Source: an uncultured candidate division Zixibacteria bacterium
GTDB taxonomy: Bacteria; Zixibacteria; MSB-5A5; UBA10806; 4484-95
DNA length: 64,000 nt
Direction: 5' to 3'
Assembly: GCA_963668625.2 (NCBI GenBank)
Contig: CAXXKA010000004.1
Span: 224,001-288,000, forward strand
Each line of letters begins with the position of its first letter. The stretch's first letter is position 1. Positions 1 through 64,000 of the stretch are shown piece after piece. A model generated the notes under the pieces. That model saw only the letters and a program-made list of their open reading frames with translations, was not told the origin of the DNA and ran no database searches. The position numbers and the translations under genes are program-made.

Positions 1-222
1 CGGAGTTATGAACATATCAGCAAGCTAACTCCCCGGGATTTAGAGGTGGAGAACTGGGATTATATCGAGGATAACCCCGATAGCCTGGCTGTTTTTATTG
101 ATGATAACTACGATAACATAGCCTCACCCGGTATAGCTACGCTTCTCTTTTACGGCGAAATGCGTTATGGGCAAAAATGGTTGAACAGTATCAGAAGAAT
201 ATATAAGAATAGGTTGATATAA
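1..222 (+). CDS. 3' end of a hypothetical protein (truncated by window start)
   Basis: Frame 1 is open from base 1 to TAA at 220-222 (RSYEHISK...YKNRLI*), 11 nt before the next ATG. Confidence 0.6.
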   Translation, partial: RSYEHISKLTPRDLEVENWDYIEDNPDSLAVFIDDNYDNIASPGIATLLFYGEMRYGQKWLNSIRRIYKNRLI

Positions 223-233
223 AATACTCGAGC

Positions 234-716
234 ATGAAACAACCGGAAATCACCATTAGAAGATTCGCGGTTGATGATTATGATGAAGTCAAACGATTAA
301 ACGACCTGGTGTTTGCTCCTCTTGGTATACATGGCTATAGTGCGGATCGTTTTAAAGATTTAGATGATATTTATACTAACTATTACGATAATAACGGCGA
401 ATTCCTGCTTGTAGTATCAAACAGTAAACTGATTGGTATGGGCGGTCTTTACCGTTATGATATTAATACCTGCAAGCTAAAGCGGATGAGAATTCACCCG
501 GATTATCAGCGAAGTGGTCTCGGAAAGCGAATCCTGATCCGACTCGAACAATTTGCTCGAGAGACTAACTATATCAGGATAGTATTACGAACCTCGCCTA
601 AATTAGAAAGCGCCTGTCTTTTCTACGAAAAAAACGGTTACAGCCGTATTGCAAACCCTGATGGTGATAATTTATCCTGGTACGAGAAGATACTCGAGCC
701 ATACCAGAGCGCTTAA
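234..716 (+). CDS. GNAT family N-acetyltransferase
   Basis: Motif A 'RMRIHPDYQRSGLGK' and 'ACLFYEKNGY'. Confidence 0.9.
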   Translation: MKQPEITIRRFAVDDYDEVKRLNDLVFAPLGIHGYSADRFKDLDDIYTNYYDNNGEFLLVVSNSKLIGMGGLYRYDINTCKLKRMRIHPDYQRSGLGKRILIRLEQFARETNYIRIVLRTSPKLESACLFYEKNGYSRIANPDGDNLSWYEKILEPYQSA

Positions 717-779
717 CTCAGAGCTATGGCTTCTGAGGATTTTCCTGAAGTAAAGAACTGATAAACTGAAGTTACGCGG

Positions 780-938
780 AGCCGGAGGCAACACAGTCCC
801 GGGGGCTCCCTTATCTGTCTGTTTACGGGACACCCTCGGGAAGTCAGCCTTCCACGAGGACTATACCTTACAAACGGGCTACATGCCTTCTCGCCTCGCT
901 TTTTGTTGAGAGCCACAGTTCATTAACCTACCCCTGGC
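780..938 (-). ncRNA. Candidate structured ncRNA (rod-like with central bubble, 6S-like architecture)
   Basis: GC-rich intergenic island. Minus-strand nested pairings GCCAGGGGUA/UGCCUCCGGC, GGCUCUC/GGGAGCC and CCUCGUGGAAG/CUUCCCGAGG; G-U wobbles favour the minus strand. Confidence 0.4.
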
Positions 939-1176
939 CAAAGAAGAAATAATTACTTAAATATACTGATTTATCAATCAGATTCATCGTGATATCGATT
1001 TCCAGCTCAAGTTAAGCCAATCGTAGTCATCATGAACCGGAGTACTCCACGATTATAAAAAATCGACTAAACATAATAATAAGTGTTGACATTTATATAA
1101 TTATATTTTATCAAAGTAACGTTATTATTATGCAATTAATAATTTCAGGATATTTAACCAAAAAGAGAAGGGAAAC

Positions 1177-1596
1177 ATGATGCTGTCAGTTAGTGAGGAT
1201 ATCGCTGTTAAAGCGATGGTAAGCATAGCTGCCGCAGATGGAAAGCACCAGTGTAGCATAAACAAGATCTCGGATAGGGAGAAATTGTCGCGCGAATACC
1301 TGGCTAAAATCCTGAAGCGGTTAGTGCAGAAAGGACTGCTCATTTCAAGCCTTGGTTTGCATGGCGGTTATAAACTGGCAAAGCCGGCTTCTGAAATTTC
1401 CATCCTGGATGTCATCGAGGCAATAGATGGCAGCTACGGGTACATCGTCGATTACAGCTCGGATGAAATAGCTGATGCCAAGGGCGGCGCGGCTTATGAT
1501 TTCTGGAAAGACGTACATAAGATGACCAGGGATATGATGGCCAACCAGACCCTGGACAAATTCGATTTCGTCAAGTATTATCCTGATTTTCAATAG
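1177..1596 (+). CDS. Rrf2 family transcriptional regulator (no C-terminal Fe-S cysteines)
   Basis: 'REYLAKILKRL..GLL.S..G..GGYKLAKPASEISILDVIEAIDG'. Confidence 0.9.
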   Translation: MMLSVSEDIAVKAMVSIAAADGKHQCSINKISDREKLSREYLAKILKRLVQKGLLISSLGLHGGYKLAKPASEISILDVIEAIDGSYGYIVDYSSDEIADAKGGAAYDFWKDVHKMTRDMMANQTLDKFDFVKYYPDFQ

Positions 1597-1621
1597 ATAA
1601 TATTTAAATAGATTTGAAAGA

Positions 1622-1649
1622 GCGGGAGGTGAATAGCTTCCCGTTTTTT
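1622..1649 (+). terminator. Probable intrinsic terminator
   Basis: CGGGAGG...CTTCCCG hairpin followed by a T-tract after the Rrf2 stop. Confidence 0.6.
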
Positions 1650-1768
1650 AATGTTACAAGTGGCGCAGAAGCTGCAGTTCCTGAGGCCTCTGGTGGCACA
1701 ATGGCTAAATAGTAGCGCGTGAGACGCAGTCGGGTCAGGCGACCTAACTACACGGGGATAAAGATGTA

Positions 1769-2530
1769 TTACCCTTTGCTTTCGATCGGCGCCTTATCTG
1801 CTCTTTCGAGATTTAGCGATACAGTATTGCCCTCCGATTCTCCTAACATCTGGATGATACGCAGATACAATAGATTCGGGTTGCTCTCGGCCATCTTGGC
1901 GGCGTTGGCCAGGCTACGCATAGCTGCAGTCTCGCCACGGGCTCTCTCTAAGGCGGCGTTGGCCTCCTTGCGGGCTTTTACCGATTGAGCGAACATCTTC
2001 TTGAAATCACCCGGTATAACAATATCCTTTATATCAGCCGATATCAGCTTGATCCCGAACTGCGAAACCTCCTCAGCGATCTGGGCGGTGAGTTTCTCGC
2101 CAAACAAGCTGCGCTCGGTCAGGATGTTGTCTATCTCGGTGGTGGAGATTACGCCTCTCAATGCAATTTGAATGCTCGAATATAATTCATCCTCATACGA
2201 TTGGGTGTTGTGCAAAGCCATGACCGGATCATTAATTTGATATTTTACGACCATGCTGACTTTCACGCCAATACCATCGGAGCTGGGTAACTCCTGCGGT
2301 TTAACATTCAGCACTCTTCTACGGATATCCATTTTCTTGAAAGTCTTATTTTTCCCTATTATCTTATGCTTTCCCGGTCCCAGTGTTTTTATATGTTCTC
2401 CGTTTTTATAAACGATGCCTTTCTCATATTCAAATAACACAACTGTCTTGAAATAGATTTTATATATACCATAACCAAATATAAACATAATCACTATCAT
2501 CAGGAAATTTAAAAAGCCATCATGAAACAT
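1769..2530 (-). CDS. SPFH/band-7 (slipin/stomatin-like) protein
   Basis: N-terminal TM, 'GIKLISADIKDIVIP', 'ALERARGETAAMRSLANAAKM..SNPNLLYLR'; start at ATG 2530 with AAGGAG RBS. Confidence 0.9.
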   Translation of the reverse strand: MFHDGFLNFLMIVIMFIFGYGIYKIYFKTVVLFEYEKGIVYKNGEHIKTLGPGKHKIIGKNKTFKKMDIRRRVLNVKPQELPSSDGIGVKVSMVVKYQINDPVMALHNTQSYEDELYSSIQIALRGVISTTEIDNILTERSLFGEKLTAQIAEEVSQFGIKLISADIKDIVIPGDFKKMFAQSVKARKEANAALERARGETAAMRSLANAAKMAESNPNLLYLRIIQMLGESEGNTVSLNLERADKAPIESKG

Positions 2531-2551
2531 ATTATTCTCCTTTTTAATTTC

Positions 2552-2747
2552 TCCAATTCCGGGGAATATCAAATCTCCGCGGAGGTCTTAACCTGCATGG
2601 CATCGACTCAATCTATTATCCCCCGGAGTTGGAATTTGGCAACGGGAATTGAACCCGGTCTTTATAGGACCCACCTGAGGAAGAAGACTACACGCAGGAC
2701 ATTCCCGGTTGACTACCGGGATAGCTGCTGATTCTTCCATGTAACCA
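2552..2747 (-). ncRNA. Candidate tRNA-like structured leader/ncRNA upstream of the band-7 gene
   Basis: Minus strand: T-arm-like CGGG-UUCAAUU-CCCG, hairpin GGUC-CUAUAAA-GACC, long arm GGAAGAA..UUCUUCC, then a 17-bp stem hairpin at 2552-2633. Confidence 0.5.
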
Positions 2748-2856
2748 TTTAATATTTCGGCACTATTATGAATAATATTATATAATGTAAGTATCAATGA
2801 AAATTGCCGCAGATATTGCCTTATACTCGGATTTCTCCGGCAGGAGTCTCAACCCG

Positions 2857-3564
2857 TTAATTGCCCGTGTAATTAATACGCTCGAAAAACGAATCGCGAT
2901 AGCTGTCGCCTATCGGGATTTTCTGATTATTAATTATTATGAAATATTTCTCTATAACCTCAATCTTACCGAGAGCGACGACGTATGATCTGTGTATCCT
3001 GATAAAATCATCTGTTGGCAGGTTCTCCAGAAGCTCACTCATACTCAAACGAGATAAATACTTCCTGGAACTCGTAACGAAATCAATATAGTGACCATCT
3101 TTTTTCATATACAACAGTTCATTTATATCAACCTGATGGTATTTCGTACCGCTTTTGATGAAAATATGTGATGATTTATTCGAGTCATTGTTAATCGAAT
3201 TGACTGATTCGATTCTCTGCTTTGCTTTGGCCACGGCATTAGAAAATCTGTCGAAAGGAATAGGCTTAAGCAGATAATCAACCGCGTCATATTCATAACT
3301 TTCAACCGCGTATCTCGAATACGCCGTACAGAAGATAGTCAATATTCCTCTGGTTCTCATCAACTCCGAAACCTGTAAACCATCCAGGCCGGGCATATCA
3401 ATATCGAGAAACATGAGATCGATATCATTTTTCGTCAGATACTTTATCGCCTCTATAGGATCAAGGTAACTTCCTGCCAGCTTCAACTCGGATGATCTCT
3501 GAATGTAATCGGTTAAAATATCAATAGCCCCGATCTCATCATCTATAACGATACAACTAATCAT
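2857..3564 (-). CDS. LytTR family response regulator
   Basis: REC domain (DD, FLDIDMP, YLLKP) plus LytTR 'FIRIHRSYVV'. Confidence 0.95.
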   Translation of the reverse strand: MISCIVIDDEIGAIDILTDYIQRSSELKLAGSYLDPIEAIKYLTKNDIDLMFLDIDMPGLDGLQVSELMRTRGILTIFCTAYSRYAVESYEYDAVDYLLKPIPFDRFSNAVAKAKQRIESVNSINNDSNKSSHIFIKSGTKYHQVDINELLYMKKDGHYIDFVTSSRKYLSRLSMSELLENLPTDDFIRIHRSYVVALGKIEVIEKYFIIINNQKIPIGDSYRDSFFERINYTGN

Positions 3565-3567
3565 AAT

Positions 3568-4659
3568 TTATTCTTTCAGGTTCAAAATTAATTCCACCGA
3601 AAATCTATCCTCCGTTTCATCAATAACTAAATCATGACATTTGGGAAATATCAACTCCAATCGTTTTCGGGGGTTCGATAAACCGATACCCGAATGTTTC
3701 GAAAAAGCCCTTTGTGATTTATGCTTGGAGTTTTGTATCTTAAATACGAGATTGCCATTTTGCCGATTAATTTCTATATGAATAAAACTTTTAATATTAG
3801 GCCGAAGACCATGTTTTACGGCATTTTCAATAAACGGCACGAATAACAACGGCGCAATCTGTACATCACTGAAATCTCCGTTTCTGATAAATCGCAAATC
3901 GATATAATCATTCTGAGGAAATTTCAGACTCGCCAGTTCAAGGTAATTTTCAATATGCTCCAGCTCCCTTTCCAGTTCGATTTTCTGCGTGTTGCTGTCA
4001 TATATCATGTATCTCATAATTGATGAGAGCTTTAAAATCGCCTGGCCGGTTTCCTCATCCCTGTTTCTGATAGAGATAGCATAGATATTATTTAATGAGT
4101 TGAAGAAAAAATGCGGATTAATTTGCGACCTGAGGAAGTTTATATCCGCTGTCATCTTCTCGTTAATTAATTTCTGCTGGTTTCTTGTCTTTTTAATCCA
4201 ATCACGGCAGATACCATAAATAATGCCTGAAATACATGCTCCAACGAAAACCGGCAGCTCATATAAGCTGATCTTATGCTGGTTTGGATAAGCAAGCATT
4301 TTATCCGAAACTATATCGGGGACCGTCGGTAAATTGAATAATCTCAGCACCTGATAATCCAGTCCTCTTTTAATGACTAATACGGAAGTAATGGACAACA
4401 ATATCAGCAAGATAAAATGCATATACTTCCTGTTTACGAGAAACTCAGGAACGAGATAGAATGCCGAGAACAGATACAAAACCAGAGCTAAACAGCAATA
4501 TATAAGGCCGGCTATATAAATACTGTTATCGATGCTGTTATATTCGCCCATAAAAACCGGCAAATCGGGATTATACAGGATACTTGCGGTTAAGCCCAGA
4601 AAAATTACAGCTATAATTGATATCTCAATTACTGATCCTTTAAATACTCTACTCATCAC
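3568..4659 (-). CDS. LytS/YehU-type sensor histidine kinase
   Basis: TM N-terminus, 'LRSQINPHFFFNSLNNI', 'FIENAVKHG', 'GIGLSN'. Confidence 0.95.
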   Translation of the reverse strand: MMSRVFKGSVIEISIIAVIFLGLTASILYNPDLPVFMGEYNSIDNSIYIAGLIYCCLALVLYLFSAFYLVPEFLVNRKYMHFILLILLSITSVLVIKRGLDYQVLRLFNLPTVPDIVSDKMLAYPNQHKISLYELPVFVGACISGIIYGICRDWIKKTRNQQKLINEKMTADINFLRSQINPHFFFNSLNNIYAISIRNRDEETGQAILKLSSIMRYMIYDSNTQKIELERELEHIENYLELASLKFPQNDYIDLRFIRNGDFSDVQIAPLLFVPFIENAVKHGLRPNIKSFIHIEINRQNGNLVFKIQNSKHKSQRAFSKHSGIGLSNPRKRLELIFPKCHDLVIDETEDRFSVELILNLKE

Positions 4660-4890
4660 TTAAACTATACGAAAAATTCATGCTTTTGATACCTGAATGA
4701 CCTGAAATACGCTATTTTTGTCATAAACAGCTCAAATTTTCAAAAATCCGAGTTTCCTACAAATCAGGATAACCCTGTATAGCCGATTCATGCCAAACAT
4801 CCGGTGGTTCGTGCAATCCGTGTTGATCAAATGCGATTTTTTCGTAACATAAAGCGAAACAAAAAGACAATTAAAAGAAAGAAATACGTC

Positions 4891-5565
4891 ATGATCAACC
4901 TAAGAAAAACCCAATCCGGAATTATAGCGATCCTGCTGTCTATCCTTTTTCTCAACTCCGCTATAGCTCAATCGGCGGAGGCGGATTCAACCGAGATCGG
5001 TAAAGTAACAATTAACCGCTCCGGCTTTTTATCCAAGGATACGACCATCATTCTCTATCGCAAATACGATCACAAGATACTCCAGGTCGTAGAAAACGGT
5101 AAGGAAGTTGCCGAAGACAAGCTGTACAAGTATGAGAATGAGTTAGAAAATGCCCTGGATAATGATGTTCTGGTGCAAAAGCTTCCAGAAATTGATGAAC
5201 TTGAGAAACGGTTGGATTCACCTGATTTCCCCGATTCCGCGAAATTAGCCGAAATCAAAAGAATCCTTGAAAATATGGATGATATGAAATCGGAGATAGG
5301 CTCGATTAAAGTAAATATGCTCAAAATTCGTAGGGAGATTTTAATAGCCAGAGTCCTCAGGAATGAAATAAGAAACCTCCTTGAAAGCAATAATTTTAAT
5401 CCCGGGGATAATGTGAAAACATTGGAGTTAAGCCGAGGCAAATGCAAAATTGATGGCGTTGAACTAGGGTACGATTTAGCCTGGGAGGTCAGGAAGATAG
5501 TCAATAAATATCGGTTTAAGAAACTTGGCGAGGATGAGTCTATTCAATACGAATTTGATGATTAA
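4891..5565 (+). CDS. Hypothetical secreted protein, divergent from the LytS/LytTR pair
   Basis: Signal peptide 'MINLRKTQSGIIAILLSILFLNSAIA'; ATG 4891 preferred over the GTG at 4804. Confidence 0.75.
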   Translation: MINLRKTQSGIIAILLSILFLNSAIAQSAEADSTEIGKVTINRSGFLSKDTTIILYRKYDHKILQVVENGKEVAEDKLYKYENELENALDNDVLVQKLPEIDELEKRLDSPDFPDSAKLAEIKRILENMDDMKSEIGSIKVNMLKIRREILIARVLRNEIRNLLESNNFNPGDNVKTLELSRGKCKIDGVELGYDLAWEVRKIVNKYRFKKLGEDESIQYEFDD

Positions 5566-6734
5566 AACCTGTACGAAACACGTATATACCCCTTGATGAT
5601 ATCATCCTCATCAATGATGCGTAACTCGGAATCCAAATCCTGTTCACCGTTTTCATCCTCCTCGGCACGACCGTTCGTCCAGCTCCGTCTCTCCCACTCC
5701 AATCCGAAAGTCGTGCTGATCTGACCGTTCTCATTATTGTAATAATTATACCAGCATCCGGCAAACAATGAGATGAAACCTATATCGTTATCGGTCAGGT
5801 CGTCCTCGTAATCGCAGCAGGCGTTTTTTATCCAGCGTTTGGATGACCCGGACATTCGCGCCGCCAGATCGAGATTCAAGCCCTCCTTGCCTCTTTCGAT
5901 CGTGCTAAAACCAATGATATACCCCTCGGCGTAATACTTGGTGGCAAACAGATAATAATCGTTGTTGATATTGCGCAGGTGAAAATAATCCGATGGCCGT
6001 TCCCATTCCGAGTGAAAATAGCCTACTCTTACCGCGTGACGTTTGAATTCTTTCATACTGCCAAGAGAGAACGTGAACTCGTAATCATCGAATATGGTCT
6101 TAAACGATATCTCCTCCCCCGCGTTCACGAATTCGAGGTTATCGGTATCGAAATTGAAATCGATATCATACGGTACGTAGTACAAATCACGCAGCGCGGC
6201 AGCATCACCGAAAAACGCCTCCCGGGTGTACTTGAACCGTAATGACAAAAGCGGTTTGATAAAATAACGTTTCAGCCGCGTATTGTCCCCGCAGAAATAA
6301 TCTGCGAATGGCTCCATCGAGATATCGGCTGTATATTTTTCCAATCCATGCTGATAGCTGGTATTGGTCTCGAACAGCTCTTTCTGGCGATCTGTCGGGA
6401 TAATCGGTCCCTCGTAGGAAAACGATGCCAAATCGATATTAGCCAATACCGTTCCTACCTCGACATTCCCCTGATGCAGCCCCTCGGTTTCGAATGCCAA
6501 TAAGGCCATCTCGCGTTTATGAATTTGCCAGCTCGAGAACTGATAGCCGCCTTTGGCGTAAACATAGAACGATTCCGAGAACTTCCTTTTAAGCTCTTCT
6601 TTTATTTCTTCCTTATCGATCTCTATAGCATGCAACTTGGTGATTCTTAACCCCGGCAATGAGACCGGCATTATCACGAACGCGACAAGACAGATAACTA
6701 ACACCAGTTTGGTAATTGAACGTGTCGTAATCAT
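5562..6734 (-). CDS. Hypothetical exported protein, possibly an outer-membrane beta-barrel
   Basis: N-terminal hydrophobic segment; C-terminus 'GYIRVSYRF' resembles a beta-signal. Confidence 0.7.
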   Translation of the reverse strand: MITTRSITKLVLVICLVAFVIMPVSLPGLRITKLHAIEIDKEEIKEELKRKFSESFYVYAKGGYQFSSWQIHKREMALLAFETEGLHQGNVEVGTVLANIDLASFSYEGPIIPTDRQKELFETNTSYQHGLEKYTADISMEPFADYFCGDNTRLKRYFIKPLLSLRFKYTREAFFGDAAALRDLYYVPYDIDFNFDTDNLEFVNAGEEISFKTIFDDYEFTFSLGSMKEFKRHAVRVGYFHSEWERPSDYFHLRNINNDYYLFATKYYAEGYIIGFSTIERGKEGLNLDLAARMSGSSKRWIKNACCDYEDDLTDNDIGFISLFAGCWYNYYNNENGQISTTFGLEWERRSWTNGRAEEDENGEQDLDSELRIIDEDDIIKGYIRVSYRF

Positions 6735-6843
6735 TTAAAAAACTGAGTTCGAAAGTTTATCCCTGTACTTAGAGATAATATAAGAATTCGAATTAAGAGA
6801 ACAAAGGACAATTTAATAATTATCGAGCGAAACTATGAAATAA

Positions 6844-6886
6844 GTAGCTCAGGAGCTGTAGCTCCTGAGGAGCCGAAGGCGATAGG
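6844..6886 (+). repeat. GTAG-REP hairpin (5' part of the composite repeat family)
   Basis: GTAG-CTCAGGAGC-TGTA-GCTCCTGAG-GAGCCGAAGGCGATAGG. Confidence 0.85.
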
Positions 6887-6963
6887 AACAGTCCACCGAT
6901 CTCTCGCACACCCGGCAACAAAATCAATAAGAATACGTATTGCTTTAATTATGGGCATCATCA

Positions 6964-8406
6964 ATGAAAAAAAAGAGGATTGATATGAATGAATTGACCG
7001 GATCGAAACGTGTCATCTTGTGTTTTATCGTACTTTTTCTTGCAGCATTAGGTACTCGGGCTTTCGCCTGCACCTCATTCACCCTGAAACAAAACGGCAA
7101 CCTCTATTTCGCGCACAGCCTCAATATGGGCAGTTTCGAAAGCATACCGGGAAACGTCTTTATCAATAAACGGAATGTCTGGAAGAACGGCTACAGTTGG
7201 GAGAACCTCCAGCAGACCGATCATAGGACGCCCTCCCTGGTCTGGAAATCACGCTACGGCTCGGTAACATTCAGCCCTTTCGGGCATGAGCTTCCTGATG
7301 GCGGCATTAACGAGGCGGGGTTATTTATCTATGAGATGGGATTCAATCCGACTGTCTATCCCGATGATCCGGCCAAACCAAAGCTGTTTCAGATGCAGTG
7401 GATGCAATACGTTCTCGATAACTTCGCCACGACTAATCAGGTAATCGCTAACTCCTATGAGATGTCCATCGATGGCTGGGGCTGGCATTACTTCGTTTCA
7501 GATAGCTCCGGCAATTCTGCGATCATCGATTTCATTGACGGCAAACCTGTCGTATACCATGACGATAATCTTCCCCTGCCGCTGTGCTGCAATTCCTCCT
7601 ATGATGAGGCGATGAAATTCCTGACTCAACATAAAGGTTTCGGCGGTACGTTGGAGATCGAACAAAATTTCGAGGAGATTCCCCGGTTTATCTACGGCGC
7701 TAAACTGCTATCCGAGTTTTCCGATCATAATCCCGTTGACTACGCTTTCATGATGCTTGACCGGATGAGTACCAATGTCCGCTGGTCAGTCGTTTTCGAT
7801 TTAACGAATATGACCGCGTACTTCAAGACCAATATCAACCAAAGCGTAAAAAGCTTCTCATTTTCAGAAATCGATTTCAACAATGGTCGCCTGGCTGAGA
7901 TGACGGATATCGAGCACGCGGACCCGGGAGATATTCGTAACAGCTTCATTCCCTACGATAGGCGGAGAGACAGTCAGTCGGTTCAAAATATACTGCAGTA
8001 TTTCTTCGGTGACTCCGTTGATATCGAAAAGCTCGCTAACAGCATAGTCGATAGAATTCATGTGTCCCCTGATTTCAAGGGCTGCCATATTCAAGATGAA
8101 TGGATCGGAACAATCGAATACCAAACCGCTGATGGCGCAGTCGGCGCTCATCCTTTTGAGTTGACGATTCGATACGGCAATGGTGTACTGCTTGGCACGA
8201 TTAACGACAGTATTCATTTCAACGATACACCTCTGTCGAATCTATCCTATGAAGGCGGCCTGCTCAATTTCACATCCTTTATGGCCGGTAACAGTGAGTT
8301 AGCCTATTTCAGTTTTTACACTAATGGTGAAACTATCAAGGGAGCTATGAATATATGGAACTGGGAACAGCCGGTAACCGCGACGATTGAATTACATAGA
8401 AAGTAA
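6964..8406 (+). CDS. Linear amide C-N hydrolase (choloylglycine hydrolase/penicillin V acylase family, Ntn hydrolase), secreted, with C-terminal extension
   Basis: Signal peptide ending AFA then catalytic 'CTSF'; 'WKSRYGSVTF', 'DGGINEAGL', 'WMQYVLDNFAT'; start could be 6985. Confidence 0.9.
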   Translation: MKKKRIDMNELTGSKRVILCFIVLFLAALGTRAFACTSFTLKQNGNLYFAHSLNMGSFESIPGNVFINKRNVWKNGYSWENLQQTDHRTPSLVWKSRYGSVTFSPFGHELPDGGINEAGLFIYEMGFNPTVYPDDPAKPKLFQMQWMQYVLDNFATTNQVIANSYEMSIDGWGWHYFVSDSSGNSAIIDFIDGKPVVYHDDNLPLPLCCNSSYDEAMKFLTQHKGFGGTLEIEQNFEEIPRFIYGAKLLSEFSDHNPVDYAFMMLDRMSTNVRWSVVFDLTNMTAYFKTNINQSVKSFSFSEIDFNNGRLAEMTDIEHADPGDIRNSFIPYDRRRDSQSVQNILQYFFGDSVDIEKLANSIVDRIHVSPDFKGCHIQDEWIGTIEYQTADGAVGAHPFELTIRYGNGVLLGTINDSIHFNDTPLSNLSYEGGLLNFTSFMAGNSELAYFSFYTNGETIKGAMNIWNWEQPVTATIELHRK

Positions 8407-8470
8407 ACGACCGCAATAAACATCACGATATCACTGGTTAAATCCCGGCAAATGTGAGAACTTGCTTATC

Positions 8471-8887
8471 TTACAAAAGGCATCTTTCGAACGCCTGTTT
8501 CAGAGCGGTAATATCTTTCGTCCAGATAATTATTAGATCGGGAATATCTTTTCTGTTATGATAAATCTTTAGCCCCTGAGAAATCATTCTGTTTATATGT
8601 TCAACACCTCTTATCTCGCCTTTTTTAAAAACAATAGTATTACGCGGATAAGCGACCACCGCGAATCCCTCATACACGGCAACGCGTACGAATGGAATAG
8701 TCCAGTTGATAGCATTAAACCGTCCCCCGGCTTTCTCCTGATACACCGGCCATTGCCCAATCTCCTCCGGGGCCAGTCGTTCGCAGTCTCGACGGGTCTT
8801 ACGCAAAAAGATAATAAATACTATCGGGATAAGTGTTAGTAATACAATCGATATTATTAGACCGACCATACCTGGAGTTCCTCTCAT
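8471..8887 (-). CDS. Hypothetical membrane protein
   Basis: N-terminal TM helix; start placed at ATG 8887 because the longer ORF runs through REP repeats. Confidence 0.7.
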   Translation of the reverse strand: MRGTPGMVGLIISIVLLTLIPIVFIIFLRKTRRDCERLAPEEIGQWPVYQEKAGGRFNAINWTIPFVRVAVYEGFAVVAYPRNTIVFKKGEIRGVEHINRMISQGLKIYHNRKDIPDLIIIWTKDITALKQAFERCLL

Positions 8888-8945
8888 GTTTATTCTTAAT
8901 CTAATATATAATAATCTGATAATATATATAAATAAAAATGACAAA

Positions 8946-9128
8946 TAGCTCCTGAGGAGCCAAAGGCGATAGGGATGCCCGCAAATCTTCCGCATTCCCC
9001 GCCCCATGTCGGGAGCTGGCGTAGCCATCCCTACAGGACACGGCTCTCCGACCTGCGCCACCGCCCTGTGCTCGCGGGCTGTACTACTGCAAAGAGGCCT
9101 CAGGATGTCGTTCCTTCCATCCTGAGGC
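8946..9128 (+). repeat. Composite REP-like element, 5'-truncated copy
   Basis: Closely matches 14222-14420; ends in GCCTCAGGATG..CATCCTGAGGC. Confidence 0.9.
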
Positions 9129-9154
9129 ATGTGTGAATTTTCTATCCAGCTACA

Positions 9155-9228
9155 GTAGCTCAGGAGCTGTAGCTCCTGAGGAGCCAAAGGCGATAGGGAT
9201 GCCCGCAAATCTTCCGCATTCCCCGCCC
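9155..9228 (+). repeat. Composite REP-like element, 5' part
   Basis: GTAGCTCAGGAGCTGTAGCTCCTGAGGAGCCAAAGGCGATAGGGATGCCCGCAAATC... Confidence 0.9.
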
Positions 9229-9231
9229 CAC

Positions 9232-9270
9232 AAAAAAAGCGCCAGGATGTCATCTCTTCCATCCTGGCGC
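9232..9270 (-). terminator. Intrinsic terminator of the S8 peptidase gene
   Basis: GCGCCAGGATG..CATCCTGGCGC hairpin plus U-tract on the minus strand; resembles the terminal hairpin of the REP element. Confidence 0.7.
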
Positions 9271-9301
9271 GCGTAATGAGCAAGCTGCAATTTTCTGATC
9301 G

Positions 9302-12300
9302 TTATTTGATCAACACCATCTTCTTAGTAATCGTATTATCATTCTGAGAGAGCTTGTAGAAATAGATCCCCGAACTCACCTTATCGCCCGAAGCGTTCGT
9401 GCTGTTCCAGATAACGTTGTGGGTTCCGGCAACCAGTTCCTCATCAACAAGCGAGGTTACTTTCCGGCCGAGGATATCGTAAATATCCAGGCTGACATGC
9501 CCCGACCTCGGCAAGTTAAACATTATCTCGGTAGTCGGATTGAAAGGATTCGGGTAATTTTGGTTTAAGCTGAACACCAGAGGCAACGCCGATTCGTTAT
9601 CGTCATCGATATCAACCGTACCGACTCCCAGACTACAAGCAACAGTATGTGTCCTCTGATAGGGATCGTTAGTGGTGAAATAAATCTCGCCGAAATAATT
9701 TCCATCGGGAAGATCGGTGGCATCGAAAGTGATACCAAGGTTTTGCGAGCCATCCGGGGGGATAGTTCCTGACTGGGGATCTACACTCAGCCAGAATAAC
9801 GGGTATATGAACTCGATTGCGAAATCATCCGGCAGGCCACCAAATAAATCCCTGGGATACCCGAGCCCGACAAATCCATCGGATGATTGAATTCCTATGA
9901 CAGAAATTAATTCACCGAGCGTTACATTGTCGTACTGCATCACTATTGAATTATCATCACCATCGAGAATTACCTGGAAATTGTAATGACCTTGAGGTTC
10001 CATCTCCTCCTTCCAGTTTACCCACGATATGATAAATCGGTTTTCATCAGAATCATGAAAATAAAAGCAGGTTCCATCCGCATTACTCTGCCTCCCCCAC
10101 ATAGCGGCGATAAAATCAGTATTCTCATCTCCATAGACTGGAATACTCAAGGGGTCTGGCATGAACATCGTGCAGGTATCGAAAACCACGCAGCCGCTGA
10201 TAGTGATTGTAACGGCGGTTTTCTCCTCACCGTAATACATGAAAGGCATACCCATCGAAATCGTATCGGAACAGCCCTCCATATCGATGCCGTTAAATGA
10301 TACGGCGGTACCGACATCCGTGATATCGATCCAGTCGTAATCCGGTCCGCCGGGTTCATCCGAATCGTACAGGAAATATCCAAAGCTATCCGGGCCGCTA
10401 GTGGAGGAGATTACATCAAGATCAGTATCCCCCTCTTCCTGAGGTTCATTTGCCGCCAAGATATTTTGCCTTGCGGGATACGTTATGACTCTGGTATCGT
10501 ATTCGAGATCTCCAAGCCCCTCGTTTAAAAGTGGTATAGATTCCATCCGACTATCACCACTTTGTACATCCACATCAACGAAGGTTTGAGAAAACTCCGC
10601 GTCGGGGGCAACAATAGAGGCGCCATCGAACACGAAACCATCGATATACCAGCCATACCAATTTTCCAACTCGCCGCCCGCGCTTCCGAAATGGAATCTG
10701 AGTTGTACGTCTTCATTCACATAGCCATCCAACTCGAACTCTACGAATTGCCAGACAAAAGATTCGCCGCTGAATCCGGGCTCGCCATCAAGAGCCTCAA
10801 GGCTTGAATAGGGATAGCCTCCCACCGGAGTTAATAAATCCCAGGAATCGCCTTCATCGGTTGAAATCTGGAGATTACCGCCATCCCTGCCGGTATAAAT
10901 ATCGAGCCAGTGGTAGAATGATATTGTGGCATTGTTATCGGTAACATGATAAAAAGCGGTGTACAGGGACTGCTCACAACCGTTATCACCACACCAGGGA
11001 TCATAACCGGCAGTTCCGGTACACCAAACTTTCAAGCCATGATAGGGAAGTTGTCGATGGGAAGTTGCCAGTTTCCACAGAGATCCCTCAGGGGCGGTGA
11101 AACCACCATCGGCACGCTCGAACGAATCAAACCACCTTAGCGTTATATCTAACCTGGCGGTATCGGCGGCTGTTACGGCAACAGTATCAAGGAAATAATC
11201 GTGATTGGGACTGAAAGTGTTAATCGTGTACGTTGCGCCGGCAGCGATATTTTCGAATATGTAGTAGCCGTCGCTATCGGTAGAAACGATATCAAGCGGA
11301 GTATCTTCAGCGATAACAGAAATACCCTCAACCGGATTACCGTCCTGATCGGTAGCATAACCGTGCAGAACACCGCTCGCCGCGATCTCGAGTTCGAAAT
11401 TCGCGGTGGTTGTATCCCACGCACTCGTCTCTATGCCTGTTCGAGTAGAGACATAATAACCATAATAACTGGCTGTCAGGGTAAATGAGGAATCGGCTAT
11501 CAGTCGTAATCTGTAATAACCGTTAGCATCGGTAAAAACCTGTTTAGTCGTGCCATCAGCCACTACTAAAGCGCCGGCAACCGGATTATCCGTGGCATCG
11601 TCATAAACGTAGCCATCGATATAACCTATACCCGATGAGGCTAATAAACACGCCTGATAAACATCCAGACAACCCTGGCCATAGCTGTTATCGGGTCCGA
11701 TATCGCCCAGATCAATCGCGCATGCCAGCAGGACTTCTTTAACCTGATCGACATCCAGGTTGGGGCTTGCCTGACGGATTAACGCGACTGCTCCGGCCAC
11801 ATGCGGCGTCGCCATTGAGGTTCCGGACATATAGCCATAACTGTTATTTGGCATAGAGCTTCTAACAATCAACCCCGGGGCTGATATTTCAGGTTTAATA
11901 GCCAGCGCGCTGTCACCAGTACAAAGGCTTGGTCCTCTCGAGCTAAACTCGGCTATCTCCAAATACTCGTTATTGCCGTTAACCGCTCCCACGGAAAAAC
12001 AGTTAAGCGCTGTCGTGGTCCTATCCGCCGGCGATCTCATACTGCTGGGATTCCCCTCGTTTCCAGCGGCAAAAAGTGCTACAGTACCGGCTGCCTCCAG
12101 ATTATCTATATATGTCCAGAACGACTCATCACACGGATAGATCCCCATGAAGTATGGGATCAATCCCCAAGAATTATTCACGACATCGGGATTATCCTGT
12201 GTCTCGGAGTTATTATCGGGATCGACCAACCACTGGAAAGACTCGATGATATCCGATATTGTCGCGTTAGTATTATAAGGATCACGATCAACAGCAGTCG

Positions 12301-13087
12301 AGGCTATCCATTTGGCATCGATAGCAACACCGATAGTATCGCCGGCTTCCGTACGCCCGCAAATCGTTCCCATCGTATGAGTGCCGTGAGAATACGCATC
12401 CCGAGGGAACTCCCAGTTGGTTTCATCGAAAGGATCGAGCCAGCTCTCATCGTAGTCGCCGTCCTCATCGGTATCCCCCAGAAAACGGTCTGCCAGCGCC
12501 GGATGATTGCCATCAACGCCGGTATCGACATTGGACACGACCCTGCCCGCTCCGGTAAACCCGGCAGCCCAGGCTGCGGGAGCGTTAATAGCTTCGAGCC
12601 CGGGTTCTATCGAGGCTGTCAGTGGAATATCCTCCGATGGTACATCCACCGGTTGTATATTCTCTATCTCATACGATAAAGTGATTTCACCGATATCATT
12701 ATTCTCGGTCATTGCGTATACACCATTCGGCGTCGCCGTCACGATTGCCATATTGGCCAGCCACATAAGTTTATAATCCGTAATATACCCCTGAGATTTC
12801 AGTTGCTCGAAATAAACCGAGGCTTCATCTTTTGTTTTGGATGCCGTCTCTTTCAGAGCTGTCACAACCCGCTTGTTACGTTCTGCTAAAGTCGCTCTCT
12901 CAGTTTTTAACTGCTCATCCAGACTACGGATATCGGCTTGTTCGGAAAACATCACAAGCACCTCGACATCCGAATCACTCGCTGAAGTTTGAAGTTGTTT
13001 CTCAAGTGATAGACTGATCTCGCCTGCCAGGCAGGGACAGGTCATCAGGATGGCTAATAATAAGCCCGAGCACATAATTTTAAGCAT
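9302..13087 (-). CDS. Secreted S8 (subtilisin-like, bacillopeptidase F-like) serine peptidase with carboxypeptidase-regulatory-like repeats and CTD
   Basis: Triad motifs VDTGV / HGTHTMG / GTSMATPHVAG; signal peptide; C-terminal NQNYPNPFNP...KKMVLIK. Confidence 0.95.
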   Translation of the reverse strand: MLKIMCSGLLLAILMTCPCLAGEISLSLEKQLQTSASDSDVEVLVMFSEQADIRSLDEQLKTERATLAERNKRVVTALKETASKTKDEASVYFEQLKSQGYITDYKLMWLANMAIVTATPNGVYAMTENNDIGEITLSYEIENIQPVDVPSEDIPLTASIEPGLEAINAPAAWAAGFTGAGRVVSNVDTGVDGNHPALADRFLGDTDEDGDYDESWLDPFDETNWEFPRDAYSHGTHTMGTICGRTEAGDTIGVAIDAKWIASTAVDRDPYNTNATISDIIESFQWLVDPDNNSETQDNPDVVNNSWGLIPYFMGIYPCDESFWTYIDNLEAAGTVALFAAGNEGNPSSMRSPADRTTTALNCFSVGAVNGNNEYLEIAEFSSRGPSLCTGDSALAIKPEISAPGLIVRSSMPNNSYGYMSGTSMATPHVAGAVALIRQASPNLDVDQVKEVLLACAIDLGDIGPDNSYGQGCLDVYQACLLASSGIGYIDGYVYDDATDNPVAGALVVADGTTKQVFTDANGYYRLRLIADSSFTLTASYYGYYVSTRTGIETSAWDTTTANFELEIAASGVLHGYATDQDGNPVEGISVIAEDTPLDIVSTDSDGYYIFENIAAGATYTINTFSPNHDYFLDTVAVTAADTARLDITLRWFDSFERADGGFTAPEGSLWKLATSHRQLPYHGLKVWCTGTAGYDPWCGDNGCEQSLYTAFYHVTDNNATISFYHWLDIYTGRDGGNLQISTDEGDSWDLLTPVGGYPYSSLEALDGEPGFSGESFVWQFVEFELDGYVNEDVQLRFHFGSAGGELENWYGWYIDGFVFDGASIVAPDAEFSQTFVDVDVQSGDSRMESIPLLNEGLGDLEYDTRVITYPARQNILAANEPQEEGDTDLDVISSTSGPDSFGYFLYDSDEPGGPDYDWIDITDVGTAVSFNGIDMEGCSDTISMGMPFMYYGEEKTAVTITISGCVVFDTCTMFMPDPLSIPVYGDENTDFIAAMWGRQSNADGTCFYFHDSDENRFIISWVNWKEEMEPQGHYNFQVILDGDDNSIVMQYDNVTLGELISVIGIQSSDGFVGLGYPRDLFGGLPDDFAIEFIYPLFWLSVDPQSGTIPPDGSQNLGITFDATDLPDGNYFGEIYFTTNDPYQRTHTVACSLGVGTVDIDDDNESALPLVFSLNQNYPNPFNPTTEIMFNLPRSGHVSLDIYDILGRKVTSLVDEELVAGTHNVIWNSTNASGDKVSSGIYFYKLSQNDNTITKKMVLIK

Positions 13088-13166
13088 AAACTCCTCACTT
13101 TAAAATTACGCTTAGGTTAGTATATAAAAACACATTGTTGGTCGGACTGACAGGTAAATAATCCTG

Positions 13167-14078
13167 TCACTTTTTCTTCCCTTTCCTTTCTTTTATAATT
13201 TTATCAAGTTCCTCTTTATCTTTAGCCTTTTGCCATATTGTCTCGTAAAGGATTTTAAAACTTTTTGCCAATCGCGTATGTCGAATTACCTGGAAAGTTG
13301 TAGAGGACTGAAGCGAAACCGGATCCTCGAGTTGGAATAATACCGTCTCCTCATCGACGACCGTCATCTGAACGGGTATCTCATCGATAACCCGCACATG
13401 CTCACCCAATCTCGTTACCGCATCAAGATAGTCTTTCAACCATTCTATATGTTCGATCTTTTTGGGGATTTCATATATCGATGACCAGTAAGCGTTCTTA
13501 TTTTGTGGATGATGTTCGGTTTCCGTTTCCAATTGCTCTTTTATCATATCGGTTGATACTTTATCTGGCGCGGGGCAAAATGCCAATAATTCGCTTTTCA
13601 CCGAGGAGCAAAGCTCAATGATTTTCTTCCTGAATTGATCGCGGTCCTTTATTATCTCGATATAATCGATATCCTGCTCATTGCCCCGGCTGTCCTCATA
13701 AATCGGCGAAAGCCTATCGACTATGGTGTTCATATTTTCTATTCTATTATTCAACTGCTGCTTTTCTTTTTCGATCTCCAAATCGAATTTGGCTTTCTTG
13801 GAATCGATTTTATCCATCCTCAACTTGATAAGCGTTTCTTTAAGACGGGATGGATTTGCGGCCGAATAAAGCTTGGTCTTGCCGGATACTACCTCGCACA
13901 AACCTTTTAACTCGAGCGACCTGAGACAGTCATAGACACGACTTCGTGGTACTCCCGATAAATCCGCGACATCACTGGCTTTAAGGCTTCTCTTATTGAG
14001 CAGCGACAGATATATCATTGCCTCATACTTGGTTAAGCCAAACCAGTCCAGATGCTTGATTACTGATTCATCCTGCAT
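13167..14078 (-). CDS. TrmB family transcriptional regulator
   Basis: 'GLTKYEAMIYLSLL...SGVPRSRVYDCLRSLELKGL' wHTH plus PLD-like C-terminal domain. Confidence 0.9.
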   Translation of the reverse strand: MQDESVIKHLDWFGLTKYEAMIYLSLLNKRSLKASDVADLSGVPRSRVYDCLRSLELKGLCEVVSGKTKLYSAANPSRLKETLIKLRMDKIDSKKAKFDLEIEKEKQQLNNRIENMNTIVDRLSPIYEDSRGNEQDIDYIEIIKDRDQFRKKIIELCSSVKSELLAFCPAPDKVSTDMIKEQLETETEHHPQNKNAYWSSIYEIPKKIEHIEWLKDYLDAVTRLGEHVRVIDEIPVQMTVVDEETVLFQLEDPVSLQSSTTFQVIRHTRLAKSFKILYETIWQKAKDKEELDKIIKERKGKKK

Positions 14079-14124
14079 GATTAATGCCCTTTTATTCTGT
14101 TAACAAAAACCTTCCGTGATGTGT

Positions 14125-14183
14125 CACTACTATATTATATAATAGTAGTGCCTTATAATAATACTTTTCGGTATATGTGTCAA
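14125..14183 (-). promoter_or_regulatory. Sigma70 promoter of trmB with a palindromic operator
   Basis: TTGACA (14183-14178), 17 nt, TATTAT (14160-14155); palindrome CACTACTAT-N8-ATAGTAGTG at 14125-14150. Confidence 0.65.
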
Positions 14184-14221
14184 GGATATTATTGTATTAA
14201 TCTGATTTTTGAGATTATATA

Positions 14222-14420
14222 GTAGCTCAGGAGCTGTAGCTCCTGAGGAGCCGAAGGCGATAAGGGTGCCCACAAATCTACCGCATTCCCCGCCCCATGT
14301 CGGGAGCTGGCGTAGCCATCCCTACGGGACACGGCTCGCTGACCTACGCCACCGCCCTGTGCTCGCCGGGCTGTACTACTGCAAAGAGGCCTCAGGATGT
14401 CGTTCCTTCCATCCTGAGGC
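14222..14420 (+). repeat. Composite REP-like element, full-length 199-bp copy
   Basis: 5' GTAG hairpin, internal inverted GTAG units, 3' 11-bp hairpin. Confidence 0.9.
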
Positions 14421-14510
14421 ATGTGATATGTTATGTTTTCTTCTTATATCTATTATCGGTCCGACAATTGTTAAAGCGGGAAACTCTGCTATTTATTTTT
14501 TAATACCTTT

Positions 14511-15776
14511 CACTAGTGTCCGGGCTTTGAGGCTGGCTTGACAGACCTCCTATAATAAGGGTGTAAACGCTAATTATAACACCTTTGTTTACAGGAGGTT
14601 AAAAATGCAAGGGAAGGTTACAATACTTCGCCAGATAACGCAAATGATTTCTCGATACGATTTCCAAAAAGCAGTTTCGACTGGCAAAGGGCGGCATTTC
14701 ACGGTTTCTTTCGGCTACTGGTCGCACCTGGTGGCGATGATATTCGGGCAATTATCGGAGCAGCAATCGCTGCGTGATCTGGTCTTGAATCTTTCCCGTC
14801 AGGCGCATAGGTTTTACCATCTGGGTATGTCAAAGATACGCCGTTCGACTTTTTCGGATGCCAACAATCATCGGCCCTCGGCAATATACGAGAACTTGTT
14901 TTACATATTATTGAATCGTTACGGTTGTCATTTTCAAGGCAAAAACCGGAAGCTGGGGAATAAATTATACTCAGTTGATTCGACGGTCATAGATTTGTGT
15001 CTGGGGTTATTTTATTGGGCTAAATTCAGAACGACCAAGGCCGGTGTCAAGCTTCATGTCAGGTTAAACCATGATGGTTACATCCCTGATTTTGCGGTTG
15101 TCACCAATGCCAATATTCATGATTCCAGAGTCAGGAAGATGTTCAATTTACCGGCTGGCAGTATCGTGACTTTCGACAAAGGCTACAATGACTACAGTCT
15201 TTTCAAGTTATTAAATGATAAGGGGATAATCTTTGTCACGCGGCAGAAGAATAACGCTAAATACAAAGTAATCAAACGGTGTAGAACTAATCGTAAGCAA
15301 GGAGTCACCTCCGATCATTGGATTGAATTTACCGGTTTTTACTCCAAGCAAAAATGTTCGATTAGGCTGAGACGAATCCGTTATATCGATAAAGAAACCG
15401 GTAAAGTTTATGTATTCCTGACCAATGATTTCAAACATGCCGCCTCGACTATTGCCGACATTTATAAGCAGCGCTGGCAGATAGAATTGTTTTTTAAAGC
15501 GTTAAAACAGAACCTTGTGATCAAGACTTTCTGGGGTACCTCCAAGAACGCAGTATATTCCCAGATCTGGGTGGCTTTGATAATCTATTTGTTAATGAGC
15601 GCGCTGAAATACAAATACAAAATATCGGCCTCAGTTGGAAAGTTAATTCAGAGAATCCGGTCATTCGTGTTTGAAAAAGATGATGTCCTGAGATTCCTTA
15701 AAGACCAAATACCAATCCCAATACAAATCGCTCAAACATCTCAAATTAACCTGTCCCTAAAGGCCGGACACTAGTG
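14511..15776 (+). mobile_element. IS4 family insertion sequence
   Basis: Terminal IRs CACTAGTGTCCGG / CCGGACACTAGTG; 9-bp TSD AATACCTTT at 14502-14510 and 15777-15785. Confidence 0.95.
14605..15774 (+). CDS. IS4 family DDE transposase
   Basis: 'VDSTVIDL', 'FDKGY', 'YKQRWQIELFFKALKQ' (YREK motif). Confidence 0.95.
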   Translation: MQGKVTILRQITQMISRYDFQKAVSTGKGRHFTVSFGYWSHLVAMIFGQLSEQQSLRDLVLNLSRQAHRFYHLGMSKIRRSTFSDANNHRPSAIYENLFYILLNRYGCHFQGKNRKLGNKLYSVDSTVIDLCLGLFYWAKFRTTKAGVKLHVRLNHDGYIPDFAVVTNANIHDSRVRKMFNLPAGSIVTFDKGYNDYSLFKLLNDKGIIFVTRQKNNAKYKVIKRCRTNRKQGVTSDHWIEFTGFYSKQKCSIRLRRIRYIDKETGKVYVFLTNDFKHAASTIADIYKQRWQIELFFKALKQNLVIKTFWGTSKNAVYSQIWVALIIYLLMSALKYKYKISASVGKLIQRIRSFVFEKDDVLRFLKDQIPIPIQIAQTSQINLSLKAGH

Positions 15777-16678
15777 AATACCTTTATTAGTTTTCTTATT
15801 TCTTCTTTTTGTTCAGTATCATTAGTATCATAATGCTTACTATAATTTCTAAATCCCTTAGACAACTGGAACAATTCTTCAACGTCATAGTACTCGGATA
15901 AATCAAAAGTAATATTTGCTAAATCGATTGATTTCATTCTAAATGATCGTTCCAGACTTATTATAAGCTTATCTTTTAACTCCTGCTCATATATTTTGCT
16001 AAAATTTAAAGACAGTATTTCTTTTGTAAACCAATCTGTTGAGTCAGTAAAGAGAACATTCATTAATCTATTTTTTTGATCTGTGTTGAGCAATTCACTA
16101 AAATGTGGATCATCATAAGAATCGACTCGGATCATCCCCTCATCGTATTTAAACAAATCATATAGCCCATCCCATTGAGTTGCCGAAAATTCCACGCATT
16201 GCACCAAACATTCAGTTATATTAGTATCATAATTTGAATCGTTGTTGATGTTAGTCGCAAGAAACATATTTATAAGTTCATTATATTTTTTATGACTCTG
16301 GCCACGGACTACTCTGGTTCCATATCCAAACCCTATTGTATTGTAAGAATTCCCTTTATCGTTTTTATTTAAAAATGCAATAACATCAAAGCCCTCCGGA
16401 TATATTGGCGGTAATGGGAAGTTTCTGCTTTTTCTAAAATGCACTTTAATTATTGAGCTATTCATGTTTCCTTTAATTACTTTATTTATTTTAAGAATTG
16501 CCTGATATCTATCACTTTTAAATAGCAAATGCCGCTTCGACACTTTTTCAACCTCGGCAATAGCTATATACTCGCTATCAATACACAATTTCCTCAACGG
16601 ATAAGGCTTTGACATATAACCGGCCTGCGTAATGGCTGATATACAGCTTATTAATAGAAGTACAGATAATTTTCTCAT
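15746..16678 (-). CDS. Hypothetical secreted protein, C-terminus replaced by IS4 sequence
   Basis: Signal peptide from ATG 16678; the original end KVLKNK* is recoverable beyond the IS (stop at 14491-14489). Confidence 0.75.
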   Translation of the reverse strand: MRKLSVLLLISCISAITQAGYMSKPYPLRKLCIDSEYIAIAEVEKVSKRHLLFKSDRYQAILKINKVIKGNMNSSIIKVHFRKSRNFPLPPIYPEGFDVIAFLNKNDKGNSYNTIGFGYGTRVVRGQSHKKYNELINMFLATNINNDSNYDTNITECLVQCVEFSATQWDGLYDLFKYDEGMIRVDSYDDPHFSELLNTDQKNRLMNVLFTDSTDWFTKEILSLNFSKIYEQELKDKLIISLERSFRMKSIDLANITFDLSEYYDVEELFQLSKGFRNYSKHYDTNDTEQKEEIRKLIKVFTSVRPLGTG

Positions 16679-16755
16679 AACATGCCTATCCTTATAAATA
16701 ATACAATGATAAATTATAATTATTCCAATATTCTTTTGTACTATCAGTATAACAA

Positions 16756-16830
16756 GTAGCTCAGGAGCGGTAGCTCCTGAGGAGCCGAAGGCGATAGGGA
16801 TGCCGCGAATCAGCCGCATTACCCCCCCGC
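16756..16830 (+). repeat. Composite REP-like element, 5' part
   Basis: GTAGCTCAGGAGCGGTAGCTCCTGAGGAGCCGAAGGCGATAGGGATGCC. Confidence 0.85.
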
Positions 16831-16876
16831 AACGAGAACCTGATTTTAAGCTGATATACCTTAAGCCCGAGCTTTA

Positions 16877-17602
16877 CTATTCATCCCCGCCCAACCGCTG
16901 CGCTATCTTCAACCACGCCTCAGACTCGAACAGCCCCAGCGGCGCATCCTCCTCCATCTCGAGGAAAGTCTTGAGTGGTACCGTGAACGTCAAAATATCA
17001 GGCGGCAGGATCTTACGCGAGGTCAAATCGAGGTTGCCGATAATCGCGCGCGGGTACTCCTTATTGATCTCGTTATACGGCAGCACGCAAACCGATTGAC
17101 ATCCAGAGCCAAACGGCGCGGTCACATGGTCATTGCCTTTGCGACGGTAATTCACCAGCATCGCCAGGGGCGCAATCTGGTCGGCGTTAACCGGAAACGA
17201 AACCAGCACTGGCTTTTCCTTAGCGGCGTCGATTTGATCGAGCGGCTTGAATATTACGTACTTGTACGGGATATCGGCATAAGGGAGATTATCCATGAAA
17301 TCATCAGCCAGTGCATGGCTTTTGAAATATCCCTCACGGTCGGCTAGAAGCTTCCTCATGAAATCCTCACTGCCTTTGAAGGTATTCCCGAAACACAGCC
17401 CGACACCACCTCCGATACAGCCGTAGGTATCGCGATCGAACGCCGAGGTCTTCCCCAGCTTCATCACGACATTGTAGAGGGCCATGACGCAGCCCCATTT
17501 ATGCTCGCGAAACTGCATGGCCTCATCGGGTTTATCATCGGTAAAAAGGATTGCTACCGGATTATATTTCATTTTCAGTTCTTTAGCGATTACGCTTTGC
17601 AT
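16877..17602 (-). CDS. DUF169 family protein
   Basis: 'PVAILF', 'WGCVMA', 'TYGCIGGGVGL', 'APFGSGCQS', 'AIIGNLDLTSR'; start at ATG 17602. Confidence 0.8.
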   Translation of the reverse strand: MQSVIAKELKMKYNPVAILFTDDKPDEAMQFREHKWGCVMALYNVVMKLGKTSAFDRDTYGCIGGGVGLCFGNTFKGSEDFMRKLLADREGYFKSHALADDFMDNLPYADIPYKYVIFKPLDQIDAAKEKPVLVSFPVNADQIAPLAMLVNYRRKGNDHVTAPFGSGCQSVCVLPYNEINKEYPRAIIGNLDLTSRKILPPDILTFTVPLKTFLEMEEDAPLGLFESEAWLKIAQRLGGDE

Positions 17603-17661
17603 GAGATATAATAACAGCTTTTTAATATTGATGTCAAGCATGGAGTTGCAGACCGAGTCGA

Positions 17662-17738
17662 GTAGCTCAGTACGCAGGACCAAATGCGGGAGCTGCGGGC
17701 ACGTAGCTCAGGAACCGTAGCTCCTGCCAATAGGGATG
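17662..17738 (+). repeat. Degenerate GTAG-REP units
   Basis: GTAGCTCAG... and GTAGCTCAGGAACCGTAGCTCCTG..TAGGGATGC. Confidence 0.7.
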
Positions 17739-17740
17739 CG

Positions 17741-18186
17741 CTACTGCCCGTTTAACGCCTCGATATCAGCCAGATCCTTACTTCTACCGAGTTTTTTTTG
17801 TTGGCAATGAATTGTACTTTTCCTATAAATGAAACCGGGATGTTATCATAACAATCATCAACCTTATTAGCATAACACTCATCCCAGGTAACGTCGGTTA
17901 ATGATGTAAATATATCGATCCTCACCGGCGGCACGCCCAGTTGTATGACATTATCCGCTTTTTCAAAATCCTCCGATGATAAACCTGAGGCTCCAAAACC
18001 GAACTTACCGAGAGCTTTGATAACTCTCGCGCTATTTTTACGATCAGAATTAATCAGTATATGAAGATCACCGGTGAGGCGTGGACAGCCATGATAAGCC
18101 AGCGCGTGCACACCAACGATTAGATATTCAACCTCGTGGGCGTTGAAAAACTTTTACAGTCCTTTGTAGTCTTGCTGAAGTTCCAT
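17741..18186 (-). pseudogene. Nucleotidyltransferase (DUF6036-like) pseudogene
   Basis: MELQQDYKGL*KFFNAHEVEYLIVG: premature TAA at codon 11; frameshift in an A8 tract hides the 'GRSKDLADIEAL' C-terminus. Confidence 0.8.
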
Positions 18187-18316
18187 AGTATTGTTCCCTT
18201 AAATACTCGACCGCCGCCAACCTCTCCCGAGGCGTCTTACTCATCCAGTATGCCAGATCATCGCTGATAGAATCATGATTTTTAAGCGAATACTTATTTA
18301 CGACTTTTTTTATCAT
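18128..18316 (-). CDS. Small hypothetical protein typically paired with such nucleotidyltransferases (antitoxin-like)
   Basis: 'DLAYWMSKTPRERLAAVEYLR'; overlaps the NTase start. Confidence 0.7.
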   Translation of the reverse strand: MIKKVVNKYSLKNHDSISDDLAYWMSKTPRERLAAVEYLREQYYGTSARLQRTVKVFQRPRG

Positions 18317-18403
18317 ATACCCTCTCGATATCGTATCCCTATTATATAGCAGAAATGTGGTATTTATCAATTCAATCATGCGGACAGAGTCAAGCAGCTA
18401 AAG

Positions 18404-18530
18404 GCTATAGCTCCTGAGGAACCCTCGGGTGATCAGGATGCATGCAAATCAATCGCATCCACCCGCCCCATGTCGGAAGCCGGCTTTACCATCCTTTCGG
18501 GATCTGGCTCGCCGCCCTACGCCCCTGCCC
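18404..18530 (+). repeat. Degenerate composite REP-like copy overlapping the GNAT stop codon
   Basis: CTATAGCTCCTGAGGA...CGCCCCATGTCGGAAGCCGGC...CTACGCCCCTGCCCT. Confidence 0.7.
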
Positions 18531-19044
18531 TCAAAACCGAATACAGCATATATGGCTTTCCACCCCTCAGTACCGTACTCTCAACCCTCATACCTATCTT
18601 TTCGGCAACGCGTTTTGAGGGCACATTTTCGGGATTAATCCAGGCCGATAATTTATCGAAATTGAAATGACTGAAGCCGTAATCACGTATCGCGGCTGCG
18701 GCCTCTGTGGCATAGCCTTTATTCCAGTATTCACGACGGAAATCATATCCTATGCCTACAATTTTATTGCCCTCTATCTCATCGGTTTCCAGGCCGCAAT
18801 CACCAATCAGCTCATCATTAGACCTGAGAATTACACTGTACAACGAGTATCCATATCTTTTTTGATGATCGAGGTTATCATTCACCCAGTTTTCCATACG
18901 CTTGCGATCGAATACGACATTGAAATACTTCATAGCCTCGGGATCGGAGAAGATAAGCAGCAATTGATCGACATCCCGGATATTCATCAGCCGCAAGTAT
19001 AAGCGTTTGGTTTCAATTATATGTTGCGGATTTGTTTCTATCAT
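18517..19044 (-). CDS. GNAT N-acetyltransferase (RimJ/RimL-like)
   Basis: 'IETKRLYLR', 'LIGDCGL', 'YWNKGYATEAA', 'PENVPSKRVAEKIGM'. Confidence 0.92.
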   Translation of the reverse strand: MIETNPQHIIETKRLYLRLMNIRDVDQLLLIFSDPEAMKYFNVVFDRKRMENWVNDNLDHQKRYGYSLYSVILRSNDELIGDCGLETDEIEGNKIVGIGYDFRREYWNKGYATEAAAAIRDYGFSHFNFDKLSAWINPENVPSKRVAEKIGMRVESTVLRGGKPYMLYSVLRAGA

Positions 19045-19249
19045 TTTTAACCTGTGATTTATTTATGCATAAAATTACGGTTTGGGCAAGGGAAAGTTGC
19101 AGAGGGTATTAGTTAGGGTGTCGTACATTTTAACAGGGTGGGATGTTGAGACAGTCACACCAGTGCTGTCCGGGGTGGATGGGGTCGGTTGGCTGCCAGC
19201 GCTATACGGGGGTTCGGACAGATCAGTGATCTATCCCTACGAGCTACTC

Positions 19250-19320
19250 CTCCGCCCTGTGCTTGCGATCGGCGCTGCAACTAAAAAAGCATCGGGATGT
19301 CGTTCCTGTCATGCTGAGGT
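19250..19320 (+). repeat. Degenerate 3' part of the composite REP-like element
   Basis: CCGCCCTGTGCTTGC...GGATGTCGTTCCTGTCATGCTGAGG. Confidence 0.65.
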
Positions 19321-19356
19321 AGGTGAAACTGCCCCAAACTGACTTTTGAAAGCCGA

Positions 19357-32493: not shown

Positions 32494-34653
32494 ATGAACA
32501 AACTCGCAACCTACATACTTATAATTATTTGCTTATCGGTATCAGTAGTATCAGCACAGATAATGAGTTTTAACAGCGCCAGTGTTTTTACCGGGTCAAT
32601 CAACGATATAGAGATTCGCGACAATTACGCTTATTGTCTGGGGACCTCGGCGTTCGAGGTGTTCGATATCTCGACTCCCGGGGAGTTCAAACTCGTTGCC
32701 GGGTGGCCGATAGCCGGCGGCACTAATAGATTAGTTCTGAAAGATAACCTGGCTTTTATAACCACATTCGGAGCGGGACTGGTTGTATTGGATATTTCGA
32801 CACTCCCGATAACCTGTGAATTTGCCTGCCTGGACATCGAGGATGATGTAAGTGATATTTACTTCGATGGTGATACACTGTATCTGGCCGGTCATGATGG
32901 CAACCTGCATTTTATCGACATCAGCAATCTACAGGATCCGGTTTTGATAAGCAGTTTCGAAATGCCCAATTCGCTCGAATCGATCACCGGCTATGCCGGC
33001 TACCTGTATGTCGCTACCCACGCCAATGGCGTCTATGTAATCGATATCTCGGACTGTGAAAATCCTGAAATTATCGATACACTGGATGAACAGTGGGAGT
33101 TAAAGGATGCAACGATACATAACGATCATTTGTATATCAACTCGTGGTTATACGATGATATGGTAATTTACGGCAAAATCAACATCTACGATATCGAGCA
33201 GCCTGGCAGCCCGAACCTTATTTCCACGATCGAGAGGGACAGCGAATTCAGTGATATCTATTTCGAAAACGACATACTATATACGGCCAATGATTACTAT
33301 GGATTAGTCGCCTACGATATCAGCCAACCGACAAACCCGGTCTCGATTATAAACCAGGCTTTCGAACTTGACTTCGACTACGTATCCGCTACCAGTGTTT
33401 GTGCCCTGGAAGGAACCTCGGTGATTTGCCTCGGCAGTTATCTGGTCAGAGCCGATATTTCTAATCCCGATAATACTTTCATACTGGATAAGTATTCGAT
33501 TCCCAGAGAATCATTTAGTGTAGAATGCGAAGGGAATCTGGCTTATATCGGTTTGCAGCTCGGATTCCAGGTTTTGGATTACACCAATCCCGATTTCCCG
33601 GTGATGCGAGGCGGAATCAATGACCATCTGGTAGTCAATGGCATCAAGGATATGTGCCATAATGGTGGTTACGTGTATTTAGCGTCAGCCTCATGTGGTA
33701 GAATCAGCATTATAGATGTTAGCAATCCCGATTCGGTTTATTGTGCAGGTTATTACTCCGATGGTCTTTTTTCGGTAAGGGCTGTTGATGTTCGCGATAC
33801 GCTTTTATTCGCTATCATGACCACCGGTTTACCGTTTCGAATCATTAATGTCGCCGACCCCGCGAACCCGGTAGTACTGGGCGGCTGCGAAACCAACAAT
33901 GGCATTGTTTATGATATGGCGCTTGATGGGAATTATGTTTATGCATTATGCCATACGGGCGTATCTATCATAAACATCGAAGACCTGGCTAATCCGGAGC
34001 TTATAGCATCGTACAATTCACAGAGCGGGTTTGTACTAAAAACGATTGCCGTTAGAGAAAACTACGCTTTCATGGCCTCCGACACGGGTTATTTCGAGAT
34101 AGTAAACACGGAAAATCCAAATGATTTCCGTCGCGAAAGCTATTGCGAAATTCCGGAGAATGCCTCCGATATCTCTATCGTGAACAACTTCGCTCTAATC
34201 GCCACTGATGGAGTTGCAGTGGTGGATATCGGCGACCTTACCGGACCATCCCTGACCAATCAATGGGATTCACCGGGAAGATCCCATAACCTGGATTTTC
34301 ATGGGAATTATATTTTCTTAGCCGATTGCTTTTCTACGATAATAATCGAATATACGACTGCGGCGATCGGGGATGAATCGGCGCTGCCGGATCAAATCGC
34401 GCTATCGCAAAACTACCCCAATCCGTTCAATGCCCGAACAAGTATCAGTTTCACACTGTCCGAAAAATCAAAAGTAAAACTTGATATATATGACATACTT
34501 GGCCGCAAACTTCAAACTCTACATAATGGCATCCAGAATGCCGGGGAGCACACATTGAACTGGAATGCCGAAAACCTCTCCTCAGGTATTTATTTCTATA
34601 AATTAACTACCGGAGAATTCGAACAGACCAGGAAAATGATTCTTCTAAAATAG
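32494..34653 (+). CDS. Secreted LVIVD-repeat protein with CTD
   Basis: Same architecture; start 32494 or 32482. Confidence 0.9.
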   Translation: MNKLATYILIIICLSVSVVSAQIMSFNSASVFTGSINDIEIRDNYAYCLGTSAFEVFDISTPGEFKLVAGWPIAGGTNRLVLKDNLAFITTFGAGLVVLDISTLPITCEFACLDIEDDVSDIYFDGDTLYLAGHDGNLHFIDISNLQDPVLISSFEMPNSLESITGYAGYLYVATHANGVYVIDISDCENPEIIDTLDEQWELKDATIHNDHLYINSWLYDDMVIYGKINIYDIEQPGSPNLISTIERDSEFSDIYFENDILYTANDYYGLVAYDISQPTNPVSIINQAFELDFDYVSATSVCALEGTSVICLGSYLVRADISNPDNTFILDKYSIPRESFSVECEGNLAYIGLQLGFQVLDYTNPDFPVMRGGINDHLVVNGIKDMCHNGGYVYLASASCGRISIIDVSNPDSVYCAGYYSDGLFSVRAVDVRDTLLFAIMTTGLPFRIINVADPANPVVLGGCETNNGIVYDMALDGNYVYALCHTGVSIINIEDLANPELIASYNSQSGFVLKTIAVRENYAFMASDTGYFEIVNTENPNDFRRESYCEIPENASDISIVNNFALIATDGVAVVDIGDLTGPSLTNQWDSPGRSHNLDFHGNYIFLADCFSTIIIEYTTAAIGDESALPDQIALSQNYPNPFNARTSISFTLSEKSKVKLDIYDILGRKLQTLHNGIQNAGEHTLNWNAENLSSGIYFYKLTTGEFEQTRKMILLK

Positions 34654-34727
34654 TTTTTTAAAAAATTAACTGTTAATTTTTATGCTTAAATGTTAGCAGT
34701 TTCTATAACCGCCAAATGGGAGATCAT

Positions 34728-35157
34728 ATGTCCAGAGTTAAACTGGTCATATTCCTGGTATTTTTTTTCGTATCCCCCGAATGTTTCAAGGATATAGTCT
34801 ACTCGAAAAACACAATCGATCGGGCAAATTATCATTCGACAATCGTGAGAAACAACAACCATTCGAGTATTGATATGAAAAACATGTATCGATCGAAGAA
34901 ATCCATAGGATATGCTTTTCCTGATCCGTTTAATACTTCCTTAACGATCAGCTTCAGTTTCCTTCAACGGTCAAGTGCAAAACTTGAGATTCATGATATA
35001 CTGGGAAGTAAATTAAAAACCATATTCGAGGGATAACAATCGGCAGGTAAGTATTCGGTAATTTACGGTATATTGACGTCTAGCCTCGGGAAAATACATA
35101 CACAAACTTGCATCAGGAGAGTATAGCTATATTCGAAAGCTTACTCTTATCAAATAG
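34728..35157 (+). pseudogene. Degenerate short CTD-bearing gene
   Basis: 'AFPDPFNTS...HDILGSKLKTIFEG*QSAGKY'; after a frameshift 'KLASGEYSYIRKLTLIK*'. Confidence 0.65.
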
Positions 35158-35241
35158 TAGCTCAGCTTGAGCTATATTGAAATTATAAAAATCAGCTCAG
35201 GCTTCGGTTAGATTAAATCACTCAAATCAGGAGGTTATAAA

Positions 35242-37380
35242 ATGAAAAAAACACTGATAACCGGCGGTTTTATTTTATGTGTTTTGATAGCCGCCACTTT
35301 AACATCTACGGCCCGGCAATTGGAGTACGTGAACTCTATTTACTGGACCGATATCAATGATCTAAAACTGCGAGGTGATTACGCCTACTGCTGTTTCGGT
35401 TCGGGATTGGTCATTTATGATATGACAACCCTGTCTTTTCCATTAATAAGCAGTAGAATTTTTATTCAGGGAAGCAATAAACATATCGAATTACATGAGA
35501 ATTACGCTTACATGTTCGGCAAAGATGATATGCTGCGTGTCATTGATATCACCTCACCAATCAATCCTCGGATAGTTGGCGAATTACCACTTAACTGCGA
35601 GGTGTATAATATCCGTATTAGAGGTAACTACATTTTCGCGGCCGCCGGTGAACTCGGTCTCGCAATCATCGATATTTCCGATCCCGAGCAACCGGAAGTT
35701 TTAACCTTATATGATACCGACGGGATCACGGGAGCAGTCGATATTCAGGATGATTACGTTTTTATAGCGGAAAAACAAACTCAGCCATCCATGCCATCAT
35801 TCCAGGTGCTGGATATCACCGATATCCTGAATCCTTACGCGATAGGCGCAATCACGGATCAAATCATATCGGCATGCGATCTGATAGTTGAAGGAGATAT
35901 CGCCTACCTCGCCGACCAAACAGCCGGTTTTACCACGATTAAATTAACGAATTTATCACAGCCTGAAGTATTAGCTCAGATATCAAGCTCTTCCTCACCT
36001 CATAATCTTCATTTTAATGATCCCTACGTTTTCATGGATAAAGATAACGAATGGCTGCAGGTATACGATGTCACGGATCCCGCATCGCCCCAGTTAGCCG
36101 GTGATTTTCTGCCCGAGAAACCAATTATGGACTTCGATTTGACCGGCTCGCAGCTTTTCACGGCCGGAGCGTTCGAGGGCATCTCCATACTGGACATTTA
36201 CGATGTCGACTATATATTTCAGCTAACGGAGATCGACAGAAGAGGAGCGATAACCTCCTCATTTATGGTGGATGATGTATTATATGTCGGCGAATCTCAA
36301 CAGGGATTGATGGTTCACGATCTCAGCGATCAAGGCAACCCGAATCAAATCGGATTCTCTTTTACCCCCTACCAGCACTCATTTACGGAGCTGAATGAAA
36401 ATAGCATTTTCCTTCTGCAGGATGATCAGATAGGTGAAATCTACCTGCCGGATCCCACCACGCCGCTTGATCCGATGTATTACTATTTTCAACAAAATTA
36501 CAGTGATGCCTGTATTAATCTTCCTTATCTATTCCTCACCAAACCAGAGGGTGGCCTGGATATCTACCTTCGCCACAATTTCGTGGCTCTGCAGTACCTC
36601 AGAAGTTACGAGTGGACATCCCAAACCGGAAATGTTGAAATCGAGAACGGGCGTGCTTATATCGCTCAGTATCCTAATATCTGCATTTTCGATATATCGG
36701 ATCCAACCGATTCAGTCCTTCTCGGTTCCTATGAACCGGCAAATCAAGTGCAGAAACTGTGGGTGAAAGATAGTTATGTCTATTCCTCGGGGCATGATGC
36801 TACCAGTAATCAAGTATCGATATACGATTGCGCCGATCCGGAAAATCCTGTCTTTGTCGATGATATCGCTTTCGAGGGATCAGTGCTCGATATAACATTT
36901 CATGAGAACCTGGCGATTTTCGCGGTTTTGGAGGCTGGGATAATTATTTACGATTGCGCTAATCCCGAAAATCCGATACCGGTTGATCAATACCGCACAC
37001 CTGGTATCATTAACGAAATCGCCATTTTCAATGACTATTTGTACTTAGCCGATAACAGCTCCCTGGTTATTCTCCGTTTCAGCCCGACAGGTATCGAGAA
37101 TATCGATAACTTACCGGAGGAATACCGGCTATCGCAAAACTACCCAAATCCGTTTAATGCCGCCACCACGATAAGCTATAGTCTACCGGAACAGTCGAAA
37201 ATATGTATTGAGGTTTTCGATATACTTGGCAGAAAAGTGCAAACGCTATTCGAGGGCGAACAGCCGGCAGGTATTCATTCGCTTACATGGAATGCAGATA
37301 GTTTCTCCTCCGGTATCTATTTCTATAAGTTATCTGCCGCAGATATTATACGTACCGAGAAGATGTTGTTAATTAAGTAG
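35242..37380 (+). CDS. Secreted LVIVD-repeat protein with CTD
   Basis: Paralog of 30003..32153 (shared 'YINSINW/YVNSIYW' start of the mature protein); AGGAGG RBS. Confidence 0.9.
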   Translation: MKKTLITGGFILCVLIAATLTSTARQLEYVNSIYWTDINDLKLRGDYAYCCFGSGLVIYDMTTLSFPLISSRIFIQGSNKHIELHENYAYMFGKDDMLRVIDITSPINPRIVGELPLNCEVYNIRIRGNYIFAAAGELGLAIIDISDPEQPEVLTLYDTDGITGAVDIQDDYVFIAEKQTQPSMPSFQVLDITDILNPYAIGAITDQIISACDLIVEGDIAYLADQTAGFTTIKLTNLSQPEVLAQISSSSSPHNLHFNDPYVFMDKDNEWLQVYDVTDPASPQLAGDFLPEKPIMDFDLTGSQLFTAGAFEGISILDIYDVDYIFQLTEIDRRGAITSSFMVDDVLYVGESQQGLMVHDLSDQGNPNQIGFSFTPYQHSFTELNENSIFLLQDDQIGEIYLPDPTTPLDPMYYYFQQNYSDACINLPYLFLTKPEGGLDIYLRHNFVALQYLRSYEWTSQTGNVEIENGRAYIAQYPNICIFDISDPTDSVLLGSYEPANQVQKLWVKDSYVYSSGHDATSNQVSIYDCADPENPVFVDDIAFEGSVLDITFHENLAIFAVLEAGIIIYDCANPENPIPVDQYRTPGIINEIAIFNDYLYLADNSSLVILRFSPTGIENIDNLPEEYRLSQNYPNPFNAATTISYSLPEQSKICIEVFDILGRKVQTLFEGEQPAGIHSLTWNADSFSSGIYFYKLSAADIIRTEKMLLIK

Positions 37381-37390
37381 ATAAGTCAGA

Positions 37391-37499
37391 AAGTTCGCTA
37401 AATCCATACTTAACTATATAACATTTATGGATTTAGCTGAACTTTTTCTTGTCAAAAACAGTTTATTTCTTATAATAAGGTCAGAAATAACAACTGTTT
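37391..37499 (+). promoter_or_regulatory. Putative promoter flanked by two long inverted repeats
   Basis: TTGTCA (37449)-N16-TATAAT (37471); IRs GCTAAATCCATA/TATGGATTTAGC and AAACAGTTTATTTCT/AGAAATAACAACTGTTT. Confidence 0.5.
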
Positions 37500-37513
37500 A
37501 AACTGGAGCAAAA

Positions 37514-38503
37514 ATGCGTAAACTACTAATCCCGATTTTACTCATTGTGACCGCTATGGTATCCCCTGCCATGGCTTATCGAAGTCTTCAGGAGGTTTTC
37601 GAAAACGCCATGCCGGGATATGGTTATGATCGCTATATAGAGCTCGACCCCGAGATCGAATACGAGGGCGATCTACAAATCAACGCTAATGAAAGTATCT
37701 GCATTAAAGGCAACGGTGCGCTCGTATATGGCCGTCCTTATATGATGTCTGTTTATGTGGTGTTCGCTCAACTGGATATTTCGGATTGCGTGTTAGTCGA
37801 CGGTGGTTTCGGGATATATTACGGTTTGGACTCTTACGGCACTATCAGCAACAATACTATCATTAATGCCAGCGAGCAGGGAATAGCTACGGTCAATTTC
37901 GATGAGGATCGAGGACTGGTAATTTATAACAATATCATTACCGGCTCTAACTATGGCTTTTTATGCGTCGAGGAGCATCACCCCTCGTACCTGGGCTATA
38001 ACACTGTTTGGAACACAGGCACGTATCGCTACGCCGAACAATGCCTCGACTGAGGTGGCACTATCTTGCCAATCGACCCTGGTCAGGGTGATCAAGATGA
38101 AAATCCCATGTTTGTAGATATTGAGAATTTCGATTTCAGACTTCAGGCCGGTTCCCCCTGCATAGGTACGGGCCGGGATGGAGGCGATAGGGGCGCGCTG
38201 CAGTTCGCTACCGGTATAGATGATATCATCACACTCCCTTCGGCGCTTGCGCTCGATAGCAACTACCCTAACCCGTTTAACGCCGCCACCACTATCAGCT
38301 ACGATCTGCCGGAGCAATCCGAGGTCAGCCTGGTGATATACGACTTACTGGGCCGCGAGGTGCAGACGCTGGTGAACGATACCGAACCGGCAGGTAAACA
38401 CACTATCACCTGGCATGCGGATAAAGTCACCTCGGGTATATATTTCTACAGGCTAACAACCGGTAAGGATGTGCTTACCCAACGCATGACATTGATAAAA
38501 TAA
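37514..38503 (+). CDS. Probable secreted selenoprotein: signal peptide + parallel beta-helix + CxxU + CTD (329 aa, Sec at TGA 38051-38053)
   Basis: ORFs 37514..38053 and 38066..38503 are in frame across a single TGA in 'YAEQC-L-D-U-GGTILP'; SECIS-like hairpin directly downstream. Confidence 0.8.
38063..38098 (+). promoter_or_regulatory. Candidate bacterial SECIS element
   Basis: ATCTTG/CAAGAT lower stem, ATC/GAT, bulged G, ACCCT-GGTC-AGGGT apical stem-loop; loop begins 27 nt after UGA and starts with G. Confidence 0.7.
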
Positions 38504-38526
38504 GAATAATCCATTAGCTGATTATC

Positions 38527-38557
38527 AAGGCGCGTAAATTATCTTACGCGCTTTTTT
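38527..38557 (+). terminator. Intrinsic terminator
   Basis: GCGCGTAA..TTACGCGC plus T6. Confidence 0.85.
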
Positions 38558-38650
38558 ATTTTGTGACTGGCAGATATGCTCAGGCTGTCTCAAAAGGTAG
38601 ATCGACGCCGTGGTTGGGGTACGATCCCCATGCTCCGACTCGTATGCCTG

Positions 38651-38906
38651 GTTCCCTGGTTTCCAGACGCTTCTTGGGAACCTTCTAAAGTCATGTAAAA
38701 TCCGCATTCTGCCGGCAAACAAGCCACGTTGCGAAGTAGCGGGGTTGTTGAAAAAATCTATTTCACGCGTCGCTGGGCGGACGAAGTCCTTTGTTCATCC
38801 TTTCCCGGCGACATCCCGCATGTAACAGGTGTCAGGAAAAGATTCCTGACACCGCAACTAAGTCATGTAAAATCCGCATTCTGCCGGCAAACAAACCACG
38901 TTGCGA
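38651..38906 (+). repeat. Second repeat family / REP mosaic
   Basis: 47-bp core repeated at 38688-38734 and 38860-38906 (1 mismatch); palindrome GGTGTCAGGAA..TTCCTGACACC; 90-bp homolog at 53540-53629. Confidence 0.8.
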
Positions 38907-39083
38907 TATTATTTATATAATTGTGCACGGGCACACGGGGACGCCTGCTGCTCTCAAATACAGAAAATCAATCTCGGAGCACAGGTCAAGACTACTCAAG
39001 ACCTGATAACCAAGGCCTGATTTACCCTCTGTTTTCACAACAATCCTATTGACATCTCCGCCCCACACAATTAACATATTCTC

Positions 39084-39845
39084 ATGCTAGATTTTACCCA
39101 GACAATGTATGATAATCTCTGCCGGGCAATCAACGACTCGGGCTATCGCACGGCGATAATGGGTGACTATTTCAAAAGTGATAGCTCCGATATTCCCCGC
39201 ATGTTCCTCCGTCATGATGTTGACCGTGATCCGATGCTTGCGCTCGAGATGGCAAAAATCGAACGAGATCATAAACAGGTATCCACCTATTTCTTCCGGG
39301 TGGTCGAAAATGTTTTCAAGCCGGACATTATCGAGAAAATCTCTGCAATGGGGCATGAGATCGGCTATCATTACGAATGTCTCGATAAGACCGGCGGTGA
39401 TTACTCGAATGCCTATCAAACCGCTATCGGGGATTTGAAGAAACTGCGCGAGGTTGCCCCGATTGTCTCCATGGCCATGCATGGCAATCCGCTGACCAAA
39501 TGGGATAACCGCGATCTATGGGGCAAATACGATTACAAAGACCTGGGTATCGAAGTGGCTGCTTATTTGAATATCGACTATAAAAAAATCCGTTATTTTT
39601 CGGATACCGGACGCACCTGGGAGGAAAACCGTGGCAATATCTACGATTTCGTTGGCAATCAGCCCTCCCATGCTCTGAAAACTACGCCTGATTTGATCGA
39701 ATATATCAGCGAACATAAACAGGATACCTGCATACTCATCCACCCCAACCGATGGACCGACCAGACATTCAAATGGCTGTACAACTGGGCATTCGACACG
39801 GCCGCCAACACCGCTAAAGCGATTATCAAAACAATCAGAAAGTAG
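39084..39845 (+). CDS. Polysaccharide deacetylase-like (NodB/CE4-type fold) protein
   Basis: 'LRHDVD', 'STYFFR', 'GHEIGYHYE', 'YFSDTGRTW', 'LIHPNRW'. Confidence 0.75.
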   Translation: MLDFTQTMYDNLCRAINDSGYRTAIMGDYFKSDSSDIPRMFLRHDVDRDPMLALEMAKIERDHKQVSTYFFRVVENVFKPDIIEKISAMGHEIGYHYECLDKTGGDYSNAYQTAIGDLKKLREVAPIVSMAMHGNPLTKWDNRDLWGKYDYKDLGIEVAAYLNIDYKKIRYFSDTGRTWEENRGNIYDFVGNQPSHALKTTPDLIEYISEHKQDTCILIHPNRWTDQTFKWLYNWAFDTAANTAKAIIKTIRK

Positions 39846-40025
39846 ATCACCTCTCCTCGGGGCGCTCCTGACCGTATAGGTACTAACCCGCGAATGGAAT
39901 AACAAACGTGAATTGCATGAATTGACAGCAAGATCTAACCCTAACTATAAAACATCAACTATCATATAAAACTACCGACATTGTATCTCACAGGAAAACG
40001 CTAACCGATTAAAATCGCATGAATT

Positions 40026-41432
40026 CTATTTAACTCGCTTGATATCCCCACGCGCTAATGAGGCAAATATCCCTCCCAGACACATCACTGCGAATATGAT
40101 AAGCGATATTTTCATGCTGGAAATAAACTGCGGCAAACTCTCGGCTTTGATCTCCCCCTGCCCGAGTATCAGCGCCATTATCATCATCACGATACCCATC
40201 GATACCATCATGCCAATCTGACGCATCGTGCCGGTCATGGCGCTGGCAACGCCGTAATAGCGGCGCTCGACCGAGCTCATGATTGCATTGGTGTTGGGCG
40301 AGGAAAACAGCGCAAACCCGAATCCTAAAAACATCAGCACGCCGATAATTAAATAAAGCGGCGTATCAATTCGGATAAACACCAGCGCGACCAGGCCCAG
40401 TAATGTGAAAGCCATACCCACAGAGGCGACCTTGCGCGGCTGGATTCTATCCGATAGGCGGCCCGCCAACGGTGAGAATATAGCCTGTACAACCGGCTGG
40501 GCCATCAGGATAGTACCCGCCTCCTGCGGTTGATATCCTTTTACGTTTTGAAGATATAAACTGAGCAGGAATGTCACCGCGAAAGTAGCGGCATAGTTTA
40601 TCAGGGCGGCCAGGTTGGAAAAAGTAAACGCGCTGTTGCTGATAAACAGGCTCATATCGACTACCGGCGATTCCAGCTTCATCTCGTAGAACACGAATCC
40701 GGCTATACCGATCAAGCCGAGAGCTACCAATCCGAACGCGTAAGTTTCCGGCAGCTTGGAAAATCCGTACATCGTAACCAGAAGAGACACCGCCAGCATC
40801 AGTGAACCCAGCAGATCGAATTTCTGCCCCCTCTCCTCCGCCCAATCGCCTTTAAGCATAAGGAAAATAACCGCAAGTAATATCAATCCTAATGGCACGT
40901 TTACCCAGAATATATACCTCCAGCCCAGATGCTGAGTTATCATGCCGCCTATAAAAGGCCCGCTGGAAAGCCCGAAATAAACCGAGGCAACAGTTATGCC
41001 AAGCACCTTGCCTCTTTCGGAGGCCGGAAAAATAGACATCAAAAGAGCCATGCCGGTCGCGAAAATCATAGAGGCGCCAAATCCCTGAAGGAATCTGCCC
41101 AGTATCAGCATCAATCCCGAAACCGACATCGCCACTATTATAGAGGCGATAGTGAACACGAATACTCCGGCCATATAGATTTTCTTCCGCCCGTAAATAT
41201 CTCCCAGGCGGCCGAATGGGATAGAAAATGTAGCGGCGGAAAGCAGGTAAGCCGTGTTTATCCAACCTAAAGATACCGCGCTTAATGAGAAATAGTCACC
41301 GATTGAGGGTAGAGCGACATTTACCGAGGATCCCATAAAAGGCCCGATAAACGAGGCCATAGTAGCCACGAGCAAGGCTGCCCGCTTGATGGATTTGCTT
41401 TCCTCGGTAGAATCAGCCTTAACTTGAATCAT
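40026..41432 (-). CDS. MFS transporter (DHA2/EmrB-like, 14 TM)
   Basis: 'GRLGDIYGRKK' motif A, 'GWRYIFWVNVPLG'. Confidence 0.95.
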   Translation of the reverse strand: MIQVKADSTEESKSIKRAALLVATMASFIGPFMGSSVNVALPSIGDYFSLSAVSLGWINTAYLLSAATFSIPFGRLGDIYGRKKIYMAGVFVFTIASIIVAMSVSGLMLILGRFLQGFGASMIFATGMALLMSIFPASERGKVLGITVASVYFGLSSGPFIGGMITQHLGWRYIFWVNVPLGLILLAVIFLMLKGDWAEERGQKFDLLGSLMLAVSLLVTMYGFSKLPETYAFGLVALGLIGIAGFVFYEMKLESPVVDMSLFISNSAFTFSNLAALINYAATFAVTFLLSLYLQNVKGYQPQEAGTILMAQPVVQAIFSPLAGRLSDRIQPRKVASVGMAFTLLGLVALVFIRIDTPLYLIIGVLMFLGFGFALFSSPNTNAIMSSVERRYYGVASAMTGTMRQIGMMVSMGIVMMIMALILGQGEIKAESLPQFISSMKISLIIFAVMCLGGIFASLARGDIKRVK

Positions 41433-41524
41433 GATTACAGCTTAATATACGAATTAAGATTATGCAATACAAATGTATGTAATATGATGAAGATACTCTT
41501 ACTACGAGGAAAACCGATGGTTGT

Positions 41525-43060
41525 TCAGCTCTTTACCTTATCCGGCGTTTCCATCGGCCCACTGACATTATCTATAGAGACACTGCCGGCATCCACGATA
41601 GTAACCGTTTTAGCGGCCGCAACCGTAACTCTTTCAGCCTCGACAATGATGTTTGGGCAGTTTTTCTTAAGCTTGGGGCCGCTTTGCTCGCTTTGGGATT
41701 TATCAGCGCTTTCAGTTTCAGGCAATGAGGGACTCACTGAGTTTTCAGGTTTAGTCTGGTCCTCTTCCGGGTAGTCACCGCCTGAGGCATCATCCAAGCT
41801 ATCGCTTTCGACAACCTCGGCGATTGCCTCTATCTTACCCAGAGTGCCGGTAAGCTCCTCGATTTTCTCATCCAGAAACTCCTCTATATACGCCTCCGAT
41901 TGGCTGGCCTGATCGGTCGCCTCCATTTCGGCGATTGCGGCGGTAGCGGCGGCCTCAACGGCTACCGAATCCGAATCACTGGTCTGCGCCTGACCGCTTG
42001 CTGCTTCATCTACTGGCACATCCGCGCCGGCGCCTACGGCATCTTCTTTGGATGATACGGTATCTGCCTCAACGGAAACGGTCTCCTCCTCGGTTTCTTC
42101 GATCACCGGTTTGTCTTCCGAATCGGCCTGTTGGGACTGTGTCTCCACGACTCGTTCTCCGGGCTTGGTTTCGCCACTGGTAAATTTAATTACCTGCTCC
42201 ATCAATTCCTCAACGCTGAGCTTGGTAACATGAGCATCCGCTTTCAGGAAATCCGCGCGGGCTTTCATGCCCATATCACCTATAGAAGAATATACGATGA
42301 CGGGCATATTGGCGATCTCCGGCGTGCTCCTGATAGCGGTAGTTAAAGCCAGGCCGTCCAATTGCGGCATCTCGACATCCGAAATAACCAGGTTGAAATT
42401 TTTATCTTCCTCGAGAATTGCAATAGCCTCTTTGCCATCGGCGGCCGAAACCACATCGAATCCCAACTCTTCCAGCTCGGTAACTAACATGTTTCGCACC
42501 GAGGGTGAATCCTCGGCTATGAGTACACGCTGACCTGAGGCGTCGTATTCATGTTCGCTTATTTTGTGCATCTCTTTGGAGGCCAACTCCGGGCAAAGAT
42601 CGAGTATTATAGTTTCGTAATCCAGAAGCGGGACCATTCTTTCGCCATCCGGCTTTACTATGCTTATGATATATTTCTGATCGATAGTCTTCAAAACATC
42701 ATTAGCATTTATGACATTTTCCCAAACGAAGTGATGAATCCACTCAACCGTATCGACTATAAAGCCGTTTAATACATTGAAAAATTCGGTTACTACTATT
42801 TTCTTACCCTCGATAGATTCAGATTTTTCGAATCCTAAAAAATATCCCAGGTCGACAAGCGGTATTACACCGTTGTTATCTTTAAACATTCCTAAAACGG
42901 CTGGGTGCGAATTAATTGCCGCGGTCAGGCATTCGGGGCGAGAGAGTATTTTCTGCACTTTTAGAATATTAATGCCAAACGAGTGGCCGCTGATTGTATA
43001 CTCGAGTACCCGAAGCTCGTTGCTGCCTGATTTCAAATAAGATTCAGCATCTAATTTCAT
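41525..43060 (-). CDS. cheV: CheV (CheW + receiver) with a long acidic C-terminal extension
   Basis: 'NELRVLEY...FGINILKVQKI' CheW domain; 'LIAEDS', 'ISDVEMPQLDG' REC domain. Confidence 0.85.
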   Translation of the reverse strand: MKLDAESYLKSGSNELRVLEYTISGHSFGINILKVQKILSRPECLTAAINSHPAVLGMFKDNNGVIPLVDLGYFLGFEKSESIEGKKIVVTEFFNVLNGFIVDTVEWIHHFVWENVINANDVLKTIDQKYIISIVKPDGERMVPLLDYETIILDLCPELASKEMHKISEHEYDASGQRVLIAEDSPSVRNMLVTELEELGFDVVSAADGKEAIAILEEDKNFNLVISDVEMPQLDGLALTTAIRSTPEIANMPVIVYSSIGDMGMKARADFLKADAHVTKLSVEELMEQVIKFTSGETKPGERVVETQSQQADSEDKPVIEETEEETVSVEADTVSSKEDAVGAGADVPVDEAASGQAQTSDSDSVAVEAAATAAIAEMEATDQASQSEAYIEEFLDEKIEELTGTLGKIEAIAEVVESDSLDDASGGDYPEEDQTKPENSVSPSLPETESADKSQSEQSGPKLKKNCPNIIVEAERVTVAAAKTVTIVDAGSVSIDNVSGPMETPDKVKS

Positions 43061-43063
43061 CGC

Positions 43064-43837
43064 TTATCCCCTTCTTCTATCTTTAATAAGGGAAATCTTA
43101 AAGCTGGCGCCCCCTATCGAGTTCGTCTCGGCCCAAATTTTCCCGCCCATTGCCTCTACGGCCAGACGGCAAAAATACAGGCCTAACCCTACGCCTCTAA
43201 ACTTTCCCTCTTTCCTTAAATCCATCTGTTTGTATTGATCGAATAGATCATCAAGATTAATACCCTCTAATCCTGAACCCTCATCGCTAACGGTTACCTC
43301 GATTTGCTCTCCGGAAACCGCCGTCTCGACATAAATTTTACCTCCGCGAGTGCTGTGTTTGATAGCGTTGAAAATCAGATTATCTACAATTCTCAAAAAG
43401 TATTCCTTATCGATCTGTGCTTTAGCGTTCGCGCCGGGATTTACTATTATATTTACCTCGTATTCTTCGGCGCTTGCTTTAAGCATATTGGCGCTTTCTG
43501 ATACCAGTTCATCAACATCCGCGAAATCCAATTCTATTTGGAAACCAACTCTACCGGCCTTGGCAGAATCGATTAAATCATGTATTATCGATTCGGCGCG
43601 GTTAAATGCCAGTACACTGCTGTTTAACAATTCGCGATGGTGGTTATTTTCGGGATTGAATCTTCCCTTCTGCAATAGTTTCAACACTGTTTTCATACTG
43701 ACAAACGGCCCCTGAAGATCGTGCACCATAATTGCCACGAAATCCAGAAGTTTCTCGTTTTGATCATCCGCCTCAGCGCTGTTTCCGGCCACTACGTTAA
43801 GCGGAATTATCTTGCTGGCCTGAGTCATAACCCCCAC
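43064..43837 (-). CDS. Cytoplasmic histidine kinase (HisKA + HATPase, no sensor domain)
   Basis: 'VHDLQGP', 'NLIFNAIKH', 'DEGSG', 'GVGLGL'. Confidence 0.9.
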   Translation of the reverse strand: MGVMTQASKIIPLNVVAGNSAEADDQNEKLLDFVAIMVHDLQGPFVSMKTVLKLLQKGRFNPENNHHRELLNSSVLAFNRAESIIHDLIDSAKAGRVGFQIELDFADVDELVSESANMLKASAEEYEVNIIVNPGANAKAQIDKEYFLRIVDNLIFNAIKHSTRGGKIYVETAVSGEQIEVTVSDEGSGLEGINLDDLFDQYKQMDLRKEGKFRGVGLGLYFCRLAVEAMGGKIWAETNSIGGASFKISLIKDRRRG

Positions 43838-44200
43838 ACTCTGCGCGATTAAAGCTTTTAACGATAACTTTTTAAATCATTATCCTTTCAGTTCAATATC
43901 GGCATATATGTTGTTTAGATAAAATTTTATCTGGAATGTTGCACTTTTGAATCAGTTTAACACCCCCAAAACCGACGATTATCGATAGAATTCGTATCCA
44001 CGATCGCTGAATATGGAACTATATAAGTCACCTGTAGTTTATTAATAGTGACATGGGTAATCATGTATCATTGGGATAAGATGATGGTAATGATAGTGAT
44101 TATCGTAGTTATAATTTAAAATTCAAAAAGAAGTTGCACGAAATGGATATTTACACGTATAAATATGTAAACCAACGGGATAATACAAACAGGATTTATT

Positions 44201-45088
44201 ATGGCTGATAACTCCGATAATATAAAAAATCTGGTACACTTTGGTACATCATCGTTTTCCTCCCGGGATTGGATAGGCTCGTTTTATCCCCGGGATGCTA
44301 AACCGATGGATTTCCTGAAACACTATGCTCGACAATTCGATATAGTCGAGGTGGATTCGACATATTATTCCATACCATCGGCTTACACTGTTGATGGCTG
44401 GTTGGAGAAAACACCGTTAAATTTCAAGATATCAGCTAAATTCCCACGCTCGATCGTACATGCCGGCAAAGATAAACGACCCGATCCTTTGCGAATACTC
44501 GACCGGGATGCCACTTATCCCGACCGCGACAGGTTTCTTGATGCTATGCAGCGGCTGGGGGTTAGTCTCGGGCCTCTTCTGATACAATTCCCCTATTTCT
44601 CCAAAAAGGTGTTTTCTTACAAAGATGTCTTCATCGAGCGCCTCGACAGGTTTTTAGGGGACTTGCCCAAGGATTTCAAATATGCCGTGGAGATACGCAA
44701 CCGTCACTGGCTGAAAAAGGATTTCGCCGATCTCTGCCGTAAACATAATGCTGCCCTGGTATTGGCAGATCAGGCCTGGATGCCGCACGGCGACCAGGTA
44801 ATGGAGTGGTTCGATCCGGTAACCTCCGATTTCTCGTATATCAGGCTTTTAGGCAATCGCAAGGAGATTGAGGCATTAACGCATACCTGGCAAAAAGAGG
44901 TTCTTGATCGCTCGGAGCTTCTGTTTCGCTGGGCCGAGCTACTAAAACGCCTGGCCGAGCGTTCGATAGAAACATACGTTTACGCCAACAACCATTACGC
45001 CGGCCATGCGCCATCAACCGCCAAGAAACTGCGTGAGATGTTTCACAAAGCGCTCGAAACCGAAGAAGTCGATTCGACCTCGAATTAA
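44201..45088 (+). CDS. DUF72 family protein
   Basis: 'GTSSFS..DWIGSFYP', 'VEVDSTYY', 'AVEIRN', 'YIRLLG', 'NNHYAG'. Confidence 0.92.
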   Translation: MADNSDNIKNLVHFGTSSFSSRDWIGSFYPRDAKPMDFLKHYARQFDIVEVDSTYYSIPSAYTVDGWLEKTPLNFKISAKFPRSIVHAGKDKRPDPLRILDRDATYPDRDRFLDAMQRLGVSLGPLLIQFPYFSKKVFSYKDVFIERLDRFLGDLPKDFKYAVEIRNRHWLKKDFADLCRKHNAALVLADQAWMPHGDQVMEWFDPVTSDFSYIRLLGNRKEIEALTHTWQKEVLDRSELLFRWAELLKRLAERSIETYVYANNHYAGHAPSTAKKLREMFHKALETEEVDSTSN

Positions 45089-45205
45089 CATAATTAATTT
45101 ATAAAATTCTAAATCATTGTTTCTTGCTCTAGAACAGGTATAGGGATACCCCACTCCGGTCATCGCCGGGATGAGTTCACCTTGCTGTCTAAAAATAATG
45201 CCAAT

Positions 45206-45233
45206 AAAAAATCCCCAGCGAAAAACTGGGGAT
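45206..45233 (-). terminator. Intrinsic terminator of the M6 protease gene
   Basis: ATCCCCAG..CTGGGGAT plus U-tract on the minus strand. Confidence 0.75.
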
Positions 45234-45254
45234 CGTAAAAGTAATTAATCTTCC

Positions 45255-47894
45255 CTACTTAATCAAAAGCATCCGCTTCGTCTCGCTAATATCATCCGTA
45301 GTCAACTTGTAGAAATACATACCCGAGGACATATCACCGGCATCCCATACAATACTGTGACTACCGGCCGGCATCATCTCCTCAACCAGTGTTTCGACAT
45401 GCCTGCCTAATAGATCGTATATATCAAGAGACACTTCGGATTGGGCCTGCAATTCAAACGATATCATTGTCCGGGCATTAAACGGATTAGGATAATTCTG
45501 GACTAAACCGGTGGAATTCGGCAGCATCGAGCCATCTCGATCATCAATACCGGTTGTCGAATACAGGTATTCGTACGCCGCCTCAATCAAATCGGCGCGG
45601 GTATCGTAACCGGGATAGTCACTGTTTGCGCCCTCAATACCAAATCCGATAGTCATCACCGAATAACCGTCATCCAGAACACCGGCCGCAGCCAGCGTTC
45701 CCGCCGCGTAAGTCATAAGCTGCTGACCGCCATCAAGCAGGAAAAGAGCATCCTGCGAGTTCTGGTTGTTAGCGCCCTCGTTACCACCGGTGATGAAGGA
45801 CAATCCCTCGAATGCAGTACCATCCTCGCCATTCACGAAATGATACGCCTCGCGATCATCATAGTACACCTTCAGATACGAGTTTAACAGGACTATATCA
45901 TCGGCGTCGCCTCGTTCGTATAGCTTTTGCACGAAATCCTGGCTGGTAATAAGCAGACGGCCACCGTTGCTGAGATAGTCGATTAATTTTTCAACAACTG
46001 CTTGCGGGATCTCATCCGAGCGCGAATCGCCGGTAAACCAGATAACCAGAGGATGCTGGTTTAAAACCTCACCCGGTAAACCCTGGCTCGCTATATCCCA
46101 ATGCGAAAAAGTCAGATCAAGCTCATTTAAGGCATCGGCATAATAACTCTCGAGGGTATCACCGCCGTCATCATCTACGAGCATAACATCCGGTATACCT
46201 ATCACCTGAGGCACTGTAAACACCTGTACGTAAGAGCCGTCATTGGCCTCGAATGTCAACGTTATCGTGACGGTTCCGGTTGGATAATCGGCTGGCACCT
46301 CGAATGTGACGAGATTATAGTCGTTGTTGAAATCCTGATCTACCGGTATCTGGCCGAACAAGGATATTGAATCAGTGAGAATAATCTCCGAATCGGAGAA
46401 TGATGCCGTAACGATTAAATCCTCGGCAATCGATCGGACATTGACGGCCTCGAAACGAATATCGCATGTCTCCCCGGCCTCTGGCAAGCCGTTATCGTTG
46501 CCGTATTCCGAATCATCGATAGTCAGCCAATTGAGCTGATACAACGGTTGGTTATACATGATATGTAAATCAGCAGTCATCGAGGAATCGTCGTCGGAGA
46601 TATTTATCACGGCTATCTCCGAGGCGCCATAATCATAAAAATCCGAATTAGGAGTAGACCAGGCATCGAAAGTATTATTATTGTATGCTCCCGGCCAGGG
46701 ATCTCCGGCATCACTGCCATTGTTATGCTCCAGATCGAACCGGCCATCGGCCTGCTCGACCGCGACCAGGTATCTATCCTGATTATCGTTGTTATCCCGG
46801 GTTTCATCCACATGATAGATCAATAGACCGCTGCCGGGCATCAATTGATCGAAACTCATCCGCTGACGGTTCTCTACCAGAAAATACTGCAAGAACGGAT
46901 CGCCCTGGCTATACAGACGGTAAACATCCGGACTATATTCTACCGCGTCTATCTGCTCGCCGTTTAAGTTAGTAGTAGGAGTTTGGGGATTGATAAAACC
47001 CAGTTCCTTTTTACACCAGGCGTCAAAATGTACCGGGCGACGGCCTCCACCGGCCCACACTCCGCCCGACATTATCGACCATCCACCGGTGCCGTCCGAA
47101 TCATAATCGTAATCATAAAGATCGGGCAATCCCAGTACATGACCGAACTCATGGCAAAATACGCCGATATGCACTATATCGACTCCGCCATCCTCCTCCG
47201 GCTCCATCGAATAACGCCAGATATAAACGCCGTCATCGGTATCCACCTGATAGCCGGTTGACCAGGCATGAGAGTGAATATGATTCAAATTGCCTGAATT
47301 CTCGTATCCCGGTCCGGCATGGACAACGAATAAACCATCAACCATACCATCGCCATCGTTATCATAATTTGAAAAATCAACATCGGCATCGGCGGCTGTT
47401 ACCGCATCCTCGGCCAGACGTTGCGCGTTACGGGGATAACTGCCGAATCCTCTTTGGCCATCGGCATAATACGTAGAGTTCTGCGGCATTCGATACCAAT
47501 CGGTGATCTCGCCAATCAGTAATGCCTGGCCATAGCTGACCTCGAAATAATAATCGGTCATGCTGCCCGGCTCGTAAATATCGCGGGAAAACATCACGCT
47601 ATCTAAATCTTCTTTGGTGGCTGCGACCGAGCCCGCCGTATACGGCATATCATCGAAATCCGCCAACACGAATATGCAGTGAAGGGTATCGATATCAGTG
47701 GCCAATCCGAATCGTATCGGATCGGGATTAGCCTGCCATACGCCTCTCTCCCGAGCCGCCCGATCGGCTTGAACTATTCGTTCTAATTGACCCGTATCTT
47801 TGAGATGTTTTACGATTTCAGGCGCCAACGGCACCGCGTTAGCCGAGCCGATAAACAACAGCACGATTGCAAGTATCATTACCTTTCTAAACAT
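45255..47894 (-). CDS. Secreted M6 family (immune inhibitor A-like) metalloprotease with CTD
   Basis: 'HEFGHVLGLPDLYD', 'WSIMSGG', 'YFLVENR'; NYPNPFN CTD. Confidence 0.95.
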   Translation of the reverse strand: MFRKVMILAIVLLFIGSANAVPLAPEIVKHLKDTGQLERIVQADRAARERGVWQANPDPIRFGLATDIDTLHCIFVLADFDDMPYTAGSVAATKEDLDSVMFSRDIYEPGSMTDYYFEVSYGQALLIGEITDWYRMPQNSTYYADGQRGFGSYPRNAQRLAEDAVTAADADVDFSNYDNDGDGMVDGLFVVHAGPGYENSGNLNHIHSHAWSTGYQVDTDDGVYIWRYSMEPEEDGGVDIVHIGVFCHEFGHVLGLPDLYDYDYDSDGTGGWSIMSGGVWAGGGRRPVHFDAWCKKELGFINPQTPTTNLNGEQIDAVEYSPDVYRLYSQGDPFLQYFLVENRQRMSFDQLMPGSGLLIYHVDETRDNNDNQDRYLVAVEQADGRFDLEHNNGSDAGDPWPGAYNNNTFDAWSTPNSDFYDYGASEIAVINISDDDSSMTADLHIMYNQPLYQLNWLTIDDSEYGNDNGLPEAGETCDIRFEAVNVRSIAEDLIVTASFSDSEIILTDSISLFGQIPVDQDFNNDYNLVTFEVPADYPTGTVTITLTFEANDGSYVQVFTVPQVIGIPDVMLVDDDGGDTLESYYADALNELDLTFSHWDIASQGLPGEVLNQHPLVIWFTGDSRSDEIPQAVVEKLIDYLSNGGRLLITSQDFVQKLYERGDADDIVLLNSYLKVYYDDREAYHFVNGEDGTAFEGLSFITGGNEGANNQNSQDALFLLDGGQQLMTYAAGTLAAAGVLDDGYSVMTIGFGIEGANSDYPGYDTRADLIEAAYEYLYSTTGIDDRDGSMLPNSTGLVQNYPNPFNARTMISFELQAQSEVSLDIYDLLGRHVETLVEEMMPAGSHSIVWDAGDMSSGMYFYKLTTDDISETKRMLLIK

Positions 47895-48147
47895 TGATTT
47901 TCCTCCCAAGAGAGCCTTAACCTTCCTCTATCATTTTAAGCTTAATAATTAACAAACCTCATGCCGGAAAACGGCTTATACTGAGATAAGGCGGTTAACG
48001 ACTTAAGGGGGTTATCGCTAACATATTGGTATACATAACATTACAGCACCACATATATCCTTGTTCGTAATGTTAATTATATTAAACAATATTAGATGAC
48101 ATACGCGGATATGATACAATTTATCGACATTGAGCAATTAACTATCA

Positions 48148-49272
48148 CTAATGTATAACAGAATCAATGTAATTGATTTTTCTCTCCAAATCTATATCGC
48201 CAGGATGTTTTTCCAACAATCGTGAATATATCGCGCGTGCTGCTCTGTAATGATACACGATTAAATATAGGGAAGCCATTTTGCTGAGAATGTCAGAATC
48301 ATCCGGGTACTTTTCGAGGGCCGACTTGTACATTTCGATAGCTTCCTCATACTTCTCCATCGTCACTAAAACCGCACCTTTCGTATTATAGAGGAAATAA
48401 TTATAGGGATCGTCAACCTGAAGTGATTCTATTATTTCGAGAGCACCTTCCAGATCATTCTCTATATATAATAAACGAGATTTGCAACTCAGAATTTCTT
48501 CATCCCCGGGATATAGCTCCATAGCTTTCTCGATAATAAATGCAGCCGATTCTTCTTTCCTATGATCCATATAATAATTGGCGGCGGTAGTATAATAGCA
48601 CAATGAATCGCCGCTTGAAAATAAAGCATTCGCGGACTGATTGAGATCCAGGTATGAAACAATCATGAGCTTTTTACATCGCTCGCTGGCAGGATCATAG
48701 GAAATACCCTGTTTACAGTAATTGATACAATCATCCAGTTTTTCCAGGCTATAGGATGATAAAGCGAGGTTGTAATACACTCCCTCCTGTTTCGGAAAAC
48801 CTTTTTCCAAACCTGTTAAAGTATATTTCATCGATTTTTCGATATCACCGAATACCCAGCAAGTCTCACCCAACTCGATATAAAACTGGGCAATATCAGG
48901 ATGAAATTTAATAGCATCTTTTAACAGCTTTTCCGCTTTTTTATAATTCTTTTCTACTGCGCGATAGTACTGCGCCATCAATATCGGGGCGTAAACCAGC
49001 CGCTGCTCAATTTTTAAAGCGCTTTTGAACAGCTTCATTGACTCATCCCATTCTTCCTCGATGATGAATTTTTCAATAGCCCTATCCTCGATTGCCAGGG
49101 CATCTTGATCGAGCTCATCATAGTCATTAATTACGATTTCAGCTTTTTTTATTCTATTGCCTGAAAAACGACTAAAATAGTCTTCCATCGAATCAGCATA
49201 AGATTCGATCGATAGTATAAATACAAATACCAGAATGAACACCGTTGCATTATATGACTTCTTTAACATCAC
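48148..49272 (-). CDS. Tetratricopeptide repeat protein, exported
   Basis: Signal peptide plus multiple TPR patterns. Confidence 0.85.
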   Translation of the reverse strand: MMLKKSYNATVFILVFVFILSIESYADSMEDYFSRFSGNRIKKAEIVINDYDELDQDALAIEDRAIEKFIIEEEWDESMKLFKSALKIEQRLVYAPILMAQYYRAVEKNYKKAEKLLKDAIKFHPDIAQFYIELGETCWVFGDIEKSMKYTLTGLEKGFPKQEGVYYNLALSSYSLEKLDDCINYCKQGISYDPASERCKKLMIVSYLDLNQSANALFSSGDSLCYYTTAANYYMDHRKEESAAFIIEKAMELYPGDEEILSCKSRLLYIENDLEGALEIIESLQVDDPYNYFLYNTKGAVLVTMEKYEEAIEMYKSALEKYPDDSDILSKMASLYLIVYHYRAARAIYSRLLEKHPGDIDLERKINYIDSVIH

Positions 49273-49594
49273 GAATAACCTTTCGCCATTTAGGTTTATA
49301 AAGATAGTATATCTGGTTGATCATTATATATATTTAAACCTTTCACGCCTAAAATATATTAGTAAATTATAATAAATTCAAGACAATACATATTCCGTTA
49401 ATCACGAAAAAAACTCATGAAGTAAAATTATTTTGAAGAAACGATGTCATTACCGAATTAGTATGAATTTCCAGGGCATTAATCTGATTTAAGATTAACT
49501 ACTTACATCCGATAGCCTATTGAGCGGTTATTATTGCAAGTATTGCAAAAAACCGTTGTGTTAATACAAGCGGAATATTATAATGGGCAATACT

Positions 49595-49681
49595 GGAGAG
49601 GTGGCCGAGCGGCTGAAGGCAGCTGCCTGCTAAGCAGTTAACGGGGAAACTCGTTCCAGGGTTCGAATCCCTGCCTCTCCG
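49595..49681 (+). tRNA. tRNA-Ser(GCT)
   Basis: GGAGAGG..CTGCTAA..long variable arm..GGTTCGAATCC..CCTCTCCG. Confidence 0.96.
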
Positions 49682-49790
49682 GATAATTTCAATTGCTTAA
49701 AACGCAATCACTTATATTTTCCGCGCAAAACTTATTAATGGTTTATCATCTATAGTTTGTAATCGAATTTAGCCAGAATTACACAGTCTA

Positions 49791-52700
49791 TTATCTATTT
49801 TTGTATTCAGTCTGTCTGCTATTTGATATCTCCTCAATCTCCTGGCAATTAGGCCAATTAAACGGCATTTCCCCTGGTAAATCGGATGATTCAGGCCAGT
49901 TAGTCGGATGGAACGGGCAGTACGTCAGGTCGTTCAGGTTGCGGAAATAGTTAACAAGGTAGGTGACATCCGAACCGATTACGGCGCAATCACCGTTAAC
50001 ATCCGCCGGCCCGAAAAAGCTGTCGAGGAAACACGGTTCGGCTTTATTTCTGAAATAATTCACCAGGTAGGATACATCCGCTCCAATAACCAGAGGCGGC
50101 CAATCACCGACCCACATATTAATATCACCGGGAAAATAGTTAGTGTGAATAAAGGCGTTGTAAAACGAAACCGCCCCGATATCTATTCGAGTGCCGTCAG
50201 CATCAATGTATAGAGTATCGTTGGGGTGCCCCATATCGATACAGGGTGATTTCAGCGAATCGGTATATGGAAATCCCACCCACATCAAGCTGAAATCACC
50301 TGCTGATGGTTCGATAAACATCGGGTCATCCGATATATTATTAGCTCCACCCGATGTATAACCATTCTGAATATCGCAATAGTCGACAAAGGGAGCAACC
50401 ATGGAAGAATCGACATGTATCTGGCTGCTATAATTGGCGTCGTTATTCCAAATGATGCTATTTAGCAACAATGGGCTGCAGTTGTTCAAATATACCCCAC
50501 CGCCGGTATTGGCTTGATTTGCATAAAACGTATTGCTTAGCAACGCCATACTGTCGGTGCAACCTTCGATATAAACACCGCCGCCATAATTAAATGCCTC
50601 GTTAAGCCAGAAAATATTTCTTTCTATACGGGCATCGGAACCATTTTCGATACTGACCGCGCCGCCGTTCGATTCGCTAAGATTGTTCGTGAATAAGTTG
50701 AAAATAACCTGCGGAGAACTTCCGTCTGCCAGGACTGCTCCCGGGGTATTTTCGCCATAGTTATTCTCGAATATATTGTAGCTGATCACCACTCCATCCC
50801 CGGCATTATCCAGCCGAATCGGAGTATCATTGGAGTATTCTATTAATGATAAATGCACCAAGCTGCTTTCCGCATTATTGAAACATATACTCCCCCAGCC
50901 CCTACTCGTATCGAATGAGGTATATCGCACCCGACTAAAAGTCGTATCATCATCCATGATAACCCATTTGCCTTCGCTCAGCAACAAACCGGTGTTTTCC
51001 ACGATAATATCATACATACCCATGAAATTAAGTGTCACACCCTGCTCGATAATCAGCGTATCGCCATCGCTAACGATAATATCACCGGTAACCTTAAATG
51101 TATCCGGTGGAAATAGCTCTGTTTTGCCTGTAATATCTCCGAAAATCCTTTGCATCCCCTGTGGAAAATGCCGGGCTCCTATATCCGTGCGGGTGGTGTC
51201 CGGATCTTTGAAAATAGTAGTATCCGGATTGCCGCGTTCGATACATGGCGAGCCCAGCCCGAGATTGAAATCGCCGTTATCACGATCGACAAAGAGCGGA
51301 TCATCACTAATACATGAATCGGCATCCTGAATATCGTTTAAGGAGCCCTGGCTCAGGTCACAGTAATCGTAGGTCACGTTATTACCGGCGAAATACAGGT
51401 GACGGGATTGGTAATCGATAGCCAGATTTTCCCAGAATATACAGTTCTGAATATCAAAATCAGAAACCGCATTCGCGTATATCGCTCCGCCCGAATTCTC
51501 CGATTTATTTCGATAAAAAGTATTATTAGTAAATAGCGTTCTTTCTATTGGCGCCAGCGAGTCACAGTAAATCGCGCCGCCATAGCTATTGGAATGATTA
51601 AGCCAGAACACATTTCGCTTCAAATTCAAATCGGTGATTGCCGATAGCGATATCGCTCCGCCTTCCGCACTGGCTGAATCAGCTTTGAACGTATTACTGA
51701 AAAGATCAAGAGAACCGCCGATCGCGTTAACGGCCGCGCCTCGAACCGCCTCGTTATCGACGAATACGGAACTACTGCAAATTAAAGAACCATTATAGGA
51801 GGCAACAGCGCCATAGTTATTTTTTTCAAAATAACATGTATCTAAAACTCCCGTGGAATTAGTCAGTGTTATCGCAGCCGAGGAGTCGGCGCCTAAAAAT
51901 CGCGTAAATGTAAAATAACTGGGATCGGAATTCACGAAGTTAATCCCCTTATAGCCGATACCAGGATCATTCCGTCCGAAAGTAATTATAGACTCAGCAG
52001 TGCCGGGAGCGTTGATATACGATCCGGAGCAAACGACAATATCATATAACGATATTACCCCGGCATCGTAACAATGTTTGAATAGCACCTCAACACCCGG
52101 CTCGATATATAAACCATCACCGCTTGATACGCTACAAGGCGACATCACGTAATAAGGACTGTATAATTCTTGAAGAGTATCCAGTTGGATCCTACCGACC
52201 AGGTTGAAAATATGATGATACGGATAGGCGCCCATATCGGCGTAACTACTATCGGCATCCTTGGGCAGTAGAGGATCACCGGTATTTATGCAGGGCGATT
52301 TCCCCTCGACATCATCCTGTATTCCACTCCATGAAAGACTCAAATCTATTACATGAACTCTTGCAGTATCATTAAATATTGGATACTCATTAATACAGGA
52401 ATAATCCAGATAGCCAAGATTTTCATTAACATCGGAGTATTTAACAATCGGATTATCATTTCCCGGCTCGACGTATATTTCAGGGTTGCTTAAACTTGCC
52501 ATATCATCCCACAAAATACAGCTATTTATGGTTGGAAGAGCTTCTGTCCGGGTAGATATCGCTCCGCCAAAACGAGCGCTATTTTGAAAAAATGTGCAGT
52601 TTTCGATAGCTATAGTCGTAGTATCCGATAAGTCTAATCCTCCACCTTTTTCATTTGCTACATTAAAATCGAAAACGTTATTTTTGAAAATGCCTTCTTG

Positions 52701-53366
52701 AACATGTTGTAGTAGAGCTCCCCCTCCGTTCGTACCAATGGCTTGATTGTTGTAAAAATAGTTGCCGGTTATATTGATAATACCATCCTTGCAAAACAAT
52801 CCACCTGCTGCAAAAGCGATATTACCGTTAAAATTGCAGCCTCTGACAGTTATATCAGAGTTTTGGCTGTAAATTCCTCCGCCAGATTCTATAAATCCAC
52901 AGTTATTTTCCTCTAAAATACAATTAATTAGAGTTAGATCGGTAGAATCTATATATACCGCCTGATTATTCACTTTTCGGATTCTCGCTTTATATAAAAT
53001 AGATGAGCTATCCGAATGATCAAAGAGCAGCCCGCTCCAGGTAGTTTCTTGTGACGGTGACTCGAACGATACTTCGTTTGTCGCTGTATCACCTGATGAA
53101 CTTACATTAACTATTAATGTCGCATTCCGATTGATAGTAAACCGATAGTCACCGTGAAATATAACTCTAATGGTATCGGAATCGGCATAGATTCTCAAAG
53201 TACTATCTTCAGGAATATTAATATTACCGGTTATATTATATTCGGAATATCGAGAATCCCACATGCCGTACACATCACCGACAATGGTAGTATCAGCCGC
53301 CATCGCATTGATATTAAATATCAATACGAATACAAATATAATCCTATAAAACATGCGCATAAACAC
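49791..53366 (-). CDS. Secreted right-handed beta-helix (GGAI/FxxN repeat) protein with C-terminal dockerin-like domain
   Basis: Repeated 'GGAI', 'F..N.A'; three 'SPCI..G.P...D.D...D.GA' modules; 'PGDINMWVGDWPP'. Confidence 0.88.
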   Translation of the reverse strand: MFMRMFYRIIFVFVLIFNINAMAADTTIVGDVYGMWDSRYSEYNITGNINIPEDSTLRIYADSDTIRVIFHGDYRFTINRNATLIVNVSSSGDTATNEVSFESPSQETTWSGLLFDHSDSSSILYKARIRKVNNQAVYIDSTDLTLINCILEENNCGFIESGGGIYSQNSDITVRGCNFNGNIAFAAGGLFCKDGIINITGNYFYNNQAIGTNGGGALLQHVQEGIFKNNVFDFNVANEKGGGLDLSDTTTIAIENCTFFQNSARFGGAISTRTEALPTINSCILWDDMASLSNPEIYVEPGNDNPIVKYSDVNENLGYLDYSCINEYPIFNDTARVHVIDLSLSWSGIQDDVEGKSPCINTGDPLLPKDADSSYADMGAYPYHHIFNLVGRIQLDTLQELYSPYYVMSPCSVSSGDGLYIEPGVEVLFKHCYDAGVISLYDIVVCSGSYINAPGTAESIITFGRNDPGIGYKGINFVNSDPSYFTFTRFLGADSSAAITLTNSTGVLDTCYFEKNNYGAVASYNGSLICSSSVFVDNEAVRGAAVNAIGGSLDLFSNTFKADSASAEGGAISLSAITDLNLKRNVFWLNHSNSYGGAIYCDSLAPIERTLFTNNTFYRNKSENSGGAIYANAVSDFDIQNCIFWENLAIDYQSRHLYFAGNNVTYDYCDLSQGSLNDIQDADSCISDDPLFVDRDNGDFNLGLGSPCIERGNPDTTIFKDPDTTRTDIGARHFPQGMQRIFGDITGKTELFPPDTFKVTGDIIVSDGDTLIIEQGVTLNFMGMYDIIVENTGLLLSEGKWVIMDDDTTFSRVRYTSFDTSRGWGSICFNNAESSLVHLSLIEYSNDTPIRLDNAGDGVVISYNIFENNYGENTPGAVLADGSSPQVIFNLFTNNLSESNGGAVSIENGSDARIERNIFWLNEAFNYGGGVYIEGCTDSMALLSNTFYANQANTGGGVYLNNCSPLLLNSIIWNNDANYSSQIHVDSSMVAPFVDYCDIQNGYTSGGANNISDDPMFIEPSAGDFSLMWVGFPYTDSLKSPCIDMGHPNDTLYIDADGTRIDIGAVSFYNAFIHTNYFPGDINMWVGDWPPLVIGADVSYLVNYFRNKAEPCFLDSFFGPADVNGDCAVIGSDVTYLVNYFRNLNDLTYCPFHPTNWPESSDLPGEMPFNWPNCQEIEEISNSRQTEYKNR

Positions 53367-53539
53367 CTCCGGTTAAAGGAAACGGTTACGTTTAAAATAT
53401 TTTTTTATATCACTAGCGTCCGGTGTTTTTCGGTAAAATTTAAATTTCTCCTTGGGATTGTTAGTGAAAGATTTTTTCCGATATAATTACATATTCATCA
53501 TATCATACATCCTGACATGTCCTACCGATGTTAAGCTTA

Positions 53540-53629
53540 GTTCCCTGGTTTCCAAGCGCTGCCTGGAAACCTTCTTGAGTTACGTAGAATGCGCATTCTG
53601 CAGGCAAACAAGCCACGTTGCGAAGCAGC
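53540..53629 (+). repeat. Second repeat family copy
   Basis: Colinear with 38651-38740; contains the palindrome GTAGAATGC-GCATTCTGC. Confidence 0.8.
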
Positions 53630-53703
53630 ACTTCGCAACGAGATGGAAAAGCCGGACAGTAGTGTTTCCATATAGTCTTTTATCTCGAGTACGAGATTTA
53701 CGA

Positions 53704-56700
53704 CTATTTATACCTGACAGCTTCAGGCATTTCCCGCCCGTTTAAACTGTCGGGAATCGGTACACATATCGGCCAGTCAACAGGTTGCGAATCAGGCAGC
53801 GGCGGCCAGGCCGGCATGAAATCAGGACAGGGCACGAGAGTTGCCATACCCCTGAAATAGTTCACCAGTACGCTGACATCAGCGCCAATCACCTTACAAT
53901 CACCGTTGACATCCGCCGGGGCGTAAGCCGTATCGATAAGGCAAGGTTTGGATGATCCTCTCAGGTAATTTACCATATAAGTTACATCCGAACCCTGTAC
54001 GGCCGGGGGCCAATGTCCGGCATACATATTGGCATCACCGCAAACATAATCGAAAGTTACGCTTGGATTGTTAAACCATTCTATATAATCCACTTGCCAG
54101 ACATCGAATCTGCTTTTCTGTTGCTTCTCTTCGCCTTTATACCGCCAGGCAAAAAATATGGAATCCTCGTAAATCAAACTGTCTGCCAGATGTATCTCAA
54201 CCGGTAGCCAGGTCGTCGGAGCTATAAAATGATTACTGGGAGTGTGCACTAGAATGGGTTCCAGGGTATCGGCTGCGCTTACCTCGAAATCACTCGAATG
54301 GAGAATATAAAACTCATGGGTAGCTCCTGATGTACCGCCCCAGTGAGTAGCTGTTTCCCTGAACCTAATAACCGGGTATCGGGCTTGCACGGTTGCCATA
54401 GGCCCGAATACGAGCCAATCATTATGTGGCCCCGGATAATTATACCCCGGCAAATAGGAACATTTATTATCTTCGGGATTATAACTCCAGCCATTGTAGG
54501 TATTCCAGTATGGTATGGTGCTATCCGTATTTTCCGATTTAAAACCAGTCGGCAGTGTAATCGAGGTATCTTTCGTATCATTCACGCTAAAGCCGAAAAA
54601 TCCCTCTTCCCCGAATCCCTCTGGTTCTGGGAAACCGTTCTGCACGAAATCGGTCATGTAAATCGTTTGCGAGACACGATTATCATCTGGCTCGTCATAA
54701 TCCGATAATATCCGGGCGCCTACGCGATAAGCACCGGGCGTACTAACATCCCAGTCGGCGTTGAAGTAGTAAACCTGACTACCTACCGAAAGAGAATGAT
54801 AAATACTATCGGTGTATACGGTATCACCTGAGGCCTCGCTGATTATATAGATAAGCATCCTGGCAACGACACTGGCATCGCTTGTGATTGCCAGCGAAAC
54901 GGGGAAACTGCGAGGTTGGTTTACCAGCCCTACCTCCGGCAGATTAATTATACCATTCAGACTCACTCGAGGTCTTACCGTTATATACGATCCGGCAAAC
55001 ATGGGCGCATGCATCGAGGAATTATCATCCCCGATATATATAGTTGGCCCCTGCTCCGCGTCCGGCGAGGAGGGCATTAGCTGGTACCTGCCTACCGGCG
55101 CGTCATCCTTGATATGCAACCTTACATTATAAAGCTGCGTCGGAGTTGCAAAACTAACAGTCCCCGATGGCCCAAGTGTATCGGCAATATTGATTATATC
55201 TACGCTACGCCCGGCATTATCGGTAATCGTTCCTATCGCCTCGAATCCTAAACCGGTAACATCCTCGGCAATAACCTGGTCGATCACGCCCGTTTGGATA
55301 TCGAATGAGGTCTGTCCGCGAAAATAGCTGTCGTTTTCGATATAAAGTGGAATGTTTATCCATTCGCCTCTATGTCCCGAAAAATACTGGTCCAATTGCG
55401 TTTGAAGATTAATTTCATGCATCGGAGGATTATCCGCTATCGGGCAAGCGTTAACAGGCGCCGAACCAATGCCCGATAAATATGCCACCAGGTAAACCAA
55501 ATCGATCGTATCAACGGGACCATTACCGTTCATATCCGCAGCCGGCATACATGGAGCCGGGCCGGTTCCCATCAAGTAATCCTGAAGATACCACAGGTCG
55601 GCCCAGTTGCACCAACCATCATAGTTGACATCCCCGTATGAATTCGTTCCCGTGATATCATCAGGCAACACCTCCAGGTTGAGATGAACGATCAGGGCAG
55701 GATCATTAACGGCATTGCTATTAATGACTATATCATCGTTTAAAACAGCGCCGGCGTAACCTGTCGTATTTATCTCGAAAACCAGATCGAAAGGTTCTAC
55801 CGTACCCACCGAGCCGCTGTTTATAATCGGGCTCAACCACGGTTGAGAATTTGACGTACCTGAAATATCCAGAGGCAGATCGCCGGTATTATTTATCCTG
55901 ATATTTATCTCGCCTTCGACATCAGGTTGCACTTGAAAATCGTACGTATCAGTTTCCGTGGTAATTATCGCGCCTATCGATGGCCTATTCAACACCTGAA
56001 CGATACATGCCACGGTATTCAAAGAGTCCGAACCGCTATGCCAGATTTCTATCTCACCCTTATAAAGTTCCGCCGGGTAGGATGACATATCGAAAGTCAC
56101 CTGAATGCTCGTGCTGTCGTTTGCCGGAATCTCTACGCCTGTCCAATTATTAATATCAATCCAACTTTCCGAGGCTTTTATACTATCTATTCTCACCGAA
56201 AAATCGGTATCATAATTGATAAGTTGCATTCTCTGCCAGACCGTAGAATTCAAATTAGCTGATAGTGAGAATGAGCGCGGCCTGTTGTATACCCAGCCTG
56301 ATTCTACGAAAATCGGGGTCATCACCATCTCAACCGGCGTTATGCTTCCGGCCTCTACCTCCACCCCTGTGAGACTGGTATCGTAATACCCGGGATGCGA
56401 GAAATGAATATCGTAAACACCGGGAAATAAATTCTGGAACTGAAATTCGCCGTCATTATTAGATGTTGTATCTGCAATTGACGGTCCGGCCGTATTTATG
56501 ATCACATCCGCTATACCGACTCCGCCCGGAGTAGTAACGATACCACTAATACTTCCATTAGAAGATCCGAAATTGACAGCGCTTATCGATACTGCTATTG
56601 GATAGGTAGCCGTACCACTAGTATCGCTCACCTCCAAAGGAGTTTGAAAAGGATGTCCTCCAATGCTCAAGCATTCCGCTATCTGCCCGTAGGCAGCCGG

Positions 56701-57525
56701 GTCATTGGTTGTCAATATTGCAAATGTCGCTATAGCTTCAGGTACAAGTGTATGAAGCCAGGGAGATTCACCACTATCCAGGTTAGCCGCTCCGAATAAA
56801 CTGCATGATATCCATCCCGGCTGGTTCGGAGGGGAATCGAATCGATTGGAAAAGGCGGCAACGTCCCACTCGGTCAGCGGATAATAAAAACTGCTTAATG
56901 AATGTGTGTAGAAATCTTCTAAGTATTGATTATCTGCCCCAAGCGTAAAATTCAAAGAGCTGCCATAAGCATCGATGTCGGTTTCGACATATATGTTCAC
57001 GCCTATTATGCTGTTCAAATCAGCGCTTATTGGCGAGGAATCGATATTGCCAATCCAGAATAAAATATCAGGGTCAGGAGCGTTAACGAACGGCTCGGTG
57101 TAAGTATTAGGTTTACTCAGGCAATTAGGCCAACCAGCCGGCGGGGATGATGGAACATCCTCGCTAGATACCCAGGTTGGATTATATTGAGAACAAAACA
57201 TAAGCGAATTGAGCCCTTTAAAATGCTCCACCAAATAAGTTATATCCGCCGAATTAACTGCGCAGTCTCCGTTGACATCTGCCGGGGCGAAAAACAATGT
57301 ATCGAATGGTTCAGGAGCGCCTGATTCTAAAAAGTAACAACCGGATGTATTAAAACGAAAATAATTGGCCAGGTATGGCAAATCAGCAACAGTTACCGAG
57401 GGCGGCCATGCCCCCATCAACATGTTCACATCACCGGGTAGATAATCATGTGTTTGAGCGAACAAAGGTGATACCAGTAGCAAAGTCATTACTACAAACA
57501 TTGACGAGTAAATAACTTTTCGCAT
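53704..57525 (-). CDS. Large secreted multi-Ig-like protein with three dockerin-like domains and a carboxypeptidase-regulatory-like domain
   Basis: 'PGDVNMLMGAWPP..ADVNGDC', 'YGDVNYDG..ADMNGNG', 'CGDANMYAGHWPP..ADVNGDC'. Confidence 0.85.
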   Translation of the reverse strand: MRKVIYSSMFVVMTLLLVSPLFAQTHDYLPGDVNMLMGAWPPSVTVADLPYLANYFRFNTSGCYFLESGAPEPFDTLFFAPADVNGDCAVNSADITYLVEHFKGLNSLMFCSQYNPTWVSSEDVPSSPPAGWPNCLSKPNTYTEPFVNAPDPDILFWIGNIDSSPISADLNSIIGVNIYVETDIDAYGSSLNFTLGADNQYLEDFYTHSLSSFYYPLTEWDVAAFSNRFDSPPNQPGWISCSLFGAANLDSGESPWLHTLVPEAIATFAILTTNDPAAYGQIAECLSIGGHPFQTPLEVSDTSGTATYPIAVSISAVNFGSSNGSISGIVTTPGGVGIADVIINTAGPSIADTTSNNDGEFQFQNLFPGVYDIHFSHPGYYDTSLTGVEVEAGSITPVEMVMTPIFVESGWVYNRPRSFSLSANLNSTVWQRMQLINYDTDFSVRIDSIKASESWIDINNWTGVEIPANDSTSIQVTFDMSSYPAELYKGEIEIWHSGSDSLNTVACIVQVLNRPSIGAIITTETDTYDFQVQPDVEGEINIRINNTGDLPLDISGTSNSQPWLSPIINSGSVGTVEPFDLVFEINTTGYAGAVLNDDIVINSNAVNDPALIVHLNLEVLPDDITGTNSYGDVNYDGWCNWADLWYLQDYLMGTGPAPCMPAADMNGNGPVDTIDLVYLVAYLSGIGSAPVNACPIADNPPMHEINLQTQLDQYFSGHRGEWINIPLYIENDSYFRGQTSFDIQTGVIDQVIAEDVTGLGFEAIGTITDNAGRSVDIINIADTLGPSGTVSFATPTQLYNVRLHIKDDAPVGRYQLMPSSPDAEQGPTIYIGDDNSSMHAPMFAGSYITVRPRVSLNGIINLPEVGLVNQPRSFPVSLAITSDASVVARMLIYIISEASGDTVYTDSIYHSLSVGSQVYYFNADWDVSTPGAYRVGARILSDYDEPDDNRVSQTIYMTDFVQNGFPEPEGFGEEGFFGFSVNDTKDTSITLPTGFKSENTDSTIPYWNTYNGWSYNPEDNKCSYLPGYNYPGPHNDWLVFGPMATVQARYPVIRFRETATHWGGTSGATHEFYILHSSDFEVSAADTLEPILVHTPSNHFIAPTTWLPVEIHLADSLIYEDSIFFAWRYKGEEKQQKSRFDVWQVDYIEWFNNPSVTFDYVCGDANMYAGHWPPAVQGSDVTYMVNYLRGSSKPCLIDTAYAPADVNGDCKVIGADVSVLVNYFRGMATLVPCPDFMPAWPPLPDSQPVDWPICVPIPDSLNGREMPEAVRYK

Positions 57526-57881
57526 TACTTTCTCCCTTCAGGATTATAGGTACTATAATTTCACCCTGTTGCGATTAGCATTATGATTAGCAATTACTGT
57601 GGCTTATGAAAGCCTGGATGTATGAAATGCCTATGAGTTTTAAGGTAATTAAATTTAGCCAATCAGAGTAATGTGTGTCAAGTATTTTTTGGTGTTTTAT
57701 ACCTTTAAGACCTGATTATCAGAAATACCACAGTTGTCAATTAGATGAATAGCAGTTTTAATGACACATTCTCATTAAAAAAACTCGATGCCATTTAGTG
57801 CCTTTAATACACTAATTACATTCATTCAGAACCTGCCTTTCTAAATTGCCGGAAAGGCAAGCTGTTGTTGATAATTTGAAA

Positions 57882-58367
57882 TCAAATATATTGCCGCAAC
57901 GCCATCCAGTACGACTCGTCCCAAAACTTTCTGGCTGCTCCCGAGGTTGATGGCAAAACGAATATTACCGATGCCCCGATCTTTTCCTCTTTTATACCAT
58001 ATGAAATATCATGTTGAAGGAAAGTTTTTGCGGATTTCTTACCGTTAAAGGCTATCATCGATGGCGAGTGTTTCAGCATCTTCTCCCTGAAAGAGTCAAT
58101 ATCAAAGGCTGAGTGAGCTAACGTCGAATCGGCGCCATAGCTGCTTTTTGCCAAATCAGTTAATCCGATACCATACTTTAAAACATCCCTGAAATTCTCA
58201 GGAGGTAGTTTTCTGTCTGTTAATCCGATTTTAAACAAAGTCGCCCAGAATCTATTTCCCGGCCCGGCGTAATAAGCGCCTCTCATAGCTGAAACATCTC
58301 CAGCCGCCGTTCCACAAAAAACGATTCGCAAATTATAATCCAGTACATCGGGTAAAATGTGATTCAT
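57882..58367 (-). CDS. mug: Mismatch-specific (G/U) DNA glycosylase
   Basis: 'IVFCGTAAG', 'YAGPGNRFW', 'VLPSTSGAA'. Confidence 0.9.
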   Translation of the reverse strand: MNHILPDVLDYNLRIVFCGTAAGDVSAMRGAYYAGPGNRFWATLFKIGLTDRKLPPENFRDVLKYGIGLTDLAKSSYGADSTLAHSAFDIDSFREKMLKHSPSMIAFNGKKSAKTFLQHDISYGIKEEKIGASVIFVLPSTSGAARKFWDESYWMALRQYI

Positions 58368-58566
58368 GGTAAATATCCTTTTAGATTAATATTCAAATAA
58401 GTAATAGACATGGTAATCACCCCATCTTTAACATTTAATGAGAATATACAATATGGATATCTGAAGAACAAACACCTCTTCCAGTAAACGACTATACGCG
58501 GAGGAGCTTGATAATAATAATTGTTCTTAAGTGCCATCGCTATAACTCGTTATACCGCAAACAAAA

Positions 58567-58639
58567 AGCCGAGGATCAGAGTCGAACTGACGACCTGCTG
58601 ATTACGAATCAGCTGCTCTACCAACTGAGCTACCTCGGC
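58567..58639 (-). tRNA. tRNA-Thr(CGT)
   Basis: GCCGAGGTAGCTCAG...TTCGTAA...GTTCGACT...CCTCGGCT. Confidence 0.96.
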
Positions 58640-58925
58640 ATAAGAACTGAAATATCATTCCACCCGCAAATAGACCATGAATGGTATCAGACGGGCAACA
58701 CTAATAATATCTAAACTAACAATTTAAGCAAGCGAAATTTTCTAATCTCAACTGCCCCAATAGTGCAATTTCGCCTTTTCTATATTTTCACCTAAGATAT
58801 TGTACATTTCCCCAATAACCGGATGCGAAACTGGACTATCCGGTAGTTACAAATAACACCTTTTTCTCGTATTAATAGCCTATTCCTTTCATACCTCTTT
58901 ATTTAAAGACGATAGATCATTTAGG

Positions 58926-60248
58926 TTGAGTGTACGAATGAATAAAAAAGAATTACTTGAAAAAATTTACTCTTCGGATGACCTATTGTCGATGCCGGAG
59001 GTCATAAGCGAGATTTTGCGGGCAACCCAGCAGGAAAACCTCTCAACTAAAACCCTGTCGAATATTATATATAGAGATCCGGCAATAACCGCCAAAGTGC
59101 TAAAATTGGCCAATTCCCCCCTCTATAAAAGACCAGCGCCAATTCGAAGTGTCAATGATGCTATAACTGTATTGGGACTAACCACGGTCAAATGCCTGGC
59201 GCTTTCGCTTTCTATATTCAACCATGAACAAATAACCGCTAAATCGGGCGTGCGATCTCAGGATTTTTTCGCGTATATTCTGCTCGTTACCTCGGCTACC
59301 GAGCTAATCGCCCAAACTATATCTTACCCCAACCGCGAGGAAGCTCTTATTACCGGGCTTATGCATGATATCGGTATACTCTTTCTTCTAAGATGTTGCC
59401 CTGAGCAATATAGAGATGTAATTAAAGCAATGGATGATGGTGAGAATATTTTTGATGCCGAGATTCGTATTTTCGGAATGAACCATACCGAAATCGGATT
59501 CCATATAACCCAGCTCTGGAATATTCCTGATAATATCGTCCAGGCGGTAAGGAATCATCATACACCTCCCGGTAGTGAATCCGACAATAATCTCAGCTCC
59601 ATAGTGCAACTTGCCGTTCTACTGACTTTTAATCGTTTCTCGGGGACCGAGAATAAAATAGATGATCGTCTGAATAAAATCACTGTTCTGATGAAAGTAC
59701 TCGGACTGAGTCGCCAGCAGGTAACAGATATCGCAAATAAAATAGTAATCCTGATGGCCGATATAGCCCAGGGCTTGAATATCCAGATTGAAAATATCGA
59801 AAACCTGCTCTCACAGGCTAATCAGGAAATATGGAAATCCTACCTTATGGTGGATGAGCTTTTCAAAGAACGCGAAATTCTAAACGCTAAAGTCTTATCT
59901 CAGGAAAGATTCAAAGCCGCCGCCGAAACTCGAGATAAATCAATTGCCACTCTCTCCCACTATCTGAATAACTCCGTTATGGCTATCTCGGGTCAAATAC
60001 AATTGCTATACATGCTGCATCAAAAGCAATCCAGCGAGGTTGACCTGAAACTACCTAGAAGCCTGCAGATAATAAATAACTCCATTAATAAAATTCTGGC
60101 GGTAATGGAGGAGATGAAAGATATCTCCCCCCTCGATCACGAACAGTATTTCAGCAAATCACACGCGATGAATATCGACTCCAGGATTGAGCAGAGATTG
60201 AGACGGATTAACAAGGAACAGTTCTCCATTGTCTTAGATAAAGAGTAA
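58926..60248 (+). CDS. HDOD domain protein with a C-terminal HisKA-like helix
   Basis: 'DPAITAKVLKLANS', 'GLMHDIG', 'LSHYLNN'; start may be ATG 58938. Confidence 0.88.
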   Translation: MSVRMNKKELLEKIYSSDDLLSMPEVISEILRATQQENLSTKTLSNIIYRDPAITAKVLKLANSPLYKRPAPIRSVNDAITVLGLTTVKCLALSLSIFNHEQITAKSGVRSQDFFAYILLVTSATELIAQTISYPNREEALITGLMHDIGILFLLRCCPEQYRDVIKAMDDGENIFDAEIRIFGMNHTEIGFHITQLWNIPDNIVQAVRNHHTPPGSESDNNLSSIVQLAVLLTFNRFSGTENKIDDRLNKITVLMKVLGLSRQQVTDIANKIVILMADIAQGLNIQIENIENLLSQANQEIWKSYLMVDELFKEREILNAKVLSQERFKAAAETRDKSIATLSHYLNNSVMAISGQIQLLYMLHQKQSSEVDLKLPRSLQIINNSINKILAVMEEMKDISPLDHEQYFSKSHAMNIDSRIEQRLRRINKEQFSIVLDKE

Positions 60249-60257
60249 TAAAACTAT

Positions 60258-60698
60258 CTATACTTCAACCTCCTGTAACCGGTTTTGATTGTAAAACTTA
60301 TCGAAATCGATTTTGTCCAGTTTCATACCGGTTAACTTATTGATTATCACCTCGTGTAAATCCGTCCAAAATTCATACGCAGCGCCTTTATACAACTCCA
60401 GGGTCTTTTCATTTCTAAGCTCTTTATCGAGCTTGCCCTGCATTGCCTCCAGAATATCTAAGAACGATACCTCTGATAATCCCCTTTTGATTCTATAACC
60501 ACCCTGGATGCCCCGATAGCTGGATAAAAATCCCTGATCGGAAAGATCTTTTAATATTTTGGCCATATACTCCCTGGGGATTTTTTCCGATTCCGATATC
60601 TCCGATATCGTGCATAATTTGTCCCCCTTGATAGAGGCAATATACAACATTGCCTTGATCGCATACATCGTCTTACGAGTAATATGCATATCAGCCAC
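60258..60698 (-). CDS. Rrf2 family transcriptional regulator (no C-terminal Fe-S cysteines)
   Basis: 'YAIKAM', 'IPREYMAKILKDL', 'RGIQGGY'. Confidence 0.9.
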   Translation of the reverse strand: MADMHITRKTMYAIKAMLYIASIKGDKLCTISEISESEKIPREYMAKILKDLSDQGFLSSYRGIQGGYRIKRGLSEVSFLDILEAMQGKLDKELRNEKTLELYKGAAYEFWTDLHEVIINKLTGMKLDKIDFDKFYNQNRLQEVEV

Positions 60699-60951
60699 CT
60701 TTCACCATACTTACATACGTTTACGGAACCCTAACTCTGTGACAAAATGCTCTACGTTGCTACGTTAAAACAGAAAGATCGGAAAGTCAAGCTTTTTTAC
60801 AATTAAACAGTCTATTTTTATATGTAACTCATTCTGACCTATATACTTATATGTAAATAGACTAAAACTAACAATATAATCTATATATTTATATCCTATT
60901 GTCTTATTAATACTTAAAGGAAGCTAACGGTTGGCTAAAGTAACATCTATA

Positions 60952-61476
60952 CTATTTACCGTCGTTTTCCAATTTAAACCGCTGCTTTTTGACTATTTTA
61001 CTTATTTGCAAAACAAAATAGATCGTGATTGGTAGCCAAATTGCAGTAATGGCAATCATCACCCAGATATTCGAATTGTTTAATCTAGTTGAATGAGCGG
61101 TCTCGTTAATCATACATTGGATATAGATGAACATCAAACTGAGTAACACACCTATGGTAAGCACAGCCTGTTTCAGATATTCATATACGGGTTGACTGTA
61201 TTCTCTCGGCCACTCTCTTACCTCCATCTTCTGGGGGAAATTATAGTATTCGGGGTAACGAAGTAAGATAAGTATTAGCGTGATTATTAATGTTGATACC
61301 GATGGCAGAAGGAAAAATTCGAATGGATTTTTATCGGTCCATCGATCGGGTTCCCCTTTCAAATCGAAATGTGCCGGAAAACGTTCCGGTAAGCCGTCAT
61401 AAATCCAGAACGCTAACAACCACGCGACAATAACCAGAGCCAGATTAAGCCAAATTAAGCCTTTGGTTCTACTCAT
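60952..61476 (-). CDS. DUF1648/SdpI-like membrane protein
   Basis: 'LPERFPAHFDLKGEPDRW'; 4 TM helices. Confidence 0.85.
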   Translation of the reverse strand: MSRTKGLIWLNLALVIVAWLLAFWIYDGLPERFPAHFDLKGEPDRWTDKNPFEFFLLPSVSTLIITLILILLRYPEYYNFPQKMEVREWPREYSQPVYEYLKQAVLTIGVLLSLMFIYIQCMINETAHSTRLNNSNIWVMIAITAIWLPITIYFVLQISKIVKKQRFKLENDGK

Positions 61477-61695
61477 TGTATATCTCCCACGCAATGGTTT
61501 TATATCAATATAAATTCAGATAGAATAATTATCGACCGAGAATTTCAATTTATTAAAAAATAGCATAATTACCGGCCACAATGTTTCAATATCTGAACCC
61601 ACATCAATACCTGGCGATACTCAAGAATATCCGCTTCTATTACTGATGATGCCAGTATTATATTTAAGTTTTCAATTATTTATTCAACCAAAACG

Positions 61696-63045
61696 TTAAA
61701 AATCAGTTTTCCCCGAGAAATTAAAACGCTTGATATAAATCGATGGCGAACTGCAACATCCTATATCATCCCACCAGTTGGGAATTAATTGCGTTTCCCG
61801 TGAAACTCCGCCCACTCGCGAAAATGCTTTTGTGATAGATTCGGTGAATCGAAGGTTTTTCACGGCGCCGACTATTTTGCCGTTTTTAATCAAGAAAGTA
61901 CCATCGCGCGTCATCCCGGTCATAACGGTCTTTGTCGTATTCAGAAGTCCGTTAATATAATGAAAACGCGTAACCAGTATACCGTTTTTCACCATTGAGA
62001 TCAACGATTCTTTTGACTTTTTGCCGGAGGATATAAAGATATTACCCGCCATCGGGCCTTCATCCCCACCCGGCGGCATAGCATGCCCGGTAGAGCGAAC
62101 CCCTACCCGCGCGGCATATAACGAATCGTAAACGGGCTTACCAATCATACCTTTCTTGATTAGAAATACTTTCTTCTTAGGTACACCCTCAAAATCGAAA
62201 GGTATGGCTATCCCCGAGGTATTGTTACCGTCATCATATATTGAGATTTCAGGTGACATCGCTTTTTTACCCAGCTTTTTCGACATGAAACTGGTGTTTT
62301 CCATATACGGTTTTGCGCCAAAGCCTATATAAGTCATCCAATTCATAATCTCGGCAACAGCGGATGGCTCCAGGATAACATCGTATTTACCAGGCGGCAA
62401 CTCTGTTGGATTCTGGCTGTCGAGGCATTTCTGAATAGCAGTCTCGGCAAGCGAATCAAACGGTAATTTCACCACCCGGCGCGAAAGCCCCGAGGCAAAC
62501 CCCGAGGATGTATCCGACATCGCAATGATATTAATCGAGGCCGAGGTGACAGGTTGATATGCGGCGACTCCCAGCGTGTTGACAACCGCCAGTTCCGAGG
62601 TGGAAGTAGAATAGGCCCCGGCCACCGTAACTTTACTATTATCCGCTTGCTTACATATCTTTTTAATGACCTCGGCTCTTTGTTTGGGCGTATACCTGGC
62701 AGTAGGTTCGAAATAGGTCTCTATCTTTTTATACGGTGATGGTTTCGGGAATCCCTTGAAATCAGGATAAGCGGGCTGTAGTTTGGCGATCTCTATTGAA
62801 TTCCTCATCGCGGCCAGCATATTGGCTTTCTTGAAAGAATTCGTGGATGTTATCCCGATCTTGCCATCAACGGCCGTTCTAAAAAAAATAGTCGTATTGC
62901 TCTCGGCTACATTCTGATGTATATACGAGTTCGCAAAGCGTGTCAGTCCGAAATCCTTGCCAACGAAGATCGCCTCGGTTTGTTCGGCCTCCGATCTCTG
63001 GATAACCGATCTGAGCTCGGAAAGTATCTTGCTCTCGCCTATCAT
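61696..63045 (-). CDS. TldD/PmbA family protein (non-catalytic TldE/PmbA-like subunit)
   Basis: 'TRFANSYIHQN', 'PGKYDVILEP.AV', 'FDFEGVP', 'TGMTRDG'; lacks HExxGH. Confidence 0.9.
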   Translation of the reverse strand: MIGESKILSELRSVIQRSEAEQTEAIFVGKDFGLTRFANSYIHQNVAESNTTIFFRTAVDGKIGITSTNSFKKANMLAAMRNSIEIAKLQPAYPDFKGFPKPSPYKKIETYFEPTARYTPKQRAEVIKKICKQADNSKVTVAGAYSTSTSELAVVNTLGVAAYQPVTSASINIIAMSDTSSGFASGLSRRVVKLPFDSLAETAIQKCLDSQNPTELPPGKYDVILEPSAVAEIMNWMTYIGFGAKPYMENTSFMSKKLGKKAMSPEISIYDDGNNTSGIAIPFDFEGVPKKKVFLIKKGMIGKPVYDSLYAARVGVRSTGHAMPPGGDEGPMAGNIFISSGKKSKESLISMVKNGILVTRFHYINGLLNTTKTVMTGMTRDGTFLIKNGKIVGAVKNLRFTESITKAFSRVGGVSRETQLIPNWWDDIGCCSSPSIYIKRFNFSGKTDF

Positions 63046-64000
63046 TTGCTCACCCCAACCGTTATATTGTTAAACCTTGCCGGTGATGTACCATGGGCGA
63101 CATGAGCGGTTTGCATCGGCTCTCCTTTACCACATGAGGGGATTCCCCAGATATGCCAGTGATTCTTATTACAGATAGCATCACAATTATTCCAGAATTC
63201 CGGGGTAATCCCGGTGTAAAGCGGGTTTTTATATATCTTGCCCAGCTTGCCGTTTTTAATCTCCCGGGCGACCTCACAGCCGAACTGGAAGTTCAAACGA
63301 CGGTCATCGATAGACCAGGTTTTGTTCATATCCAGAAGCAGCCCGTCTTTGGTATCGGCAATCAGATCATCAAGCCCCCACTTGCCCGGCTCGAGATTGA
63401 TGTTGGTCATCCTGATAAGCGGAATGCTGCTCCAGCCATCAGCACGCATACAACCATTAGAACCCATCTTGATTAATGGCGCTGTCTCGCGCGAGGTCTG
63501 GTAACCGACATGCCTGCCCTCCTTGATAATATAATCACGGCAGGCTTTGACTCCCTCATCATCATAGCCGAAAGTACCCAGACCACCCTCGATCGTGGCA
63601 TCGGCAACGATATTGACGATAGGCGAACCGTATTGAAGTTTCCCGAGCTGATCGAGTGTCATGAACGAGCCGCCAGCCAGCGATATCTCGGTACCCAGCA
63701 CGCGGTCGAGTTCCGTGGGATGGCCGCATGATTCGTGTACCTGCAACGCCATCTGAGATCCGGTAATTATTATAGTCTTCTCTCCTTGAGGGCAGTCCTT
63801 GGCTTTGATAAGCTCTGCCGCCTCATCAGCTACGCGCTCGGCATTACCCAGCAGATCCATCGATTCGATAAACTCATAGCCGCCACAGGCATAATCTCCG
63901 CGATGGGAATTTGGATACGACCGTTTCTGTGCCTCGCCTCCTCCCATAGCAAAAACCTCCAATCCACCGCCGGATTCCAGTATATCCTGCTCGATCATCG
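63042..64000 (-). CDS. tldD: TldD metalloprotease subunit (5' end outside window)
   Basis: 'HESCGH', 'YDDEGV', 'RMTNINL', 'CGKGEP.Q'. Confidence 0.92.
   Translation of the reverse strand, partial: MIEQDILESGGGLEVFAMGGGEAQKRSYPNSHRGDYACGGYEFIESMDLLGNAERVADEAAELIKAKDCPQGEKTIIITGSQMALQVHESCGHPTELDRVLGTEISLAGGSFMTLDQLGKLQYGSPIVNIVADATIEGGLGTFGYDDEGVKACRDYIIKEGRHVGYQTSRETAPLIKMGSNGCMRADGWSSIPLIRMTNINLEPGKWGLDDLIADTKDGLLLDMNKTWSIDDRRLNFQFGCEVAREIKNGKLGKIYKNPLYTGITPEFWNNCDAICNKNHWHIWGIPSCGKGEPMQTAHVAHGTSPARFNNITVGVSK

Follow-up and report, generated by a model that had tools for sequence, protein, structure and literature searches.

A probable exported selenoprotein with a beta-helix fold and a type IX sorting domain in an uncultured Zixibacteria bacterium

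The question raised by positions 37514-38503 of the window (the whole 64,000-nt stretch of DNA analysed here, from an uncultured candidate division Zixibacteria bacterium) is whether they hold two genes, or one gene with an internal UGA that is read as selenocysteine (Sec). Under translation table 11 the segment appears as two ORFs on the forward (+) strand, 37514..38053 (179 aa) and 38066..38503 (145 aa, with a TTG start). The frame that opens at ATG 37514 halts at TGA 38051-38053, in the context TGC-CTC-GAC-TGA (C177-L-D-U180), and the same frame is then open as far as the TAA at 38501-38503. Upstream of the ATG we found a sole promoter-like site on the + strand, at 37449..37476 (TTGTCA, 16 nt, TATAAT; 11/12 consensus matches), and downstream a terminator-like hairpin of 11 pairs followed by a T run at 38527..38554 (+), the only such site in 37300-38700. 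The site scan revealed neither a promoter-like nor a terminator-like site between the two halves. Among sequencing runs, none of RNA is listed as containing this stretch, and the two DNA runs that contain it derive from one sample, possibly that of its origin. The segment is a single gene, with a coding sequence at 37514..38503 (+) that would specify 329 residues with Sec at position 180. The first-pass annotation, made from the letters of the DNA, had described a frame without a further stop before 38503, a hairpin with a bulged G and a GGUC loop behind the TGA, and one terminator; frame translation, folding and the site scan bore out all three.

The TGA occupies one alignment column in all 32 distinct homologues that we collected from 23 genomes, with pairwise identities of 25-93% (median 37%). 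The homologues are colinear across the TGA, their frame is unbroken, G-G follows the UGA in 32/32 (a G standing directly after U in every copy) and both flanks are conserved. Twenty are full-length copies from 12 of 41 related genomes, each with one TGA in the one column; 12 more come from named records, some labelled Coatesbacteria, Marinimicrobia or FCB group, and keep the TGA column, which is present in 19/19 of the named-record loci that reach the site. The family recurs across Zixibacteria-labelled genomes and is multi-copy, with 2-4 copies in several genomes and TGA in every copy. In 31/32 copies one of the 3 residues upstream of U is a Cys (C-x-x-U in 28, C-G-U in 2 and C-U in 1), and the usual motif is C-x-x-U-G-G. 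At the locus described here the partner is Cys177 (TGC, 38042..38044, +) and the candidate Sec codon, U180, is the UGA at 38051..38053 (+). No close TGA-free paralogue spanning the site was found in this genome.

We also considered homologues encoded in one piece (n = 11), which carry at the Sec column either Cys (6/11), in the form C-G-C or C-S-C, or Trp (5/11), the latter being a distant subfamily of multidomain proteins of ~700 aa. The first-pass annotation had looked for a conserved TGA or an aligned Cys, with conservation on both sides, and had counted Trp at this codon against its reading; the conserved TGA and the aligned Cys were both found, and Trp was found as well in the five proteins just mentioned, while the remaining six have Cys and the TGA is intact in 32/32. 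These distant Trp-bearing proteins cannot account for 32 conserved TGAs. An exhaustive profile search returned 16 short database clusters (176-247 aa), all of which end at C-x-x, C-G or C, and 3 fragments identified by word search likewise end just before the Sec column. Another frame with an in-frame TGA, C6:404243, was rejected as a selenoprotein; it is an ordinary protein of the type IX secretion system (T9SS) class whose sorting domain ends early.

The genome encodes what is needed to insert Sec. Profile searches identified SelA (385 bits), and a SelB wing domain (60.5 bits) lies in a 627-aa frame beside it; tRNA-Sec(tca) is present, and so is selD, with an in-frame TGA of its own (S-C-A-G-U-A-A-K). 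All four of the selA, selB, selC and selD genes that the first-pass annotation had wanted confirmed are thus accounted for. SelA was detected in 17/17 carrier genomes tested and in all 41 related genomes, and is therefore uninformative within the class. Elsewhere in this genome TGA acts as an ordinary stop: of 1,834 long frames 415 end in it, with a median of 7 codons to the next stop.

A SECIS-like hairpin occupies 38063..38098 (+), shortly 3' of the UGA. Its GGUC apical loop (38081-38084, 27 nt past the UGA) sits on an upper stem of 5 bp (ACCCU/AGGGU), below which come a bulged G, 3 bp, an internal loop of 3 nt and a lower stem of 6 bp; the constrained energy is -13.8 kcal/mol. The SECIS of E. 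coli fdhF resembles this hairpin in its G-G-U-C apical loop and in a base that bulges out a few pairs further down, but its stem sequences are unrelated. Rfam scans of 37900-38300, for the hairpin element, and of 38500-39100 returned nothing meaningful. The bacterial SECIS (bSECIS) constraints given in the available text of a 2026 review are a loop of 3-9 nt with G in its first two positions, an upper stem of 4-16 bp, a distance of 16-37 nt from the UGA and an MFE (minimum free energy) that does not exceed -7.5 kcal/mol (PMC13188914). The hairpin satisfies all four of the published constraints, in answer to the bSECIS scoring that the first-pass annotation had proposed. Across the family they are passed by 28/32 copies (L051, L053, L058 and L062 fail) versus 386 of 1,500 random in-frame positions; with 26% of random positions passing, the constraints are loose.

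In the main clade the hairpins far exceed in strength what synonymous recoding permits. For the 20 close copies the best G-loop hairpin had a mean energy of -8.3 kcal/mol versus -2.4 in the recodings, and the tail fraction was <0.05 in 11/20 and <=0.148 in 20/20. In contrast, 12 TGA-free end modules from the same genome, a control set chosen by homology of which one member is a mis-registered second Sec copy, showed no hairpin excess (-2.2 vs -1.4, median tail fraction 0.81). The amino acids that the hairpin overlies differ between G007 and G003. The distant clade gave a weak result (1/12 below 0.05, median 0.18), since the stem there is mostly dictated by W, Y/K/Q, V/L and P. A fixed codon alignment of that clade had 71.4% of cells paired versus 66.5% when shuffled (reached by 48/500 shuffles) and a covariation score of 0.182 versus 0.124 (reached by 45/500); both are marginal, because hairpin registers shift by one base between copies. 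The whole-window MFE, a blunt measure, had a mean z of only -0.91. The SECIS seems to derive from an end module that the beta-helix already possessed, whose P-G-x-G codons are self-complementary.

The predicted three-part product begins with a cleavable signal peptide, continues as a small right-handed parallel beta-helix of ~210 residues and ends in a sorting domain of the T9SS. Its signal peptide (37514..37576, +; residues 1-21), identified by eye from the sequence, has a basic N-terminus, a hydrophobic core and an A-x-A site (A-M-A, followed by Y-R-S-L-Q); the same layout, followed by an invariant S-L-Q, occurs in all 20 close homologues. The beta-helix domain with its end module (37577..38209, +; residues 22-232) matches Pfam Beta_helix (PF13229; 27.0 bits vs a cut-off of 25.9), the Beta_helix/NosD matches spanning residues 87-169. 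The C-terminal type A sorting domain (38264..38500, +) matches PF18962 over residues 251-324 (41.7 bits, cut-off 27) and TIGR04183 (48.1 bits, cut-off 23), and the genome encodes PorU (681.8 bits vs a cut-off of 420). Given a signal peptide, a sorting domain and PorU, the protein is a predicted T9SS type A cargo and export is predicted. Pfam and the sequence agree with the earlier placement of the signal peptide before the TGA and of the end module and sorting domain after it.

An AlphaFold2 (AF2) model of the protein (mean pLDDT 93.2, pTM 0.87) consists of stacked short strands and is beta-helix throughout. It is unbroken across the UGA junction, with pLDDT values of 97, 95 and 93 in 10-residue blocks around residue 180. 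The family-specific loop, Y-A-E-x-C-x-x-U-G-G, follows the last beta-helix rung, and in the model the C-x-x-U motif leads from a strand into a short helical turn; redox CxxC motifs are placed in the same way. Structural comparison gave a flat list of beta-helix enzymes, many at Z 10-14.5, headed by 6kfn_A (Z 14.5, rmsd 2.9 over 163 residues), while Foldseek against the PDB returned no match at E <= 0.001 (best E 2.3e-3). The similarity found to the beta-helix classes of polysaccharide lyases and hydrolases (PL1, PL6, PL9, GH28 and others) is at the level of the fold. Membership of the thioredoxin-fold CxxU class was rejected on the all-beta-helix model and on the lack of a thioredoxin-like match in Pfam or NCBIfam, and the NosD of a NosDFY system was rejected since no NosF (ABC ATPase) or NosY (permease) genes adjoin the locus.

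Taken together, we consider it very probable that a single gene at 37514-38503 encodes an exported selenoprotein and that its UGA is read as Sec. This interpretation was put forward in the first-pass annotation, and the conservation of the TGA, its pairing with Cys, the Sec machinery and the bSECIS-type hairpin all support it. The UGA at 38051 would be decoded by tRNA-Sec and SelB, the latter recruited by the hairpin inside the coding sequence. From the signal peptide, beta-helix and sorting domain we expect the Sec translocon to carry the protein across the inner membrane; once folded in the periplasm, it would be passed by the type IX system to the surface or the medium. Such a protein points to extracellular selenium chemistry in bacteria of sediments.

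The Cys177-Sec180 pair would be the working site and may form a reversible selenylsulfide that exchanges with external S-S or S-Se bonds, as in polysulfide, elemental sulfur or disulfides. If the protein is a selenoprotein, redox exchange of this kind is a plausible though tentative function, judged by the logic of the motif. On the same logic, and under the same proviso, it is possible but rather doubtful that the pair is instead a surface site for soft metals or metalloids (Hg, Cu, Cd, As, selenium), clamping them between S and Se for capture or detoxification; other roles take the remaining probability. The variable spacing of the partner Cys, and the C-G-C and C-S-C forms of the Cys homologues, suit chelation as well as catalysis. 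The available text of one study argues that CU/CxU motifs bind metals in SAO selenoproteins (10.1101/2022.07.06.499078), and that of the review states that ~70% of predicted Sec interactions are with metals or metal-derived molecules (PMC13188914). Against a metal site, no metal-resistance or transport genes lie near the copies examined, and the Pfam NosD match is marginal (25.2 bits, cut-off 23.6) and reflects the fold. Nor did the gene neighbours at the loci examined offer a functional clue. In the window they are LVIVD/T9SS proteins, an MFS transporter, a CheW-receiver protein and a histidine kinase; LVIVD/T9SS proteins, which are very common in these genomes, flank only ~6 of 31 other loci. 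In the short clade the genes kept in synteny are housekeeping ones (a permease, an MscS-like protein and the ATP synthase operon), and NosFY-like partners were absent beside every copy examined. The targets of an extracellular Cys-Sec site could be S-S bonds in polysulfide or elemental sulfur, open to its attack, or else soft metals for it to capture.

It is also conceivable that a full-length protein is made without selenium, by near-cognate insertion of Trp, Cys or Arg at the UGA or by recoding that does not depend on a SECIS. The four copies without a canonical bSECIS and the existence of Trp-bearing relatives would fit such read-through, but we consider it improbable: the complete Sec apparatus is used by selD in this same genome and SelA accompanies the family in every carrier tested, TGA terminates normally elsewhere, and the nearby Cys together with Cys in place of U in one-piece homologues is the usual signature of selenoproteins. 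In addition, G-loop hairpins at canonical spacing exceed synonymous recodings only in TGA-bearing copies.

Still less probable, in our judgment, is that the TGA is a true stop and that a second protein starts at TTG 38066, with the GAGG at the stop as its ribosome binding site. Table 11 does give both ORFs, GAGGTG lies 9-14 nt upstream of the TTG, as the first-pass annotation had cautioned, and public gene callers split the family alike, leaving the 16 clusters and 3 fragments of ~180 aa. However, an in-frame start 3-6 codons past the UGA occurs in only 4/32 copies and 17/32 have none within 25 codons, so the caution found no support; the GAGG is simply the UGA plus the conserved Gly codon. 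The frame is moreover continuous in all copies, and the halves are not separated by a promoter-like or terminator-like site. The second half would have no signal peptide and yet carry a sorting domain that requires export, and the beta-helix end module lies after the TGA, with AF2 confident across the junction. Finally, a gene broken by a nonsense mutation (TGG or TGC to TGA) or an assembly error, although a single step separates TGA from TGG and TGC, and one-piece relatives have Trp or Cys at the column, has a negligible chance of being correct, because the same TGA recurs between conserved flanks in 32/32 copies from separate assemblies of 23 genomes, including every copy of those with 2-4, and their divergence excludes copies of one contaminating sequence.

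If the UGA is indeed decoded as Sec, the use of selenium would reach both the cell surface and a new fold, a beta-helix that bears the sorting signal of a secretion system. The available text of the 2026 review counts >110 prokaryotic selenoprotein families, most with a thioredoxin-like fold (PMC13188914). We found no description of the present family in Pfam, in NCBIfam or in the main texts of the selenoproteome literature, and term searches of the available text of PMC12013277, PMC13188914, PMC13326102 and 10.1101/2022.07.06.499078 gave no mention of it. It is possible, though we hold it only tentatively, that this is the first selenoprotein family placed on the cell surface by the T9SS, with a Cys-Sec catalytic site on a beta-helix in anoxic sediments. 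Annotation systematically divides the family into two genes, and public protein collections contain 19 truncated fragment entries. Its members occur in several copies in an uncultured phylum of which little is known, and conservation extends over several FCB-group lineages; the family is therefore a concrete target for the question of what selenium does outside the cytoplasm in anoxic sediments. It also illustrates that the codons of a protein motif can double as a recoding signal.

Among known systems, the generic T9SS beta-helix proteins, such as those at 49791-53366, have the same fold and end module (P-G-x-G...D-P-x-F...S-P-C-I) and often the same sorting domain. They give thousands of profile matches, with E down to 1e-89, which are so strong because of the repeated modules. 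They differ in having a short Cys-free linker from N-Y to P-G-x-G where the selenoprotein family has its Cys-Sec loop, and their P-G-x-G codons are without hairpin excess. NosD is a periplasmic beta-helix protein too (7o0y_A aligns at Z 11.8, rank 26 in the flat structural list), and we know of no Sec in NosD. An outer-membrane beta-barrel C-x-x-U selenoprotein is likewise located in the cell envelope and predicted from the same kind of comparative evidence, but is neither a soluble beta-helix nor a T9SS cargo. MccSep/ExtKL, a periplasmic multiheme cytochrome c of Geobacter, is also an exported selenoprotein annotated as two genes, and according to the available text of its description its Sec and a Cys work jointly on extracytoplasmic sulfur species (10.1101/2025.11.18.688581). 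As described there, it is heme-dependent, has another fold, is periplasmic and lacks a T9SS signal, and its Sec content and activity are shown by experiment, whereas for the beta-helix family both are predicted. The redox selenoproteins of the CxxU/UxxC type (AhpD-like, CMD-like, DsbA-like and Prx/Trx-like, in the available text of PMC13188914) likewise have Sec near Cys in C-x-x-U, Cys-bearing homologues and a SECIS hairpin in the coding sequence just 3' of the UGA; compared with the thioredoxin-like and AhpD-like CxxU proteins, the family described here is set apart by its beta-helix fold, its signal peptide and its T9SS sorting domain.

The ATG at 37514 of the window (forward strand) opens a frame whose first stop is the TGA at 38051-38053, in the context TGC-CTC-GAC-TGA; beyond it the same frame stays open until the TAA at 38501-38503. 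Table 11 splits this stretch into two ORFs of 179 and 145 aa, and read-through yields a product of 329 residues plus U180. Residues 87-169 match two Pfam models, Beta_helix at 27.0 bits (cut-off 25.9) and NosD at 25.2 bits (cut-off 23.6); the T9SS sorting domain matches residues 251-324 (41.7 bits, cut-off 27). A promoter-like site (37449-37476, 11/12 matches) lies upstream of the ATG and the sole terminator-like site found (38527-38554) follows the TAA; no site of either kind was found between the two halves. The uninterrupted frame and the lack of a regulatory site between the halves agree with the first-pass annotation, which had read 37514-38503 as one gene.

Searching the window's genome and 40 relatives in six frames, we identified 20 full-length homologues in 12 genomes, with exactly one TGA apiece, falling in one single column when aligned. 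The copies L040 (G009_b) and L023 (G004) use TGA twice per gene, as the conserved Sec codon and as the true stop closing the sorting domain. A scan of named genome records gave 20 more loci, comprising 7 duplicates of earlier copies, one running off a contig end and 12 new copies; the TGA occupies the shared column in all 12 new copies and at all 19 loci that reach the site. The record titles are mostly Candidatus Zixiibacteriota, with two Coatesbacteria, one Marinimicrobia, one "FCB group" and some Ignavibacteria or uncultured. This makes 32 distinct copies from 23 genomes, with pairwise identities of 25% to 93% (median 37%). The motif is C-x-x-U in 28 copies, C-G-U in 2 and C-U in 1, with no Cys nearby in the remaining one, and the residue after U is G in 32/32. 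A TGA conserved together with its flanks, the pattern earlier proposed as support for a Sec codon, is thus what the homologues display.

A word-based protein search returned just three matches, of 180-182 aa, and an exhaustive profile search over 1.84 billion representatives yielded 16 clusters, 176-247 aa in length, that cover profile positions 1-178 only. All 19 fragments (16 clusters and 3 proteins), several of which coincide with copies counted above, terminate at C-x-x, C-G or C, directly before the Sec position. Eleven proteins cross the Sec site in one piece. The expected Cys occupies the Sec column in six of them, in C-G-C, C-S-C or single-Cys contexts; the other five carry Trp, which had been named as counter-evidence, and are ∼700-aa multidomain proteins of a distant W-G-G-W-T-G subfamily.

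The Sec machinery, selA, selB, selC and selD, which the first-pass annotation had named as a check, is present: contig C1 clusters selD, selA and selB, and ARAGORN places tRNA-Sec(tca) on contig C2. The clustered selD has an in-frame TGA, read as S-C-A-G-U-A-A-K, and its product is itself a selenoprotein. Two SelD-type genes occur in the genome, at G000:C1:154251-155174 (L004) and G000:C8:1138152-1139072 (L003); the second is without a TGA and sits in an open frame of 739 aa, suggestive of a fusion protein. Since TGA is an ordinary stop here, closing 415 of 1,834 frames of at least 300 codons with the next stop at a median distance of 7 codons, genome-wide recoding was ruled out.

The bacterial SECIS model specifies an apical loop of 3-9 nt carried by a 4-16 bp stem, with G among the first two loop positions, a UGA-to-loop distance of 16-37 nt and an MFE of ≤ -7.5 kcal/mol (PMC13188914, Fig. 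2 legend). The hairpin at 38063-38098, previously proposed as such an element, has the loop GGUC on a 5-bp upper stem that continues, past a bulged G and an internal loop, for a further 3 + 6 bp; with a spacing of 27 nt and -13.8 kcal/mol it falls inside all four published limits, as do 28/32 copies versus 386 of 1,500 random in-frame positions of this genome. In most copies the stem is built from P-G-x-G codons, which are prone to mutual pairing, and we therefore asked if the hairpins could follow from the amino-acid sequence alone by comparing the best G-loop hairpin of each copy with 500 synonymous recodings. For the 20 close copies this hairpin averaged -8.3 kcal/mol versus -2.4 for the recodings, with a tail fraction below 0.05 in 11/20 and ≤ 0.148 in 20/20. 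Twelve end modules without a TGA, taken from the same genome, showed no excess (-2.2 versus -1.4, median tail fraction 0.81), a control set that includes the second Sec copy out of register by one codon. G007 and G003 form the hairpin over A-R-F-G codons instead of P-G-x-G. The distant-clade hairpin sits 14-19 nt past the UGA, over W-x-S-F-x-P, and its arms vary jointly (GUGGUAC/GUACCAU, GUGGAA/UUCCAC, GUGGCA/UGCCAC, GGGAGA/UCUCCC); the synonymous test, low-powered in this clade, placed 1/12 below 0.05. Fixed-alignment covariation was marginal, the observed values being matched by 48 and 45 of 500 shuffles. Whole-window MFE gave a mean z of -0.91, and Rfam returned no match to the hairpin.

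Reading of the UGA without Sec is disfavoured by the Sec machinery in the genome, by the pairing of Sec with Cys among homologues, by the confinement of the hairpin excess to TGA-bearing copies and by SelA in 17/17 tested carriers; SelA occurs in all 41 relatives and so does not discriminate within this class. That the TGA is a real stop, with a second protein starting at TTG 38066 behind the ribosome-binding site GAGGTG, was a caveat of the first-pass annotation and is not borne out: a counterpart of this TTG at similar distance is kept in only 4/32 copies, 17/32 have no in-frame start inside 25 codons, and the supposed binding site consists of the UGA and the conserved Gly codon. Conservation of the TGA excludes both a pseudogene and an assembly error. 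We conclude that 37514-38503 very probably encodes a selenoprotein.

A confident AF2 model from the 20-sequence alignment (mean pLDDT 93.2, pTM 0.87) consists of stacked short strands, unbroken across residue 180 (strand 171-177, helical turn 178-180, strand 183-186). Foldseek gave no PDB match at E ≤ 0.001, and an exhaustive structural search gave a flat list of right-handed beta-helix enzymes, with 6kfn_A at the top (Z 14.5, rmsd 2.9, 163 residues) and NosD 7o0y_A at Z 11.8. The predicted fold is therefore clearly a right-handed beta-helix, which is uninformative on function. In generic beta-helix end modules the sequence runs ...Y-N-D-V-W-x-N-...-N-Y-x-G-...-P-G-x-G-x-I-S-x-D-P-x-F... and the linker is short and Cys-free, whereas the selenoprotein family has an additional Y-A-E-x-C-x-x-U-G-G loop at the linker point; the Sec loop is therefore an insertion specific to this family. 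Apart from the sorting domain, NCBIfam has no model for the family.

The genome encodes PorU (681.8 bits, cut-off 420) and a very large T9SS cargo repertoire, with at least 150 sorting-domain matches. When the genome was searched with the selenoprotein, almost all of the 150 hits scored, from 230 candidates, matched the C-terminal sorting domain. The frame 746-3079 of locus L063 (G000:C6:401500-405500) was rejected as a selenoprotein, the sequence past its TGA being unlike a sorting domain; it encodes a BNR/sialidase-like T9SS protein with a sorting domain cut short at the TGA (...G-I-Y-F-Y-R-I-D-stop). Among the 12 new copies, 11 (233-341 codons; one cut by a contig end) lack the sorting-domain motif, and the shortest of these, which have a signal peptide, are expected to be periplasmic.

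Directly upstream of the selenoprotein gene, 29940-37380 holds a tandem array of three LVIVD-repeat beta-propeller paralogues of 737, 723 and 712 aa, all of them carrying a T9SS sorting domain; LVIVD-type neighbours occur at only about 6 other selenoprotein loci. The array is closely preceded by a Mutator-family transposase (28529-29800; Pfam Transposase_mut, E 7e-74). The downstream neighbours are a 253-aa protein with no Pfam match, an MFS transporter, a CheW-receiver protein and a histidine kinase. Within the 580-nt intergenic stretch downstream of the selenoprotein gene is a 47-nt direct repeat (38688-38734 and 38860-38906, 98% identical, 172 nt apart), which had 90 blastn matches on both strands of the genome, mostly 44-46 nt at 93-96% identity, and no Rfam match; the blastn matches suggest a short repeat element dispersed in the genome. 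The neighbourhood of the short form (233-250 aa, no sorting-domain motif; loci L051, L053, L054, L056, L057 and L060, match at ∼3001-3700 of each) is conserved: upstream are an MscS-like protein and an amino-acid permease fused to Usp, and downstream follows the operon of the F-type ATP synthase (subunits a, c, b and delta). The neighbourhood of the copies gives no pointer to function.

From what was computed here (one gene with a conserved Sec codon and a SECIS-like hairpin, Sec machinery, fold and export signals) we propose that hairpin-bound SelB would bring Sec-tRNA to UGA 38051. The pre-protein would be exported, its signal peptide cleaved after A-M-A, and would fold in the periplasm, whereupon the T9SS would carry it to the surface and strip the sorting domain. 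Cys177 and Sec180, where the last rung exits, could make a reversible selenylsulfide, and this site may either undergo exchange with S-S or S-Se bonds in external substrates or clamp soft metals. Provided that the protein is a selenoprotein, redox exchange is a tentative prediction of its function, at somewhat less than even chances, and metal binding is rather unlikely.

Full-text literature searches gave no beta-helix, NosD-like or T9SS-sorted selenoprotein, although an unnamed earlier listing, for example in supplementary tables, may exist; nor was one present in the searched text of deep-Sep (PMC12013277), the 2026 review (PMC13188914), whose main-text table gives more than 110 families with accessions, BSepDB (PMC13326102) or the Haft and Gwadz preprint. 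Envelope selenoproteins already on record include a TonB-dependent receptor that carries the motif FCYXU, a barrel protein of the MtrB/PioB type, BtuF, the Sao binding proteins and MccSep, a periplasmic polysulfide reductase (10.1101/2025.11.18.688581). A genuine new selenoprotein family, recoded by the canonical bacterial route, is well supported, and its novelty lies in the fold and the predicted destination.
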